Source: Promethearchaeota archaeon
GTDB lineage: Archaea > Asgardarchaeota > Lokiarchaeia > Sigyniarchaeales > SOKP01
Reading direction: 5' to 3'
Assembly (NCBI GenBank): GCA_019057795.1
Contig: JAHLWS010000078.1
Location: 138,857 to 202,856, forward strand
Length of the DNA: 64,000 nt
Every line of letters begins with the position of its first letter. Position 1 is the first letter of the stretch. Of this stretch, positions 1-64,000 are shown piece by piece. The notes beneath the pieces were generated by a model. The model had not been told where the DNA came from and did no database searches. It was given only the letters and a program-made list of their open reading frames with translations. Both the position numbers and the translations under genes were made by a program.

Positions 1-1521
1 TTTCGAAAGAGCCCAAAAAAAGTCTACCAGGCCAAATCCGAATCGGTAATCGATGTACATTAGGCCGGTGTTATCTTGGAAGTATAGATCTTCTCCAAAG
101 TAATAACCTGGAATTCCTTTTCCCACTATTTTCCCTTCGATAATTGCAGGAACTGGACGAATTGGCGATACTTTTATGTTGGTAATTAATTCAACTATGT
201 TACTAGGTTCAAACTCGCTTCGATACATAAAAGAAGTTCGTCCTATAACTCCCAAACCCATAATGAAAAATCCAATAGCCCATAGAAGAATCAAATTGTT
301 TAATGTAATTAAGGTTCCTATGGATATCAAACCTATTAATCCCAGGATCCAGATGGCTGTCATTCCAGCTAATATTATAAGAATAATCGTTGGCAACTGT
401 TTAATGAAAATATCGGTAATGAATTCGCCGACCATAGATTTTCCTACTTGTTGTTCTTTAATAATTCTTGCCTCAGAAAAATCATATTCAACAGGTACTC
501 CATAGGTGGCACATTGTCCATTTAATCGTTGGATTCTTTTCGCAGGTAAAGGATGGGTGCTAAATACTTGAAAATATTTTGCCCAAGGATTAAAAAGATC
601 CCATCCTGCGGCTGCTTGAACTACTCTCTTCGAAACGCGACCATGATTGTCCATACTTTGCGCAGCTAACTGACTCGCTTTCTTCGGATCGAAAATCCCC
701 AAACCTCGAAGTCCTCTTACGCTTGATTTTTGCCTTTCTTTTATTTCAGCTTCGGTACCGCCCGCTATCAATCCATACGCTATTTTGACTAAAGCTGTGG
801 ATAATGTATTTGGGTTTTCAGTCAACTCAGCAGCGTGTTGATCCGCAAAATATTCTCGAATTCGACTAACGAATAAAGACACTAAGTATCCAATATAATA
901 AGAAATATAAGATACAACTGCGACGACAATTAATACTAAAACAATATAACTTCCTGCATCATCATCTTTAGAGCTTCTGAATAGGCCTGAAAAACGAACG
1001 GTGAAGTAAGCCCATCGGGCTATCGTTAATAAAATTAAAGGAATAGCAAAAACTACTGTCATTAAAATGAAATCATTGTGTACAACGTGTCCTAATTCGT
1101 GAGCAACTACTGCACTTTGTTCGCCTTCGTCTAAATAATGTAATATTCCGTCAGTGATTACAATTCTCGCGCTATTCTTTGTATAACCAAATGTAAAGGC
1201 TTGGGGGTTTAAATCGTGAATTATTCCCATTCTAGGTGTTTTAATCCCCCGAATTGCCACAACTTTATCTATTACATCTGCTAAATGTGGATATTGGTGT
1301 GCATAAACTTCGTAGGGAATCCAATCGATTCTGTAAATTAATCTTATCATTAATGGGGAAATTCCATATTGAAACAGTATGATTAAAACAGTAAAACCAA
1401 TCATTAAAGACAAACCTAATAGATTACTTGGTAAAAACCAAACTCCGATAGTAAAAACCAACGCATAGATAAGGCCAAATAAGAATAAAATTGCCATTGT
1501 TGATGCTAATTTCAATCCCAT
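1..1521 (-). CDS. htpX: HtpX/M48-family zinc metalloprotease with C-terminal extension (runs off window start)
   Basis: Hand translation from ATG at 1521: MGLKLASTMAILFLFG... with N-terminal TM helices, NPQAFTFG, VVAHELGH (HExxH), SRIREYFAD, FSTHPLPAKRI; absent from the ORF track because it is open-ended. Confidence 0.85.
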   Translation of the reverse strand, partial: MGLKLASTMAILFLFGLIYALVFTIGVWFLPSNLLGLSLMIGFTVLIILFQYGISPLMIRLIYRIDWIPYEVYAHQYPHLADVIDKVVAIRGIKTPRMGIIHDLNPQAFTFGYTKNSARIVITDGILHYLDEGEQSAVVAHELGHVVHNDFILMTVVFAIPLILLTIARWAYFTVRFSGLFRSSKDDDAGSYIVLVLIVVAVVSYISYYIGYLVSLFVSRIREYFADQHAAELTENPNTLSTALVKIAYGLIAGGTEAEIKERQKSSVRGLRGLGIFDPKKASQLAAQSMDNHGRVSKRVVQAAAGWDLFNPWAKYFQVFSTHPLPAKRIQRLNGQCATYGVPVEYDFSEARIIKEQQVGKSMVGEFITDIFIKQLPTIILIILAGMTAIWILGLIGLISIGTLITLNNLILLWAIGFFIMGLGVIGRTSFMYRSEFEPSNIVELITNIKVSPIRPVPAIIEGKIVGKGIPGYYFGEDLYFQDNTGLMYIDYRFGFGLVDFFWALSK

Positions 1522-1735
1522 TTCGATTCACTTAAAGTTCTAATTTTACTTTACTAATTTTGGATAAATTTATTTATTATTTTATAATAAATCGTTAATA
1601 ATATTCATGTAACATTAACTAATTAATATTTTCTATTAGATTTGTAAGTTTGACAATATTCAATATTCCGAAAAGAATAAAATAGAATTTTCTTACTAAT
1701 ATTTCAACAAGACTTGCAATATTCATTTAGGTGGT

Positions 1736-2365
1736 TTGGTTATAAATACCGATTTAAAGCGCTTATATAAAGTTACAGATAATCTTATTAAACAACAGTT
1801 TTATTTAAGTGGTAGCGATACAATTATCGGTAGAACGCCTGAAATATCAATTAAAATAAAAAGCTCTGGTCTAGTTGTTAAAAGATTTACGGATCTCTTT
1901 AACGATAATATTCAATTGTTTTTAGAAGGTAATTACCTAAGCTTTTTTCAACCTTTTAAAATAATTAAAGGAATTGACGATAATTACATAAGAGAAATAT
2001 ATCAAGATATACAAATCAAATTAACGGCAATGCATGGTACGGATTTTGATGTAGTAATTTTATATACAATTGTATTAAGTTCTTTAATTACAAGTATTCG
2101 AGACATACACTTTGATAAGTCAGTACAAGAAGTTATTAAAAGAGTATGGAAGAAATCAGATAAAATGAGCCAAAAACAAATTCAGATTGAATTGGATAAA
2201 TTGTATATGCATAATAACAAAAATGTTTCGATTTTATATAATATTTCCTATCTTGATGCGTTAGCAGAATCCTTTCATTTTATGAAGACTGCTCGCACAT
2301 GCAAAATCCAAAAAAGCAAATATATTAACCGTATTGTAAATTTGATACTTTTTTCAAAGAACTAA
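1736..2365 (+). CDS. hypothetical protein
   Basis: 209-aa ORF preceded by GGTGGT SD-like sequence; no recognised motif. Confidence 0.7.
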   Translation: MVINTDLKRLYKVTDNLIKQQFYLSGSDTIIGRTPEISIKIKSSGLVVKRFTDLFNDNIQLFLEGNYLSFFQPFKIIKGIDDNYIREIYQDIQIKLTAMHGTDFDVVILYTIVLSSLITSIRDIHFDKSVQEVIKRVWKKSDKMSQKQIQIELDKLYMHNNKNVSILYNISYLDALAESFHFMKTARTCKIQKSKYINRIVNLILFSKN

Positions 2366-2472
2366 GAATGTGATGATAAAACACCAAAAAATTAAAAAAA
2401 AAAATTTCTCTAACCAAATCCAAATTTGTTAGATGATAGAAAGCTTGTTTTGATTATATTTAAAATTGTTTA

Positions 2473-4422
2473 ATGCTTATCGATAATTGTAAGGCTAAAT
2501 ATATAATTGGTGATTATTTGTCCAACTATCGTAATGAAGACTTATCCATTTTAATGAATAAATATAGTAAAAAAAAAGTATCAATTACAAAAGCGATTAA
2601 AAATTTCATAAAACCAGGAGACCGGATATTTATAGATTCAGGCTGTGCAGAACCAATAGATTTAACTAAGAAGCTAATAGAATTAGGTTTAGAACTTCCT
2701 GATGTAGAAATCCTGCACTTTCTTAGTTTAAGCGATTTAGATTATTATGAAACGGCTGGTGGACTAGAAGATTTATTTAGACATAATGCTTTTTTTATAG
2801 GAAAATCACTTCGCAAATACATTAGAGACGGTCAAGCGGATTACACTCCAATTCTCTTATCTGAAATTCCTTGGTTATTTAAACTAGGTAAAATGCATTT
2901 AGATACCGCACTCATTCAAGTAAGCCCACCAGATAGATATGGCTTTTGTAGTTACGGTATTAATGTAGATATTGTTAAACCTATAGCAGAAAGTTCCGAA
3001 TATGTAGTAGCCGAAATTAACCCCAATATGCCCCGCACATTAGGTGACTCGTTTATCCATATGGACGACATAGACGCGTTTATTATTTCTAATCACGATA
3101 TTATTGAGTTCAGTTACGGAGAACCTGATGCTGTTTCTACTAAAATAGCAAAATTTGTAGCATCCCTAATAGAAGATGAATCCACTATCCAAATGGGCAT
3201 TGGTGAAATTCCAAATGCGGTTACTATCGAATTAGCAGATAAGAAAAATTTGGGGATACACAGTGAAGTTTTTTCAGATGGTATAGTAGATCTTGTCGAA
3301 AGTGGAGTTGTTACCTGTAAAAAAAAGACGATACATAAGGATAAAATAATCTGTTCTTTTGTTATGGGCACCAAACGATTATACGACTTTGTGGACGATA
3401 ATCCAATGGTAGAATTTCATCCGTGCGATTATACAAATGATCCGTTTATAATTAGCAAGAACAAGAAGCAAATTGCGATTAACGCGGCGCTTTCTGTTGA
3501 TTTAACTGGACAAGTAAATTCGGATTCGATTGGACATCAATTTTATAGTGGAATTGGGGGACAAGTTGATTTTGTGAGGGGCGCTGCTCGATCTAAGAAT
3601 GGGAAACCAATTATGGTTCTTCCTTCTACGGCCACTATGAAAGATGGGACTTTAGTCTCTCGAATCGTTCCATTCCTTCAACCTGGTGCGGGAGTGGTAG
3701 TAACTAGAGGTGATGTACATTACATTGCAACTGAGTGGGGGTTAGCTTATCTTTATGGAAAAAGCATACGAGAAAGAGTTCTAGAAATGATTAACATCGC
3801 TCATCCGGATTTTCGAGAAGAACTATTAGAACACGCGAAAAAATGGAATTATATCTATTCTGATCAGACCTTACCAGTTTCTATTGATGGTAGAATAAGC
3901 GTTTATCCCGAAAAATACGAAACTAAATTGGAGTTAAGGAATGGAAAAACCATCAAGATTCGTCCAGTAAAACCAACTGACGAAAGAATGATCCAAGAAC
4001 TTCATTATTCCTTAGATGATAGAGATAGGTATTTTAGATTCTTTTCTCCCATGAAAGATTTTCGTCACAAGAAAATTCAACCCTTAGTTAATATCGATTA
4101 TACTACAAATATGATATTAATAGGAGAATTTAACGAAAAAGGAAAAGATAATATTATTGCGATAGGGGCATTCTTTAAAACGTTCCAAGCCTCCTTCGGA
4201 GAAATTGCGTTTGTTGTTCATAGAGATTGGAGAAATTTAGGAATTACTAAATTCTTTTTAAATTACTTAGTACAAATTGCTAAAGAACTCAATTATAGAA
4301 CATTTGGCGGTTCAATTTTATTAGAAAATAAATCTATGCTCCATGTTATTAATACATCTGGCTATACATTAAAAATAAAAAAGATTGAAGAAGGTGTTAC
4401 TGAATTTGCCTTTGATCTGTAA
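2473..4422 (+). CDS. acetyl-CoA hydrolase/transferase family protein with C-terminal GNAT domain
   Basis: Motifs IQMGIGEIP, GIHSEVFSDG, VDLTGQVNSD, SGIGGQVDFVRGA, ATEWG; C-terminal IRPVKPTD...EIAFVVHRDWRNLG GNAT; true start may be TTG at ~2518. Confidence 0.9.
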   Translation: MLIDNCKAKYIIGDYLSNYRNEDLSILMNKYSKKKVSITKAIKNFIKPGDRIFIDSGCAEPIDLTKKLIELGLELPDVEILHFLSLSDLDYYETAGGLEDLFRHNAFFIGKSLRKYIRDGQADYTPILLSEIPWLFKLGKMHLDTALIQVSPPDRYGFCSYGINVDIVKPIAESSEYVVAEINPNMPRTLGDSFIHMDDIDAFIISNHDIIEFSYGEPDAVSTKIAKFVASLIEDESTIQMGIGEIPNAVTIELADKKNLGIHSEVFSDGIVDLVESGVVTCKKKTIHKDKIICSFVMGTKRLYDFVDDNPMVEFHPCDYTNDPFIISKNKKQIAINAALSVDLTGQVNSDSIGHQFYSGIGGQVDFVRGAARSKNGKPIMVLPSTATMKDGTLVSRIVPFLQPGAGVVVTRGDVHYIATEWGLAYLYGKSIRERVLEMINIAHPDFREELLEHAKKWNYIYSDQTLPVSIDGRISVYPEKYETKLELRNGKTIKIRPVKPTDERMIQELHYSLDDRDRYFRFFSPMKDFRHKKIQPLVNIDYTTNMILIGEFNEKGKDNIIAIGAFFKTFQASFGEIAFVVHRDWRNLGITKFFLNYLVQIAKELNYRTFGGSILLENKSMLHVINTSGYTLKIKKIEEGVTEFAFDL

Positions 4423-4442
4423 CATTCATTAAAACAATTAGT

Positions 4443-5732
4443 TCATTCCTTTTTAGCTTTTAAATATTTAGATATTTTCTTTGCTAACATTTCTTGTTTT
4501 TTCCAATTTCCATCAGCCAATCCTTTTGAAGTTAGTTCTGAAATTACCTTTCTAATTTTTTCTTCGACCTTTTTCACTTTCTCATTCGCAAAAACTGTAA
4601 GAGGTAAGGGCATAAAAGTGTGCGTATGTATATTTGCTCCCATATCAGACAAATCTTTCATTAATTTAATTGTGAGATCTACATCTTCCTCTGTTTCGTT
4701 AGGCAAGCTAAAAATAAAGTCTACATTTGCTAATAGGCCGTTTTCTATCGTCAATTTAACAGCTTTATAAACAGATTTAACAGAGTGACCTCTATTACAC
4801 AAGTCTAAAATTCTCTGACTTCCCGATTGGGCTCCAATTGTTATGTTATCATTAGTAGCGTATTTTAAAACCAATCCTAAAGTTTCATTAGTCACATGTT
4901 CAGGTCTAACTTCAGATGGAAACGATCCTAAGAATATCCTCCCTTTCGGTTTAATTATTTCTCTTATTTGAATTAATAATTCTTCTAATTGGGGAAGATT
5001 AAGCGTTTTTCCATCTAATGAGCCGTAAGAAAAAGCATTTGGAGTTATAAATCTTATATCTGTTTTATTAAAACTTTTCATAAATTTAACTGTTTTACAA
5101 ATTGAGTTAATACTTCTATGTCTTGGAAGAGTTCCCAAAATATAAGGTGTTTGACAAAAATAACAAACATAAGGACAACCCCTAGTTATTTCAATTGCTC
5201 CAAACTTTACATTTTTAACAGGTAAAGGAGGATATTTATCCAAATTGATCCATTGTCTTTTTTCAGTTAGTATAAAGTTATTACCTACATCAAGATAAGC
5301 AATTCCAGTTATATCATTAACATTCTCATCATTCTTAATCTTTTTAAGAATTTCTATTAGAGTTTCCTCGCCTTCGCCCTTCACGACTAAATCAAATCCC
5401 ATTTCAAGAGTTCCTTCTGGATCACCTGTTGGATGAGGGCCACCCGCGATAAATAAAGCTCGTTGGATATATTTTTTCCGTAATATTTTAATTAAATCAA
5501 GAATCTCCCATAATTGAGTTGTAAAAAAAGATATTCCTACTACAACTTTTTGATGATTTTGAATTATTTTTTCTAACTCGTCAATAAGGTTTTCATAGCC
5601 ACGAATAAAATAAATCTTAATGTCATCTAACCCGCGCTCAGTTTCAATGGCACCAATTAACGCGTTGAAACTATAAATATTTTGTTTTTGATACAAAACA
5701 ACTAATGCTATTTTTGATTGCAAATATAACAC
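4443..5732 (-). CDS. B12-binding domain/radical SAM protein
   Basis: AGGPHPT and GEGE cobalamin-binding domain; EITRGCPYVCYFC CxxxCxxC motif. Confidence 0.9.
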   Translation of the reverse strand: MLYLQSKIALVVLYQKQNIYSFNALIGAIETERGLDDIKIYFIRGYENLIDELEKIIQNHQKVVVGISFFTTQLWEILDLIKILRKKYIQRALFIAGGPHPTGDPEGTLEMGFDLVVKGEGEETLIEILKKIKNDENVNDITGIAYLDVGNNFILTEKRQWINLDKYPPLPVKNVKFGAIEITRGCPYVCYFCQTPYILGTLPRHRSINSICKTVKFMKSFNKTDIRFITPNAFSYGSLDGKTLNLPQLEELLIQIREIIKPKGRIFLGSFPSEVRPEHVTNETLGLVLKYATNDNITIGAQSGSQRILDLCNRGHSVKSVYKAVKLTIENGLLANVDFIFSLPNETEEDVDLTIKLMKDLSDMGANIHTHTFMPLPLTVFANEKVKKVEEKIRKVISELTSKGLADGNWKKQEMLAKKISKYLKAKKE

Positions 5733-5834
5733 AACACAAAATAAGATATACTCTTTTTGGTATTATATATTTAAAGTATATTTTAAATTAATTCATAACA
5801 AAAAAATCAAATAAAATGTCAGAGTGATATAAAT

Positions 5835-6284
5835 ATGTTATTAAATTGGTTTTTTGCAGAAACAGCACTTGAAGTAGGAAGATCCTGGTTTGACTTTTAT
5901 TCAATAGGCCACATTTGTTTTGGTATAGGTTTGTTCCTTTTCTTTTCGCTGTTCTATACTATACCCAAAAAACATGGTAAAACGCCTATTTTCTCGCTAG
6001 TCTTCGTATTTATTCTTAGTTTCGCATTTATAATTTTATGGGAAGTTTTAGAGAATTTCTTGTTCATTGGATTGGGATGGAAATTTGAGAACCGGCTCGA
6101 CAGTTGGCAAAATATTACAACAGACATCATAATAGGTATTCTCGGAAGTCTAATTTCTTGGCTCTTTTGTCACGAGGTTTTTGTGAAAGATAAAAACATT
6201 TGGGCTTATTATATTTTTGGTATTATCGGTTTTGGATTGTGGCTTGTTGTGTTTATTATACTACGCGCTCTTACAATAACCTAA
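5835..6284 (+). CDS. small membrane protein
   Basis: Several TM segments, FDFYSIGH and LWEVLEN motifs, DSWQN...D. Confidence 0.7.
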   Translation: MLLNWFFAETALEVGRSWFDFYSIGHICFGIGLFLFFSLFYTIPKKHGKTPIFSLVFVFILSFAFIILWEVLENFLFIGLGWKFENRLDSWQNITTDIIIGILGSLISWLFCHEVFVKDKNIWAYYIFGIIGFGLWLVVFIILRALTIT

Positions 6285-6375
6285 GCAAACCTTTTATTTC
6301 TAATATAAAACAATTTTTTTAATAACTTATTTTCTTTTTCTACTATAGATTTTATGGTTTAAGGAAAAACTGAAT

Positions 6376-7113
6376 ATGGTAAATATTAAAGATTTTATTG
6401 AATATAACAGGGGATCAATTCCATTAATTATCTCCGTCCCTCACGGCGGTACAACTAAATGTGACCATATACCTCAGAGAACTAACGGGATCCATGGATT
6501 AGATAAAGATACAATAAAATTAGCACGTGAGTTAATTGAAAAGATTAAAAATGTCTTTAAATTTAAGACGCCATCCTATATCATATCAAAAATCCAGAGA
6601 GTAAAAATAGATTTTAATAGAAATTCATCTGAAGCATTTGATCAAAAATCAGAATTGGCTAAGAGAATTTATCGTTTTTACCATAATAAGATAGAAGAAT
6701 TAATTTTATACAATTTAGAGACTTTCAATAGTTCAATGTTAATAGATATTCACGGATTTGAAAAAGACAAAAGACCAAAAGGATTTCGAGACGTTGAATT
6801 AATTTTAGGAACAAATAATTTAGAAACATTGTATCCTAATTCGATCCCCAAAAGGGATTGGGGTAAAAATCTTCGGGGGAAAATAGTAAAGAAGTTTAAC
6901 AATTTAAATATAGCCATAGCGCCCGGTCATCATTTAAGAAGAGAGTTTGTTTTGACAGGGGGTTATATCACGACGAAATATGGTGCAAGTCATATTAAAA
7001 ATAGTCAAACCATTCAAATTGAATTTTCTGATAAAATTAGACTATATGATAAAGAATTAAAAAATATAGTACTTTCAACGCTTGCAGATTTGCTATATAA
7101 AGAATTTGGATAA
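6376..7113 (+). CDS. N-formylglutamate amidohydrolase-like protein
   Basis: PLIISVPHGG, IDFNR, LIDIHG, GGYIT, IQIE motifs. Confidence 0.75.
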   Translation: MVNIKDFIEYNRGSIPLIISVPHGGTTKCDHIPQRTNGIHGLDKDTIKLARELIEKIKNVFKFKTPSYIISKIQRVKIDFNRNSSEAFDQKSELAKRIYRFYHNKIEELILYNLETFNSSMLIDIHGFEKDKRPKGFRDVELILGTNNLETLYPNSIPKRDWGKNLRGKIVKKFNNLNIAIAPGHHLRREFVLTGGYITTKYGASHIKNSQTIQIEFSDKIRLYDKELKNIVLSTLADLLYKEFG

Positions 7114-7297
7114 AAAGCACTATAGATTTTATTGTAAATATTAAATAGAATTTTTACTGTGTAAATAAAAGATTATTGATAGTAATTTCGCTTTATTGGT
7201 ATTTATTTTAATTTTAAGATAACACATGAAGAAATTTATATAAAAACACACCATATAGGATATAAGAAGTGGAATTATTTAGATTACAGAAATTTCT

Positions 7298-7633
7298 ATG
7301 AACGAGGAAAAAATTGACATTAGCGATTTAGAATCATTCATCAATGGTTTACAAGTCTCATTAGATATGCTTGCTGGCGCCGATCCTTCTAAATCAAAAG
7401 GATTTCAAGCCCAGTTAGCTAAAACAATATCGAACTTAAGAATAAAGAGAGTCGAGCAATTTGAGCCGTTACCTAAGATTTTAGGAAATGTAACGAAAGA
7501 AGACATTAAAAAGTACTTAACAAAAGAGTTAGAACAATTAATGCGTTATTTAGATACTCAAGAATACCCTAGAGGAAAATACGCTTTAGTAAAGAAAATC
7601 GTTCATTTAAGGGCTGAAATTAACCGAATGTAA
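7298..7633 (+). CDS. hypothetical protein
   Basis: 111-aa ORF, coding-like composition. Confidence 0.65.
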   Translation: MNEEKIDISDLESFINGLQVSLDMLAGADPSKSKGFQAQLAKTISNLRIKRVEQFEPLPKILGNVTKEDIKKYLTKELEQLMRYLDTQEYPRGKYALVKKIVHLRAEINRM

Positions 7634-7672
7634 TATGATGTTATTTCTAAACCTTACTTTAATTATATAAAG

Positions 7673-8443
7673 GTGATTAAAATTCTAATTGATGTGCACT
7701 GTCACGCAAATCTTTATTTGGATATTGACAAAGTTATTAATGAAGCTAAAAATGTAGGAGTTGAAAAGATCATTGCTGTAGCAATGAGTTCTATAAGTCA
7801 AAGGAGAGTCTTAGAAATTGCTGATCAATATAAAGAGATTTATGCTGCTTTAGGAGTTCATCCCGAGGAGGTGAAAATGAATAGAAACATAGAAAATCAG
7901 TTAGAATCAATCATAGACTTAATCAAAACCAAAAAAGAAAATATATGTGCTATTGGAGAAATTGGTTTAGATCACTATTTCGTTAAAGATAAAGAGTTAT
8001 ATCCTCTTCAAAAGACAATTTTTGATAAAATGTTATTGCTCGCTCAAGGTTTGGAACTCCCAGTTAATCTCCACACAAAAGGAGCTGAAAAAATAATTTT
8101 TGATACCCTGCCTTCATATAAAATTCCTAATGTCAATATTCATTGGTATTCAGGACCAGAAATTTTTTTAAAAAAAGGAATCGATAGAGGTTATTTCTTT
8201 TCTATTACCCCTGCTCTTAGTTATTCTCCACCGGTAAAAAAAACGGTTTTAACTGTGGATATAGAACATTTACTTCTAGAAAGCGATGGTCCAGTTAAAT
8301 ATACAAGAAAAGTTGGTACACCCGCTATGATAAGAGATGTTTTAAACACTATATCAAAATTAAAAGAAATTCCGGTAATTGTGTTAGAAAACCAAATATT
8401 AGATAATACAAGAAAAATTTTTCCTAAAATTTTTGAAAACTAG
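7673..8443 (+). CDS. tatD: TatD-family hydrolase/DNase
   Basis: IDVHCH, GVHP, AIGEIGLD, LLLESDGP motifs. Confidence 0.9.
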   Translation: MIKILIDVHCHANLYLDIDKVINEAKNVGVEKIIAVAMSSISQRRVLEIADQYKEIYAALGVHPEEVKMNRNIENQLESIIDLIKTKKENICAIGEIGLDHYFVKDKELYPLQKTIFDKMLLLAQGLELPVNLHTKGAEKIIFDTLPSYKIPNVNIHWYSGPEIFLKKGIDRGYFFSITPALSYSPPVKKTVLTVDIEHLLLESDGPVKYTRKVGTPAMIRDVLNTISKLKEIPVIVLENQILDNTRKIFPKIFEN

Positions 8444-9453
8444 CTACTATTTTCTTCCAGTAATTCAATTACTTCATCGGGAAATTGTTCTCCTTTATTT
8501 TTCATGCGTTCAAACATGTCCTTAACTTCAGAAATCGTATTTCCATAAATATGCAGAGAATTGCTAAAATCTAAGTAATGACCCATCCCTACGCCGAGCT
8601 GTTCAGCAACATATTTCTGAATTCGAATCATTCCATTTACATTTGCTTCCCACGCTCTAAATAAATCTCTGCTTCTCCAAGTTGTTTGCATTATTAATTT
8701 ATCATCTTTCACTCGCATATAAATTCTCTGAAGACAGGGAGGGTCGATATGAAAGGGATCAACAAGTGGACGCCATGTAATTGCTTGAGCTCTGCGCGAA
8801 TAAGGTTTTTCTTTCAATTTGTTAATTATATATTCAATTTGATCTATTTTTGGGAATTTAATTACTTCAATTGGTATCTTTTGAATTCCAACTTGCTCTG
8901 ATATTTTTTTATTTAAATCGAAGTCAACAAGATTTTTCAATTTCCAAATTATTGATTCGCCAGATGTCTGGACCTTTTCTGACTTCAATAGTTTTTGGTG
9001 TTTTTTGACAAAGTCATTATCAACTAATTCTAAATCGTAATTAACATGGATAGAATCCTCTAGGGAATAGGGAGAATAATTAAATATTCGATCGTGATAG
9101 GAATACGGAAAACTCGAGCCAGAATCCCAGATATAATGATCATTTACGCCCTCCATAATCTCTTCAATGTAACCACTTTGGATTGATCCGATTAAATAGG
9201 TATCTGCCATACAACCGTATACTTCAAAAGAGTTTCCATACTTTGATCTAATTTTCATTACTTTATCTTTACGCATAATCGGACTACTTATAGGATCTTT
9301 TATTTCTATTAATACAGTAGCATCTTTAGATGGAAGATCTTCTTGTTTATCGTACTCTGTTTTAATATCGTCACCGTTATATAAAACTTGAGCCACAGCT
9401 GAAAGCCACGCGTCTCGAACTGTTTTTTTGGAAATAAATATAACTTGAGCCAT
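8440..9453 (-). CDS. thyA: archaeal-type thymidylate synthase with internal insertion
   Basis: YSYHDR, DQIEY, SRRAQAITW, PPCLQ (catalytic Cys), RSRD, SLHIY. Confidence 0.85.
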   Translation of the reverse strand: MAQVIFISKKTVRDAWLSAVAQVLYNGDDIKTEYDKQEDLPSKDATVLIEIKDPISSPIMRKDKVMKIRSKYGNSFEVYGCMADTYLIGSIQSGYIEEIMEGVNDHYIWDSGSSFPYSYHDRIFNYSPYSLEDSIHVNYDLELVDNDFVKKHQKLLKSEKVQTSGESIIWKLKNLVDFDLNKKISEQVGIQKIPIEVIKFPKIDQIEYIINKLKEKPYSRRAQAITWRPLVDPFHIDPPCLQRIYMRVKDDKLIMQTTWRSRDLFRAWEANVNGMIRIQKYVAEQLGVGMGHYLDFSNSLHIYGNTISEVKDMFERMKNKGEQFPDEVIELLEENSS

Positions 9454-9556
9454 AATTTTAAACCTCTAAACATTCACTTAACATGTTAATTTTTTAGTAT
9501 TATAATTTTATTGTTAAAACTTTAACAAAATGATATTTTTGTTATACTATATCAAA

Positions 9557-9590
9557 ATTCGATTACATTCGATTACATTTATCGATTATA
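9557..9590. repeat. short tandem direct repeat ATTCGATTAC x2 plus a degenerate third copy in a divergent intergenic region
   Basis: attcgattac attcgattac attt atcgattata between divergent thyA and MoaD-like genes. Confidence 0.6.
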
Positions 9591-9695
9591 CATAAATAAA
9601 TAATAATTTTTTATTAAAAATTACCAACAATATTTTATATTCAAACTTATTTAGTCTTCTAAAGAGATTATGAAATTATTGGAGAGATTGATAAG

Positions 9696-9989
9696 TTGAT
9701 TTCTTTAAAATTTAGATTTGAACCTCCTTTTAACGAAATTACTAAGGGTACAAACCAAATTATTAATTTTGAGAATGAATTAACAATTAAAGAATTATTA
9801 GAATTTTTTAAAGAACATTTTGGCGAAAAATTCTACGAACTACTCTGGGATAAAAAAAAAAGGGACGAGTTTAGTTCCTTTCTTTCAATAATCATAAATG
9901 GTAGAAGTTATAGGGACGAAAATTTCTTAAAAACAGTTTTAAAAGATGGAGATGATATCTCTTTTTTGTATCTCTATTTTGGTGGATAA
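9696..9989 (+). CDS. MoaD/SAMP ubiquitin-like protein
   Basis: IIINGR...LKDGDDISF...GG C-terminal di-glycine. Confidence 0.85.
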   Translation: MISLKFRFEPPFNEITKGTNQIINFENELTIKELLEFFKEHFGEKFYELLWDKKKRDEFSSFLSIIINGRSYRDENFLKTVLKDGDDISFLYLYFGG

Positions 9990-10004
9990 ACTTATAAAGA
10001 CTAG

Positions 10005-11036
10005 CTATAGTAATAAGATTATCCACATACCTAACCCTGTCAATATAGGATTTAAGATATTATCGGATATATGCTCTATAGAGAAGTCTACTAATAAAAA
10101 CAAAATTACTGATACTAAAGCCATTATTAAGATTTTTATATAACTTATAGGCATCCAGAAGTGGTATAAATTCATAACTATAAAGACAATTAAAAACGTA
10201 GTAATGCCTCCAGCGATAAAGCCTTCTATTGTTTTATTAGAATTTTTTTTAAGCCTGTGCGTCCCATATTTTTTACCAATTAAACATGCTACCGCGTCAG
10301 CTCCCGTAGTAATTAACGCAACAGATGCTAAAATAGGAAATGGTGCAAAAACGAAGGGTATTAAAGATAAAACTAAAGGAGTTGATGCTATAAAAGTATC
10401 AAGTTCGCTTGGCCTCATTGCTAACAGCCAACGCTTACCCCACTTAGGCAAAATATAAAATTTATTTAATCGAGATAAATCAGCAATTTGGAACATAATT
10501 ACGAACCCCAAACCAAACGTGATTATTAACCAATAAGAAAAACTATATTGGTCTAAATTTAATTGACTTAAAATGCCTAAATTATCAAGAATGGTTCCTA
10601 ACGACCAAAAAAAAAAAATTATAAATGTTGTTAATAAATGTAAAAATTTTCTTCCAAATTCACTTTTAAAGTCATCAACCCACTTATCATTCACTTCTTT
10701 GCAATAAATACTATAATCTCTCTCTGCCATAATTTCAGGGTTTCTTTTTGAAATAATTGCATTATAAATCAAAAAAGCGCTCCAAATTCCCATTTCAATT
10801 AAAAAAAATGTAGATGTAAAAAACCACAAAAAGTTCAACGTGTTATTTGCTAATTGAGGGGAATGAAATTGAATCATAAACGGAAATAGAATTCCCGCCA
10901 TTAACAGCAGTAGAACTATTAATAGTTCGTTAAAAAACAAATGCTTTTGTATCTTCTCTCTTCTGTTCTTAAATACATAGATGAAAGTTATAATTGAATA
11001 ACCAATAAAAATCAAAGAGGATGGTAAATAATACAT
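10005..11036 (-). CDS. dolichol/phytol/diacylglycerol kinase family (CTP-dependent) membrane protein
   Basis: RKFLH, GADAVACLIGKKYG, KTIEGFIAG, SDNIL motifs. Confidence 0.8.
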   Translation of the reverse strand: MYYLPSSLIFIGYSIITFIYVFKNRREKIQKHLFFNELLIVLLLLMAGILFPFMIQFHSPQLANNTLNFLWFFTSTFFLIEMGIWSAFLIYNAIISKRNPEIMAERDYSIYCKEVNDKWVDDFKSEFGRKFLHLLTTFIIFFFWSLGTILDNLGILSQLNLDQYSFSYWLIITFGLGFVIMFQIADLSRLNKFYILPKWGKRWLLAMRPSELDTFIASTPLVLSLIPFVFAPFPILASVALITTGADAVACLIGKKYGTHRLKKNSNKTIEGFIAGGITTFLIVFIVMNLYHFWMPISYIKILIMALVSVILFLLVDFSIEHISDNILNPILTGLGMWIILLL

Positions 11037-11128
11037 TTTTAATCATTAAAGTCGAATAATTTAAATATTTTTACTTATTGTGTAAATTGATTAATCAGAA
11101 ACCTTCCCGAAACTTCTTTTCAAGATCT

Positions 11129-12235
11129 TCAAATCCAATTCAAAATAATTGTATAATAATCGAAATTAAAAAAAAACCTAATAAACAAATAGATAAGGCT
11201 ACTTCCAATAGGGATCAATAAATTATCGGATATATCAATTGGCTTATTAGTGAAAATATCAAAAAGTAAGAATGCAAAGGTAAAAATAACCGCCCAAGGA
11301 ATACCAATAAAAAAGAAGCATATTATAAAACAGGCAATAATTCCTGCTATTGAGCCTTCCCAAGATTTTTCTTTATTCCATCTAATTTTATTTTTCCCAA
11401 ATCTTATACCGATTTGACTCGTTGCTAAATCCGCTATAGAACTTATTCCTAAAATCGTTAAAAAAACCATAGGTGGAGTAATTAAGGCAGCAACCATCTG
11501 TCCTATTGCAAAATAGAGATAAGTACCATAACCCTTTTTCTCTTCTTCACTGAGTAAAATATTGCTGAGAAAGTTAAAGGGAAAAGCAAAGAATCTAACT
11601 TTTCGAGTTAGTTCGTTTGCTAATATGATAAAGCAAAAACCATAGAAAAAGAAAAATATAAGATAATAAAACCAACCTAAAGAAAATAAAACCTCACTAA
11701 TACTATTTGGCTCAAATAATATTTGTATGAACAAACTAAACATATTATTATCATCCGGAATCATCCCACTAATCGAACCAGAAAGGTTCATTACAAAACC
11801 AACGCCTAAATACCATACCACAAACAAACCTACAAAAATTAAAACATGAGGGATTTTTCTGTATGTATCTCCCCTAAGTTTACTTCTATTACTTGTTTTT
11901 TCCTCTAACGAATTCCAAAATTTTGATAAATCTTTGTTTTTAAAAACAAGCTTAAACAAAAATAAAATACCAGTCGATATAAAAACTATCGCACCAATTA
12001 TAAGCAAGGGGAGCCCTAACGCAAGAGAGAAAATTGGTAATGTGTCAGAATAAAGCGTTGTGTCTTGAAGCATTAGTAATTCTATAATTATAATAATAAT
12101 AAAAGTCAAAAACAAGGCGCCAAACCCAAAAAAATTGTTAAAAACTTCCTTTTTATACGAAAAATGTATGTAACTAAATAATATGATGATGTAAGAACAT
12201 AAGTTTAATAGAAACCAAAATAAAAATTCTACCAT
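11129..12235 (-). CDS. dolichol/phytol/diacylglycerol kinase family membrane protein (paralogue)
   Basis: RKIPH, IADLATSQIGIRFG, KSWEGSIAG, SDNLLIP motifs. Confidence 0.8.
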   Translation of the reverse strand: MVEFLFWFLLNLCSYIIILFSYIHFSYKKEVFNNFFGFGALFLTFIIIIIIELLMLQDTTLYSDTLPIFSLALGLPLLIIGAIVFISTGILFLFKLVFKNKDLSKFWNSLEEKTSNRSKLRGDTYRKIPHVLIFVGLFVVWYLGVGFVMNLSGSISGMIPDDNNMFSLFIQILFEPNSISEVLFSLGWFYYLIFFFFYGFCFIILANELTRKVRFFAFPFNFLSNILLSEEEKKGYGTYLYFAIGQMVAALITPPMVFLTILGISSIADLATSQIGIRFGKNKIRWNKEKSWEGSIAGIIACFIICFFFIGIPWAVIFTFAFLLFDIFTNKPIDISDNLLIPIGSSLIYLFIRFFFNFDYYTIILNWI

Positions 12236-12319
12236 ATTTAGTTCAAATTTAATTAATTAATTCCTAATATTAAATATAGGGGTTTTATTCTTTAATTAAG
12301 GTTATTTACATCAGTAAAA

Positions 12320-12922
12320 ATGAAAAAAATTATACTCGCATCAAAGTCTATCGATCGAAAAAAAACATTCAACCGTTTAAACATTCCGTTTGAAACTATA
12401 ATTACGGATATAGACGAAGGATATTACAAAGGAATATTTTCAAATCCAGTTGAATTAGTTAAAGAAATAGCTAAAGCCAAGGCGTTAAAAGCTAAAGATT
12501 TGTTAAAAAATAAAAATATGGAAGCGATAATAATTGCTGCTGATACAATTGTGGAATTTAAAGGTAAAATCATAGGAAAAGCGAAAAATAAAGCTCAAGC
12601 ATTTCAAATATTGAAATCCTTAATTAATCGCTCTCATAACCTAATTACAGGCGTGGCAATAACGGAGTTAAACGACCCAAAAGTCGTGGTTGATTACGAT
12701 TGTACTATTGTTACTTTTTTAGATATTTCTGATAATGAAATTCGGAATTACCTTAATACCGAGGAATGGAAAGGTAGAGCGGGCGCATATTCAATTAGAG
12801 ATAGAGCAAGTTTATTTATCAAGGAAATTCGAGGATCCCCCTCAAATGTTATTGGTTTACCAATGCAAAAAATATTTGAAATTTTAAAAAAAGATTTTGG
12901 CTTGAATTTATTTGATACTTAG
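12320..12922 (+). CDS. maf: Maf-like nucleoside triphosphate pyrophosphatase
   Basis: IILASKS, IAADTIV, GKAK, RAGAYSI, NVIGLP. Confidence 0.9.
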   Translation: MKKIILASKSIDRKKTFNRLNIPFETIITDIDEGYYKGIFSNPVELVKEIAKAKALKAKDLLKNKNMEAIIIAADTIVEFKGKIIGKAKNKAQAFQILKSLINRSHNLITGVAITELNDPKVVVDYDCTIVTFLDISDNEIRNYLNTEEWKGRAGAYSIRDRASLFIKEIRGSPSNVIGLPMQKIFEILKKDFGLNLFDT

Positions 12923-12959
12923 TTAAATTCGGGATAGATATAATAAAAAGATATATTTC

Positions 12960-13130
12960 TTAATTTTCTGAAATTTCTTTCCACATTTTTAAATTTTCAT
13001 AGAATTTTAACATTCTCTTAAGTCTACTAATCATTTCTTCATAGTAATCAAGATCAGCGTACTGATTTTTAACCAATTTATTGGCTAAAGCTAAATTGTT
13101 TTTATATTGTAGTATTTTATCCTCAATCAC
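12960..13130 (-). CDS. small hypothetical protein (56 aa)
   Basis: Hand translation from GTG: MIEDKILQYKNNLALANKLVKNQYADLDYYEEMISRLKRMLKFYENLKMWKEISEN*, preceded by AAGGT. Confidence 0.55.
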   Translation of the reverse strand: MIEDKILQYKNNLALANKLVKNQYADLDYYEEMISRLKRMLKFYENLKMWKEISEN

Positions 13131-13333
13131 ATACCTTTTTCGAATGGCTTTTTATTTAAAATAAAAAAATATCTGTATATTATCACGGTAGTTTTGAATC
13201 TAAAAAAATAATGAATAAATATCAAAAATCTACCTTAAATTAACATAATTGATATTTCTGAAATGAAAATATTAAATGCTTTTATAGATTAATTTCTTTA
13301 TAAAAAAATTACTACTTTAAAAAATGATGTAAA

Positions 13334-13678
13334 ATGACTAAACACTACAAAAATGAACAAATAATGAAAATTTTAACGGTACTAGGAGCAATAGTAGGAC
13401 TGGTATATATTATTAATGGTTTTGCTGGCTTAGCTGGAATGAGTTTTTTACCCATCATAGTCGACATTCAGCTTCTAGATAGAATAATCAGTTTAATTAT
13501 TGGACTCGTAATTGTTATTTTAACATTTCTAGTAGCTTTAAAACCAAATCAACCACTTCCGTTTCATTGGCTTGTATTAATAATCCTTGCGATATTGCTG
13601 GTGCTTTTTAGTGCGGGAATTTGGGCTTGTGTACTTGTAATAATCGCGGCACTAATTGGTTTAATTGAAGAATTATAA
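13334..13678 (+). CDS. small membrane protein
   Basis: 114 aa, almost entirely hydrophobic helices. Confidence 0.7.
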   Translation: MTKHYKNEQIMKILTVLGAIVGLVYIINGFAGLAGMSFLPIIVDIQLLDRIISLIIGLVIVILTFLVALKPNQPLPFHWLVLIILAILLVLFSAGIWACVLVIIAALIGLIEEL

Positions 13679-13725
13679 TTTTTTATTTTTTAAAATCAAT
13701 TTTTTTTTGATTTACTACATGTAGG

Positions 13726-14595
13726 CTAGATACATGCATTTTTTAGGAAATACGATACGATTTCTTCTGCAAGGTTGATATCCGTTACTTTTTGCAGGGC
13801 GGTGAACCCTGGAATTGAATTTACTTCCAAAATTAATAAACCCTTTTCGCTTTCAACGATATCAACACCAGCAATTTCTGTTTTTGTAATTTTTGCTGCT
13901 TTTATTGCTAGCGTTTTTAACTCTTCTGTGAGTTCTAATGGCTCCATTCTTGCGCCTGCATGAATATTAGTTTTCCAATTATCACTTACTCTATACATTC
14001 CAGCTATAGCTTTATCACCTAAAACTAAAATTCGGATATCTCGATTGTAATGTTCGATAAATTCTTGAATATAAAATACCTGGTTTAGTTGACTTAGAGT
14101 AAATATAACATTCTCTGCAAAGCCTTTATCGTTTATTCTGGTAATTCCAACGCCTTTCGAACCATATAACGGTTTTAGTACGATATCTCCTCCAAACGCC
14201 TCAAATGCCTCTATGGCATCGTTGGGATTTTCGCAAATAATCGTTTTTGGAGTAGGGATGTTATGCCGATCTAAATAAATTGATGTTAAAAACTTATCAC
14301 TAGCTATTTCTAGTGATTCTCGAGAGTTTATTAATTTAAGACCATATTCCTCCATAGCGTTTAGTAGATCAAGCCTAAAAAAGATCTTTTGAGTAGCAGC
14401 AGCTCCAAAACCTCTTACAAGAGCGCCATATGGATCGAGCTTTTCAAATTGTTCTTGAAATTGCTTATTGTCTATTTTAACTTTTACTTTTGATGGAACG
14501 AAATATTTAACCTTATATCCTCTTTTTTCAAATTCTTTAGATAAAATTTGAACTTCAGGATCTTCCGGCTTTGGAGTAATTATCATGGAATACAC
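13726..14595 (-). CDS. RimK-family ATP-grasp ligase
   Basis: DKFLT, PTPKT, LKPLYGSKGVG, YIQEFI, DIRILV, GVDIV, LEVNSIPG. Confidence 0.9.
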   Translation of the reverse strand: MYSMIITPKPEDPEVQILSKEFEKRGYKVKYFVPSKVKVKIDNKQFQEQFEKLDPYGALVRGFGAAATQKIFFRLDLLNAMEEYGLKLINSRESLEIASDKFLTSIYLDRHNIPTPKTIICENPNDAIEAFEAFGGDIVLKPLYGSKGVGITRINDKGFAENVIFTLSQLNQVFYIQEFIEHYNRDIRILVLGDKAIAGMYRVSDNWKTNIHAGARMEPLELTEELKTLAIKAAKITKTEIAGVDIVESEKGLLILEVNSIPGFTALQKVTDINLAEEIVSYFLKNACI

Positions 14596-14669
14596 ATTTT
14601 ATTACCTCTTAAAAAATTACTTAAATCAACTGACACTAAATAAATAAATTTAAGTTCTTATATATATAT

Positions 14670-15272
14670 ATGAAGTCAATGGATTCGAAAGACGCAGAAA
14701 ACGAAACGGAAAAATTAACAAAAGTACTTTCTATTGTTCAAAATCTTTACTATAAGAAGAAGGAACAATTAGACGATTTAAAATTAGAAATCTCTGAATT
14801 ACACATCGTTTTAGATTATTTAAACTCATTGATTTCAAAGCAATCGTTTTCAAGTGCAGATGAAATTTATTCGAAGCTTTTAAATCGTGAAGAGAAAACG
14901 ATTGATGATTATTTTAAAAAAGATATTTCACAGGAAGATTTTAATGGAACTAACATTAAAAGAAAAATTTTCTCGAGCAAAAATCAGAATGAAGAAGATT
15001 TATTATGTGTGCTTAACCTCTACGACTTTAAAAGAGTTGAGATAAAATTTATTGATCCTGAAAAAAGGGAGATACAAGAAACTTCAGAGAATTTTATTAA
15101 CATTTTTCTCAAGGGGGCACTTATTAAAATAAAAGAAAATAACCCTAATTTGAGCATTAATTACAATTTTTTCAAAAATTCCGATAAAGTTGAATATATT
15201 CACATATCTAATTTAAGTTCAATTGAAGACTATGATTTGATAACGGACAAAATCCGCGAATTATTATATTAA
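14670..15272 (+). CDS. hypothetical protein (host gene of cassette 1)
   Basis: 200-aa ORF; its last ~26 codons recur in diverged form at 18466-18561. Confidence 0.75.
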   Translation: MKSMDSKDAENETEKLTKVLSIVQNLYYKKKEQLDDLKLEISELHIVLDYLNSLISKQSFSSADEIYSKLLNREEKTIDDYFKKDISQEDFNGTNIKRKIFSSKNQNEEDLLCVLNLYDFKRVEIKFIDPEKREIQETSENFINIFLKGALIKIKENNPNLSINYNFFKNSDKVEYIHISNLSSIEDYDLITDKIRELLY

Positions 15273-15315
15273 GATATTATATTGATTAATTAAAATACAA
15301 AGAATTAATTATACA
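15262..15315 (+). repeat. direct repeat, left copy (matches 18604-18654 and 18664-18698)
   Basis: 15262-15312 equals 18604-18654 with 2 mismatches in 51 bp; 15281-15315 (ATTGATTAATTAAAATACAAAGAATTAATTATACA) is identical to 18664-18698. Confidence 0.9.
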
Positions 15316-15340
15316 AATTTTCATCATTGAATCTTTTTTT

Positions 15341-15398
15341 TTTGTTCTTTATAAATAACTGTGATAATTGTCTAGTAAATAATTTAAAACAATAAATT
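15341..15398 (+). promoter_or_regulatory. conserved cassette leader/promoter (TATA-like box + CTxTxATAATT + TAGTAAA + AATAAATT-ATG)
   Basis: Same blocks lie upstream of all three ~203-aa ORFs (also 48634-48691 and reverse strand 34721-34772). Confidence 0.7.
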
Positions 15399-16013
15399 AT
15401 GACGGACAATATTGAAGAACATTATATTGAATCAGAATATGAAGAAATTTTTAATGATTGGTATGAAATTGAGGGCGCAAGAAAAATAAAAGAACTTTCA
15501 CGCCAACTCCGAACTTTTTTCAATTACAAGACAGAATTAATAAGATATCGATTTCGATCCAGTCCAAATCTTGCCGAAAATTATACAAATAATAAATTTT
15601 TTGCTCAAAAACAAAAGATTGAATCATTATCTGATGAATTTATAACCCTTTTAAAAAAAATTAAGAAACATAGACAATCCCTTGAACAAGTAATTCGTTC
15701 TCTATTTTTTAATAATAATAAAACAGTATTAAACAAACTTTCAGAAATCACAGAGAAGTTGTCCATTCTACTCCACTATTTCTCAGAGGAATGCATTCAT
15801 GATCATCCAAGATTCCTCAAATTCATCGTTGTATTAGCACAAAACATTTGTTTGGTGAAAATGTGCTTGTATGCTGAATTCAGCGAATTTTATGGGGAAC
15901 TTGAAGTTAACTACAATGGTTTAAATGGAGAAATGGAGATAATATTAGAAGAAACGCTAGGAGATAAAATTAAAAAAACAAAAAATCAACTTGAGGAGAG
16001 ATTGAGGATATGA
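15399..16013 (+). CDS. cassette ORF A (conserved ~203-aa helical protein, unknown function)
   Basis: IFNDWYEIEG.RKIKELSRQLRTFFNY shared with 34112-34720 and 48692-49303; ATGA overlap with next gene. Confidence 0.85.
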   Translation: MTDNIEEHYIESEYEEIFNDWYEIEGARKIKELSRQLRTFFNYKTELIRYRFRSSPNLAENYTNNKFFAQKQKIESLSDEFITLLKKIKKHRQSLEQVIRSLFFNNNKTVLNKLSEITEKLSILLHYFSEECIHDHPRFLKFIVVLAQNICLVKMCLYAEFSEFYGELEVNYNGLNGEMEIILEETLGDKIKKTKNQLEERLRI

Positions 16014-18427
16014 AGGCATACACAAATGTATCACGGAAAACAGTGGAAGAGGATCGAGTAGCAGTCTGCCCAAATTTTGGGTGTGAGTTTATGACACGAG
16101 TTAAACCACTTAAGTTAAAGTTCTTAGGTTTTAGTAAGCATCCTAAATGCAAGAAACATCACATCCCTTTAGTTTACATAGATGAAAGGATCGGGGATTT
16201 CGTGGATGCTGCATTAGTATGCTTGTTTGATAAAGCAGGACTCCCACCACGTGAATTACTCGAGGGAGTAAAATCAAAATTCCCCAATGAAATTACCTCG
16301 TTTATAGAAGGATGGGTGTATAGCATCACGGTTGGAAGGGGAGCTCCCATTGTATCACGTTACATGGATGCCGTTTCGAATGCATATCTCAAGCAATTAA
16401 CCAAAAAACAGATAAAATCATTGAAAAAAGGAAATAATTCAAAACCAAATCTCGTGAAAAAAGCAATTAAGGATGGTCTGGATGAAATTGCACTTCAATA
16501 TACAAGACTACTTAAGCATCTTAGAGCCCATTCCGAGATCCTCATTGATCATCAAAGACTTAAATCACTTTCAAGAAGTCTCCAAAATTATTTGAATGAT
16601 TGGCATAAGGATATTTTAAAGTATAATGAAATCATAATTTTCTCAGAAAATAAGCAAGAAATGACTTTAAAAGATATCAAGTGCAAATATGATCAAATTC
16701 TTAATGTTGGCACCTGTCGATGCCTTCTTGGATTAAATCCAGAAAGTAAAAAAATTAAGAAAACAAAATTAACTGCGTTTGATCGGTTTTCCGCTTATAT
16801 AGAATTTTTTTCTGAAAGTATTACTGAAAAATTTACTAAGTCCGATATTAAAGGACTTAACTCAGATATTAATCCAATTAAAAAGTCAATAAAAAAAATG
16901 AAATCGTACGATAATTTTGAAAGTGGTAATAGTCAAAAGATTAAGGAATATTTAAAAAATCTTGATTGGGAGAATTTAACTAACAATTGGACATTATTAC
17001 ATAGAGAACATCATACACATCCTTACAAGGAAATTCTGCTTGATCCTCATAAAGATCCTTCCAATGAAAATCCTTTATGGAAACACGAAATTTGGTTGAA
17101 GCGAGTTTATGCTGATGAAAATTATAATTTTTCAGATAGTCTTATTTCTCGAATCACTGGTATTGCTCGCGACACAGTCAGAAAATACCGTAGGAAATTT
17201 AATATTAGCAATGGCTACTACAACACGACTCAAAAACCAAAACTTAGTAAAGAATTGATTGAGAAAAGGGAGAAAATTCGCAATTTTAATTGGAACATTA
17301 ATATTGATTGGATGATACCCGTCGGGATTCATGGAGATTTGTCAATTCTTAACCCAAACAAATATTGTAGTTTTGATAATCCTTTATACAAGCATAAGCT
17401 ATGGTTAAAAAGAGTCTACGAAGATGAAGAGCTTGATTTGAATGGAGTTGAGATTGCCAAAATATGCAGTCTTAAAGATCAGAAACCTATTAGTTATTGG
17501 AGAAAAAGATTAGGGATACCTAAAAAAAGAAAAGGTATTTTTCTAAATAAGTCAGGACATAAGTTGGTTCTCACTCCAAATTCCTATATACACCCTCAGC
17601 GTGGTAGACTCTATCAACGTGCTGAACATACACTAATCATGGAAAGATATTTAAATAAAAATCTATCAAGACGCCAATTAGCAACACATCCGGATTTGAT
17701 TCAGGGATGGTTAGGAGAAGAGGAGTATTTTTATATAAAAAAAGATTGTCATGTTCACCATATCAATTTTGTAGGTTTAGATAATAGAATCGAGAATCTT
17801 TGGTTATTTTCAAGTAATCGCGCACATGGATTAGTGGTTAATGAGCTACATCAATGCCTTTCAATTTTGATTAAGTTACATCAAATATTTTTTAAAGAGG
17901 GCATGTATTTTCTAAATGAAGATTTTGATTGTCTTCAGTTAGAAAGAGATGATATTCGGAGTAAGTTAAATCTTAATATTGTAATAAACCACTCTCTCTC
18001 TCGATTTTATGATAAGCGAAGAAATTCTTTTAGTGTAGCGATGTCTGCCTCCTATAACAATCCCTTTATTTCTCCAAAAAAAGGAATTGATTATGTTTAT
18101 ATGTATGAACATAGATATATCATCGAGCAATATTTTAGGACGCTTTTAAGAAAAGAGACTATATTACTAGAGGAGCACATTGATTATCAAAAAGCTCAAG
18201 AATTCATAAATCCACAAGGGTTTTTAAAACCCGATGCTATCGTGCACCATGTAAATTTCGATTCTCGAGATAATCGGTTATTAAATTTATATGTGTGTGA
18301 AATTTCTGAACATAGGCTTGTTCATGGATTAATTTACCAATTAGTCGAAAGATTACTTGATATGGGATTGATATATTTCAGTAATGGGAAATATTTTTTG
18401 GATAACACTTTGACTAATAAAATGTGA
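16010..18427 (+). CDS. cassette ORF B: conserved 280-aa N-domain + two HTH-like repeats + two HNH nuclease domains
   Basis: MKAYTNVSRKTV...CPNFGC...CKKHH N-domain; HVHHINFVGLDNRIENL and IVHHVNFDSRDNRLLNL HNH motifs, each preceded by EH.L/Y.IxE. Confidence 0.85.
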   Translation: MKAYTNVSRKTVEEDRVAVCPNFGCEFMTRVKPLKLKFLGFSKHPKCKKHHIPLVYIDERIGDFVDAALVCLFDKAGLPPRELLEGVKSKFPNEITSFIEGWVYSITVGRGAPIVSRYMDAVSNAYLKQLTKKQIKSLKKGNNSKPNLVKKAIKDGLDEIALQYTRLLKHLRAHSEILIDHQRLKSLSRSLQNYLNDWHKDILKYNEIIIFSENKQEMTLKDIKCKYDQILNVGTCRCLLGLNPESKKIKKTKLTAFDRFSAYIEFFSESITEKFTKSDIKGLNSDINPIKKSIKKMKSYDNFESGNSQKIKEYLKNLDWENLTNNWTLLHREHHTHPYKEILLDPHKDPSNENPLWKHEIWLKRVYADENYNFSDSLISRITGIARDTVRKYRRKFNISNGYYNTTQKPKLSKELIEKREKIRNFNWNINIDWMIPVGIHGDLSILNPNKYCSFDNPLYKHKLWLKRVYEDEELDLNGVEIAKICSLKDQKPISYWRKRLGIPKKRKGIFLNKSGHKLVLTPNSYIHPQRGRLYQRAEHTLIMERYLNKNLSRRQLATHPDLIQGWLGEEEYFYIKKDCHVHHINFVGLDNRIENLWLFSSNRAHGLVVNELHQCLSILIKLHQIFFKEGMYFLNEDFDCLQLERDDIRSKLNLNIVINHSLSRFYDKRRNSFSVAMSASYNNPFISPKKGIDYVYMYEHRYIIEQYFRTLLRKETILLEEHIDYQKAQEFINPQGFLKPDAIVHHVNFDSRDNRLLNLYVCEISEHRLVHGLIYQLVERLLDMGLIYFSNGKYFLDNTLTNKM

Positions 18428-18465
18428 TTTCTTATTTCTATCATCACATTGGATTAATATTTTAA

Positions 18466-18561
18466 TTAATCGAATACAATACTATTTCTAATTTAAGCGC
18501 TATCGAAGATTACGATTTAATAACCGCATAAATACGAGAATTATTAACTCGTGAGATGTAA
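18466..18561 (+). pseudogene. orphan diverged 3' end of the 14670-15272 gene
   Basis: LIEYNTISNLSAIEDYDLITA*IRELLTREM* vs KVEYIHISNLSSIEDYDLITDKIRELLY* (20/26 identical); no start, one in-frame stop. Confidence 0.85.
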
Positions 18562-18603
18562 TCCATCTATAAAATGCGGATTAGATAAAGTTTGAATAGT
18601 ATG

Positions 18604-18698
18604 TATTATATAAAGATATTATATTGATTCATTAAAATACAAAGAATTAATTATTTAAATTTAATTGATTAATTAAAATACAAAGAATTAATTATACA
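18604..18698 (+). repeat. direct repeats, right copies (tandem), including TTATATAAA TATA-like box upstream of 18743
   Basis: See 15262-15315. Confidence 0.85.
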
Positions 18699-18742
18699 GA
18701 GTTTTATATTATTTTTAATTAAAAATTTGGAGCGTATGAACA

Positions 18743-19558
18743 ATGGCTAAGAAGAAAAAATTTTTGATGATGCCTGTAATTCATTCAAAGTTTAACGATA
18801 AAACTCTCGAGAATATACTAATCAATAAATCGAGAACTCTCTTAACAGAAAAGAAGGGTGCTGTCCCCTCGTTTATTTTTCTTTCTGGAAGTTTTTTTGA
18901 TGTAAAAGGTTTTGTATACACGGGGCTTCGAGCATGGAAGGGTGCAGTAAAACCATCAAATAGCGATGAAGGTAGAAGGCCATTACTTGAAGCTACTTTC
19001 GCTTCTCTTTCAGTTTATCTAAGTTCATTACTTGCTCTACAAGCAGATTTTTACTTCGCTTACGAAGAGATCAAAGACATATTATTAGAAAAGAAAAGGG
19101 AAGATCTATGGACTATTGTATCAGAAAAATTACCATTTATTTCACTCCCTCCAAAAGAAATGTATGGAAGCCAAGTTTCGCCAATATCTCCATACTTTGT
19201 AATCGAACAAGATGATGAACTCATATTAGGGGAGATATATCCATCGGCTTATTTAACAAAAGTTATCTCTTCTATTAAGACCAGATTTTTCGTGTTTTTC
19301 CAGTATCAAGGATATTCCGCTTTTGGATTTTTCGATTCTTTACCTAAACATGCTAAGTTTGGTTTTGAGGAAAAAGCGAGAGAGTTTGAAGAAGAACCTA
19401 CATCAGAAAACCTACAAAAGTATGCTAATAATGCTAAAAATTTAAAAGAAGTTCTAATCGCGCTCATCGAAGCGCATAATAATGCGTATTTAGGACAGTA
19501 TTTAATTGAGGATTACGAACTCCTATTAAATAAACTACTAGAATCGGAGGACCTATAA
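18743..19558 (+). CDS. hypothetical protein, probably co-transcribed with small GTPase
   Basis: 271-aa ORF ending 1 nt before the GTPase start. Confidence 0.75.
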   Translation: MAKKKKFLMMPVIHSKFNDKTLENILINKSRTLLTEKKGAVPSFIFLSGSFFDVKGFVYTGLRAWKGAVKPSNSDEGRRPLLEATFASLSVYLSSLLALQADFYFAYEEIKDILLEKKREDLWTIVSEKLPFISLPPKEMYGSQVSPISPYFVIEQDDELILGEIYPSAYLTKVISSIKTRFFVFFQYQGYSAFGFFDSLPKHAKFGFEEKAREFEEEPTSENLQKYANNAKNLKEVLIALIEAHNNAYLGQYLIEDYELLLNKLLESEDL

Positions 19559-19559
19559 A

Positions 19560-20192
19560 ATGGTGAATATTGGGCTTTTGGGTGATATCTCTGTCGGAAA
19601 AACTAGTATTCTCCGTTTATTCGTAAGATATTTAAAAGTTGGTGACATAGAAAAAGTTAAGGGGGGACAAAAATGTACAGTAATAAAAGCAGATTTTTCA
19701 GGAGAGGCAACAGTGCCGGGAGGAGATAAAGAAGATAAACTTAATCAAAAAGAAACGAAAACAATCCATCCAAATAGGATTGTTTTTAGAGAAGATAAAT
19801 CGGGAAAAGCACATACAATCTTCGCACCAGGAGGAGATCGGAAACGAAGTGTAATTCGAATGGGAATTATAACGATATCCCGAATCGCAACCCAGATAAT
19901 AGCGATCTTTTCGTGCGATAGAGATGTAAAAACTCAATTTGAATTTTTCAACGATGTTCGATTTTTCCCAGATAAAATTAATCTTTGTATAAATAAAGTA
20001 GATTTACTTAAAGGCGATAAAAAGAATAAACTAGAGAAATTGGAAACAGAAATTATAGATTTTTTTAAGACAAGAAAAATACAAATAGTAGAGACCTTTA
20101 TAACATGTGGTGAAAGTGTGGAAGGGTTTGAGGATGTCCAGATTTATAACGACCGCGTCGTAGAGATGATCCTAAGAATTATTACTCAATAA
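19560..20192 (+). CDS. small GTPase (Ras-like superfamily, MglA-like G3)
   Basis: G1 GDISVGKT, G2 Thr in ETKTI, G3 region FAPGG, G4 NKVD, G5 TCG. Confidence 0.85.
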   Translation: MVNIGLLGDISVGKTSILRLFVRYLKVGDIEKVKGGQKCTVIKADFSGEATVPGGDKEDKLNQKETKTIHPNRIVFREDKSGKAHTIFAPGGDRKRSVIRMGIITISRIATQIIAIFSCDRDVKTQFEFFNDVRFFPDKINLCINKVDLLKGDKKNKLEKLETEIIDFFKTRKIQIVETFITCGESVEGFEDVQIYNDRVVEMILRIITQ

Positions 20193-20314
20193 CCAGTTTA
20201 AGTGGCATGGTAGAATCTCTGATCTTTTTCTGGAATTTGCGGGACTCTTCTTCGATTTTTCATTGTTCTCTGATTCTTCTGGAAATGGGGGCTAAAACCC
20301 CGAAATTTTTCTTT

Positions 20315-22708
20315 TTACTCTTCATAATTTAAATAATATTTACCCTTCTTGAAAGAGAGTAAACCAGATTGTATTAGCGGGCTAACGGTGTCTAATAAGC
20401 TCGCATGTACAGAATTGTGCCCCTTATGTTCTTCACAAACCCATAAGTTTTTTAATCGATTATCTAGGGTAACAAGGTTGATATGATGAACTTTATATTC
20501 TGATTTTAAGAATTTTCCATCAAGAAGGCTATTTTGAGAGATCCCCAATTCAAGATGTTTCGCTAAATAGTTTTCTATTACATAGCGATGTTCAAGCATT
20601 ATATTTTGTCTACTGAGCTTTATTGCGAATGGGTTTTTGTAATCATTTGGTATTTTTCTCCATATACGATCACCAGCGCTCTCGCTTCTCTTAATGGTGC
20701 GAATATTTCCCCATCGTTCATAATAAGTTGGAATTTTATGATGATTCCATCTCCATTTATATGCTGTGGACTCTGAAATGCCGCATACTTTCGCGAGCCG
20801 TGGATCTGTCAAGTTATATTGTTTTTCTCTGACGATGGTTTCCATCCAAAACTTATTTCTATAAAGTGGATTTTCTTTTGAGCAGTCCTTGTAGGGATCA
20901 ACTGTCATACTAACTTGTCCATATTGATTAGAATTTTTCCACACATTCCAATCGTTAGGGACATGATCCCAATCGAGTGTTTTTATTTGGTGTTTTATTT
21001 CTTTTATACTCATATCACCTTTAAATTCAGCAGGCTTAATTATTTCCTTAATTTCTGAGAGATCTAGCGTTTTATAATCGAATTTGTAGTTTACATTGTA
21101 TTTTCCCTCATTAAATTGGATTTGACTAAGTTTATATAAGCAACTAAAGCAATCATTTAAGCTTCTCTGAGCACCACTATGTTCAGATTTAGTTTCATAA
21201 AGCCAAAGGTTTTCTAATCTATTGTCATTAGGAATGTGGTTGATGTGATGAACTTCACATTCACTTTTTAAATATTTTCCATCGATAAGATATTTTTTGG
21301 ATATGTCCGATTCAGGATTTTCTTTTAAATAATTTTCCATTACCACATCATGTTCTTTTCGCCTTATTCTTCCTGATGAGTTTTGTGTTAATTCAGGATG
21401 ACGGTAATCCTTTGGCATATATAATTCTACATATCCCTTATCATTAATATACCGTCCTATTTCTGCTTTAGTTGGTATATCCAACTTTTTTCGCCAATTA
21501 CCGATGGTTTTATGACTTAGGTTGTAAAGTTCGCCGATTTTTCGATCACTTAAATCTAATCTATCATCATTATAAATACGATTAAGCCATTTTTCGCTTT
21601 TATATAAAGGATTTTTTTTAGAGCAGTCTTGTGTTGGATCAAGATTAATAGGATTTCCAGTTCTTCGGTCGATGATGGTCCAATCGGGAAATTCTTCAAC
21701 CCACTCTAAGTTTTTAATGTATTCTTTTATCCGTTCTTTCCCATCAATTGCTTTCTCTTCGGTGATATTATCACTCAAATCTTGGGAAATATCACTATTC
21801 TCTAAATTATCATTTCTGAAGTTGTCATTTACATTATCAAATTCCTTATTGAAATTTTCATCATCAAGATTTACTTCAAAATCTTTTAACCAATCTAAAT
21901 CATCAATCTCATTATTTTCAGAATTTTTATCATAATCTTTTAACCAACTTAAGTCATCAAAATCTAAACTTTCTTCTTTACCACGGATTTCCACAATTTT
22001 ATCATCTTTTAGGCTCTCTTCGAATTTATTGCCCATTTCATGATTATTTGTTCCGTCTTCAATCCATTCTGCGAATTCTTTATGAATTCTATTTTGTTCC
22101 TCTAATGTATCTTCTAGATCTTCTAAAAAATCCTTATTTGTATCATTTTCCTTGAATTCACTATCAACCTCTTTTGAATCATCTAAACCTTCATCAAATC
22201 CATCTTCAAACATCCTATTATCATCTATATCTTTGTTTTTATAATCCTCTAATTCTTTAGCAGGAAATTTGTTGAGGATTGTCTGTAATTCTAATTTTTC
22301 CACCTCTGTTAAATTTTCAATCTGAGTCAGTTTAATGATTTTTGATTTTTCACTTAATTCCATTTGGTCATTTTTATACAAATTATCTCTTAAATATTCA
22401 TTAAAATTAAACATATTAGCATTATCTTCATTTAATATTACCTCTATTATCTCTTCTTTTTTAAACTCCATAGAATCTTCTTGGTGAATTCCTCTGGGAA
22501 TATCAATTTTAGATTCTTGGTTAGGATCATTTTGATCAATTTCTTTGAGTTTTTCCTCAATTTTTTCATTTGGATTCCATTTTTCATTTAAACTGACTTC
22601 TATTTCCTGATTTGTTTCTAAATCATTATTATCATTCTTAATTTCATCCTTTTCTTTTTTAATTTCGCGAACACCATAATTATTCCAATCACTACCAAAT
22701 TCGTTCAA
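20315..22708 (-). CDS. acidic low-complexity N-terminus + two (HTH-like/HNH nuclease) units
   Basis: EVHHINHIPNDNRLENLWL and KVHHINLVTLDNRLKNLWV; L.W...DP..DCSK.NPLY..W repeat shared with 16010-18427. Confidence 0.85.
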   Translation of the reverse strand: MNEFGSDWNNYGVREIKKEKDEIKNDNNDLETNQEIEVSLNEKWNPNEKIEEKLKEIDQNDPNQESKIDIPRGIHQEDSMEFKKEEIIEVILNEDNANMFNFNEYLRDNLYKNDQMELSEKSKIIKLTQIENLTEVEKLELQTILNKFPAKELEDYKNKDIDDNRMFEDGFDEGLDDSKEVDSEFKENDTNKDFLEDLEDTLEEQNRIHKEFAEWIEDGTNNHEMGNKFEESLKDDKIVEIRGKEESLDFDDLSWLKDYDKNSENNEIDDLDWLKDFEVNLDDENFNKEFDNVNDNFRNDNLENSDISQDLSDNITEEKAIDGKERIKEYIKNLEWVEEFPDWTIIDRRTGNPINLDPTQDCSKKNPLYKSEKWLNRIYNDDRLDLSDRKIGELYNLSHKTIGNWRKKLDIPTKAEIGRYINDKGYVELYMPKDYRHPELTQNSSGRIRRKEHDVVMENYLKENPESDISKKYLIDGKYLKSECEVHHINHIPNDNRLENLWLYETKSEHSGAQRSLNDCFSCLYKLSQIQFNEGKYNVNYKFDYKTLDLSEIKEIIKPAEFKGDMSIKEIKHQIKTLDWDHVPNDWNVWKNSNQYGQVSMTVDPYKDCSKENPLYRNKFWMETIVREKQYNLTDPRLAKVCGISESTAYKWRWNHHKIPTYYERWGNIRTIKRSESAGDRIWRKIPNDYKNPFAIKLSRQNIMLEHRYVIENYLAKHLELGISQNSLLDGKFLKSEYKVHHINLVTLDNRLKNLWVCEEHKGHNSVHASLLDTVSPLIQSGLLSFKKGKYYLNYEE

Positions 22709-22824
22709 AAGAGAGTCACATTTACCTTTTTTAGGTTCTTAATACAAAATATTTTTAACATATTTAAAAAAAAAATTAGAAAGAATTAATTAAAATTATA
22801 AATCAGAATTTAGATCAGATTAAA

Positions 22825-23130
22825 ACTCAGATTATAGCTGTATTTTCTTTGGATCGTAAACTTGAAAGACAATTTGAATTTTTCAACGATGTCCGCTTTT
22901 TTCCTGATCATATACATGTGTGCATCAATAAGATTGATTTACTTGAGGGAGACAGAGATAAAGGTTTAGAAGATATTAAAAGCAAGATTACTAACTTCTT
23001 CAAACAAAGAAAAATAACGGTTTCTGACTATTTTATAACTTGCGGTGAAACTGTGTCCAATTTTGAAGAGGTTGAGGAATACAACAACCATGTTGCCGAG
23101 ATGATTTTAGAGATAACAATACCTCGTTAA
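22825..23130 (+). pseudogene. orphan diverged 3' half of the small GTPase (19890-20192)
   Basis: TQIIAVFSLDRKLERQFEFFNDVRFFPDHIHVCINKIDLL vs TQIIAIFSCDRDVKTQFEFFNDVRFFPDKINLCINKVDLL; lacks G1-G3. Confidence 0.9.
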
Positions 23131-23154
23131 AGCAATAAATTTATGATTTTTCTC

Positions 23155-23670
23155 TTATTCTTTTAACTTTAAGGCTAATTTTACAAACAATTTATGCATA
23201 TTGAGAGTATAGCCTATTAAAGAAGTTAATTGCACACGGTCGCTATTTTTATCAATTAAAAGATATCCTTTTTTTTCTAACGCTTTTAAATCTTCATTTA
23301 TATCTTTCTTGCGTCTCAATTTACTAACCTCATGAATTGAAGAAACACCCGAATTTTTAAGGCATAAGGTTAAGGTACATAATAACGTTGCTGCCAAACT
23401 CGGCTTTCCTTCAAATGGATTAGCTGAAATCAATTCCGAGATTTCAGGATCATAATTTAAAAACCAATGCGAATCTAATGGATTATACCTAATCTGAAAA
23501 CCTAGTGGTTCAAGATAAGTTGATAGTCCAGTAATTAGGTTTTGGAAATAAATAGATTTGTTCTTATGATTCGCATTTAGTTGTTCTAAAATCTCTTCTT
23601 TAGTAGCTCCTATTTGATATAAACTTTTCTTTCTACTTAATAAATGCATTAGGACTGAAATTTCATTCAT
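23155..23670 (-). CDS. ScpB/KITE-like tandem winged-helix SMC accessory protein
   Basis: Size, position after SMC and kleisin-like gene, two wH-like segments (ATKEEIL...; DLKALEKKGYL). Confidence 0.6.
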   Translation of the reverse strand: MNEISVLMHLLSRKKSLYQIGATKEEILEQLNANHKNKSIYFQNLITGLSTYLEPLGFQIRYNPLDSHWFLNYDPEISELISANPFEGKPSLAATLLCTLTLCLKNSGVSSIHEVSKLRRKKDINEDLKALEKKGYLLIDKNSDRVQLTSLIGYTLNMHKLFVKLALKLKE

Positions 23671-23682
23671 TTTTTTTTAACC

Positions 23683-24333
23683 TCAAATATATAATGTATT
23701 AGTATTTTTTTCATATTTTATTTTGCCTAACTGGAGTAGGTGCAAAAGATATACAAAATATTCGTAGACTTTAATTTGATCTAGCTCATCATCAAAGACA
23801 TCTTCAAAATAACATGGTAGTTTTTCTTTAATTTTATTAAAGAATAACGTCATTTTTTCAGTAAATTTATATTTTGGAATTTCTAATAAAAATTGGTCGT
23901 CTATTTTTCCTTTTTTCAAATGCTTAATCTCTAATTCTATTATTCTTTCTTTACAATAACGCTCTGAAGCGTATTCCAAGAAATTTAGCGACATTCCATC
24001 CAAGTAAAAAACTTTCCTCCAACACCCTTTAAAAATTTCGTATATCTCCTCGTCCTCAGGATGACCCTTCATAAATTCAAAGAACTTTTCATCAATATTT
24101 AAAGAACTGAGTAATTTCTTTAATTCCTCGAATTTTTCGTTGAGTAATTCGCACACATTTTTGTAGGTTAAGGAATAATTTTCGATGTTGAAAATACTAA
24201 GTGAATCTTTTAGTTCATGAAATAGAGGATTTAATTCTAATTCTAACAAGGAAGTTTTACCTGAAAGAATGTCATCCTTAATAATTTCGATCTTTTTATT
24301 TAATTCCTCTGATAAATCTATATTTTCTGTCAT
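23683..24333 (-). CDS. ScpA/kleisin-like SMC accessory protein
   Basis: C-terminal YFVYLLHLLQLGKIKY resembles the kleisin C-terminal wH; ATGA overlap with SMC. Confidence 0.65.
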   Translation of the reverse strand: MTENIDLSEELNKKIEIIKDDILSGKTSLLELELNPLFHELKDSLSIFNIENYSLTYKNVCELLNEKFEELKKLLSSLNIDEKFFEFMKGHPEDEEIYEIFKGCWRKVFYLDGMSLNFLEYASERYCKERIIELEIKHLKKGKIDDQFLLEIPKYKFTEKMTLFFNKIKEKLPCYFEDVFDDELDQIKVYEYFVYLLHLLQLGKIKYEKNTNTLYI

Positions 24334-27300
24334 TTGCTTTCTTTCACAATTTTAGGATTGAAAATTGTCGATACTTCGTTTTTGCCAACTCTGGCGACTC
24401 CAATTAACTTATCGGCAAGTAAATATAATGGATTTGAAGATTTTGGTAGAAATATTAACATTTGAATAGCATTCTGCTCAATCGTTGTTTTTATCATTTG
24501 ATACGAAGCTTCAGAATTCTTTTCGTCTAAAAACATTCCTGCCTCGTCAAACATACATAATGGCGAGGGTTTTATCTCTTGAAGCGATAAAATTAAGCTA
24601 ATAGAAATCATCGAAATTTGACCTCCACTTAAGGCGGTACAAGATTTTAATTTATCCTTAGAGATGGCGGCTTTAATATCTATTCCCAATTCTTCAAAAT
24701 TTCCTATTAAATCCAGAGTACAATATGCTTTAATGTTTGCGGAAATAAATTTTTGATTAATTTTTAAATTTAAGTCTTTTAATACTAATTTAAATTTGTT
24801 GTAATATGTTTCTTCAAGTTTATTTTCAGTTTTAATCGCAGCTTTTATATCTCTTTCTATGTCTTTCTGATTTTTAGTGATTTCTTTTAACCCCGTTAAA
24901 ATCTGTTCCTTTTCTACTAAAATCGAATCATCAACATCTAAATAATTCAACAACTTTTTGTCGATAATTAGAATGTCCTGGTTAATTTCCTCTATTGAGC
25001 GAATAGACATTTTTTTTTCTGAAATTAAGGGACCTATTTCAGAATTGATGCGTTCTAAATCGTTTTTCTTTGCTCCCAATTCAAGTTTTATAGAAGATAG
25101 CTTGAAATTTTCTTGCTCCAAGCTTAATTTTAGTTGAATATGCATTTTATCGATTTCGCTCTTATCTTTATAAAATGCAATTTTTTGGTCTTGTAAACTT
25201 AAGATAATAGCGTCAACCTTGTTAATTTCATCATCAATAGCGTCTAATTTTCTATAAATTTCAAATGCTTTTTTATCTGAGTTTTTGAAATTTACTTTTT
25301 TTGAATCGAAATCTTTTTTTAATATTCTTAATTCGTTTTTATGGGGGTTTATCCTTACATCAATATCTTTTAACGTTCCTAGATTGCCATCTAATTTCGT
25401 ATCCCATTTTTTTAAATCATTATTTAGATTGTTTAATTCGATAGGAATTTCCTTTATCCTTTCGTTCCATTTAAAAAATTCGGGTTCTTTTTGCGATTCT
25501 AACTCGTTTATTTTTTTTACTATATCTTCAATTTTCTCGTTTGTCTCTGTAATATTTTGTTCTAGTGAATAAACTAAATTATAAAACTGATTTTTTTTTG
25601 AAGTCAGTCTTTCTTTTTGTTTGAAATTGTATAAAAGGTCGTTAAACGATTCTTTTTTCCTGAAAATCTCGCCTTGCAACTTATCTATCTGAGATTGTTT
25701 TACTTTTAACTCTAAAATGTTATCGTTTAGCGATTCAATTTCTTTTTCCAAGAGGTTTGATTGTTCTTTTTGAGTTCCTGGACTTAATAACCCTTTAAGC
25801 CGTCTTATAAATGGACTTTCGTATGCGTATTTGTATGATATAATTTGTTTTCCTTTTAAAGTCACACACTTACCTTTGAAATTATGTATTCTATAAAGAT
25901 CTTTTGCAGAGAGGTAATCCCTGACAACAACACAATTTTTAATTTTTGAATAAATGACTTTTTGGACGTCTAAATCACCGCCAACAACTTTAATTAATTC
26001 CGCTAAATAGCCAATTACGCCCTGCGCCATAATCTTTGGTAATGGAGCAACTCTGACATCCTTAGGTATATATATGTTGCAATAAGCATTATATTTCTTT
26101 TTTAACTTCTCTACTAAATTTAGAGTATCCCAATCGTTCGCAATAAAGCTATTAAGTAACCTTTCTCCCAAAACTGATTCAATAGCATAGCTTAACTCGT
26201 CGTCGTATTTTAAATATTCAATTATTGGTCCTTTAACTCTATCGTCTAGTTCTCTTTTCTTAATTTCCTCTTTAAGAATGTTAATATTAGCTGAAAGAAC
26301 AATTTTACGTTCTCTTAACGCAGTTTGGAGTAACTTGAATTTTATAATTTTTTTTGTTTTTTCATATTCTAACTGTTCCACTTCAGATATTAATTTAAAT
26401 AAGCTTACGGTTACTTTCTTAAGGTCTTTATCGAGTTGGGTCAACAAATCTTTTGTAGGGTTTTCTAAAAACCACCTATTCTTTTCTAGTTTGTAATCTA
26501 TGTCACTCAAACTCTGAAAAATATCATTGATGTCTCTTTTAATATTTTTAATATTGTTTTCATTGTCTTGGATTTTCCTGACATTATTTTCCTTTTCATA
26601 GGTTAACTGGTTATATTTTTCTAAAAAATCTTGATTCTCTTTAATCTTTATCGTAATTTCATTTTGTTCTTTAATTAAATTATCAATTTTGCTTTTAATT
26701 GAAATTTTCTTCTTTTTAACTATGTCGATCTCACTTATTATGTTTTGCCTCTGCTTCTCTAGCTTATCTATTACTTTTTCATATTCAGAGATTTTTCCAG
26801 ATAAGATGTCTAATTCTTGCTTTGCTTTTATTTTTTCATTTTGCCACGCATCTATTTTTTTAACTAATTCTTTTTTTCTGTAATTTAATTCTCCTACTTT
26901 TTTTGATGAACTAATAAGGTTGCTATCTATTTCAGAAATCTTTCTCTCTTTTTCTTTAATTAAATTTTGATACTTGTCAATTTCATTGGTAATTAAATTT
27001 ATTTGATCTTGACTTTTTTTAACATTTAACTCGAGAACTTCAATTTCTTTCTGAAGCATGCTCTTATTTGCCCATAATAGTTCATCGTTATACTTTTTTC
27101 TAATTTCGAGTAATTCCTTTTTCTCATCTAATCGTTCTAATTTTGGTATTAAGAAGTCGAGGTTTATATTTAAAGAGTTTTTCCGGGTAATTAAAGATTT
27201 AAACTCTGTGTTTAATGTAAATACGCTATTTTTTTGTTGTAAAATCTCCTCTCGTAAACCTTTAAGCCCCATTCCCTCTTCTAAAAAGGAACAGAGTTCG

Positions 27301-27824
27301 ATGGGTTTTAAGCTTTTAATAGTATCGATTTTGCCTTGACTTACAAAGGCAAATTGATTATCTGGATTAATTTCTAACTTTGACACAAGTTTTTGAATTT
27401 CAATTGCGTGAACCTTTTTGAAATTCTTATCATTTTTTAACTGAATCTCAAAAGATGGAGATTTTCCTCTTATTACTGTCCTTCTTATTTTAACTACTTC
27501 ATTATGGTATTGAATATGAAGTTCCACCATAGCGTGATTTTGCCCATCTCTTATAAAATCAGACCATTTCTTATAACGCTCGTCTCTTTCGTTACTACCT
27601 AAAGCAAACTTAATTGCTTGAAAAATTGATGTCTTCCCGCTCCAATTCGGACCGATTATTAAAATAAAGCGAGGTATATCTTGATTTTTCCGAATCAAGA
27701 AATCTACTTCGTCTCTTTGAAAAGATAAGAAATTCTCTAAAATAACTTTACGGATAAAAACACTATTTTTTATCGCTTGACTTTTATCGTTTTCCTTAAC
27801 TTTTTTTATAGAAGAAACAGCCGT
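24330..27824 (-). CDS. smc: SMC-family ATPase (SMC5/6-like)
   Basis: N-terminal FIRKVILENFLSF lies upstream of the track start (frame open to 27830; candidate ACG start at 27824); Walker A GPNWSGKT, INPDNQFAFVSQ, coiled coils, hinge GPIIEYL, LSGGQ, MFDEAG. Confidence 0.9.
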   Translation of the reverse strand, partial: TAVSSIKKVKENDKSQAIKNSVFIRKVILENFLSFQRDEVDFLIRKNQDIPRFILIIGPNWSGKTSIFQAIKFALGSNERDERYKKWSDFIRDGQNHAMVELHIQYHNEVVKIRRTVIRGKSPSFEIQLKNDKNFKKVHAIEIQKLVSKLEINPDNQFAFVSQGKIDTIKSLKPIELCSFLEEGMGLKGLREEILQQKNSVFTLNTEFKSLITRKNSLNINLDFLIPKLERLDEKKELLEIRKKYNDELLWANKSMLQKEIEVLELNVKKSQDQINLITNEIDKYQNLIKEKERKISEIDSNLISSSKKVGELNYRKKELVKKIDAWQNEKIKAKQELDILSGKISEYEKVIDKLEKQRQNIISEIDIVKKKKISIKSKIDNLIKEQNEITIKIKENQDFLEKYNQLTYEKENNVRKIQDNENNIKNIKRDINDIFQSLSDIDYKLEKNRWFLENPTKDLLTQLDKDLKKVTVSLFKLISEVEQLEYEKTKKIIKFKLLQTALRERKIVLSANINILKEEIKKRELDDRVKGPIIEYLKYDDELSYAIESVLGERLLNSFIANDWDTLNLVEKLKKKYNAYCNIYIPKDVRVAPLPKIMAQGVIGYLAELIKVVGGDLDVQKVIYSKIKNCVVVRDYLSAKDLYRIHNFKGKCVTLKGKQIISYKYAYESPFIRRLKGLLSPGTQKEQSNLLEKEIESLNDNILELKVKQSQIDKLQGEIFRKKESFNDLLYNFKQKERLTSKKNQFYNLVYSLEQNITETNEKIEDIVKKINELESQKEPEFFKWNERIKEIPIELNNLNNDLKKWDTKLDGNLGTLKDIDVRINPHKNELRILKKDFDSKKVNFKNSDKKAFEIYRKLDAIDDEINKVDAIILSLQDQKIAFYKDKSEIDKMHIQLKLSLEQENFKLSSIKLELGAKKNDLERINSEIGPLISEKKMSIRSIEEINQDILIIDKKLLNYLDVDDSILVEKEQILTGLKEITKNQKDIERDIKAAIKTENKLEETYYNKFKLVLKDLNLKINQKFISANIKAYCTLDLIGNFEELGIDIKAAISKDKLKSCTALSGGQISMISISLILSLQEIKPSPLCMFDEAGMFLDEKNSEASYQMIKTTIEQNAIQMLIFLPKSSNPLYLLADKLIGVARVGKNEVSTIFNPKIVKESK

Positions 27825-27841
27825 TTTTTCTCATCCCTTAT

Positions 27842-29131
27842 TTATCTTTTTCCAAATGCTCGTTTTAAATTGTCAATACGCTTTTTAGCCTTTTCTAGAT
27901 TAATTTGAGCCATATTGGGACTATCGTTTAAAACGAAAGAATATTTAGCCAAAATCTTTCTATCATTGTCTTCTAACGGTTCTTGCTTATTCAACTTGTC
28001 TATTATAAGTAAAACCTCACCATAATTTTTAGAAGCGGCGCTTTCGTACAATTGACTTAACATAAAATCTGAAATTCTTTCTTCTTTTATCTGGGTTATA
28101 AAATTCTTTATATCATTAGTATTTATTATCTCATATCTTTCTTTCGTTGAAATTTTATTAATCAAATTTTGTTTGTCGTTAGTTCCTCCATATAGAACTT
28201 CCCTTTCAGTAATTGCTTCGGGAAGTGAGGGAAAGTATTCGCCAGATTCTATTAAATTAATTAATACATCTGTAATCTCGTTGCTTGATTCGTTTAACTC
28301 AGAATTAAGGAAGTGTTTAAATATACCCACTCTCAATAATCGATTTAGATCTTTAACTTCCCAATTACTGGTGTATTCTACTAAGGTTTTAATATCAAAA
28401 ACGATTTTTGGATTTTTTTCTGAAAAGTTTCTTAAAATAGTCTCCCTTTCGATTTTATCTAACAAAGGGATTTTTATGAACAAATCAAAGGCTTCAAAAA
28501 TCAACCTTGAATTTACTTCGATTTCTTGAAATTTATTATTGATCCAAATTAAAATTAACCCCTCTTTTATTAATGACTTCTTTTCTTTAAAAGAAACTAT
28601 AAAGAGTTCTAATAGATTTTTTTCTTTTAATAAAACCTCAGAAAAATTATGTTGATTAATCACTAACAATCTTTTTATTTTGTTTTCTTCTGTTTTATAT
28701 TCATTTATCTGGGGTCTTTTACTATTTTCGATTTCTTTTTTTTTAATTATATCCTTATTCTTAACAATATTTTCTAGAATGGATATAAAGTTGCTGAAAA
28801 AATCTTCAGGGGACTTAACGATTTCCTCTTGCTTTAATTCAATAAAATCCAAATAATAGTTATTTGAAATTAATTTTAAATAATCAATAATATCAGTTCC
28901 AGAATTTATGTTAATTAGAAGGACGCCTTTTGGTTGTATAAATTTAGCATAACTCTGAACAATCGACTCCTCGTGGTTTGTCAACATTATTTTCAAATAA
29001 TTAATAATGTCATTATATTTATCGCGATAGAAAATATCGTCTCGATCAATTTCAAATTCATTTGGAGTAATTAATCGAACATATTTAGAGAATTTTAATT
29101 CGTCATCTGAACGTTCCATAGAGAATTTCAT
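27842..29131 (-). CDS. degenerate (probably inactive) AAA+ ATPase-like protein
   Basis: QPKGVLLININSGT (eroded Walker A), FDLFIKIPLLDKIERETIL and T..W...DL..L lid motifs. Confidence 0.6.
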   Translation of the reverse strand: MKFSMERSDDELKFSKYVRLITPNEFEIDRDDIFYRDKYNDIINYLKIMLTNHEESIVQSYAKFIQPKGVLLININSGTDIIDYLKLISNNYYLDFIELKQEEIVKSPEDFFSNFISILENIVKNKDIIKKKEIENSKRPQINEYKTEENKIKRLLVINQHNFSEVLLKEKNLLELFIVSFKEKKSLIKEGLILIWINNKFQEIEVNSRLIFEAFDLFIKIPLLDKIERETILRNFSEKNPKIVFDIKTLVEYTSNWEVKDLNRLLRVGIFKHFLNSELNESSNEITDVLINLIESGEYFPSLPEAITEREVLYGGTNDKQNLINKISTKERYEIINTNDIKNFITQIKEERISDFMLSQLYESAASKNYGEVLLIIDKLNKQEPLEDNDRKILAKYSFVLNDSPNMAQINLEKAKKRIDNLKRAFGKR

Positions 29132-29364
29132 CTACTTGTTAAATAATTTTTTTGAACATTATTTTCATGACAATTATCACATATATATTTAGCGATAGCT
29201 CATCGCCCGACAAAAATAGATACATTAAAATATACGAATTTATAATACAAACTTCTTAGTTATTAAATTCACAAAGGAAATATATTAAAATCAAATAGAG
29301 TAAAGGAATTTACAATAATATTGATAATAAATAAAAGAATAGAAAATTTAATTTTTTAAGTGCT

Positions 29365-29619
29365 TTACTTCTTCCCTTCTATCCCATAAAAGCAAAAATA
29401 CGCGCCTTCTAAATCGTATTGTGAAAATAAGTCACAACCGAAACAGTTGCAACCATGATCTTCAACTTCTGACATTGGTTTTTTTGTTTTTCCCCGTGCG
29501 CAGAAAAGGGCGTGTGGCTCAAACTCATTTAACTTGTTCGGCTTAAATGACGGGCAAGGGCCACAGAAGCGTCTACAAACATTCATTGACTCTTCTGTAT
29601 CCGGTACTGGTTTTGGCAT
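29365..29619 (-). CDS. small Cys-rich protein (DUF2769-like)
   Basis: C...CGPCPS...LFCARG...GCNCFGC...YFC..G. Confidence 0.75.
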   Translation of the reverse strand: MPKPVPDTEESMNVCRRFCGPCPSFKPNKLNEFEPHALFCARGKTKKPMSEVEDHGCNCFGCDLFSQYDLEGAYFCFYGIEGKK

Positions 29620-29818
29620 TTCTTCTAATTCACCTTATCGGTTAATATTTTTTATTAGTTTTGTAATATTATTAATAAAGAGTTTAAACTATTATTTTAT
29701 ATTGATTGAATTAGAAGTAGCCAATTAAACTTTTAATTATTGTATTTATAACTTATTAATTTTGGATAAGAATGCTCATAACCTTAGGCTTCCATTATAC
29801 AAAACATAGGATGTTAAA

Positions 29819-30211
29819 TTAAATAACATGTAATGCTTGGTTTAAAATATCTAAATTTTTAACAAATTCTTCCTTAAATAGATGATAATACGTAAATTTT
29901 TGTTTTTTATATCCTTGTATTAATCCTGCTACTACAAGCTTTCTTAAATGATGAGATATTGTCGATTGGGACTTATCTAATATAGTTTCTAATTCGCATA
30001 CACATCTATCTTGTTCTTTTAAAGCGTTAATAATGATCAACCTTTCTTTAGACGCTAAAGCCAATGTGAATTTCTCAATCGCATCAAATGTTTTATTTTC
30101 TTCTAATTCTTTCCCAAATTTTAGCAAATTATTAAAGAAACCATTTGAGTTAGAGCATTCTTTACAAGCACATAGCATTATCTTAATTTCTGATTCGCGT
30201 TTTTCTTTCAT
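29819..30211 (-). CDS. arsR: ArsR/SmtB transcriptional repressor
   Basis: RLIII..L...DRCVCELE...SQSTISHHL..L; divergent from acr3. Confidence 0.9.
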   Translation of the reverse strand: MKEKRESEIKIMLCACKECSNSNGFFNNLLKFGKELEENKTFDAIEKFTLALASKERLIIINALKEQDRCVCELETILDKSQSTISHHLRKLVVAGLIQGYKKQKFTYYHLFKEEFVKNLDILNQALHVI

Positions 30212-30264
30212 AAACTAAATTCCTTTTTATATTTTACAAAATACTTTTATCTTATATATAAAAG

Positions 30265-30330
30265 TAAATCGATAAATATAAATCTATAACATTTTAAGGT
30301 TTCTTTACGCTCAAATCGACAACCTTAAAT
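30265..30330. promoter_or_regulatory. arsR/acr3 divergent promoter with putative ArsR operator; duplicated at 34826-34891
   Basis: Imperfect palindrome ATCGATAAATATAAATCTAT; 24-bp and 20-bp blocks recur identically 4561 bp downstream. Confidence 0.7.
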
Positions 30331-30387
30331 TTGAAGTACAACTTTTATCAAATAATAATTATTCAATCTTAAAGGAATTAAGTAAAA

Positions 30388-31474
30388 ATGAAATCAGAAG
30401 AACCAAAAGAAGAATCAAAAAAAATTAGTTATTTTGAAAAACTTCTTCCGTTATGGGTCGCATTATGTATAATAGCGGGCATTATTCTTTCTCAGCTCAT
30501 CCCTGAAATAAGCGAAGCTATTAATTCTTTACAAATAGGAGGAATTTCTATTCCCATTGGAATCTGCTTATTCCTGATGATGTATCCCGCTATGTTGAAT
30601 CTTCAATTTTCTGAGTTGAAAAAATTAGGTAAAAACCCAAAACCAATTATATTAACGCTTATATCTAATTGGGTCGTTGCTCCTTTCGTAGGGTTAGCAA
30701 TGGCAAACATTTTTTTACCTGGATATGAACAGTTAATAGTTGCAATCATTCTTCTAAGTTCAAGCCCATGTACTGCTATGGTCCTAATCTGGGGCTGGAT
30801 GGCAAGAGGGAATCAAGAACAAAATGTAATTAATACTAGTTTAAATACGATAACTATCATAATCGGTTATGTCCCTTTAGTCGCATTATTAACAGGCATT
30901 AAAAATATTCCTATAGATATCTTTCTTTTGTTGATTTCTTTGGTGTTTTTTATAGGAGTACCATTATTATTGGGTATAGTTAGTAAAAAAATTATTATTT
31001 CAATAAAAGGAGATGCTTGGTTTAACGATGTCTATAGACCAATTGTAGGAAAAGTTTCGATTGTAGCACTATTAACGACTTTAATTGTTCTTTTTTCCCT
31101 AAATGGAACTGTCTTGATAAATAATCCTGATCTGTTGCTCTTAATTTCTATACCTCTTTTAGTGGGATTTGTAATTGTTGTTAGTTTTAATATATTAATT
31201 ACAAAACTCTTTAAGTTGAGATATGAGGAAGCTGTTATTACGGTTATAATAGGGTCTTCAAGTCATTTTGAAATAGCTATTGCTACTGCGATTGCTATGT
31301 ATGGGATTGGCTCTATTGCGGCATTAGGAACTACCATGGGACTATACGATTCTTAGTTTTACTATGAACGGGTCATTCTGGGAAGTTCCTGTGATGCTAT
31401 CGATTGTATATTTGGGAGGATACTTAGGAAAACGAGGATTTTGGGAGAGTTCAAAGAGTAGGATTGAGAAATAA
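30388..31474 (+). CDS. acr3: Acr3 arsenite efflux transporter, join(30388..31345,31377..31474), 351 aa if spliced
   Basis: MMYP, NWVVAPF, SPCTAMV, SSHFEIAIA; conserved C-terminal EVPVML helix lies beyond a 31-nt insertion containing a stop. Confidence 0.9.
31346..31376 (+). other. putative bulge-helix-bulge (EndA-type) intron in acr3 mRNA
   Basis: 4-bp helix GACT(31340-43)/GGTC(31371-74), 3-nt bulges ATA and ATT, inner hairpin, outer stem AGGAACT/AGTTCCT; canonical cuts give GGA CTA TTC TGG GAA. Confidence 0.85.
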
Positions 31475-31556
31475 ATAATAATTTTAAATTTTTTTTTACC
31501 TTTAATTCTAGGAATATGCTAAACTCATTTCGTTAATAAAATAGAAAAGGGATTAT

Positions 31557-34115
31557 TTAGATAAATCTTATTATATCACCAAAAGTTTGCCTTAGCTTGT
31601 CGATTTGTTTCAGATCTCTCCAATTACATTTAGGAAGTTTTCTAAGACGATAATTATTCACTTTAAATAATTTCCTTACTTGTTGCTCAAACTCAGAATG
31701 TATGAATTCTACGTAGTTATCTCGTCTTATTGTATGATCTACAATAATATAAATATCAATATATCCACTATTTTTTAGATTTTGTTTAAAATTATCACTA
31801 GATTTTAAATGTTTATAATCGTTGGCATGGGATCCATTTCTAGGAGTTCTATGCCTGAATCTATCAACATATTCTTCTAGTGAAAAATGCTCGCGATCCC
31901 AATATTCCCCTGCAACGCTTAGAGTAAATACATCTTTTCCAATTTTTATATCGACATAAGCAAAAGCATCAAAATGCATGTGTCTATATCTCCGTAATGA
32001 TTTATAATCGCTAGGCAAAATATCAACAACCTGATCAAAAGGAAGAACTTCATATAATGAAGTTGGCCTTTCACCAAAATTCTTATGAAATAATCTTGAA
32101 AGTAAATAGCGCATTATCCTTTCATTCGTTATTTTACCTCCCGAACATATATCACATGATTTTAGATCTAAACTATAATCATCAGGTTTAGATTTAAATT
32201 TAAAACTTGGATGATACTTACAAGACCATAGAAAAACTTCTCTGGTTGGCTGTTTTAACTTCTCAATATGACTCAACGGGGTTTCCAGATTAAAATTAAA
32301 TTTATCACCCCGAGCAATTATTTGTTGGCTCGTTAATCTATGACTTTCATTATAACATTCAGCACACCAATTATTATAAGATCTAATACGTTCCATGCTA
32401 ATGCTAAATTCTCCATGTTTATTACAAATAAATGGGAACAGTATTTCTGAGACCTTTTGTTGTATATTGCGCGGTTTCTTTAATTCTTGATTTATTCGAG
32501 TTTTAAATTCAGTTTTAGTAAATTTAAATCTTGCATTTCTTAATTCCGCTTCTTTAACAAAATCTTGATATGAATGGGACTTTTCAATTCTTGAACATAG
32601 AGGACATTTAGCGCGATATAAATGTTTGTAAGCAACATTAAATTTTTCATGGTTGGAACATTTACAAGAAAGTTCAAATAATAAGTTTTCTATTAGAGTT
32701 CCTGTCAGCACAGTTTCTAAATATTCAAATATTTTCGTCTCCATATTAAGTCCTAAAGTATTGATTCTACTACAATAGGAATTCCATTTCTCAATTAAGC
32801 TAAAAACACGCTTTTCAGCACAAATTAATTTGTAATCAAGTATTAAATTAAAAAAAACAGTATAATTGCTTGGAAATTCTTGTTTCAGATTAAAAAACCA
32901 ATTATCTAAAACTTTTTCATCTATTAAGGAGTTAGGTCTCTTAAATTTATTAGATTTCAAAGTAGCGAAAGCTAAAGCTTCAGAACCATTAGATGTACCA
33001 TATAATTTCTCGGCAATTCTATTATCTGGTAAATCTTCTTGATATAATTTTATTTGTTTCACTAAATTTACAAGAAAATCTTTCGATATGGAACTACTAT
33101 TCTTTATATTTGGAAATTGATTCTTAATAAATTCCTTATAATGCTCTAAAGCTAAAACTTCGATTTTTTTGATTTTTCTTGGTCGATTTTCATTGGTTTG
33201 CTTCATGGAATCAAAACCTTCTTTTTCTTTTGGTTTACAATTTTCTAAATCCACAAATCTTTTTATAAGTTTAATCACATCAGATTTAGTAAATTTCGGA
33301 GTTAGCCCATTAGTATAAAATTCATGATATGCAGAAAATCTATCAAAAGCAGTTACCTTTGATTTCTTAATTTCTTTATTTTCAGGATTTAATCCGAGAA
33401 GGGATCTACACGTACCAATGTTTAGGATTTTATCATAATTACTCTTGATTTCTTTTAAAGTCAGTTCGGTTTTATTTTCTAACGATTTTATTACCTCAAT
33501 GCCCTTTATTATTTCTTTTTGCCATTCTTTCAAGAAATTTCGAAGGTTTTTAGAAAGCGGTTTAAGATTTTCATACTCAGAAAAGATTTTCGAATGAACT
33601 CGAAGGTGCTTAAGTATCCTCTTATATTGGATGGTTATTTCATCCATTCCATGTCTAATTGCCTTATTCACGAGATTTGGTTTAGAACTTTCTCCTTTTT
33701 TTAGTGCTTTAATCTGTTTTTTAGTCAATTGCTTGAGATATGTATTCGAAACCGAGTCCATGTAATATGAAACTATAGGAGCTCCCCTTCCTATTATGAT
33801 ACAATATACCCATCCCTCTATGAACGGGGTAGTTTCATGGGGGAATCTTGATTTTACACCCTCAATTAATTCTTGTGGAGGAAGTCCTGCTTTATCAAAC
33901 AAGCATGCTAACGCAGCATCCACGAAATCACCAATCCTTTCATTAACATAGACTAAAGGAATGTGATGTTTCTTACATTTAGGATACTTCCCAAAACCAA
34001 AAAATCTTAATTTAAGAGGTTTAACTCTAGTCATGAACTCACACCCAAAATTTGGACAGATTGCGACTCGATCTTCTCTCACTGTTTTTCGTGATACATT
34101 GGTGTATGCTTTCAT
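31557..34115 (-). CDS. cassette ORF B: conserved 280-aa N-domain + three zinc-ribbon repeats + PD-(D/E)XK/Vsr-like nuclease domain
   Basis: CSNH...CPLC, CNKH...CAEC, CKYH...CDIC; NERIMRYLL...HFDAF...AGEYW..EH. Confidence 0.8.
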   Translation of the reverse strand: MKAYTNVSRKTVREDRVAICPNFGCEFMTRVKPLKLRFFGFGKYPKCKKHHIPLVYVNERIGDFVDAALACLFDKAGLPPQELIEGVKSRFPHETTPFIEGWVYCIIIGRGAPIVSYYMDSVSNTYLKQLTKKQIKALKKGESSKPNLVNKAIRHGMDEITIQYKRILKHLRVHSKIFSEYENLKPLSKNLRNFLKEWQKEIIKGIEVIKSLENKTELTLKEIKSNYDKILNIGTCRSLLGLNPENKEIKKSKVTAFDRFSAYHEFYTNGLTPKFTKSDVIKLIKRFVDLENCKPKEKEGFDSMKQTNENRPRKIKKIEVLALEHYKEFIKNQFPNIKNSSSISKDFLVNLVKQIKLYQEDLPDNRIAEKLYGTSNGSEALAFATLKSNKFKRPNSLIDEKVLDNWFFNLKQEFPSNYTVFFNLILDYKLICAEKRVFSLIEKWNSYCSRINTLGLNMETKIFEYLETVLTGTLIENLLFELSCKCSNHEKFNVAYKHLYRAKCPLCSRIEKSHSYQDFVKEAELRNARFKFTKTEFKTRINQELKKPRNIQQKVSEILFPFICNKHGEFSISMERIRSYNNWCAECYNESHRLTSQQIIARGDKFNFNLETPLSHIEKLKQPTREVFLWSCKYHPSFKFKSKPDDYSLDLKSCDICSGGKITNERIMRYLLSRLFHKNFGERPTSLYEVLPFDQVVDILPSDYKSLRRYRHMHFDAFAYVDIKIGKDVFTLSVAGEYWDREHFSLEEYVDRFRHRTPRNGSHANDYKHLKSSDNFKQNLKNSGYIDIYIIVDHTIRRDNYVEFIHSEFEQQVRKLFKVNNYRLRKLPKCNWRDLKQIDKLRQTFGDIIRFI

Positions 34116-34720
34116 GAAGTCAATCTCTCCTCGAGTTGTTTTTTTGGATTTCTTATCTTTACTCTTGGTGCTTTTTCTAATAGACTCTCTAATTCTCCTT
34201 CTAAACTATGGTAGTTTATTCTAAGTTCCTCATAAAACTCGCTGAATTGTATATGTAAGCACTTTTTCACTAAACATATGTTTTTTGCCAATACAACTAC
34301 GAATTTGAGTAAGCTTAGATGATCATGAATGTTCTCATCCGAAAAATAGTGAATTAAAATGGATATTTTTTCTGTTATTTCTGAAAGTCTGATTATGGGT
34401 GTTCTATTATTGTTAAAAAATAGAGATCGTATCCCTTCCTCAAGAGTTTGAGTGCTGTTTTTTAATTTCTTAAGCATTGTTATGAATTCATGGGTTAATG
34501 TTTCTAATTCTTGCTTTCGACTGAAAAATTTATTGTTTCTATAATTTTCAGCAAGATGGGGATTGGTCCAAAATCGATATCTTATCACTTCCATCCTATA
34601 ATTAAAAAAAGTTCGGAGTTGACGTGAAAGTTCTTTTATTTTTCTTACACCCTCAATCTCATACCAATCATTAAAAATTTCTTCATAATCAGTTTCAAAA
34701 TCTTCCATATACTCTGTCAT
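34112..34720 (-). CDS. cassette ORF A
   Basis: Paralogue of 15399-16013 and 48692-49303; ATGA overlap with ORF B. Confidence 0.85.
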   Translation of the reverse strand: MTEYMEDFETDYEEIFNDWYEIEGVRKIKELSRQLRTFFNYRMEVIRYRFWTNPHLAENYRNNKFFSRKQELETLTHEFITMLKKLKNSTQTLEEGIRSLFFNNNRTPIIRLSEITEKISILIHYFSDENIHDHLSLLKFVVVLAKNICLVKKCLHIQFSEFYEELRINYHSLEGELESLLEKAPRVKIRNPKKQLEERLTS

Positions 34721-34825
34721 AATTTATTAACATCTTTTACTAACCAATTATCACAGATATATTTAAATAAAAAAGTGAGTTGAGAAAAGCGGACAATGCC
34801 TTTATATAATATCATAATTAGATAA

Positions 34826-34891
34826 TAAATCGATAAATATAAATCTATAGCATTTTAAACTGTGATGTAGGTCAAATCGACAACCTTAAAT
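34826..34891. repeat. second copy of the arsR/acr3 promoter-operator
   Basis: TAAATCGATAAATATAAATCTATA (34826-49 = 30265-88) and TCAAATCGACAACCTTAAAT (34872-91 = 30311-30). Confidence 0.9.
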
Positions 34892-34947
34892 GTGAAATAT
34901 TATACTATATATTGAACCATCATAATATGAAGAGTTAATTCAAAAAT

Positions 34948-35028
34948 TTGATTGAAGTACCTGTGATGTTATCCATAGTTTACTTAGGAAGATATCTTAA
35001 AAAGCGAGGATTTTGGAAATCCAATTGA
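34948..35028 (+). pseudogene. orphan diverged 3' end of acr3
   Basis: LIEVPVMLSIVYLGRYLKKRGFWKSN* vs exon 2 FWEVPVMLSIVYLGGYLGKRGFWES; 19/21 aa identical, 10 synonymous codon differences. Confidence 0.9.
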
Positions 35029-35049
35029 ATTTTAAATAAATTTTAAGTT

Positions 35050-36753
35050 TTGAATAAAAGAAATACTGTAATAGGTCTGAAAATAATGGCTGTAGCTTTT
35101 ATGCGTAAATTAGAGGAAGAACCAGAGACTTACGATTCGAAGTTTACTTCACTTACGAAAGGGGTGAATGTCAATGTTCATAGCTGGGTATTGGATCAAA
35201 TTCAATCAGATCAATCAATTTTAGAAATTGGGTCTGGGACGGGTTCATTAGCTTCAAAAATGGTTTCAAAAGGAAATATTGTTGTTGCAATTGATAATAA
35301 CATTCAAATGATTAATTATGCTAAGCAGAAATACTCAGATACTTTAAAAAATGGTACGCTGTTGTATCGATTAGGTTCATTTACGGATTTACCCGTTGAA
35401 AAGAGATCGTTAGATTTAATTGTCAGCACATTTCTATTATCAGAACTTCGCCCGTTAGAGCAACAAATATTTCTTAGAAACGCCTGGAAAGCGTTAAAAC
35501 CAAATGGTCGCTTGATAATAGCCGCAGAGTTTGTTCCATCAGGGTTTTGGAAGGTCAATTTTAAAATAAAAAGGTGGTGGTTCAAAAAAAAACTGCGTCG
35601 TCTTCGTTTAAAAAGTACCTTTTTAGTTAAATGGTTTTTCAATTATATTGAACCATTAGGTTTTAAGATCGGATACCAAAAGAAGTGGAAGCACGGTTCA
35701 ATTCAAGCAATTGAATTACTTAAAATTAACGATAACGGAGAAGACGAACCCGATTATTATCGTCCTAAAACAAAGAAGTTTAAAGGACTAGTTTCGCAAT
35801 TAAGAATTTATCGATGTCTTTTTACCGGACAGATAGATAGAGTTCCAATAGAACCTGGAATATATAAATCTGGTAATCCCAATCCCAACTCTCCTATTAT
35901 CGTAACGGCTAATTATGAGTATACTTATATAAAATTAATGCGTGATTTACAAAGTATTGATGCGTGGGTTTTATGTTTGGATTCTAATGGAATTAACGTA
36001 TGGTGCGCTGCTCGAGGAGATGATTTTGGCAATAAGCAATTACTAGAAGCCATTGAAGCAACAGATATTCGAGTAGTTTCAGAGAAAAAGACCTTAATTC
36101 TCCCCCAACTTTCAGCAGGAGGGGTTGCTATACCTCAATTACCAGAAAAATTTCCTTTCAAAGTAAAATACGGTCCTGTTTGGTCAAAAGATTTAAAACA
36201 ATTTTTATCCGAGCGACCAGTCCGAAAACCAGATTCTATGAAACTTGCCAAATTTACACTGTCTCATCGTATTCGGGCTGGAATCACACATACTACGTTT
36301 TTATTCCGAAAAATCTTTTTAATTCCGATAATTGCAATATTACTCTCGATTATCGCCTTGAATAACGTCACTATCTTATGGTGGCTTGGAGAATTAGTAA
36401 TATGGATCGTTCTCTCAAATGCAATAATATCAATCTTCTTTCCACTCTCTAAATTTACTCGTAAATTTATTACTAAAGCTGTATTTTTTGGATGTTTTAG
36501 CATATTTTTCATAGGGGCAATTTCTTGGATATTTCATAGTTCATATCTATATTTACTCTTGAACTTTGCTATATATTTCTGGATAACATTCTTTTCTACG
36601 ATGTCTTTTAGCGGTTATACGATGTCAACCAGTCCGAAAGACATTCAAGCAGAATATCCTGTTTTTAGAAAAATAAATCTTACTCTAATAATTTTAGTTG
36701 TAATTCTATTAGGAATAAATATAATATTTTTTATGTTAAATATAATAAATTAA
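35050..36753 (+). CDS. hgcA: class I SAM methyltransferase fused to HgcA-like corrinoid membrane protein
   Basis: ILEIGSGTG SAM motif; PGIYKSGNP..NSPIIVTANY, GINVWCAARG cap helix, LILPQLSAGGV, YGPV, C-terminal TM helices with FSGYTMSTS; likely start ATG 35086. Confidence 0.8.
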   Translation: MNKRNTVIGLKIMAVAFMRKLEEEPETYDSKFTSLTKGVNVNVHSWVLDQIQSDQSILEIGSGTGSLASKMVSKGNIVVAIDNNIQMINYAKQKYSDTLKNGTLLYRLGSFTDLPVEKRSLDLIVSTFLLSELRPLEQQIFLRNAWKALKPNGRLIIAAEFVPSGFWKVNFKIKRWWFKKKLRRLRLKSTFLVKWFFNYIEPLGFKIGYQKKWKHGSIQAIELLKINDNGEDEPDYYRPKTKKFKGLVSQLRIYRCLFTGQIDRVPIEPGIYKSGNPNPNSPIIVTANYEYTYIKLMRDLQSIDAWVLCLDSNGINVWCAARGDDFGNKQLLEAIEATDIRVVSEKKTLILPQLSAGGVAIPQLPEKFPFKVKYGPVWSKDLKQFLSERPVRKPDSMKLAKFTLSHRIRAGITHTTFLFRKIFLIPIIAILLSIIALNNVTILWWLGELVIWIVLSNAIISIFFPLSKFTRKFITKAVFFGCFSIFFIGAISWIFHSSYLYLLLNFAIYFWITFFSTMSFSGYTMSTSPKDIQAEYPVFRKINLTLIILVVILLGINIIFFMLNIIN

Positions 36754-36771
36754 AAAAAAATCATAAATCTG

Positions 36772-37107
36772 ATGAAAATGACAGAATCAAATCAAAATTC
36801 ATGTTGTAGTGACGGTACTGATACGGTACAAAATATCTTAAATGTTCTTGATATTAGAATTCTTATTAACGAACCATTATGTACTGGTTGTGGGTTATGT
36901 GGCGAAATATGCCCTTTTGGTTTACCTAAACCAAGTGATAATGGAAAATATGAAATAAAAAATCCAGAACTCTGTACTGAATGTAGTGCTTGTCAAAGAA
37001 ATTGTCCTACTCATGCTATTATTATGCGAGAGCATGTAGGTTGCGGATGTTTATGGGACGCGCGACAACGAGTAAAAAGCAAAGGAAACAGTTGTAATTG
37101 TTCATAA
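36772..37107 (+). CDS. hgcB: 2[4Fe-4S] ferredoxin, HgcB-like
   Basis: CTGCGLCGEICP and CTECSACQRNCP; extra Cys in VGCGC and terminal SCNCS; directly after hgcA-like gene. Confidence 0.75.
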   Translation: MKMTESNQNSCCSDGTDTVQNILNVLDIRILINEPLCTGCGLCGEICPFGLPKPSDNGKYEIKNPELCTECSACQRNCPTHAIIMREHVGCGCLWDARQRVKSKGNSCNCS

Positions 37108-37138
37108 AAACAAATTTAAAATTTAAATTAGATTAAAT

Positions 37139-37429
37139 TTGATAAGATCCATGACGCAACAAGACGATAATAAATTAAAAGTAGATATTTATGTTCCTTT
37201 AGACGCATGTGCGTGCATATGGGACGATTTTATGAATCGGATGTTTGAAGTACTTAATCCTTATATAAAAAATATTGACTATAATACAAAAAACTTGAAC
37301 TCCGAAGAAGCTCGCAAATTAAAGCTACATGGAAATTGCGTTGTTGTTAATGGTAAAATAAAATTTACTAGTTCCTACTTACTCAAAGACAAATTACCAA
37401 ATTTACTTAAGGAAAAAGATCTAATGTAG
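37139..37429 (+). CDS. small thioredoxin-like/metallochaperone-like protein
   Basis: VDIYVPLDACAC, CVVVNG. Confidence 0.55.
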   Translation: MIRSMTQQDDNKLKVDIYVPLDACACIWDDFMNRMFEVLNPYIKNIDYNTKNLNSEEARKLKLHGNCVVVNGKIKFTSSYLLKDKLPNLLKEKDLM

Positions 37430-37469
37430 ATTTTTATTTTAAAATAAATTTTGTGGAGGTTAAAAAAAA

Positions 37470-37826
37470 ATTAAAAAAATCAATTTTGAAATAAGCATAC
37501 CAACTAAGGGACTACAACAAGGAAAAAAGTATACTGTTTACGTTAAAGATAACGCTTCATTTATCGAAGCCTTAGCGATGGTTGATAAAATAGAGATGGA
37601 AGCACCTAATGAATCTATATTCCCAATAAATGAGGGGTACATTCACAATTATCTACAGCTGTTTGTAAATTTCGAAGATAATTCTATATATGATGATGTA
37701 GGAATTTATGCTTATGGCCCTGATGAAAATGGAATTATGCGTAGATTTAACCCAATTCGAGAAAACATAGAATTTAACTTGTATGACGATAGTGTAATCC
37801 AACTACAACCAGACGTTGGGTGTTGA
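37470..37826 (+). CDS. hypothetical protein, possibly beta-grasp/ubiquitin-like, ending in Gly-Cys
   Basis: Frame open upstream of track ATG (37578) to an ATT at 37470, 9 nt after GGAGGT; ends LYDDSVIQLQPDVGC*. Confidence 0.55.
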   Translation: MKKINFEISIPTKGLQQGKKYTVYVKDNASFIEALAMVDKIEMEAPNESIFPINEGYIHNYLQLFVNFEDNSIYDDVGIYAYGPDENGIMRRFNPIRENIEFNLYDDSVIQLQPDVGC

Positions 37827-38062
37827 TGAGAAAAAGTGAAAAATAGACTAGATATCTGAAATTTTAAGACATTTATTAGTAAAAAATACGGAAAAAATAA
37901 AGAGTATTTTGCCCATTACTTTAAGAAATACGAATTTTAATTTTTTGGATGAAGTCTTTCAATAAACGATAGTGAAAGATGGACAATAGGAATGCCTCCT
38001 AATATTCTACAATAAAAACATGAAATTTATCAATACGAACGTGAAAATAAGCTAAATTAAGA

Positions 38063-38518
38063 GTGAAGAAGAGAGATGATGTAAGTTTGGATAAAACTAA
38101 ATTAATTGTTCTTTGTACGGGAAATTCAGCACGCAGTCAAATGGCAGAAGCTTTTTTAAGAAGATATGCGAGCAAGCGTTTTGACATCTATAGTGCGGGA
38201 TTTGTGCCTAAAGGAGTTAATCCTTACACAGTTAAAGTTATGGAGGAAATTGGCTATGATATGAGTAGCCATAACTCAAAATCGTTAAATCAATATCTCG
38301 ATAAAATTCATTTTAAAATTGTAATCACAGTCTGTCAAAAAGCGGAAGAAATGTGCCCTATCATTCCCGGTGTGGAAATTAAATTATATTGGCCTTTTGA
38401 AGATCCGGCTTCGTTTGAGGGCACAGAGAATGAAAGACTTATCAAATTCAGAGAAATTCGAGATAAAATGCATGAACACGTTAAATTATGGTTAAAAGAA
38501 AGAGGAATTGTAAATTAA
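38063..38518 (+). CDS. arsC: arsenate reductase (LMW-PTP fold)
   Basis: LCTGNSARSQMAE, VITVC...CP, WPFEDP. Confidence 0.9.
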   Translation: MKKRDDVSLDKTKLIVLCTGNSARSQMAEAFLRRYASKRFDIYSAGFVPKGVNPYTVKVMEEIGYDMSSHNSKSLNQYLDKIHFKIVITVCQKAEEMCPIIPGVEIKLYWPFEDPASFEGTENERLIKFREIRDKMHEHVKLWLKERGIVN

Positions 38519-38575
38519 TCATTTTTAAAATATGAAATTTAAAAAACTGATCTTAATTTTATAACTCGATATTAA

Positions 38576-39532
38576 ATGGATTTCTTCTCTCATTTTTTAA
38601 TTGGAATATTAATTAGCATTTTCACTCTGAATAAATTGAGTTTTAGTATTGTCTTATATGCTGGTGTGATGTCTGTTTTAGCTGACTTCGACATCATTTT
38701 AGAACCATTACAATTAATAAAAAAATCAAATCTTTTAGCACATAAAGGAATTTCACATTCATTTTTTTTCGCGGCAATTATTACCGCGATTACAGGAAGT
38801 ATATTTTCAATAATTACAGGAGAACAGTTCTTTCTAGCATGGTTAATCGGATTCTTATTTTATAGTATGCACATTATACTCGATTTTCTTACAGCCTCCA
38901 AGATTCCGATATTGTACCCACTTTCAAAAAAAAGATATCGATTTTTTATCGATAGGGCAATAAATATTTTCTTAGCAACGATATCTGGAAGTATTATATT
39001 ATTTTACTTTATAATTTTCTTCCTCTGGCCAGAGTTATATTTTTCAAACTTGGTAAATTATTTTTTAGGTTTTTACATCGTGTATTTTACTTATCGAATT
39101 TTAACCAAAATATGGATCCAATTCAGATTACCTAAAAATATGTATTACATTCCAGGAATTTTTCCTTTCACTTATACAATTTACGAAAATAAGAAATCAG
39201 AGGAAATTTTATCATTTAAACTAATTAAAAAATTCCAATTTCGTTCGAAGAATTCTATATTAATAGAATCTGAGATAAAACTGTTTTCCAATGAAATGAA
39301 ATTGTTTGAAAAAGCAGTTTTGTTAAGTAAGAAATATGCTTTTTTTTCCAAATGGGAATTTATTATACCAGTTATCAAGAAAGATGAAAAAAACATCATT
39401 GTGATATTATTTTTAACCGAAAGTTTTATGTCAGGTCATGTGTACTCTCTTAAAATTGTATTTGATTTGGTTAAAAATAAACTAGTTAATGAGGTTGAAA
39501 GTTTCAATTATAGAGTAAAATCTAACAGATAA
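38576..39532 (+). CDS. membrane-bound metal-dependent hydrolase (YdjM-like)
   Basis: MDFFSH, ADFD, HKGISHS, HIILD, LYPLS. Confidence 0.8.
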   Translation: MDFFSHFLIGILISIFTLNKLSFSIVLYAGVMSVLADFDIILEPLQLIKKSNLLAHKGISHSFFFAAIITAITGSIFSIITGEQFFLAWLIGFLFYSMHIILDFLTASKIPILYPLSKKRYRFFIDRAINIFLATISGSIILFYFIIFFLWPELYFSNLVNYFLGFYIVYFTYRILTKIWIQFRLPKNMYYIPGIFPFTYTIYENKKSEEILSFKLIKKFQFRSKNSILIESEIKLFSNEMKLFEKAVLLSKKYAFFSKWEFIIPVIKKDEKNIIVILFLTESFMSGHVYSLKIVFDLVKNKLVNEVESFNYRVKSNR

Positions 39533-39673
39533 TTATAAAGAATAAAACTTACATTTTAGAAATAAATTTAAATTTATAAATATATTGGATTCAATTTGAT
39601 ATTAATTATGTAAATCAAATTATTAAAATAATAAATAATAATAATAAAAAAAAAAGATTTAATAAATATTCTA

Positions 39674-41050
39674 TTAATTAAACTCCCAGTCAGTCCAAGT
39701 TGGGGTCTGATACACTCCTGTTGCTATTTCAGAGGGGTAAATTGAGCCAAAGGAAGGTACTACGATTTTAGTTCCACCTGCTTGCCACTGACAAAATAGA
39801 GTATATCCATACGGATATCCTTCCAAGATATCGTGACTTTCTGTGAAAACAGCTAATCCACCTGCTCCTGCAAGAGGGTTTGCTGTTGTGATTGTTTCAA
39901 TTGTAGTGACAATTGTATCCGCGTTGAATGATTGTGCTTCGTCAAACGCCCAAGCATAAAGGTTTATAGCGTCGTAACTGCCTACTGCCGTATAAATTGG
40001 TTCATGATCATATTTTGCTATGTAAGCGTCCCAAAATGGGATGGATATATCAGTTTTATTTGTACGATGTAATGATTGTAATATGGTTTCAAATTCACAG
40101 TTACCATTAGAATCTGTCCAGAACGAATCTAATTGAGATTGAACATCGATACCAATTACAACAAATCCTGGTTCTTTTGCCTTATAAGAACTCATCATCA
40201 GTATACCACCTTGAGCAGAAATGACGGGAATTAATATTTGCGTTCCGTTATTTTGAATAAGGTCCATATAACCATCCATATCAGGTTGTAGTGTTGTGAT
40301 TGGATAAGCTACCTTAGCAACTACAGAAAATCCAAATTTGGGAAGATTTTCAACAAGCGCATCGACCAGAGGCTCTGTCCAATCTAAGTCTTCGTAGAGA
40401 ATACCAAATTTATATATCGGTTTGTCAGCATAAGCGGCACTTGATAATGCGCCAGCATAATATGCTAAAAAGGCAATAATTTCTGCCCCTAAAGAGGATG
40501 AGTTAATAGGCATATTTCTAAAGAAATATTTGTATCTATCGTAATCGTCAAGGACATTCTGGCAAAAACTATCAGTAGCAGCGCCTGTACCGATAAATGG
40601 AATAGAGGCATCCATGACTTCCTCTATATAGACTGCTAACGATTCAGTTCTGAATCCACCTAGAAGGAATTGGGCTCTCTTATAATTAATGATTCTTTCT
40701 GCGGCAGCAACTCCTTTGGTTACATCTAGATTAGGGTTAGATTCGTCAGTATCATCGGCTGTAATTCCAATGTAATAAGTTTTTCCGTCAACTTCAATAC
40801 CACCATCTTGGTTAATCTCGTACGCAGCCAAGATTGCGCCCTCTTTAGCGCCTTTTCCTTGAATGTCTGTCAATCCACCAAGTACGCCTATCCTAATGAT
40901 TTGATCTTCAGTTATGTCCGTTGGAGCACCAGGGCAATCTGCGGCAGTCCATTGGTACGGGGCAACTAATATAAATACAGTAACTCCAACACCGATACCA
41001 ATTACGGCGATGAGAACTATGGCTAAAATTCTTTTAGTTAATTTTTCCAT
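39674..41050 (-). CDS. livK: branched-chain amino acid ABC transporter substrate-binding protein
   Basis: N-terminal TM anchor, EINQDGGI, periplasmic binding fold; divergent from livHMGF. Confidence 0.85.
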   Translation of the reverse strand: MEKLTKRILAIVLIAVIGIGVGVTVFILVAPYQWTAADCPGAPTDITEDQIIRIGVLGGLTDIQGKGAKEGAILAAYEINQDGGIEVDGKTYYIGITADDTDESNPNLDVTKGVAAAERIINYKRAQFLLGGFRTESLAVYIEEVMDASIPFIGTGAATDSFCQNVLDDYDRYKYFFRNMPINSSSLGAEIIAFLAYYAGALSSAAYADKPIYKFGILYEDLDWTEPLVDALVENLPKFGFSVVAKVAYPITTLQPDMDGYMDLIQNNGTQILIPVISAQGGILMMSSYKAKEPGFVVIGIDVQSQLDSFWTDSNGNCEFETILQSLHRTNKTDISIPFWDAYIAKYDHEPIYTAVGSYDAINLYAWAFDEAQSFNADTIVTTIETITTANPLAGAGGLAVFTESHDILEGYPYGYTLFCQWQAGGTKIVVPSFGSIYPSEIATGVYQTPTWTDWEFN

Positions 41051-41320
41051 TTCATAATCACTTTTTTAGATAAATTTTTGTTTAACACTATCTAATTCAG
41101 ATAAACATATATTTAAAGATTTAGAATTTTTTCATTAACACTAATCAATATTTGAGAAATAAACAATCTTCAATTTTGTCCAAATTAAATATGAATAAGT
41201 TTTTTAAATAATGAAGTCAAATTATTTTTAATATAATTTATTATTTGTATTAGATAATTGACTATTAAGTAAATATTGAATGATATTTTATTTAGCTAAA
41301 ATTAATGGTGTTGATTTTAA

Positions 41321-42190
41321 TTGAGTGATGTTATATTAGATTTTTTGATATTCGGAACGATTCAAGGTTCAATTTATGCTTTGCTTGCTATTGGATTTTC
41401 TTTAGTATATGGCGTAGGGGGAATACTAAACCAAGCTCATGGAGCATTTTACGTAATAACCATGTACTTATTTTATTGGTTTTATATTAATTTTGCTGGT
41501 TTTGGCTTATTTGTAGGAATGATTGTTGGAATAATTGTATGTACTATTGTTGGAGGGTTGATTTATTTACTTCTTATTAAACCGATAAAAGATAGTCATG
41601 TAGGAGTGGTTATTGTAACATTTGCATTTGCTTTCTTTATTGAGCAATTTGTAAAAGTTACTGTTGATTCAATTTATCACGATATGCCTCCTCTCATACC
41701 AGGATCTATTGAAATTTTTGGAGTCAGTATCTATAATCATTATATTTTAATAGTAATAGCATCACTTTCAGTAATTACATTAGTTATCTTATTTATTAAT
41801 AAATCAAAGATCGGTAAGTCAATACGAGCAGTAGCTCAGGACGCAGAAGCAGCATCGCTGATGGGGATTAATGTCGATAGAATTCTTACCTATGCTCTTA
41901 TGATTTCTGCTTTTCTCGCTGCTGTTGCGGCTGTACTAAATGTTCCAGTTGATATTGTTGCCCCCCATATAGGATGGTCAATTCTTCTAAATTCATTTGC
42001 CATTGTAGTATTGGGCGGTTTAGGTAGCTTACATGGTAGCGTAGTAGGAGCTTTTATTATAGCATATGCAAGAAGTTATACAAATTATTTTCTTAGTCCT
42101 GTGTTAAGTGCTCTGATACCAATTATAGTAATTGTTGTAATGCTTGTATTAAGACCTAGAGGTTTATTTGGGAAAAAAGAGATAGATTAA
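41321..42190 (+). CDS. livH: branched-chain amino acid ABC permease
   Basis: GSIYALLAIGFSLVYG, GKSIRAVAQD..AA.LMGI, LGGLGS. Confidence 0.9.
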   Translation: MSDVILDFLIFGTIQGSIYALLAIGFSLVYGVGGILNQAHGAFYVITMYLFYWFYINFAGFGLFVGMIVGIIVCTIVGGLIYLLLIKPIKDSHVGVVIVTFAFAFFIEQFVKVTVDSIYHDMPPLIPGSIEIFGVSIYNHYILIVIASLSVITLVILFINKSKIGKSIRAVAQDAEAASLMGINVDRILTYALMISAFLAAVAAVLNVPVDIVAPHIGWSILLNSFAIVVLGGLGSLHGSVVGAFIIAYARSYTNYFLSPVLSALIPIIVIVVMLVLRPRGLFGKKEID

Positions 42191-42216
42191 TTAGAAAAAA
42201 ATAGAGTTTAAAAAAG

Positions 42217-43248
42217 GTGATAAAAATAGTAAAAAAATTAGAAGAAAAAATCTCTGGCTTTCCAAGCTACATGAGAGATTGGATTAAGACTTTTAGAGGT
42301 AAAATAACCATAGTTTGTCTTATATTATTAAGTCTTATTCCTTTATTAACTCAAAATCCTTATTTTATTGGAATCTTTTTAACGTTTATGATCTATACGA
42401 TTTTCGCTGCGAGTTGGGATTTTTTAGCTGGTTTTGTTGGACAAATTAGTTTTGGACACGCTATTTTCTTAGGGATATCAGGTTATGTTACAGCTTATAC
42501 TATTGTTAATTTCAATCTTGCATGGTGGCTTGCACTTTTAATTGGGGCAACAATAGCAGTGCTGTTTGGTTTAATTATTGGGATTCCAGCTTTAAGATTG
42601 AAAGGTCCTTATTTAGCTTTAGGAACGCTAGCTATGAGTTTAATATTATTTCAGGTTTTTATAATGGGGACTTTATCCAGATGGTGGGAAGGAACAATTG
42701 GAACAGAATTATTCGGAACTGATGGCATATCTCAAGTTCCCTCTATCTCTCAGATTCCTGCTATTGAATATTTTATCACCTTTTTGATAATGTGTATATC
42801 TTTATTAATTTTAACTCATATCACAAAATCAAATACAGGCACGATTTTTAAATCTATTCGTGATGATGAAATAGGAGCAGAGGCTTCGGGGATTAATCTT
42901 GCGAAATATAAAGTTTATGCATTCATGATAAGCGGTTTTTTCGCAGGTATAGCTGGTGGTCTTTTTGTAATGCGTTTTAGAGGTGTAAATCCAGGGATTT
43001 TTCAACCGTTATACTCCTTTTACGCGATTATCATTGTAGCTGTTGGTGGAATAGCTACAATTTCTGGATCTGCTATTGGTGCTTTTATTTTCGTATTTTC
43101 GGGAGAACTTCTAAGAGAAACATTAGATCTTTCATTATTGATTTTTAGCATCATATTAATATTATTCGTGAGATTTGCAGAACACGGAGTTTTAAAACCC
43201 GCACTAGAGCGTATTCAAGAAATGTGGGATATTCTATTAGGAAGATAA
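42217..43248 (+). CDS. livM: branched-chain amino acid ABC permease
   Basis: GQISFGHA, LRLKGPYLAL, IRDDEIGAEASGIN. Confidence 0.9.
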   Translation: MIKIVKKLEEKISGFPSYMRDWIKTFRGKITIVCLILLSLIPLLTQNPYFIGIFLTFMIYTIFAASWDFLAGFVGQISFGHAIFLGISGYVTAYTIVNFNLAWWLALLIGATIAVLFGLIIGIPALRLKGPYLALGTLAMSLILFQVFIMGTLSRWWEGTIGTELFGTDGISQVPSISQIPAIEYFITFLIMCISLLILTHITKSNTGTIFKSIRDDEIGAEASGINLAKYKVYAFMISGFFAGIAGGLFVMRFRGVNPGIFQPLYSFYAIIIVAVGGIATISGSAIGAFIFVFSGELLRETLDLSLLIFSIILILFVRFAEHGVLKPALERIQEMWDILLGR

Positions 43249-43278
43249 TGTTAATAAAATAATATGTAAAATTTTAAT

Positions 43279-44037
43279 TTGGAGATTTTTAAAATGGGAG
43301 TGATTTTAGAATTAAAAAATTTAACAAAAAAATTTAGTGGTTTGACAGCTGTTAACGATTTTAGTTTTGAAGTAAGCCGGGGAGAATTTACAGGCTTAAT
43401 AGGTCCAAATGGCGCTGGAAAAACTACATTATTTAACTTAATCTCAGGACATGAAAAACCTAATTCTGGAACAATTAGGTTTGATGGGCGTGATATTACG
43501 GGGATGAAACCTCATAAAATTGTAAATTTGGGGATCGCTAGAACTTTTCAACTTGTAAGATCGTTTCGATTTATGACACTTTTAGATAACATTGCAGTAT
43601 CTTGCCTTTCACCAAGAGGTAAAAAAGTAGCTAAAGAATATGGGATAGACGAATACGCGAGTTCTATTTTAGCTGCAGTTGGCCTCGTCGACAAAGCAAG
43701 AATACCTCCCATAATATTACCTCATGGTGATTTGAGAAAATTGCAAATAGGAAAAGCATTAGGCACTAATCCTCAATTACTTCTTTTAGATGAGCCATTT
43801 AGTGGGCTTTCTCACGAAGAACAAAAGGGTATAACAGATTTGATAATAAGATTGCATGATGATGGAGTAACTGTTTTTATGACAGGACATGTTTTACGAG
43901 AACTAATGCACCTAGTGCCTAGAGTCGTTGCTATGCACCAAGGTAAATATATTACCGAAGGTCCTCCACAAGAGGTTGCAAACAATAAGATTGTGTTAGA
44001 AGCGTATTTAGGAAAAGGAAGTGAACAACTTGCTTGA
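43279..44037 (+). CDS. livG: branched-chain amino acid ABC ATPase
   Basis: GPNGAGKTT, GIARTFQ, LLLDEP; likely start ATG 43294. Confidence 0.9.
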   Translation: MEIFKMGVILELKNLTKKFSGLTAVNDFSFEVSRGEFTGLIGPNGAGKTTLFNLISGHEKPNSGTIRFDGRDITGMKPHKIVNLGIARTFQLVRSFRFMTLLDNIAVSCLSPRGKKVAKEYGIDEYASSILAAVGLVDKARIPPIILPHGDLRKLQIGKALGTNPQLLLLDEPFSGLSHEEQKGITDLIIRLHDDGVTVFMTGHVLRELMHLVPRVVAMHQGKYITEGPPQEVANNKIVLEAYLGKGSEQLA

Positions 44038-44734
44038 AATGAGAAAAATTTATCATTATTATGGAAAAGCTAGAGCTCTCGAAGAGATTAACTTAACGAT
44101 AGAAGAGGGAGTTCTAGATGCCGTTATCGGTCCTAACGGAGCGGGAAAATCAACTCTTCTCAGAGTTATATCTGGATTAGAAGAACCAGATAGAGGAAAA
44201 ATTGAATTTTTGGGAGAAAGAATTGACGGCTTAAAAGCTCATAAAATCGCCAAAAAAGGAATAGCTCATTGTCCCGAGCGTCGTCGCTTATTTTATGATA
44301 TGAGCGTAATGGAAAACTTGGAAATGGGGGCATATGCTTTAAAAAATAAAAAAAAGTTTCACGATTTATTAGATTTTGTATTTGAAGTTTTCCCTCGCCT
44401 TAAAGAAAGGAGAAAACAAAGAGCAGGAACGTTAAGTGGAGGCGAACAACAGATGCTCGCAATCGGTCGTGCAATTATGGCAAATCCAAAATTACTTTTA
44501 TTAGATGAACCTTCATTGGGTTTAGCTCCTAAAATAAAGGATAGAATATTTGAAGCAGTAAATAAGATTAAAAAAGAGGGGACTACAACCTTATTAGTTG
44601 AACAAGATGCCATATTAGCAATGGAAGTTGGTGAAAACATACATCTATTGGAAGAAGGCAAAATAGAAATGAGGGGCACAAAAGAACAGTTAGAAAAAGA
44701 ACCTCGAATTAAAAAAGTATATCTAGGAATATAG
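44021..44734 (+). CDS. livF: branched-chain amino acid ABC ATPase
   Basis: GPNGAGKST, FPRLKER, LSGGEQQMLAIGRA, LLDEPSLGLAP. Confidence 0.92.
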   Translation: MNNLLEMRKIYHYYGKARALEEINLTIEEGVLDAVIGPNGAGKSTLLRVISGLEEPDRGKIEFLGERIDGLKAHKIAKKGIAHCPERRRLFYDMSVMENLEMGAYALKNKKKFHDLLDFVFEVFPRLKERRKQRAGTLSGGEQQMLAIGRAIMANPKLLLLDEPSLGLAPKIKDRIFEAVNKIKKEGTTTLLVEQDAILAMEVGENIHLLEEGKIEMRGTKEQLEKEPRIKKVYLGI

Positions 44735-44745
44735 GGTGATAAAAA

Positions 44746-46092
44746 ATGTCAGCTTCTTTAGAACGATTGTTAAGGGATGCAAGAATTGATTTAGTTTTAT
44801 CAAGAATTGAAAAAGATTCATCCGTTATTGGTGAAGTAATAAAAAATATGGATAGTGAAATCCGTTCTATCAGGTTTAATTCAATATTTGTGTTAGGTGA
44901 AATAGGAGAGAAATCTGGCGAAAATGCAGTACTTAAAATAACTGAATACCTAGATGATGATGATTGGAGTATCCGTCGAGAAGCAGTAAGATCTTTAGGA
45001 AAAATTGGAAAACTTGCTGAATCCGCAGTACTAAAATTGTCTAAATATTCTTCTGATAATGAAGCCTCTATCAGAACTGCCGTAGTTACTTCACTTGGAA
45101 AAATTGGTAAAGCTACGAACGAATCTCTAAATTCTCTTAAAAACGCGCTAAAAGATGAAAGCGAAGAGGTGCGTACTAAAGCAGCTAACGCCTTAGGTTT
45201 ATTGGGATCTGAAGCTTTCGAGGTTATCTCCGATTTAATGAGTAGTATTAGCGATCCAAGTTGGGCTGTTAGAACCGCTTCAGCACGAGCAATGAGTGGT
45301 ATTGGAAGAGGTACAATTAAAGCAATTCCTACATTGATAAGCGCACTTGATGACAAGGATTGGAGGGTTAGGTATCATATTGTTAATACACTTACTCAAA
45401 TTGGTGAAGCGTCTGTTTCTCATCTACTAAATACTTTAAACCATAAAAACAGAGTTGTTAGAAAATGTATAGTTGAAAGTTTAGGAGAATTAAATATAAA
45501 AAGTCCAGAAATAATTGAAAATATAGCGATAAAACTAAAAGATAAGAAGGAAGAAGTCAGAGGAAAAGCAGCCGATTCTTTACGGAGCTTAGGTAAAGAA
45601 GCCGTTCCTGCTTTAACTAACGCGCTTCAAAATGCTAATAAAAAGATGAAAATCGTCATAATTTCCGCGATTGGAGGGATTGGATTAGATGCCATTGAGG
45701 CAATCCCTCATTTGATAACTTCATTAAAAGGTGAAAAAACTTTAGTACGCGTAGAAGCAGCTCGAAATCTAGGCGCAATTGGTAAAGATTCAGAGGAAAC
45801 GTTAGTAGCTTTAGAAGAAGCCTTGAACGATAACAAAACTATTGTAAGGAGAGAAGCTGCTCTTTCGTTAGGTAAAATTGGAACTATTTCGGAGAAAGCT
45901 ATTCCTTCTTTATTAAGAGCTTTAGATGATAAAAAACCAGATGTTAGATGGAGAGCGTCTGAAGCCTTAGGAAAAATTAAAATAAACAAGCCTGAGGTAA
46001 TTTCAGCTTTAAAAAACCTAATTCATGACGAATGCGATTATGTTTGCGAATCCGCTGATTTCGCAATAGATAACATTACAGAAAATATTTAA
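44746..46092 (+). CDS. HEAT/PBS-lyase repeat protein
   Basis: Many L.D....VR..AA..LG.IG repeats. Confidence 0.9.
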   Translation: MSASLERLLRDARIDLVLSRIEKDSSVIGEVIKNMDSEIRSIRFNSIFVLGEIGEKSGENAVLKITEYLDDDDWSIRREAVRSLGKIGKLAESAVLKLSKYSSDNEASIRTAVVTSLGKIGKATNESLNSLKNALKDESEEVRTKAANALGLLGSEAFEVISDLMSSISDPSWAVRTASARAMSGIGRGTIKAIPTLISALDDKDWRVRYHIVNTLTQIGEASVSHLLNTLNHKNRVVRKCIVESLGELNIKSPEIIENIAIKLKDKKEEVRGKAADSLRSLGKEAVPALTNALQNANKKMKIVIISAIGGIGLDAIEAIPHLITSLKGEKTLVRVEAARNLGAIGKDSEETLVALEEALNDNKTIVRREAALSLGKIGTISEKAIPSLLRALDDKKPDVRWRASEALGKIKINKPEVISALKNLIHDECDYVCESADFAIDNITENI

Positions 46093-46172
46093 ATTCTTAC
46101 TCATTTTCTTTCAAAAATAAATTAAAATGAAAGGATGTAAAATTAATATAATTAAAATAGAAGGTTTGAAAA

Positions 46173-47858
46173 ATGAGTGAAAACCCTTATGCAAAAAAAC
46201 CTTGGTTGGAACATTACGACGAGAATGTACCCCATCATATAGATTATCCTAATATGAATATCTACGAATTTTTAGATAATTCTGCAAAGGATTTTGGCGG
46301 TCGAACTGCAATTTGGTTTATGAAAAACAAGGTCACATATAAAAAGTTCAAAGATATTGCTGATAGACTCGCAACTGCTCTCGTTAATTTAGGAGTTAAA
46401 AGAGGAGATATCGTAGCAATTATGATTCCAAACTTCCCCCAATTTATTTTCAGTTATTACGCTATATTAAAAGCAGGCGGAATTGTTACGGCTTGTAGCG
46501 TACTCCACACTGAACACGAATTGGCTTATCAGCTTAATGACTCTGGAGCAGAGATCCTAATAGCTTGGGACAACCAAGTTGACAAAATTAATAAAATAAG
46601 AGATAGAACCCGGTTGAGACATGTTATAATAACAAATGTTTTTGATTATACAATGATGGCGCCAAGAAACCCACCTGAGATCGCTGGAACGATGCAGTTT
46701 ATAAATTTAATTAATAAGACAAAACCTAATCCCCCAAAATTCGAAATAAATGCTAAGGAAGATATTGCGTGTTTACAATATACGGGAGGTACAACTGGAT
46801 TACCTAAAGGTGCAATGCTTACCCATAGTAATATAGTCTCCAATTGCATAGCAACTCACAAGTGGTTAGGTGCGGAAGTAAAAAGAGGTAAAGATACTGG
46901 GCTTACCAATTTACCCCTCTTCCATATATATGGTCAAACGGTATGTATGAATATCTTGATTTATAATGGCTCAACCATCGCTTTAAATCCAGACCCCCGC
47001 GATCAAAAGTCTTTATTCGAATTAATTAAAGCTACTCGTCCATCAATGTTTCCAGGGGTACCAACAATGTACATGCGTTTGTTAGAACGAGACGACTTAG
47101 AAGATTATGCAAAAGATCTTAAATCTATAAGAATTTGTAATACTGGAGCAGCACCGATGCCCCCAGAGGTTCTTAAGGAATTTGAAGAGAGGACAGGCGG
47201 TAAAATTATCGAGGGTTACGGACTGACAGAGACGTCACCGGTTGCTACTAGTAATCCTATTCAAGGAGAAAGGAAGATAGGTTCTGTTGGAATGCCAATT
47301 CCTGATACGGAACTAAAAATCGTAGATATTGACGATTATACCAAAATTATACCTCTTGGCGAATCGGGTGAAATTATGATAAAAGGACCTCAAGTTATGA
47401 AAGGTTATTGGAACAAGCCTGAAGAAACTGCTGGTCAAATAAAGGGTGAATGGCTTCTAACAGGAGATATCGCGAAAATGGACGAAGATGGCTATTTCTT
47501 TATAGTTGATAGGAAGAAGGATATGATAAATGTTAGCGGTTTTAAAGTTTACCCGAGAGAATTGGAAGATGTATTATTTGAACACGAAGCTATTGAAAAT
47601 GCTGCCGTAATTGGGCTTCCTAATCCGGATATACCCGGTAGTGAAAAAGTAAAGGCGTTTATCGTTCTTAAGGATGGATATAAAGAAAGTGAAGAAATGG
47701 AAGCTGAAATAAAGGAATTCTGTAGACAAACTGTCGCTCCTTATAAAGTTCCTAAATTTATAGAATTTAGAAAAGAACTTCCCGAAACCCTTATTGGTAA
47801 AGTTTTAAGAAAGGAACTCAAAGAAATTGAAGCCAGAAGGCGTGGAGAAGAAGTTTAA
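46173..47858 (+). CDS. long-chain fatty acid--CoA ligase
   Basis: YTGGTTGLPKG, EGYGLTE, GPQVMKGYW, TGD, VDRKKDMI. Confidence 0.92.
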   Translation: MSENPYAKKPWLEHYDENVPHHIDYPNMNIYEFLDNSAKDFGGRTAIWFMKNKVTYKKFKDIADRLATALVNLGVKRGDIVAIMIPNFPQFIFSYYAILKAGGIVTACSVLHTEHELAYQLNDSGAEILIAWDNQVDKINKIRDRTRLRHVIITNVFDYTMMAPRNPPEIAGTMQFINLINKTKPNPPKFEINAKEDIACLQYTGGTTGLPKGAMLTHSNIVSNCIATHKWLGAEVKRGKDTGLTNLPLFHIYGQTVCMNILIYNGSTIALNPDPRDQKSLFELIKATRPSMFPGVPTMYMRLLERDDLEDYAKDLKSIRICNTGAAPMPPEVLKEFEERTGGKIIEGYGLTETSPVATSNPIQGERKIGSVGMPIPDTELKIVDIDDYTKIIPLGESGEIMIKGPQVMKGYWNKPEETAGQIKGEWLLTGDIAKMDEDGYFFIVDRKKDMINVSGFKVYPRELEDVLFEHEAIENAAVIGLPNPDIPGSEKVKAFIVLKDGYKESEEMEAEIKEFCRQTVAPYKVPKFIEFRKELPETLIGKVLRKELKEIEARRRGEEV

Positions 47859-47954
47859 TCTGAGATATTACCCAACTCTTACATTTTATAACTATTTTTA
47901 TTTTAACAATTTATTTTTTAATTAAACCAATTTTTTCATTTCTACTCTTATATT

Positions 47955-48545
47955 ATGAATGTAGACGAAATACTTTCAGCTGTAAGAACTTTCGCATATA
48001 ATAATTCTGAAAATGACGATCTCCATGGTTTTAAACATGTTGAGCGAGTACTTAATTTATGTGTGCAAATAGGGACTGCTTTAAATGCGAATTTATTAGC
48101 AATTAAAATAGCTGCCTTACTTCACGATGTTGGTAGAATTCATGAGAAAAAAAATGCTGCAAAGAATCACGCTGAGTTATCCGCTGAAATGGCTGAAAAA
48201 TTTTTACAAAAAACTAACTTCAATATTAACATTGACGATATTGAAAATATTATTCACAGCATTCGAGCGCATTCTTTTTCGAATAAAATAAAACCTACAA
48301 CTCTTGAAGCAAAAATATTGTCGGACGCAGATAAACTAGACACGCTTGGAGCAATAGGTTTATACAGGACAATTATATATTCATTTAAATTGAAAAATGG
48401 TGGAATAGAGAAAGTAATTGAACATTTAGAAAAAAAAATAATAAAATTAAAAGATCGAATGTATTTAGACATTTCAAAAGAAATAGCAAAAGAAAGACAG
48501 AAAATTATCTTAGATTTTTATTATGAAATAAAAAAGGAAGTGTAA
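47955..48545 (+). CDS. HD-domain phosphohydrolase (host gene of cassette 3)
   Basis: HGFKHVERV, LLHDVG, HAELSA, SDADKLD..GAIG. Confidence 0.9.
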   Translation: MNVDEILSAVRTFAYNNSENDDLHGFKHVERVLNLCVQIGTALNANLLAIKIAALLHDVGRIHEKKNAAKNHAELSAEMAEKFLQKTNFNINIDDIENIIHSIRAHSFSNKIKPTTLEAKILSDADKLDTLGAIGLYRTIIYSFKLKNGGIEKVIEHLEKKIIKLKDRMYLDISKEIAKERQKIILDFYYEIKKEV

Positions 48546-48691
48546 TATCTAAATTTTTATACTTTTTTGAAAACCACCTTCATTTTTCTTTCCTTTCAAG
48601 TCCTATATTCGAACATAAAACTTCTTGTCACAATTTGTTCTTTAAATATAACTATCATAATTAGGTAGTAAAAGAATTATGATAATAAATT

Positions 48692-49303
48692 ATGACAAAC
48701 TATATTGAAGATTCTTATATTGGATCAGAATATGATGATATTTTTAATGATTGGTATGAAATTGAGGGCGCAAGAAAAATAAAGGAACTTTCACGCCAAC
48801 TCCGAACTTTTTTCAATTATAAGGCTGAAGTAATAAGATATCGATTTCGACCCAGTCCGAATCTTGCCGAAAATGATACAAACACTAAATATTACAGTCG
48901 AAAGCAAGAAACTGAATCATTAACTCGTGAATTCATAATCTTGTTAAAAAAGCTTAAGAAAAATGGACAAACACTTGAGCAAGGGATTCAATCTCTCTTT
49001 ATTTTCAATGATAAAGCACATTTTAATAAACTTTCAGCCATAACTGAGAAATTATCCATGTTACTTCACTATTTTTCAGAAGAAAGCCTTTACATTCATC
49101 CTAAATTTCTCAAATTTAGCGTGACATTAGCACAACACCTTTGTTTAGTGAAAAAATGCTTGAATGCGCAATTTAGCGAATTTTTTGAGGAACTTGAAAT
49201 AAATTACAACAATTTAGAAGAAGAACTTGAAGACTTAATCGAAATCACGCCAATTAAGAAGCAAAAATTAAAAAAGCAACTTGAGGAGAGATTAACTTCA
49301 TGA
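48692..49303 (+). CDS. cassette ORF A
   Basis: Paralogue of 15399-16013 and 34112-34720; ATGA overlap with ORF B. Confidence 0.85.
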   Translation: MTNYIEDSYIGSEYDDIFNDWYEIEGARKIKELSRQLRTFFNYKAEVIRYRFRPSPNLAENDTNTKYYSRKQETESLTREFIILLKKLKKNGQTLEQGIQSLFIFNDKAHFNKLSAITEKLSMLLHYFSEESLYIHPKFLKFSVTLAQHLCLVKKCLNAQFSEFFEELEINYNNLEEELEDLIEITPIKKQKLKKQLEERLTS

Positions 49304-52300
49304 AAGCATACACAAACGTATCACGGAAAACCGTGGGAGAGGATCGAGTAGCAATCTGCCCTAATTTTGGATGCGAGTACATGACACGAGTTAAGCCTCT
49401 TAAATTTAAGTTCTTAGGTTTTGGGAAGCATCCTAAATGCAAGAAACATCACATTCCTTTAGTATTTGTTGATGAAAGAATCGTTGATTTCGTGGATGCT
49501 GCCCTAGCGTGCTTGTTTGATAAAGCAGGACTCCCCCCAAGTGAATTACTCGAGGGTGTAAAATCAAAATTTCATAATGAAGTTACCTCGCTTGTAGAAG
49601 GATGGGTGTATTGCATCACGGCTGGAAGGTGTGTGTCCATTATTTCACGTTACATGGATACGATTTCTAATGCGTATCTCAAGCAATTAACTAAGAAACA
49701 AATTAAGGCACTTAAAAAGGGAGATGATTCAAAACCAAATCTCGTGAATAAGACGATTAAGGGTGGAATTGATGAAATTACTATTCAATATACGAGGATT
49801 CTCAAGCACCTGAGAGCTCATTCCGAGATTCTCATTGATCATCAAACGCTTAAATCACTTTCTAAAAACCTCCGAAATTATTTGAAGGATTATCAAAAGA
49901 CCATATTAAAGCGCAATGAGATCATTAATTCTCCAGAAAATAAGCGCGAAATGAGTTTAAAAGAAATCAAGAGTAATTATGATCAAATCCTAAACGTTGG
50001 GACATGCCGTTGTCTTCTTGGATTGAATCCCGAAAGTAAAGGAATCAAGAAAGCAAAAATAACTTCATTTGATAGATTTTCTGCTTATCTTGAATTTTTT
50101 AGTGAAGGATTAACTGGAAAATTTACAAAATCCGCAATCTGTGATTTAGTAAAAACTAAGTTCACTTATCAAGATAATATTGATATACTTGATGAGACAA
50201 AATATAAAATACCCTTTCAAAATCAAAAACCTAAAAGTATCATGACAGTTAAATGCACTCAAGAAGAACTTCTAGGCAAAATTTTTAAGTTCGGGGAATC
50301 TCTACAATTAGGAATTTTAACGATATATTATATTTGTGATATATTTCCAAAAAAGAATGAAATTGATAAGTTATTTTTTTCTGGAAAGGAATTAAGTCAG
50401 ATTCTTAGCAGATCAGAATATTTTTTTAATAATATTAGAAGGGAACTGTTAGACGAAAATTTTGTTCAATACTGCGGAACAATTTCTAAAAAAAAACATA
50501 GCTTTGTAAAAATTTATACAATTACAAAACAAGGCGCAGATTTTGCAGCGGAAATTATTGAGTCAAAAATACAAGAATTTTCTAATCTTTTTAATGATTT
50601 AACCCTCAGATTAGAACAGCGATATAAAGAATTAATGTCCTCAGAAAATAACATTGTTATTCGTTCAATAGAAGAAATCAACAATGATTTAAAAAAAAAA
50701 GCTGAAGAAAACAATGCTAAAATGCTCACTACATACAAATCTGATGAAAATAAAATAATTTTTAGATGTAAGGGATGCAATAAAGAATTTAAAGATATAT
50801 ACAAGAATATGAAAAGAAGACAAGAACCAAAAATAGCTTGCCCTTTCTGTTTTCCAGAATTAAGACCTAACACTTATATTCCTGAAGAATTAAGAGAAAA
50901 AATAGCAAAATATGTTTTAGTTGAATTAAGACAAATTACTATTTACAATTTAGTAGAAAAGGAAATTTTAGAAAATATAGTTTCTATAAGAGATTCTGTT
51001 TTCAGACAAATAGAAATCAAAAAGGTTCCGATTTTAGACAATAGAATTCAAGCTGATGCCGATTTTAGACAATATATTAAGAATTATATTCAACTTATCG
51101 TTAAGCTTCTTATAAAAATAAAATTATTAAATGAGACCAAACAAAAAATAAATATTACTGAAGTAGCAAAAGAAACTTATGATAAAAATATAGTTTCCTT
51201 AAAATCTTGGGTGGTTTTTTCAACGAAGATTATTCAGTATTTAAGACAAAATCTTGATTTTAATATTAGATCACGTTATCATGATACATTCCAAAAATCT
51301 ACTCAAGTATCGATTAGGAATTTTAGGAATTTGTATAAATTAATTGATGATATTACAATTACTTATTTGAAAAAAGATTTACAGATGAAAATAGATATTC
51401 ATTACAATGGAATATGTCAAGGAAATAATGGAACTTGTCAATTCAATATTGATTACAGATTCTTACCTGCTCTCTCCCATCACCATCTACTCAAAAGTTA
51501 CAAAAAACTCATAACAAGAAAAGAATTTAAATATATCCTTCCTCATACTATTCTAAACTTAAAATTTGAGAGAGCTATTAAATTAATGCAGACTCAAATT
51601 GGTGGATTAGGTTTAGCATGTCTGAATTGCCATTTTTCTAAACATCATGTAATATATAATTTTTCACCGATTTTTACATTTCTTCAGAAACTATCCTTAG
51701 AAAATATCAATGAAAATCCATTAGATGTTTTAATCAAATTGAAGTCATTAGTAAGCATATATTACAACCAAAAAAAAGAAAAAACTAAAATGTCTAAAAA
51801 TTACACTCAAGCTCAACAAAAAACAATGATAAAAGATGGTATTAGAAAATCGACTTTAGCATTCGTTAAAAAAAAATATAGTATTCAGTTTCTATTTGGA
51901 AATGATTATGTTTGTCCTATTTGTCGAAAAGCTAATATTAATGAACACCTCAATTGTTTTGTTGCTCATCATACTAATGAAGATATTTTTAGAGATGATC
52001 TTGAGAAAATAGAATTTGGTAAAGAATATAAAAAAAAGGATATTGATTGGTTAATTGAAAATCTAATTATTCAAGAATGTGTGTTTATTTGTATAAATTG
52101 TCATCAAATGCTTCATGCTGTAAATTTTCGAGATTATGCTCTTACTATCTTGGAAAGTAAAACCGATGAGATATTTGTAAGGAATTATTATAGTCAATTA
52201 GACAAACAGATAAGTAAATTAAAAAATAGAATCTTAATTTTAAAAAAAAAAATTGAAAATCATTTGATTCAAATTCCAAATCCGTTACAGTTAATTTTTG

Positions 52301-52668
52301 AAAAGGGAGACGGTTTAAAGAGAAATTTAATATGTATTTACTATATTTGTGAAATTTTTTCAAAAGATAAAGAGAATCCTTTCTTTACTTCTGGTGAGTT
52401 GAATTTTATTATTAATAAGGTGCGTTCATTTAGGAATTTTAAACATAAATTAATTCATCTTGATTATATACAAGCTGTTGAGAATTTTCAAAGAATTTAT
52501 CATATTACTCCTAAAGGTAAGGAAAAAGCAAGAGAATTGATTAATCAAAAATTAAATGATTTTCCGAAAAGATTCAGAGATTTAATTGATATTTGGGAAA
52601 ATAATTACGTAAAATATCAGCTAAAGATGAAACAAAATAAGTATTTTTTTGGAAAAGAAATTTTATAA
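49300..52668 (+). CDS. cassette ORF B: conserved 280-aa N-domain + two winged-helix-like repeats, zinc ribbon and two Cys-rich HNH-like domains
   Basis: IYYIC.IF...FF...EL...Y.IT..G twice; CKGC...CPFC; C..C...HH...CLNCH...H and CPIC...AHH...CINCHQMLH. Confidence 0.8.
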   Translation: MKAYTNVSRKTVGEDRVAICPNFGCEYMTRVKPLKFKFLGFGKHPKCKKHHIPLVFVDERIVDFVDAALACLFDKAGLPPSELLEGVKSKFHNEVTSLVEGWVYCITAGRCVSIISRYMDTISNAYLKQLTKKQIKALKKGDDSKPNLVNKTIKGGIDEITIQYTRILKHLRAHSEILIDHQTLKSLSKNLRNYLKDYQKTILKRNEIINSPENKREMSLKEIKSNYDQILNVGTCRCLLGLNPESKGIKKAKITSFDRFSAYLEFFSEGLTGKFTKSAICDLVKTKFTYQDNIDILDETKYKIPFQNQKPKSIMTVKCTQEELLGKIFKFGESLQLGILTIYYICDIFPKKNEIDKLFFSGKELSQILSRSEYFFNNIRRELLDENFVQYCGTISKKKHSFVKIYTITKQGADFAAEIIESKIQEFSNLFNDLTLRLEQRYKELMSSENNIVIRSIEEINNDLKKKAEENNAKMLTTYKSDENKIIFRCKGCNKEFKDIYKNMKRRQEPKIACPFCFPELRPNTYIPEELREKIAKYVLVELRQITIYNLVEKEILENIVSIRDSVFRQIEIKKVPILDNRIQADADFRQYIKNYIQLIVKLLIKIKLLNETKQKINITEVAKETYDKNIVSLKSWVVFSTKIIQYLRQNLDFNIRSRYHDTFQKSTQVSIRNFRNLYKLIDDITITYLKKDLQMKIDIHYNGICQGNNGTCQFNIDYRFLPALSHHHLLKSYKKLITRKEFKYILPHTILNLKFERAIKLMQTQIGGLGLACLNCHFSKHHVIYNFSPIFTFLQKLSLENINENPLDVLIKLKSLVSIYYNQKKEKTKMSKNYTQAQQKTMIKDGIRKSTLAFVKKKYSIQFLFGNDYVCPICRKANINEHLNCFVAHHTNEDIFRDDLEKIEFGKEYKKKDIDWLIENLIIQECVFICINCHQMLHAVNFRDYALTILESKTDEIFVRNYYSQLDKQISKLKNRILILKKKIENHLIQIPNPLQLIFEKGDGLKRNLICIYYICEIFSKDKENPFFTSGELNFIINKVRSFRNFKHKLIHLDYIQAVENFQRIYHITPKGKEKARELINQKLNDFPKRFRDLIDIWENNYVKYQLKMKQNKYFFGKEIL

Positions 52669-52674
52669 GACTAT

Positions 52675-52845
52675 GGATTTACCATTAGAAATAAAGGGGG
52701 AATCGAACAAGTAATTAACCATTTGGAAAATAAAATCTTGAAATTAAAGGATGGATTGTATTTAGAAGTCTCTAAACAAATCGCAGAAGAGAGAAGTAAA
52801 ATAATTATAGACTTTTATAACAAAATAAGAGAAGAAATAATGTAG
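52675..52845 (+). pseudogene. orphan diverged 3' end of the HD-domain gene
   Basis: GFTIRNKGGIEQVINHLENKILKLKDGLYLEVSKQIAEERSKIIIDFYNKIREEIM* vs GGIEKVIEHLEKKIIKLKDRMYLDISKEIAKERQKIILDFYYEIKKEV* (31/47 identical). Confidence 0.9.
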
Positions 52846-53169
52846 ATTTACTTGAGTTTCAATATCAAAATCACACCAAAGAGAATTTAATTCTTGATCT
52901 GACAATGAACTCACCATTTTTAATATTTTATAATAAAACACTTAGTTATGCTATGATCATAAAACGAGATTAATATTATTATGTAAGTCCAATTTTTATT
53001 GTTTTCTAATAATTCAGTCTAATTCTGAACCACAATTTTCGCACAATTTATACTCTTCAGTGATTTCTGAACTACTAAATTTGCAATATTTATCTGAATT
53101 TACTAATACTTCGGTGTGATCAATTTTTTACGAATCATCTAACTTGTAAATTTTATAAAAATTAGTTAT

Positions 53170-55710
53170 TTGAATAAGATATTTGTGATAACTTTTAAAT
53201 ATACAATTAACAAAATATTATTTATGTCCAAATCTAAATTAATAACAGGAATAATTTTAATCGTTGTTGGTGGTGGTTTAATACCAACAGGATTTTTTGT
53301 AAATCAAATGTTCGTCGACCAAATTGCTGGAGGAGTTCCTGACGCCCTTTTAGCTATTGAAGAGGAAGCCCTTCCATCTTTAGAAGAACAGTTACCCCCT
53401 TTAGCTACACCGGATGTACTTTTGGGTGTTGAAGACGGTGCGCTTACTTCCTTAGAAGAACAGTTACCCATTTTAGGTACACCGGATGTACTTTTGGGTG
53501 TTGAAGCAGAAGCACTTAAGACCTTAGAAGAACAGTTACCCGTTCTAGCAACACCTGCTGTCTTAGATGGTCTTAAGGAAGAGACAATAGAAGCATTACC
53601 TGCGGTAATTAACGGATCTGTGTCGGCCCAAATAATGAACGGAACTATTTATAGTGGTTTCCCCGCGGTTTTAGAATTATTTTTTAACGATCCCGATTGG
53701 TCAACCAATACAGGTGGGATTTTCCCTATTAGCGGAATATCTGAAGTAATAACTCTTGGTACGGCAAACCTTAGTTTCTCAGTAGCAGCCCAAAACGCAA
53801 TAATGATAGACGGAATTTCTATTCCTTCTGTTGCTGATGTTCGGGGGTTAATAAACGACACACAATTAGGTCTTGGCGTTCTAGGATTTCTTGAAATCTA
53901 TAACGCCACATTTGATCCTATTACAGGTCCATGGATGAACGATACGATTCAATTATTGTATAATGCAACATGGGAGCAACTTTCGGCTGTAGCAGGATAT
54001 TTAATTACATATATGTTCGATATTATAGTTCCAGATACTTTAGGAATGACGCCTCAACAATATGCGCCTTTTGTGTTCTATGGACAGTGGGCTAACGGAT
54101 CCATTGCCGAAGATGGAATTGATTTAAGTCTCTTCAAGGATACGCTACCAGAAGGTACTTTCGGTCTTGAAGCAGGCGTTCCAAATCCCACTAATATTAC
54201 AATATTCACATGCTTGGATCTTTGGGATGTTTCAAATTCATCCGCATTTGTAAACGATACTGGGATATTAAAATGGGTTGGTGCGATGAAAGGAGATGCA
54301 ACCCTCCAATTTGATTTAATGGTAGAATTTAGTCTCACTCCGCTTCAATTACCCATACTATTAAATTGGTTAGGGAATTTTATGACTAATCTCGTTCCAC
54401 TTTTGGTTTTTGACGAAACAGGGTATACAATACCAGAACTAGCACAATTCGCATTCTATGAACAATGGGCTAACGGTACTATTCAGGGTCAAAGTATTTT
54501 ACCTGATGGGTTTTTAAGTGAACTTGATCCACCTTTACTAGGACCTCCCTACTTCGAAGTTGGATTACCAAATCCTAGTAACCTTTCACTTACTAAAACT
54601 ATGAATTTATGGGATGAAGCGAATAATTACACTTTTGTTAATATGAATGGTATCTTAGTATGGGTTGGTGCGATGCAAGGAGATGTAATCCTCCAAGGTA
54701 ATTTAAGCGTAGTATTTAGTCTCACTGGAGATGAATTAACCATACTACTAGTTTGGCTAGGGAATTTTATGACTAATCTCGTTCCACAACTTATTGAGTA
54801 TGAAACAGGGTATACCGTACCAGAACTAGCACAACTCGCATTCTATGAACAATGGGCTAACGGTACTATTCAGGGTCAAAGTATTTTACCTGATGGATTT
54901 TTAAATGAACTTAGTGCTTCCTTTGCGGGTGCGCCATATTTCGAAGTTGGATTACCAAGTCCTAGTAACCTTTCACTTACTGAAACTATGAGTTTATGGA
55001 ATAAAACGAATGCTTACGCTTTTGTTAATATGGATGGTATCTTAGTCTGGCTTGGAGCAATTACAAACACATCTCTTCAAAGTGCATTAATAACAACTTT
55101 TGGCATATCTGCTGGTGAATTAACAGTACTTCTAACCTGGTTGGGTAATTTTTTCACAACCCGAGTTCCACAACTTATTGAGTATGAAACAGGATATACT
55201 ATACCAGAACTTGCTCAAGTTTCATTTTATGAACAATGGGCTAACGGTACTATTCAGGGTCTAAGTATTTTACCTGATGGATTTTTAAGTGAACTTGATC
55301 CACCTTTACTAGGACCTCCCTACTTCGAAGTTGGCTTAACAGAAGGTTCAACAGGCTTAACAGTTTCACAATGTGAAGCACTCTGGGATGAGACAAGTGA
55401 ATATTCACTCGTAAGTGCAAGTGGAATAAATAAGTGGTATAGCGTAAAAAAGTGGTATGAGGAAGAATCAACTACATATGATGATTTAAGAACTAATAAT
55501 GATGGTCTTTCTCATGAGCAAATGACCAGAATCATTGATTGGCTACCACAATTTAGGGATGAAATCGTAAATGCGTTAGCAAAGGAGGAAATGAGCTTAC
55601 CAGCGGAACCATATGCTCTTGGAACTGCACTCCTCATTGGTCTAGGTGTTGGAGGAGGAACATTAGCCGCTTTAGGCGTAGTACTATTACTACTATCGAA
55701 GAGAAAATAA
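53170..55710 (+). CDS. large membrane/surface protein with N- and C-terminal TM helices and internal repeats
   Basis: Three 24-aa LEEQLP repeats, four ~128-aa FY.QWANG units, many NxS/T sequons; likely start ATG 53224. Confidence 0.8.
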   Translation: MNKIFVITFKYTINKILFMSKSKLITGIILIVVGGGLIPTGFFVNQMFVDQIAGGVPDALLAIEEEALPSLEEQLPPLATPDVLLGVEDGALTSLEEQLPILGTPDVLLGVEAEALKTLEEQLPVLATPAVLDGLKEETIEALPAVINGSVSAQIMNGTIYSGFPAVLELFFNDPDWSTNTGGIFPISGISEVITLGTANLSFSVAAQNAIMIDGISIPSVADVRGLINDTQLGLGVLGFLEIYNATFDPITGPWMNDTIQLLYNATWEQLSAVAGYLITYMFDIIVPDTLGMTPQQYAPFVFYGQWANGSIAEDGIDLSLFKDTLPEGTFGLEAGVPNPTNITIFTCLDLWDVSNSSAFVNDTGILKWVGAMKGDATLQFDLMVEFSLTPLQLPILLNWLGNFMTNLVPLLVFDETGYTIPELAQFAFYEQWANGTIQGQSILPDGFLSELDPPLLGPPYFEVGLPNPSNLSLTKTMNLWDEANNYTFVNMNGILVWVGAMQGDVILQGNLSVVFSLTGDELTILLVWLGNFMTNLVPQLIEYETGYTVPELAQLAFYEQWANGTIQGQSILPDGFLNELSASFAGAPYFEVGLPSPSNLSLTETMSLWNKTNAYAFVNMDGILVWLGAITNTSLQSALITTFGISAGELTVLLTWLGNFFTTRVPQLIEYETGYTIPELAQVSFYEQWANGTIQGLSILPDGFLSELDPPLLGPPYFEVGLTEGSTGLTVSQCEALWDETSEYSLVSASGINKWYSVKKWYEEESTTYDDLRTNNDGLSHEQMTRIIDWLPQFRDEIVNALAKEEMSLPAEPYALGTALLIGLGVGGGTLAALGVVLLLLSKRK
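53380..53560 (+). repeat. 72-bp coding tandem repeat (x3)
   Basis: TTAGAAGAACAGTTACCC at 53380, 53452, 53524. Confidence 0.9.
54076..55335 (+). repeat. ~380-bp coding tandem repeats (four units)
   Basis: FY.QWANG codons at 54076, 54454, 54841, 55225 (spacing 378, 387, 384). Confidence 0.9.
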
Positions 55711-55823
55711 AACTTCCAAAATATATTCTACAAACAAATTCTTTTTTTTTTTCTACTAATATACTTATTATTTAAAGTATTAACCCTCATTTTTCTAAGA
55801 ATTTGTAAAAAGGAGGGATTTTC

Positions 55824-56066
55824 TTGAATATTATTTTTAGGTTTGCCACAGAGAAAGACATACCTCAGGTTTTAAGGATAGAAAACGATAATTTTGTAGA
55901 ACTATGGGCTGAAGAAATGTTTAATATGATGTTAAGAAAGGAATTTCTTCAAATTGTTGAAGAGTCCCATAATTTTTATGTTTGTGAAAATAGCAGTGAA
56001 ATTTTAAGGTACATCATCTGGGAAAATGAATATTTCTTTAATAAAGACGAAGGATTCTTGTATTAG
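55824..56066 (+). pseudogene. truncated RimI-like GNAT acetyltransferase
   Basis: IIFRFATEKDIPQVLRIE..F...W N-terminus only; acetyl-CoA-binding motif missing. Confidence 0.65.
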
Positions 56067-56200
56067 TTTAGATATGGGCCAGTTAATGATTCTTTGTTTC
56101 GTTTGATATCCTTAGGTGTTCCTACTGCAATAACTTTACCTCCTTTTGGACCACCTTCAGGTCCTAATTCGATTAAATAATCTGTATATGATAATATTTC
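56063..56200 (-). pseudogene. UvrA-like C-terminal fragment
   Basis: EILSYTDYLIELGPEGGPKGGKVIAVGTPKDIKRNKESLTGPYLN* matches the UvrA terminal motif; no intact upstream gene. Confidence 0.8.
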
Positions 56201-56403
56201 AAACCAATGTCCCTAATTGCTTTGATGAAAACGATATTTTTAGCTCTTGTTCACCAGTAATTTTACATGAGGGGCATCGTACTTTATCAGAATTGGAATC
56301 TAATATTGTTTCAGAGAAATAAGATCAAACTTATATATTATTAAATAGCAATAAATACAACATTTGGATTTTTTGAAAAAATAATGTTATAAATGTGAAT
56401 TAA

Positions 56404-56559
56404 ATGAAATGTAAATGTGTAGAATTTCCATTAAAAGAATCTAAAGCTGAACCTAGAATTAATGAGTGGTTAGAAAATAATAGCAACTTAAATATTAAAT
56501 TTATTAATCAAGCTATTGTGAACGGAATAAGAAGAGTTTGTTATTATTATGAAGATTAA
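56404..56559 (+). CDS. small hypothetical protein (51 aa)
   Basis: MKCKCVEFPLKESKAEPRINEWLENNSNLNIKFINQAIVNGIRRVCYYYED*. Confidence 0.55.
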   Translation: MKCKCVEFPLKESKAEPRINEWLENNSNLNIKFINQAIVNGIRRVCYYYED

Positions 56560-56589
56560 GATTAATCTTTCATTTTTTTTTCTTCCCTA

Positions 56590-57018
56590 TTATTTTATAT
56601 TCGGATTAATTTTATTCCCACAATCATAGCATTCCGCATCGTGAACGCAAATTTCACCCTTACAAATAGGGCATGTATAGAGCTCTTCTTGCTCTTTTAG
56701 CCATTTTTTAGCCCCAATTTCCTTAATTCTCTTTAGATTATTAATCATATTCACAAAATATTTCTCTTTATAATGCTTATCAATTTTTTTTAACTTTTCG
56801 CAAGGAAAAACTTCACATTCAAAACAAAATTCAATTTCCCTTTTCCTCAATAGAGAACAATCTCTTCTTATAAACGCACAATTTTTATTCCTAATACGGC
56901 AACCCTTACAGCCCACTTTATAGCCCCTCTCTTCAAGTAAATCCTTTTTCCAAAGAAGATATTGCCGGCAAGCACCACAATAAATTCCACATGGAGCTGC
57001 TAAATTTTTTTCATACAT
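56590..57018 (-). CDS. Cys-rich protein (DUF3795-like)
   Basis: APCGIYCGAC, CKGCR, FCFECEVFPC, CPIC...CYDC. Confidence 0.8.
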   Translation of the reverse strand: MYEKNLAAPCGIYCGACRQYLLWKKDLLEERGYKVGCKGCRIRNKNCAFIRRDCSLLRKREIEFCFECEVFPCEKLKKIDKHYKEKYFVNMINNLKRIKEIGAKKWLKEQEELYTCPICKGEICVHDAECYDCGNKINPNIK

Positions 57019-57048
57019 TTCTTATTTCTCCTCAAATTTTTTGTTTAT

Positions 57049-58065
57049 TTAATTTATTAAATTATAATATCCCTTTAACACTTTTAAAGCGTTCAATGTG
57101 ATCCACTTGCTTTCTTTGCCTATCTGCTCGACTCTTACTTGCATTCGTCCATTAAATGATTTTTCTAACTTCCATCGGCCATTTTTATTTTGTTTAGATA
57201 TAACCAAATCGAAAGCGTCCCTCATACGATCGTCTTTATATCCTAACCTTGTTAAAATATCTAAAACTTCCAAGGCATCAATTTTCCACATTAATGGAAA
57301 ACCAAATTGAGTCCACTCTTGCTTAGCTATAACATTCTGATCGTGACTTTTTTTGTATATGCGGTGATTGAGCAGATAATCTACTGCTCTATTAATTATC
57401 TCTTCAACTTCTTTTGATCTAATATTAGGAGGAATTTCTGAAAGTGCTTTCAAATTTTTTACAACTCCCATATGACATGTGTGTTTTCCCCAACATTTTT
57501 CCTTTTTCTCGTAAGGCCAACCACTTGGAGACTTGTCTGTTCCATCATCATATCGTTGATATTTCAAAATACATTCAATTCCATTTTGAACCCTTGAATC
57601 CTCCAAATATCCAAACTTTATAAGAGCCCATATCATATTACCTGTTAAACATGGGATCACTAGTTCAGGAGTACCTCCATTATCATCGCTACCACGAGCA
57701 GAAAACCCGCCACTTGCTCGATGTTGCGAATTGTTAAGAACAAATTCACAGGTCTTTTTGATTCGCTCATCATTTGCATCCGCATTGAGTTCTGCTAAGA
57801 GTATGAAACTCCACACAGTTCCTTTATATTTTGCTTTAATGTAAAAGTTATTACGGTTTAACCAATATTCACCATTTATTTGTTTGCTAAGAATTTTTGG
57901 GACAAGTCCAGATTTCATGATCTCTTTTTTTGCCAAAATTACCTCTGCATTATCTTCAAGTTTATTTAGAATTTCAGTTAAAGCAAAAAATCGAACTGAA
58001 GGATTATTTTCTTCTAAAAGCCAATCTATAGGGTCCTCATTCAATAAGGATTTCCAATTATTCAT
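57049..58065 (-). CDS. prenyltransferase/terpene-cyclase-like alpha-barrel protein
   Basis: Repeated Q...G.W motifs, PCLTGN, FGFPL.W..D.LE.L, SKWITL.AL. Confidence 0.7.
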   Translation of the reverse strand: MNNWKSLLNEDPIDWLLEENNPSVRFFALTEILNKLEDNAEVILAKKEIMKSGLVPKILSKQINGEYWLNRNNFYIKAKYKGTVWSFILLAELNADANDERIKKTCEFVLNNSQHRASGGFSARGSDDNGGTPELVIPCLTGNMIWALIKFGYLEDSRVQNGIECILKYQRYDDGTDKSPSGWPYEKKEKCWGKHTCHMGVVKNLKALSEIPPNIRSKEVEEIINRAVDYLLNHRIYKKSHDQNVIAKQEWTQFGFPLMWKIDALEVLDILTRLGYKDDRMRDAFDLVISKQNKNGRWKLEKSFNGRMQVRVEQIGKESKWITLNALKVLKGYYNLIN

Positions 58066-58272
58066 TTTTTTTCACTTTTAATTTTTAAAATGTTAATTAA
58101 ATAATCGAAATAATCTTATATAAATACAATAAATATGCCAAATTAACGACAAACTAAACTAAACTTGAAGAGAAAAAAAAGCTTGGGAATTTCAGTAAAT
58201 CAAAGGTAATAAAAATCAATCCTTTAATTACAAATGAATAATTTTTAATTCTGATAAACATATATTAAAACC

Positions 58273-59010
58273 ATGTCAAATGAAACACCACAAAATGAAA
58301 ATGATAAGAGTGATAAACCACTTCCTCTTTGGACAATAGCGCTCATCCCAGTATACATTTCTATCTTATTTATAATCATATTTTTCCCCCTCGCTCAAGA
58401 TTGGTCATGGATTGAAGCTTGGTTATTCATCATATCATTTGTTATTAACATGACAATCAGTTTCTATATCATAAACAAGAAGAATCCGCGAGTTCTTCGG
58501 AACCGGATGAAGGTGAAAAAGGTTGGTGTCACAGAGAAAACAAAAAGTTCGGCAGGATCAGATAAATTTATAATGCCGATTCTTGCTATCGGATTTATTG
58601 GTGCATTATTATTACCAGTATTCGATTACCGCAATCAATGGTCTACAATTCCTTTCACGGTGGAGATTATAGGTCTTGTAGTTACGAATATTGGTCTAAT
58701 AATCATGGATATCGCAATGGTACAAAATGCATACGCATCAAAACTACTGGATATAAACAAAGACCAAAAACTCATCGATACAGGGTTGTACAGTCATGTT
58801 CGCCATCCACTCTACTCGGGAGCAGTTTTAATGATACTTGGTATGCCCATTGCATTAGGATCGTGGATATCATTAATTCCCGCTGCAATCGGAGTATTAT
58901 CTTTAATAATCCGGATAAAATTCGAAGAGGAAATGCTCATTAAGGGAATGGACGGCTATATTGAATATCGAACTCGAGTAAAATACAAATTAATACCAAA
59001 AATCTACTGA
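58273..59010 (+). CDS. isoprenylcysteine carboxylmethyltransferase family membrane protein
   Basis: LIDTGLYSHVRHPLYSG, RIKFEEEML, Y.EYR.RV.Y.LIP. Confidence 0.88.
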   Translation: MSNETPQNENDKSDKPLPLWTIALIPVYISILFIIIFFPLAQDWSWIEAWLFIISFVINMTISFYIINKKNPRVLRNRMKVKKVGVTEKTKSSAGSDKFIMPILAIGFIGALLLPVFDYRNQWSTIPFTVEIIGLVVTNIGLIIMDIAMVQNAYASKLLDINKDQKLIDTGLYSHVRHPLYSGAVLMILGMPIALGSWISLIPAAIGVLSLIIRIKFEEEMLIKGMDGYIEYRTRVKYKLIPKIY

Positions 59011-59374
59011 CATAATGCTAAAATTTGAGCCATAGTATGGTCATCGATATTTAACACGTTTAAAGATTATCCATATAAGATTTTCAATTTAATAGCAAAC
59101 TTTTATTAACGATTTTTTGCTAAGTCTTTTTACGATATTGAGTAAAATATTTCATATTTAAATCTAATTGTTTCATATGCAATTTTAATTTGATAAAGTA
59201 TGTTTAATATTATTGAAATATTCTTTATTGGTTTAAGAATAAAAACTCTATTGTCAATAAATTAAACTAAGAAATCACATTAATTCTATATTCAAACGAT
59301 TAGAGAATATTATGAATAATTAGACAAATCTTTATTAGTTCTAATCTTTTTAAATCCTACAAGAGTAAAACGAT

Positions 59375-60028
59375 GTGATAATAATGGTAGAAAATGAGTC
59401 AACCGAGTTGGAAGATCTAAAAGAAATTGCCGTTGGGAAAATAAAAGTGGCGTTTAATCGTTCTATTGATGCCGAAGCAATACACACCGTCCTATGGGAT
59501 ATCACTGAAAAAAAAAGAAATACATTACTAAAATTCGCTTTAATAATTAGCTTATTCATCGTAATTTTTGCTTATTTTCCAATTCTTTACGGTGCTGTTA
59601 TTGTAATTTGGGTTTTTAGCTTCATAGCAGAAATTTTGGCGTTCGTCATAGCAGGAATCACTATTTACGGGATATTTCTTGCTGCTTATTCGAAAGATCA
59701 TAAGCAGATTATTTACGACGCCATTCTTTTGCGCAGGCAAGCTATGGATTTCCTCCAATATAAACTTGACAACCTGGATAAAATGGGATATATTAACGAA
59801 TTAAAATCCTTAGAGGTAAACGATAAAAACCTTAAAGAAAAAAGCTTAAAATACACGGAAAAAATGTCAACTAAAATCATAACAACAATTACTTATAAAG
59901 TAGACGAACTCGAAAAAGCAGGATTCAAAAAACACGTTATTACTCAAGATGCTGTGGATTTAGCTAACGTAAAACTACAAAAATTTAGCGCGTTAAGAAC
60001 TTGTGAAGCTTGGCTAAAATTTGACTAA
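59375..60028 (+). CDS. hypothetical membrane protein
   Basis: 217 aa with central TM hairpin. Confidence 0.65.
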   Translation: MIIMVENESTELEDLKEIAVGKIKVAFNRSIDAEAIHTVLWDITEKKRNTLLKFALIISLFIVIFAYFPILYGAVIVIWVFSFIAEILAFVIAGITIYGIFLAAYSKDHKQIIYDAILLRRQAMDFLQYKLDNLDKMGYINELKSLEVNDKNLKEKSLKYTEKMSTKIITTITYKVDELEKAGFKKHVITQDAVDLANVKLQKFSALRTCEAWLKFD

Positions 60029-60681
60029 GCAATTCTTTTTATTTTATAATAAATTCCAAACTCCCCAATAATCACAATTTATTTTTTTTTAGTAAAGTTT
60101 TAATTTGATCATAATTTGCTAACAAATTCTTGGAATATGATCCAAAAAGTCAAGATTTTGAATCACGATAGAAGAAAACCTTTAAAATCAACATTTTTAC
60201 TGGAATAGCTCTTTTTAAATGATTTAATATGTTCTATCATCATAGAAAAAAATCATTTTCAATAGTTTTTATATAGTTTAAAAACAAACTATTCTTAAGG
60301 ATTCCAGATAATTTGAGCTAACATTGGATTTCAAGGCGATAAAACGCTTCGTACGCCTGATTAAGCCCTCTATTAAACTCTAACAGGAGTTTAATTATCT
60401 CTTAACCTATATATTTCGGCTCAAATTAGAGGATCTTTGTTCTTTTTTTTATTATTGAATAATGTATTAATTTAAAGACGAAATACATTCTAATTTTAGT
60501 TTAACATCTTTTTGTGGCAGACTTTCTTAATCTTGGATTTTTTCCTTTTGAAATTACTATAATAATTTTAATTTTTTTGTACAAATATTTTTAAATAAAT
60601 TAAGGGTAGTTTTATTGTTAGATTTTGATTTAAGAGTAGATAATAATCAAATATTAACATAATTCTAAAAAGACGAATATT

Positions 60682-62151
60682 ATGGAAACAAAGGTAAGGT
60701 TCACATTTTTAGGGGGTGTGAATGAAGTAGGAGGTAATATTATTCTTTTAGAAGATTTTACGTATGATGTGAAAGTCTTACTTGATTTTGGAATTAATAT
60801 AAAAGATTTTAATGATCAATACGAAAGATTTGAAACACCAAATTCAATCAAAGAATTATTAAAGTTAAGATTATTGCCTAAAGCGGAAAGATTTTCAATC
60901 GATAATTTATATACTGATTATAAGGCGAATAAAAACCAAGATTGTAATGATTTGGAAACGAATATCGATGGAATTGTTGTCAGTCATCCTCATAAAGATC
61001 ATTTTTTTGGATTGTCATTTGTTAATAGAAACATACCAATTTATACGGGAGTTTTTACCAAAAAAATTATTTCTGCTTATTATAAATGTTCTAAAGATTC
61101 AATCACTAATAATTATGGCGGATTAAACTGGAAGTTGTTTCGTACGGGCGATATTCTTGATATTAAGGGATTAGAAATAATACCGGTGCATGTAGATCAT
61201 TCGATCCCAGCCGCTTATGGTTTCATCATTAAAACTTCTGGAGGTATTGTTGTTTACACTGGAGATTTTCGTATGCACGGCCCTTTAGCTTCTATGACTC
61301 AAGATTTTCTAGACGAGATAAAAAACGCTCTTAAAGTGCCACACCAACAAGAAAATAATAAAGGAGAAATTCAAAAACCCCGTGAAGCTAAGATTAAACT
61401 CTTAATTTGTGAATGTACTCACATCCATAAGGGAGCAATTGAGTCCGAAAATAATGTAGAACAAAATTTAGAACAGTTATTTACCAAACACCCTTTTGAT
61501 TTTTTATTAGTAAAATTTGATCGTTTAGATTGGGACCGTTTTAGGACATTTTCTTCAATTGCAAAAAAATTTGGATGGAAATTTATCATAACTGAAAAAG
61601 ACGCTTATTTTTATTACCTTTTGAACAAAGATGAAATTTACGAAAGTATGAAAAATCCGAATATAACCGCGGATGATCACATTTTAATTTTAACTATAGG
61701 AACTGTGAAGTATCGCTGGCAAGAAAAAATAAGACAAGCGATGTATAAAGAAGAGAAGGGACATCGTTTAATAAAATATAACGATTTAAAAGAGTTAAAT
61801 AGTGGTTTTTTCTTTTACATTACTTCATTGCGTAGAGATATTATAGAAAAATTTAATCCACATTTCAGGGGCGCATTTATTTCTTCTAGTATTGACCCTT
61901 ATACTGAAGAATTTATTGATAATAATAGGACTTTAAGTCGATTTTTCCGCAAAATTGGAATTCCTTCTTATAGAATACATGCTTCAGGACATGCGATGCC
62001 ACACCATTTAATAAACTTTATAAAAACGGTAAATCCTGAACATTTAATCCCTATTCACACTGAACACCCACATTTTTTTGAAACATTTTTTAGAAATTCA
62101 GACATTAACATAATAATTCCTACAAAAAATGAATCCATAAATTTACAGTAA
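60682..62151 (+). CDS. MBL/beta-CASP hydrolase, RNase J-like
   Basis: LGGVNEVGGN, SHPHKDH, VDHSIP, YTGDFRMHG, HASGHA, IPIHTEH. Confidence 0.88.
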   Translation: METKVRFTFLGGVNEVGGNIILLEDFTYDVKVLLDFGINIKDFNDQYERFETPNSIKELLKLRLLPKAERFSIDNLYTDYKANKNQDCNDLETNIDGIVVSHPHKDHFFGLSFVNRNIPIYTGVFTKKIISAYYKCSKDSITNNYGGLNWKLFRTGDILDIKGLEIIPVHVDHSIPAAYGFIIKTSGGIVVYTGDFRMHGPLASMTQDFLDEIKNALKVPHQQENNKGEIQKPREAKIKLLICECTHIHKGAIESENNVEQNLEQLFTKHPFDFLLVKFDRLDWDRFRTFSSIAKKFGWKFIITEKDAYFYYLLNKDEIYESMKNPNITADDHILILTIGTVKYRWQEKIRQAMYKEEKGHRLIKYNDLKELNSGFFFYITSLRRDIIEKFNPHFRGAFISSSIDPYTEEFIDNNRTLSRFFRKIGIPSYRIHASGHAMPHHLINFIKTVNPEHLIPIHTEHPHFFETFFRNSDINIIIPTKNESINLQ

Positions 62152-62216
62152 GGAGATTAAGCTAAAACTAATATAAAGGAAATTAAATTAATCAATCTTG
62201 GTGTAAAAAAGAATAT

Positions 62217-62360
62217 ATGAAGAAAAAGTGTTCAAAATGTGGAATGATCCGTTCGAATAAAGATCTTGTTAAGTTAGAAAATGCTAACTATATTTGCTTT
62301 TCATGTTGGAATCGAAATTTAAAAGAGAAAAATAAATCAAATAAAACTGACTCAAATTAA
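62217..62360 (+). CDS. small zinc-finger protein (47 aa)
   Basis: MKKKCSKCG...YICFSCW. Confidence 0.6.
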   Translation: MKKKCSKCGMIRSNKDLVKLENANYICFSCWNRNLKEKNKSNKTDSN

Positions 62361-62899
62361 AAAACTCATCTATAATTGAGTACAAGTTTAAAACTAATCA
62401 TAAGATATTAAATATGTATATTTTGTTAAGTTAAATTTTTTGATTTTAATATCCATTTGGCTGTTCTTTTGAGGTAAAAGTGGCATTTTAATTACGAACT
62501 TACAATCTTCCAAGTAAATATTGTTGTAAAACATGTTCTTGTACCGATCCCAATCGATATACTTATTTATATTATCTTTTTTAAGAGATTGGATAACCGA
62601 CATAAAATACCTCAATTAAATTATTATAAATTGAATAACCTTTCGCAACAAAAGCTAAATCGCTTAACTATAGTACGAGATACCTTTAATCTGTTGAATT
62701 ATTTAAAGGTGAAATGTGTAACACGCAATTTTAGACAATCCTAGCAACCAATATATTAATAAAAAATTGATATATTTATATGTTTCGGTTAATTTTAATT
62801 TCCCTTCATTTGTAAATTCCTTAAAATACCCCTAAAATATCTGTAAATTTACACCCTCTCCTTTATTATTAGTGTATTTATCTATTAAAACACATAGGG

Positions 62900-64000
62900 A
62901 TGAGACTGACCGAACAAATCCAGATAAAAAAGACAGCAAACCTCTCGTGCTTATGCCATTTATCAAAAAATGTCTATAATCTGGCAAATTATTACATAAG
63001 GCAAGAATTTTTTTATTTAGGAAACTGGCTAAGATACTACGATTTATGGTATATGTTAAAAGATAAAGAGGCGTATCAGAAACTTCCGTCACAAACAGCC
63101 CAACAGATATTAAAATTAGTTGATAAGAATTGGAAATCGTTTTTTAATTCCCTTAAAAAATGGAGGGTACAACCAAGAGAGTATCAAGGACGCCCTAAGC
63201 CTCCAAAATATAAGAAGAAGAACGGAGAGTTCGTGCTTATTTTCACTAATCAACAATGCCGAATCAAGGAGGGTTATTTATATTTTCCTGAAAAAGTCGC
63301 CATATCTCCAATAAAAACGCGTATTGAAAACCAATTACATCAAGTAAGGCTCGTTCCTAAAGGATTATATTATGTTGTAGAGATTATATACGAGAAAGAT
63401 GTAAAAAATCTGAAGTTAGATAAAAGAAGAATTTTAGGGATTGATTTAGGATTAGCAAATATCGTAACTATGGTAAATAATGTCGGATTACAACCTGCAA
63501 TTATTAAAGGCGGTATTGCCAAGTCCACCAATCAATTCTATAACAAACAATTAGCAAGATATAAAAGCGTTAAAGATAAGCGAGGGATCGCGTTTGAAAC
63601 GAGAAGAATTCAAAAGCTAACTAAAAAGCGAAATAACAAAATTAACGACCAATTCCACAAAATTTCAAGAAAAATTATTAATTATTGCGTCGATAATAAT
63701 CTTGGAACGATAATTATCGGGTATAATCGATTCTGGAAACAAAAAATAAACATGGGGCGGAGAAATAACCAAAAATTCGTTCAGCTTCCCTATTTCAAAT
63801 TGATTTTTCAAATTCAATACAAATCCAAATTAGTAGGAATCGATGTTATTTTAGAAAAGGAATCTTATACTTCTAAATGCAGTTTTTTAGATAACGAATC
63901 GATTCAAAAACATAAAAACTATGCCGGAAAGCGAATTAACAGAGGGCTATTTCGAAGTAAGAAAGGAATTATCTTAAACGCCGATGTCAATGCCGGGTAT
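62900..64000 (+). mobile_element. tnpB: IS200/IS605-family TnpB RNA-guided nuclease gene (runs off window end)
   Basis: Hand translation from ATG 62900: SKNVYN, LPSQTAQQ, PKPPKYKKK, GIDLGLAN (RuvC-I), IIIGYN, ESYTSKCSFLD, LNADVNA (RuvC-III). Confidence 0.92.

Follow-up and report, generated by a model that had tools for sequence, protein, structure and literature searches.

A gene that joins a CpaM-like SAM methyltransferase to an HgcA-like corrinoid and membrane protein lies, next to a separate gene for an HgcB-like ferredoxin, in an arsenic operon of a Loki-type Asgard archaeon. The gene is almost certainly a CpaM-linked paralogue of HgcA; its sequence places it outside the true HgcA proteins and probably in their sister group, the "HgcAB-like" proteins. 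The fusion probably acts as a relay that moves a methyl group from SAM to cobalamin. As the best overall explanation we propose, with slightly more reserve than confidence, an ArsR-controlled CpaM/HgcAB-like relay in which the methyl group would pass from SAM via cobalamin to a thiophilic acceptor. Arsenic or another metalloid is put forward as this acceptor tentatively.

Architecture of the fusion gene and its ferredoxin partner

Within the window, the whole 64,000-nucleotide stretch of DNA that was analysed, the fusion gene and the genes that follow it are arranged as listed here.

35086..36753, plus strand: gene for the CpaM-like methyltransferase::HgcA-like corrinoid/membrane fusion, in a frame that is open from TTG 35050
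35086..35760, plus strand: N-terminal class I SAM methyltransferase domain, CpaM family (NF043040, conserved motifs, fold matches)
35836..36255, plus strand: corrinoid-binding domain, a homologue of the CFeSP gamma (CdhE) C-terminal domain (Pfam CdhD, 51.7 bits)
35989..36024, plus strand: cap helix GINVWCAARGDD (motif invariant in 27 homologues)
36259..36750, plus strand: membrane domain with five predicted helices (AlphaFold helices 392-425, 428-451, 461-484, 487-509 and 517-554)
36772..37107, plus strand: HgcB-like 2x[4Fe-4S] ferredoxin that carries a GCGCLW motif and, C-terminally, CxC (NF040864, Cys motifs)
37151..37429, plus strand: small protein of thioredoxin fold in which a CxC (VPLDACAC) is invariant (alignment A3), found downstream of the hgcB-like gene in several genera
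37470..37826, plus strand: conserved protein of ~118 aa ending in GC (alignment A4, tblastn), which follows the thioredoxin-fold gene in relatives

The open reading frame 35050-36753 on the plus strand was confirmed. Since the homologues, which are 548-555 aa long, begin at the residue of ATG 35086, this codon is probably the true start, and the product would have 555 aa. The single frame holds three parts, namely a class I SAM methyltransferase, an HgcA-like corrinoid domain and five membrane helices, and Pfam matched Methyltransf_11/25 at residues 57-157 and CdhD at residues 247-356. Of 400 Asgard genomes, roughly 150 gave full-length matches in one open frame, many more than chance or misassembly could produce. 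The gene is therefore real and widely conserved, and an assembly artefact, which the first-pass annotation had named as a possible refutation of its reading, is excluded.

The N-terminal domain belongs, by profile and motif comparison, to the NCBIfam family CpaM ("corrinoid protein-associated methyltransferase"). Motif I (ILEIGSGTG) and Asp70, the acidic residue of beta-2, are, as expected for class I SAM binding, invariant across 27 homologues (alignment A1), and the fold matches of the domain are class I SAM methyltransferases. Against the CpaM model NF043040 (216 positions, cut-off 180 bits) it scored 137 bits over model positions 3-212 and 140 bits in the genome search, which is below the cut-off. 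With 222 bits the Heimdall-type orthologue (L062) is above the cut-off, and its HgcAB_like score exceeds its HgcA score; NCBI itself names some 548-aa Hodarchaeales fusions CpaM. The ArsM model NF008823 gave only 40.4 bits (cut-off 263). When the methyltransferase domain alone was used in a word-index search, no stand-alone CpaM was recovered, only pieces of the same fusions; stand-alone cpaM genes were obtained by way of HgcAB-like loci. A literature search with the short and the long name of CpaM found no paper using the name.

The corrinoid domain matched CFeSP gamma (PDB 2h9a/4c1n) at E 3e-8. It has the core residues G258, G263, P265, N276, PQLxAxG and GP in common with true HgcA, and the corrinoid-binding residues and the Cys are conserved over the whole superfamily. 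The fusion thus has the CFeSP-type corrinoid domain with conserved Cys and the C-terminal membrane domain that mark HgcA. The cap helix stretch 35989-36030 reads GINVWCAARGDDFG, and Cys307 (codon 36004-36006) is the presumed cobalt ligand. The RG of the cap helix NVWCAARG is invariant in 27 homologues, whereas true HgcA representatives have WCAAGKG at the same place, so that the HgcA motif N(V/I)WCA(A/G)GK is not matched. In the AlphaFold model of the full-length fusion the pLDDT of the cap helix is <50 and the inter-domain geometry is unreadable.

The ferredoxin is encoded by a separate gene, 18 nt from the fusion gene, and a ferredoxin gene was found directly 3' of the fusion in 20/20 loci. 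Its sequence contains CTGCGLCGEIC, CTECSACQRNC, an N-terminal CC, and GCGC plus CNCS near the C-terminus; the C-terminal end carries CxC in the window and CC in most homologues. Two CxxCxxCxxxC motifs, with a second motif of the CxECxAC type, and C-terminal cysteines, as in HgcB, are hence present, at a score of 54.1 bits against HgcB NF040864 (cut-off 99). GCGC together with CC/CxC occurs in 20 of 21 Asgard ferredoxins, the exception (L064) having GCRC and one C-terminal Cys. The product of 37151..37429 was modelled with a pLDDT of 86 and matched thioredoxins (TM about 0.6, E about 3e-3; protein atlas lead Thioredoxin_3), with no Pfam match. At 37470..37826 the window has ATT where the homologues start with ATG.

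The modules had been described correctly in the first-pass annotation: its single frame with methyltransferase, HgcA-like corrinoid and TM regions was recovered by ORF, Pfam and AlphaFold analysis, the non-canonical cap helix NVWCAARG was found in the window and is kept in the homologues, and the two CxxCxxCxxxC motifs and extra terminal cysteines of the next gene were read in ORF 36772-37107.

Placement relative to HgcA and mercury methylation

To name the protein HgcA, as the first-pass annotation did, was too strong. The fusion scored 174.5 bits against HgcA NF040863 (176 bits in the genome search; cut-off 275) and, in the tree, true HgcA (WCAAGKG) forms a clade of its own (31 rows, SH-aLRT 98) from which the fusion is excluded. 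Because of these two results and the failed cap-helix motif, the protein is not a true HgcA. The fusion falls into a Loki-type clade of methyltransferase-A proteins (SH-aLRT 99). A sister group uniting the methyltransferase-A lineages with the A-B clade, in which HgcA-like protein and ferredoxin are one polypeptide, received an SH-aLRT of 88, which is not decisive, and the A-B clade itself (96) excludes the fusion; the root of this tree rests on short, long-branched CdhE rows. Against the HgcAB-like model NF043039 (cut-off 285) the fusion reached 177 bits alone and 210.6 bits, still below the cut-off, when its frame was extended beyond the TAA stop to include the ferredoxin. The single polypeptide of HgcA-like protein and ferredoxin which this model describes is here divided between two genes.

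Coupling to CpaM connects the fusion with the HgcAB-like family. Of 80 HgcAB-like loci sampled across many phyla, 69 have a CpaM-like gene directly upstream, with a median gap of -3 nt; four further loci encode methyltransferase-A-B fusions, in four the gene was hidden by overlaps of ORF calls, and three were cut by the contig end. Essentially all of the 77 loci that could be assessed thus have CpaM immediately before, or fused to, the HgcAB-like gene, and CpaM is likewise coupled in the fusion. The pair CpaM (NF043040) and HgcAB-like (NF043039), known to mercury researchers as "fused HgcAB", shares with the Loki-type form its three modules (class I SAM methyltransferase, HgcA-like corrinoid plus membrane domain, 2x[4Fe-4S] ferredoxin), a non-GK cap helix of the same type (WCAA-x-GG/RG), the strict coupling of methyltransferase and corrinoid protein, and probably a position on the same side of the tree. 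The two forms differ in the break between polypeptides, which gives methyltransferase-A plus B in Loki-type genomes and methyltransferase plus A-B in CpaM/HgcAB-like loci. They differ also in the ferredoxin, which is separate in the Loki-type form and has the GCGC and CC/CxC thiol motifs, found in 0 of the 79 fused A-B proteins checked.

With HgcA/HgcB (NF040863/NF040864; PMC7305189, PMC11588087) the Loki-type pair shares the CFeSP-derived corrinoid domain, the NVWCA cap helix with its Cys ligand, the C-terminal membrane domain, the adjacent dicluster ferredoxin with C-terminal cysteines and frequent linkage to arsR/ars genes. SAM as the ultimate methyl source, shown for HgcAB, would be a further likeness. 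The differences from true HgcA are an identity of 29-36%, scores below the cut-offs, RG for GK, the separate clade, and a methyltransferase domain of its own, absent from all of the roughly 110 listed representatives of true HgcA. At two true HgcA loci (L162 and L169) there was no methyltransferase within 1.5 kb, two loci being too few to generalise.

These comparisons bear on the view that the fusion is a functional, divergent HgcAB mercury methylase, in which the methyltransferase would merely speed a SAM-dependent loading that true HgcAB performs alone. The retained NVWCA core, Cys ligand, membrane domain and HgcB-like partner with terminal cysteines speak for it, as does the fold search, in which the top structural match of the fusion was the HgcAB model 9a0b (E 1.7e-11); true hgcAB is also often ars-linked (PMC7438021). 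This view is nevertheless very unlikely: it is opposed by the position outside the WCAAGK clade and the score far below the HgcA cut-off, by the replacement of the cap-helix GK by RG in every homologue, and by the neighbourhood of the fusion, in which mer genes were not seen. When cultured organisms with the fused HgcAB sister form were tested, they made no methylmercury (PMC5893877).

The arsenic operon context

The genes and elements that place the HgcA paralogue in an arsenic operon, as the first-pass annotation had stated, are real and comprise the following.

29819..30211, minus strand: arsR, a metalloregulator of the ArsR/SmtB family whose RCVCEL motif is of the As(III)-site type (NF033788, 67 bits, cut-off 55)
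30265..30338, no strand assigned: arsR-acr3 intergenic promoter/operator block, original copy (direct repeat D1)
30388..31356, plus strand: acr3 arsenite efflux gene (TIGR00832, 263.7 bits, below the cut-off of 282.8; Pfam SBF match)
34826..34899, no strand assigned: second copy of the ars promoter/operator block (D1), before the fusion gene and downstream of the cassette 31557-34720
38063..38518, plus strand: arsC, thioredoxin-type arsenate reductase with a CTGNSAR P-loop and two further Cys (TIGR02691, 130 bits, below the cut-off of 174; Pfam LMWPc)

The CVC site was read in the ArsR translation. A 3.2-kb homing cassette on the minus strand (31557-34720) stands between acr3 and the fusion gene in the window. 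The two D1 copies, 30265-30338 and 34826-34899, are 84% identical over 74 nt and share two blocks exactly, and a second repeat (D2, 31382-31444 and 34954-35016) is a duplicated acr3 3' end. A scan for bacterial-type promoters and terminators, a method ill-suited to archaeal DNA, found no more of them than in shuffled sequence. The first 20 loci had suggested that arsC is unique to the window; this was dropped, as the second locus sample contains arsC in the same position in 5 related loci.

Across Loki-type genomes, arsR or acr3 adjoins the fusion in 39/44 loci from at least 8 genera, and acr3 is the gene directly upstream in most relatives (8/20 loci of the first sample and 20/29 of the second). 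Two closed genomes (L059 and L060, with contigs of 4.32 and 6.04 Mb) have the order arsR-acr3-fusion-hgcB. The linkage persists through local rearrangements, which include loss of acr3, insertion of arsM and the homing cassette of the window. It is confined to Loki-type lineages: the Heimdall-type loci are without ars genes, and the fused A-B form has an ars gene in only 2/80 loci. ArsR-type regulators flank one Heimdall-type locus.

ArsM (NF008823) resembles the fusion in its class I SAM methyltransferase fold, its place in ars operons and arsenic as candidate substrate, but acts directly on As(III) bound by its own cysteines, without a corrinoid. No ArsM was found in this genome, where the best match reached 86.7 bits (cut-off 263), and true ArsM is present in 48/135 genomes of the same family. 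In one relative (G170) a true ArsM (347 bits) is directly beside the fusion, and in another (G145) one precedes the fusion by 0.9 kb, on the same contig and in the same orientation. Mutual replacement of ArsM and the fusion was considered and rejected, as ArsM occurs in roughly a third of the genomes that carry the fusion and about as often, or more often, in genomes that lack it.

The narrow distribution of the ars linkage leads to a second alternative, in which the same SAM-to-cobalamin relay would serve an acceptor that is neither metal nor metalloid, such as a membrane lipid, a small thiol or another metabolite, and the ars position would reflect lineage-specific co-regulation or an accident of gene order. 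We regard this as unlikely, yet as less so than mercury methylation. It agrees with the core module cpaM-hgcA-hgcB, which was found in many phyla with varied neighbours, almost never ars genes, and recurrently TetR regulators, ABC-2 transporters and PEMT/ICMT-like membrane methyltransferases; the co-occurrence of ArsM with the fusion points the same way. An accident of gene order fits poorly with a linkage that spans so many loci and genera and outlasts rearrangement, and the Asgard ferredoxin has gained or kept paired cysteines which the non-ars fused forms lack. The ArsR-type regulators at the Heimdall-type locus also count against a non-metal acceptor.

Proposed methyl relay and its meaning

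The relay from SAM via cobalamin to a thiophilic acceptor, the explanation we prefer, can be set out in four steps. The ferredoxin would reduce the protein-bound corrinoid to Co(I), and the fused methyltransferase domain would then move the methyl group of SAM onto Co(I), giving methyl-Co(III), which may be held beneath the cap helix with Cys307 as lower ligand. From there the methyl group would be passed to the thiophilic acceptor, which the paired cysteines in the tail of the ferredoxin (GCGC, CC/CxC) would present at the membrane face. Since the Loki-type genes belong to an ArsR-controlled arsR-acr3 operon, their acceptor would most likely be an As(III) species or a related metalloid, e.g. 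Sb(III), and the methylated product would leave by diffusion or efflux.

The built-in SAM-to-cobalamin loader proposed by the first-pass annotation is well supported by comparison, in that the N-domain groups with CpaM and CpaM is coupled to essentially every HgcAB-like gene examined. Prediction of a complex between the methyltransferase and the corrinoid domain used a mark that is reached by 58/80 solved complexes and 2/110 mismatched pairs. The score was 0.59 (best control 0.00), which is weak support, since it lies in the range up to 0.60, where only 7 of the 80 solved complexes passed the mark, along with both passing mismatched pairs. The runs agreed in at least 88% of contacts, with a partner pLDDT of at least 77.

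The reactivation module of MetH, in which SAM and reduced flavodoxin remethylate cob(II)alamin, is a functional analogy only: SAM again donates methyl to a protein-bound corrinoid with the help of a low-potential electron carrier, but the AdoMet domain of MetH has an unrelated fold, and there is neither a membrane domain nor Cys ligation. This established repair of an oxidised corrinoid by SAM and reduced ferredoxin or flavodoxin is the precedent for a third alternative. According to it, the corrinoid would be mainly a reductive or methyl-accepting centre, for halomethane dehalogenation or methylarsenical demethylation, and the methyltransferase would have a MetH-like role in repair or regulation. 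In one Loki genus the module is flanked by genes of flavin reductase type, and a 2026 preprint describes CCl4 dechlorination by heterologously expressed HgcAB (bioRxiv 10.64898/2026.04.26.720869). Repair would not obviously need a strict one-to-one coupling and repeated fusion of CpaM, however, and the conserved neighbourhood showed neither dehalogenase-type nor methyl-acceptor genes; a reductive or methyl-accepting role is therefore improbable, though marginally less so than mercury methylation.

That the relay would act on arsenic or another metalloid rather than on mercury, the further proposal of the first-pass annotation, is plausible but tentative. It is favoured by the adjacency to arsR and acr3, the duplicated ars promoter block, the CVC site of ArsR, a genome without ArsM, the thiol motifs of the ferredoxin tail and the downstream CxC thioredoxin-fold gene. 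The lack of ars linkage in the wider family and the true ArsM that is sometimes beside the fusion count against it. In true HgcAB the methyl donor is SAM (PMC11588087), hgcAB of strain ND132 is regulated by ArsR and arsenic-responsive (bioRxiv 10.1101/2022.10.17.512643), and As(III) can be methylated by methylcobalamin (PMC6950371). The full proposal, that Loki-type Asgard archaea possess a cobalamin-dependent methylation of As/Sb independent of ArsM, leading from SAM over CpaM and a Cys-ligated corrinoid to ferredoxin-held As(III), is speculative and rather unlikely in this complete form.

The sister family has a SAM methyltransferase dedicated to it, in essentially every case as a direct neighbour or fusion partner, and this provides natural and independent support for SAM-to-cobalamin loading in the superfamily. 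SAM as donor of HgcAB was an unexpected finding of 2024, and the fusion offers a defined candidate domain for the loading step. Surveys of hgcA-like genes list Asgardarchaeota among the putative mercury methylators (PMC12484752); because a common Asgard gene fails the HgcA criteria, such calls may overstate the potential for methylation. The position of the Loki-type genes in an ArsR-controlled arsenite-efflux operon suggests a concrete candidate substrate for the natural function of HgcA-type proteins. If this proves true, an ArsM-independent cobalamin route would suit anoxic sediments, the handling of thiophilic metalloids and not of mercury would be the native task of the HgcA superfamily, and the dedicated SAM loader would represent its older state.

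Architecture of the fusion gene and its operon

The fusion gene lies in a window of about 30% G+C from a Loki-type Asgard archaeon (assembly of 4.95 Mb in 87 contigs), and ORF 35050-36753 (+) is translated without a stop. Since its homologues (548-555 aa) align from the Met encoded by 35086, this codon was taken as the start, giving a protein of 555 aa. The following features were assigned:

31557-34720, minus strand: cassette of two genes (852 aa and 202 aa) between acr3 and the fusion gene
35050-36753, plus strand: fusion gene; class I methyltransferase families at protein residues 57-157 and CdhD, the corrinoid domain of the CO dehydrogenase/acetyl-CoA synthase corrinoid protein, at residues 247-356 (both Pfam)
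35989-36030: cap helix, reads GINVWCAARGDDFG
36772-37107: ferredoxin gene, two CxxCxxCxxxC motifs and N-terminal CC
Directly after the ferredoxin gene: thioredoxin-fold protein, 92 aa, invariant CxC
37464-37826: protein of about 118 aa ending in GC, aligned start codon 37470
38063-38518: arsC of thioredoxin type, CTGNSAR loop and two downstream Cys, last gene of the operon

In a PDB sequence search the fusion protein matched the C-terminal corrinoid domain of CFeSP gamma (E 3e-8) as well as several SAM methyltransferases. Structure prediction, which the first-pass annotation had suggested, was carried out with AlphaFold using 27 homologues (mean pLDDT 75, pTM 0.72). The model predicts that the N-domain has a Rossmann-type fold, that an alpha/beta domain follows and that the C-terminal part forms five long helices; its top match among PDB chains was the deposited HgcAB model 9a0b (E 1.7e-11), after which class I methyltransferases rank. 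SAM motif I, Asp70, the entire cap helix and many positions of the membrane domain do not vary across the alignment of 27 fusions. The stop-free frame, the Pfam domains and the five predicted helices bear out the first-pass claim that a methyltransferase, an HgcA-like corrinoid domain and a membrane region are joined in one ORF, and its reading of the cap helix was correct.

The gene order in the window is arsR (-), acr3, the 3.2-kb minus-strand cassette, fusion gene, ferredoxin, thioredoxin-fold gene, the gene of about 118 aa and arsC. With arsR and acr3 on one side and arsC on the other, the arsenic-operon setting proposed for the fusion and ferredoxin was confirmed. The window ArsR contains RCVCEL, with a CVC of the As(III)-binding type, as in R773 ArsR. 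Just 5' of the fusion gene stands a second copy, 84% identical, of 74 nt from the arsR-acr3 intergenic region, beside a duplicated acr3 3' end. Because these duplicated promoter and acr3-end sequences flank the cassette, it must have split an older acr3-fusion junction; neither its 852-aa nor its 202-aa protein had a Pfam match. The arsC gene closes the operon also in at least five related genomes (loci L025, L031, L032, L033 and L045); according to a published cold-seep survey, arsC1 and arsC2 are missing from Asgard lineages (PMC10060404). No ArsM was found in the window's genome (best score 86.7 bits, cut-off 263). In relatives the protein of about 118 aa begins with MKKI, and every Loki-type homologue has PDVGC at its end. 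In the window ATT (37470) stands at the aligned start and the first ATG lies 36 codons further in, suggesting that either ATT serves as start or the start was lost.

Relationship to HgcA and distribution in Asgard archaea

To NCBIfam models the fusion protein scored 177 bits for HgcAB_like (NF043039, cut-off 285) and 174.5 bits for HgcA (NF040863, cut-off 275), its N-domain 137 bits for CpaM (NF043040, "corrinoid protein-associated methyltransferase", cut-off 180) and the window ferredoxin 54 bits for HgcB (NF040864, cut-off 99), so that no cut-off was reached. The CpaM cut-off was passed by a Heimdall-type orthologue (222 bits), and NCBI already gives this name to some 548-aa Hodarchaeales fusions.

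When the C-terminal 332 residues were searched exhaustively with HMMER (E up to 0.001), 973 clusters at 50% identity were matched, and the best 150 of these were sorted by cap helix and architecture into three kinds. True HgcA carries WCAAGKG in about 330-400 aa, lacks the methyltransferase domain and is 29-36% identical to the query. The second kind comprises methyltransferase-fused proteins of about 550 aa with WCAARG or WCAAGGG, and the third has a C-terminal ferredoxin and cap helices without GK. A tree of 92 rows and 307 columns was computed with IQ-TREE (LG+C20, quick search), with the corrinoid domains of five Asgard CdhE proteins as root. All 31 rows of true HgcA formed a single clade (SH-aLRT 98), and all rows with a methyltransferase-A fusion, a fused HgcAB-like protein (A-B) or all three parts in one protein fell on the opposite side (SH-aLRT 88), the A-B proteins in a clade of their own (SH-aLRT 96). 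Asgard methyltransferase-A proteins formed four well-supported lineages, the mutual branching order of which was not resolved, and the query was placed in the Loki-type lineage (SH-aLRT 99). The first-pass label HgcA therefore claims too much for the fusion protein, which scores below the model cut-off and falls outside the HgcA clade. The placement agrees with Lin et al. (2023; PMC10083202), where Asgard sequences lie in a "fused hgcAB" subtree after the first 327 alignment columns were trimmed.

These comparisons bear on a rival reading, that the module methylates Hg. The residues lining the corrinoid site are common to all groups, whereas positions 310-311 (RG vs GK) and several others tell the groups apart, and the fused-hgcAB cultures Pyrococcus furiosus and Methanococcoides methylutens made no methylmercury (PMC5893877).

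A word-index search returned 757 relatives, of which the best 120 are all of equal length with both Pfam parts; their named sources are Promethearchaeota/Lokiarchaeota, Hodarchaeota, Hermodarchaeota and Odinarchaeota. When a profile of 27 fusions was run against 400 Asgard genomes, 210 gave matches. By a count from the listed E-values, about 150 of these were strong, near full-length and in a single stop-free frame, including about 98 of the 135 genomes of the window's own family and members of several other families, which rules out an assembly artefact.

Arsenic genes and ferredoxin cysteines at related loci

Twenty loci, 15 of them Loki-type, were fetched with 8-kb flanks, and the ferredoxin directly followed the fusion in every one. 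Among the Loki-type loci, acr3 lay directly upstream with arsR beyond in 8, arsR without acr3 was present in 2 more, and 3 had MarR and an FMN-reductase-family gene. The window's own family contributed 29 further loci, with acr3 directly upstream in 20, arsR within 1.5 kb in the other 9 and arsC downstream in 5. Overall arsR or acr3 adjoins the module in 39 of 44 Loki-type loci from at least 8 genera, a descriptive count as related genomes are non-independent. A true ArsM (347 bits, cut-off 263) stands between acr3 and the fusion in one genome (G170), and in another (G145) an ArsM gene precedes the fusion by about 0.9 kb, in the same orientation and on the same contig.

Genes next to Heimdall-type fusions encode a radical SAM protein, Na_Ca_ex and a PEMT/ICMT-like protein, with an ArsR-type regulator at one locus. 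Of 80 A-B loci, only one had arsR with acr3 and one had arsC. The ars linkage does not reach beyond Loki-type loci into the wider family. This distribution favours the rival that the methyl acceptor is not a metalloid, and the linkage itself speaks against that rival.

Loki-type ars operons regularly also encode a DUF166 protein (PF02593, about 250 aa), mostly between arsR and acr3 (loci L052, L056, L057 and 10 of the 29 short loci: L028-L033, L037, L038, L041, L043, L044); it is absent from the window. In one genus the module has, in place of acr3, an upstream gene of the FMN_red family and one or two Flavin_Reduct genes on its downstream side, with ArsR or MarR beyond (loci L047, L049-L051, L018, L020, L021, L024, L026). 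The FMN_red gene is not ArsH by NCBIfam.

ArsR, ArsD and ArsM bind As(III) through paired cysteines, and true HgcB probably passes Hg(II) on through its C-terminal CC. The extra terminal cysteines noted at first pass beside the two CxxCxxCxxxC motifs were recovered in translation: in addition to its N-terminal CC, the window ferredoxin has GCGC immediately after the cluster domain and CNCS at the C-terminus. GCGC(L/I/V)W and a CC or CxC ending were found in 20 of 21 Asgard ferredoxins, the exception (locus L064) having GCRC and one C-terminal Cys only, and neither CC nor CxC occurred in the ferredoxin tails of 79 fused A-B proteins. From these sequences the thiol-rich tail appears to track the arsenic context.

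Coupling to CpaM and a proposed methyl relay

Six aligned ferredoxin-fused proteins were used to scan one genome per species, which recovered the 80 HgcAB-like loci, from Chloroflexota, Thermodesulfobacteriota, Aminicenantes, Spirochaetota, Bathyarchaeia, Hadarchaeota, Promethearchaeota and others. Searched with an HMM of the window family's N-domain, 69 had a CpaM-like gene of about 220 aa (65-103 bits) immediately 5' of the HgcAB-like gene (median gap -3 nt). Four encoded all parts in one protein of 588-630 aa (L094, L107, L108, L140; hosts Clostridia, Chloroflexia and Desulfobacterales), in 4 further loci the methyltransferase was hidden by the ORF calls, and in the remaining 3 the contig ends before the upstream region. 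The same three modules therefore occur in three arrangements (methyltransferase / A-B; methyltransferase-A / B, as in the window; methyltransferase-A-B), which is strong comparative evidence that the methyltransferase acts on or together with the corrinoid protein. Complex prediction of N-domain and corrinoid domain scored 0.59 (best control 0.00) with at least 88% of contacts in agreement between runs and partner pLDDT of at least 77; 58 of 80 solved complexes pass the mark and so do 2 of 110 mismatched pairs, and scores up to 0.60 comprise just 7 of the 80 plus both passing mismatches, so that the prediction weakly supports a contact.

Many Promethearchaeota have a second paralogue, in which a separate cpaM precedes an A-B fusion of about 363 aa that has the cap helix WCGACGDDF and lacks a cysteine tail (L082, L092, L109, L112, L123, L126, L134 and others); no copy was found in the window's genome. 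A PEMT/ICMT-type membrane methyltransferase of about 210 aa adjoins the cpaM-hgcAB-like module in 10 of the 80 bacterial and archaeal loci (e.g. L136:341-973 at an A-B locus) and one Heimdall-type fusion (L062:9813-10439), and TetR regulators and ABC-2 transporters likewise recur nearby.

NCBIfam already lists the CpaM/HgcAB-like pair, and work on mercury methylation has described the "fused HgcAB" clade. In the literature searched, no description was found of how strictly CpaM is coupled, of the methyltransferase-A / B arrangement in Asgard archaea, of its thiol-rich ferredoxin or of its residence in a Loki ars operon.

The modules might instead do reductive or demethylating chemistry, a rival to the reading that appears best supported, namely a methyl relay. 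In this relay the ferredoxin would reduce the corrinoid, the fused CpaM domain would methylate Co(I) from SAM, and the methyl group would then pass to a thiophilic acceptor held on the ferredoxin cysteines. In Loki-type archaea this acceptor may be As(III) or a related metalloid, as the operon points to, and we infer that, if a Cys-ligated corrinoid delivered its methyl group to thiol-bound As(III) in a carbanion-type transfer, methyl-As(III) would arise with no oxidation step.
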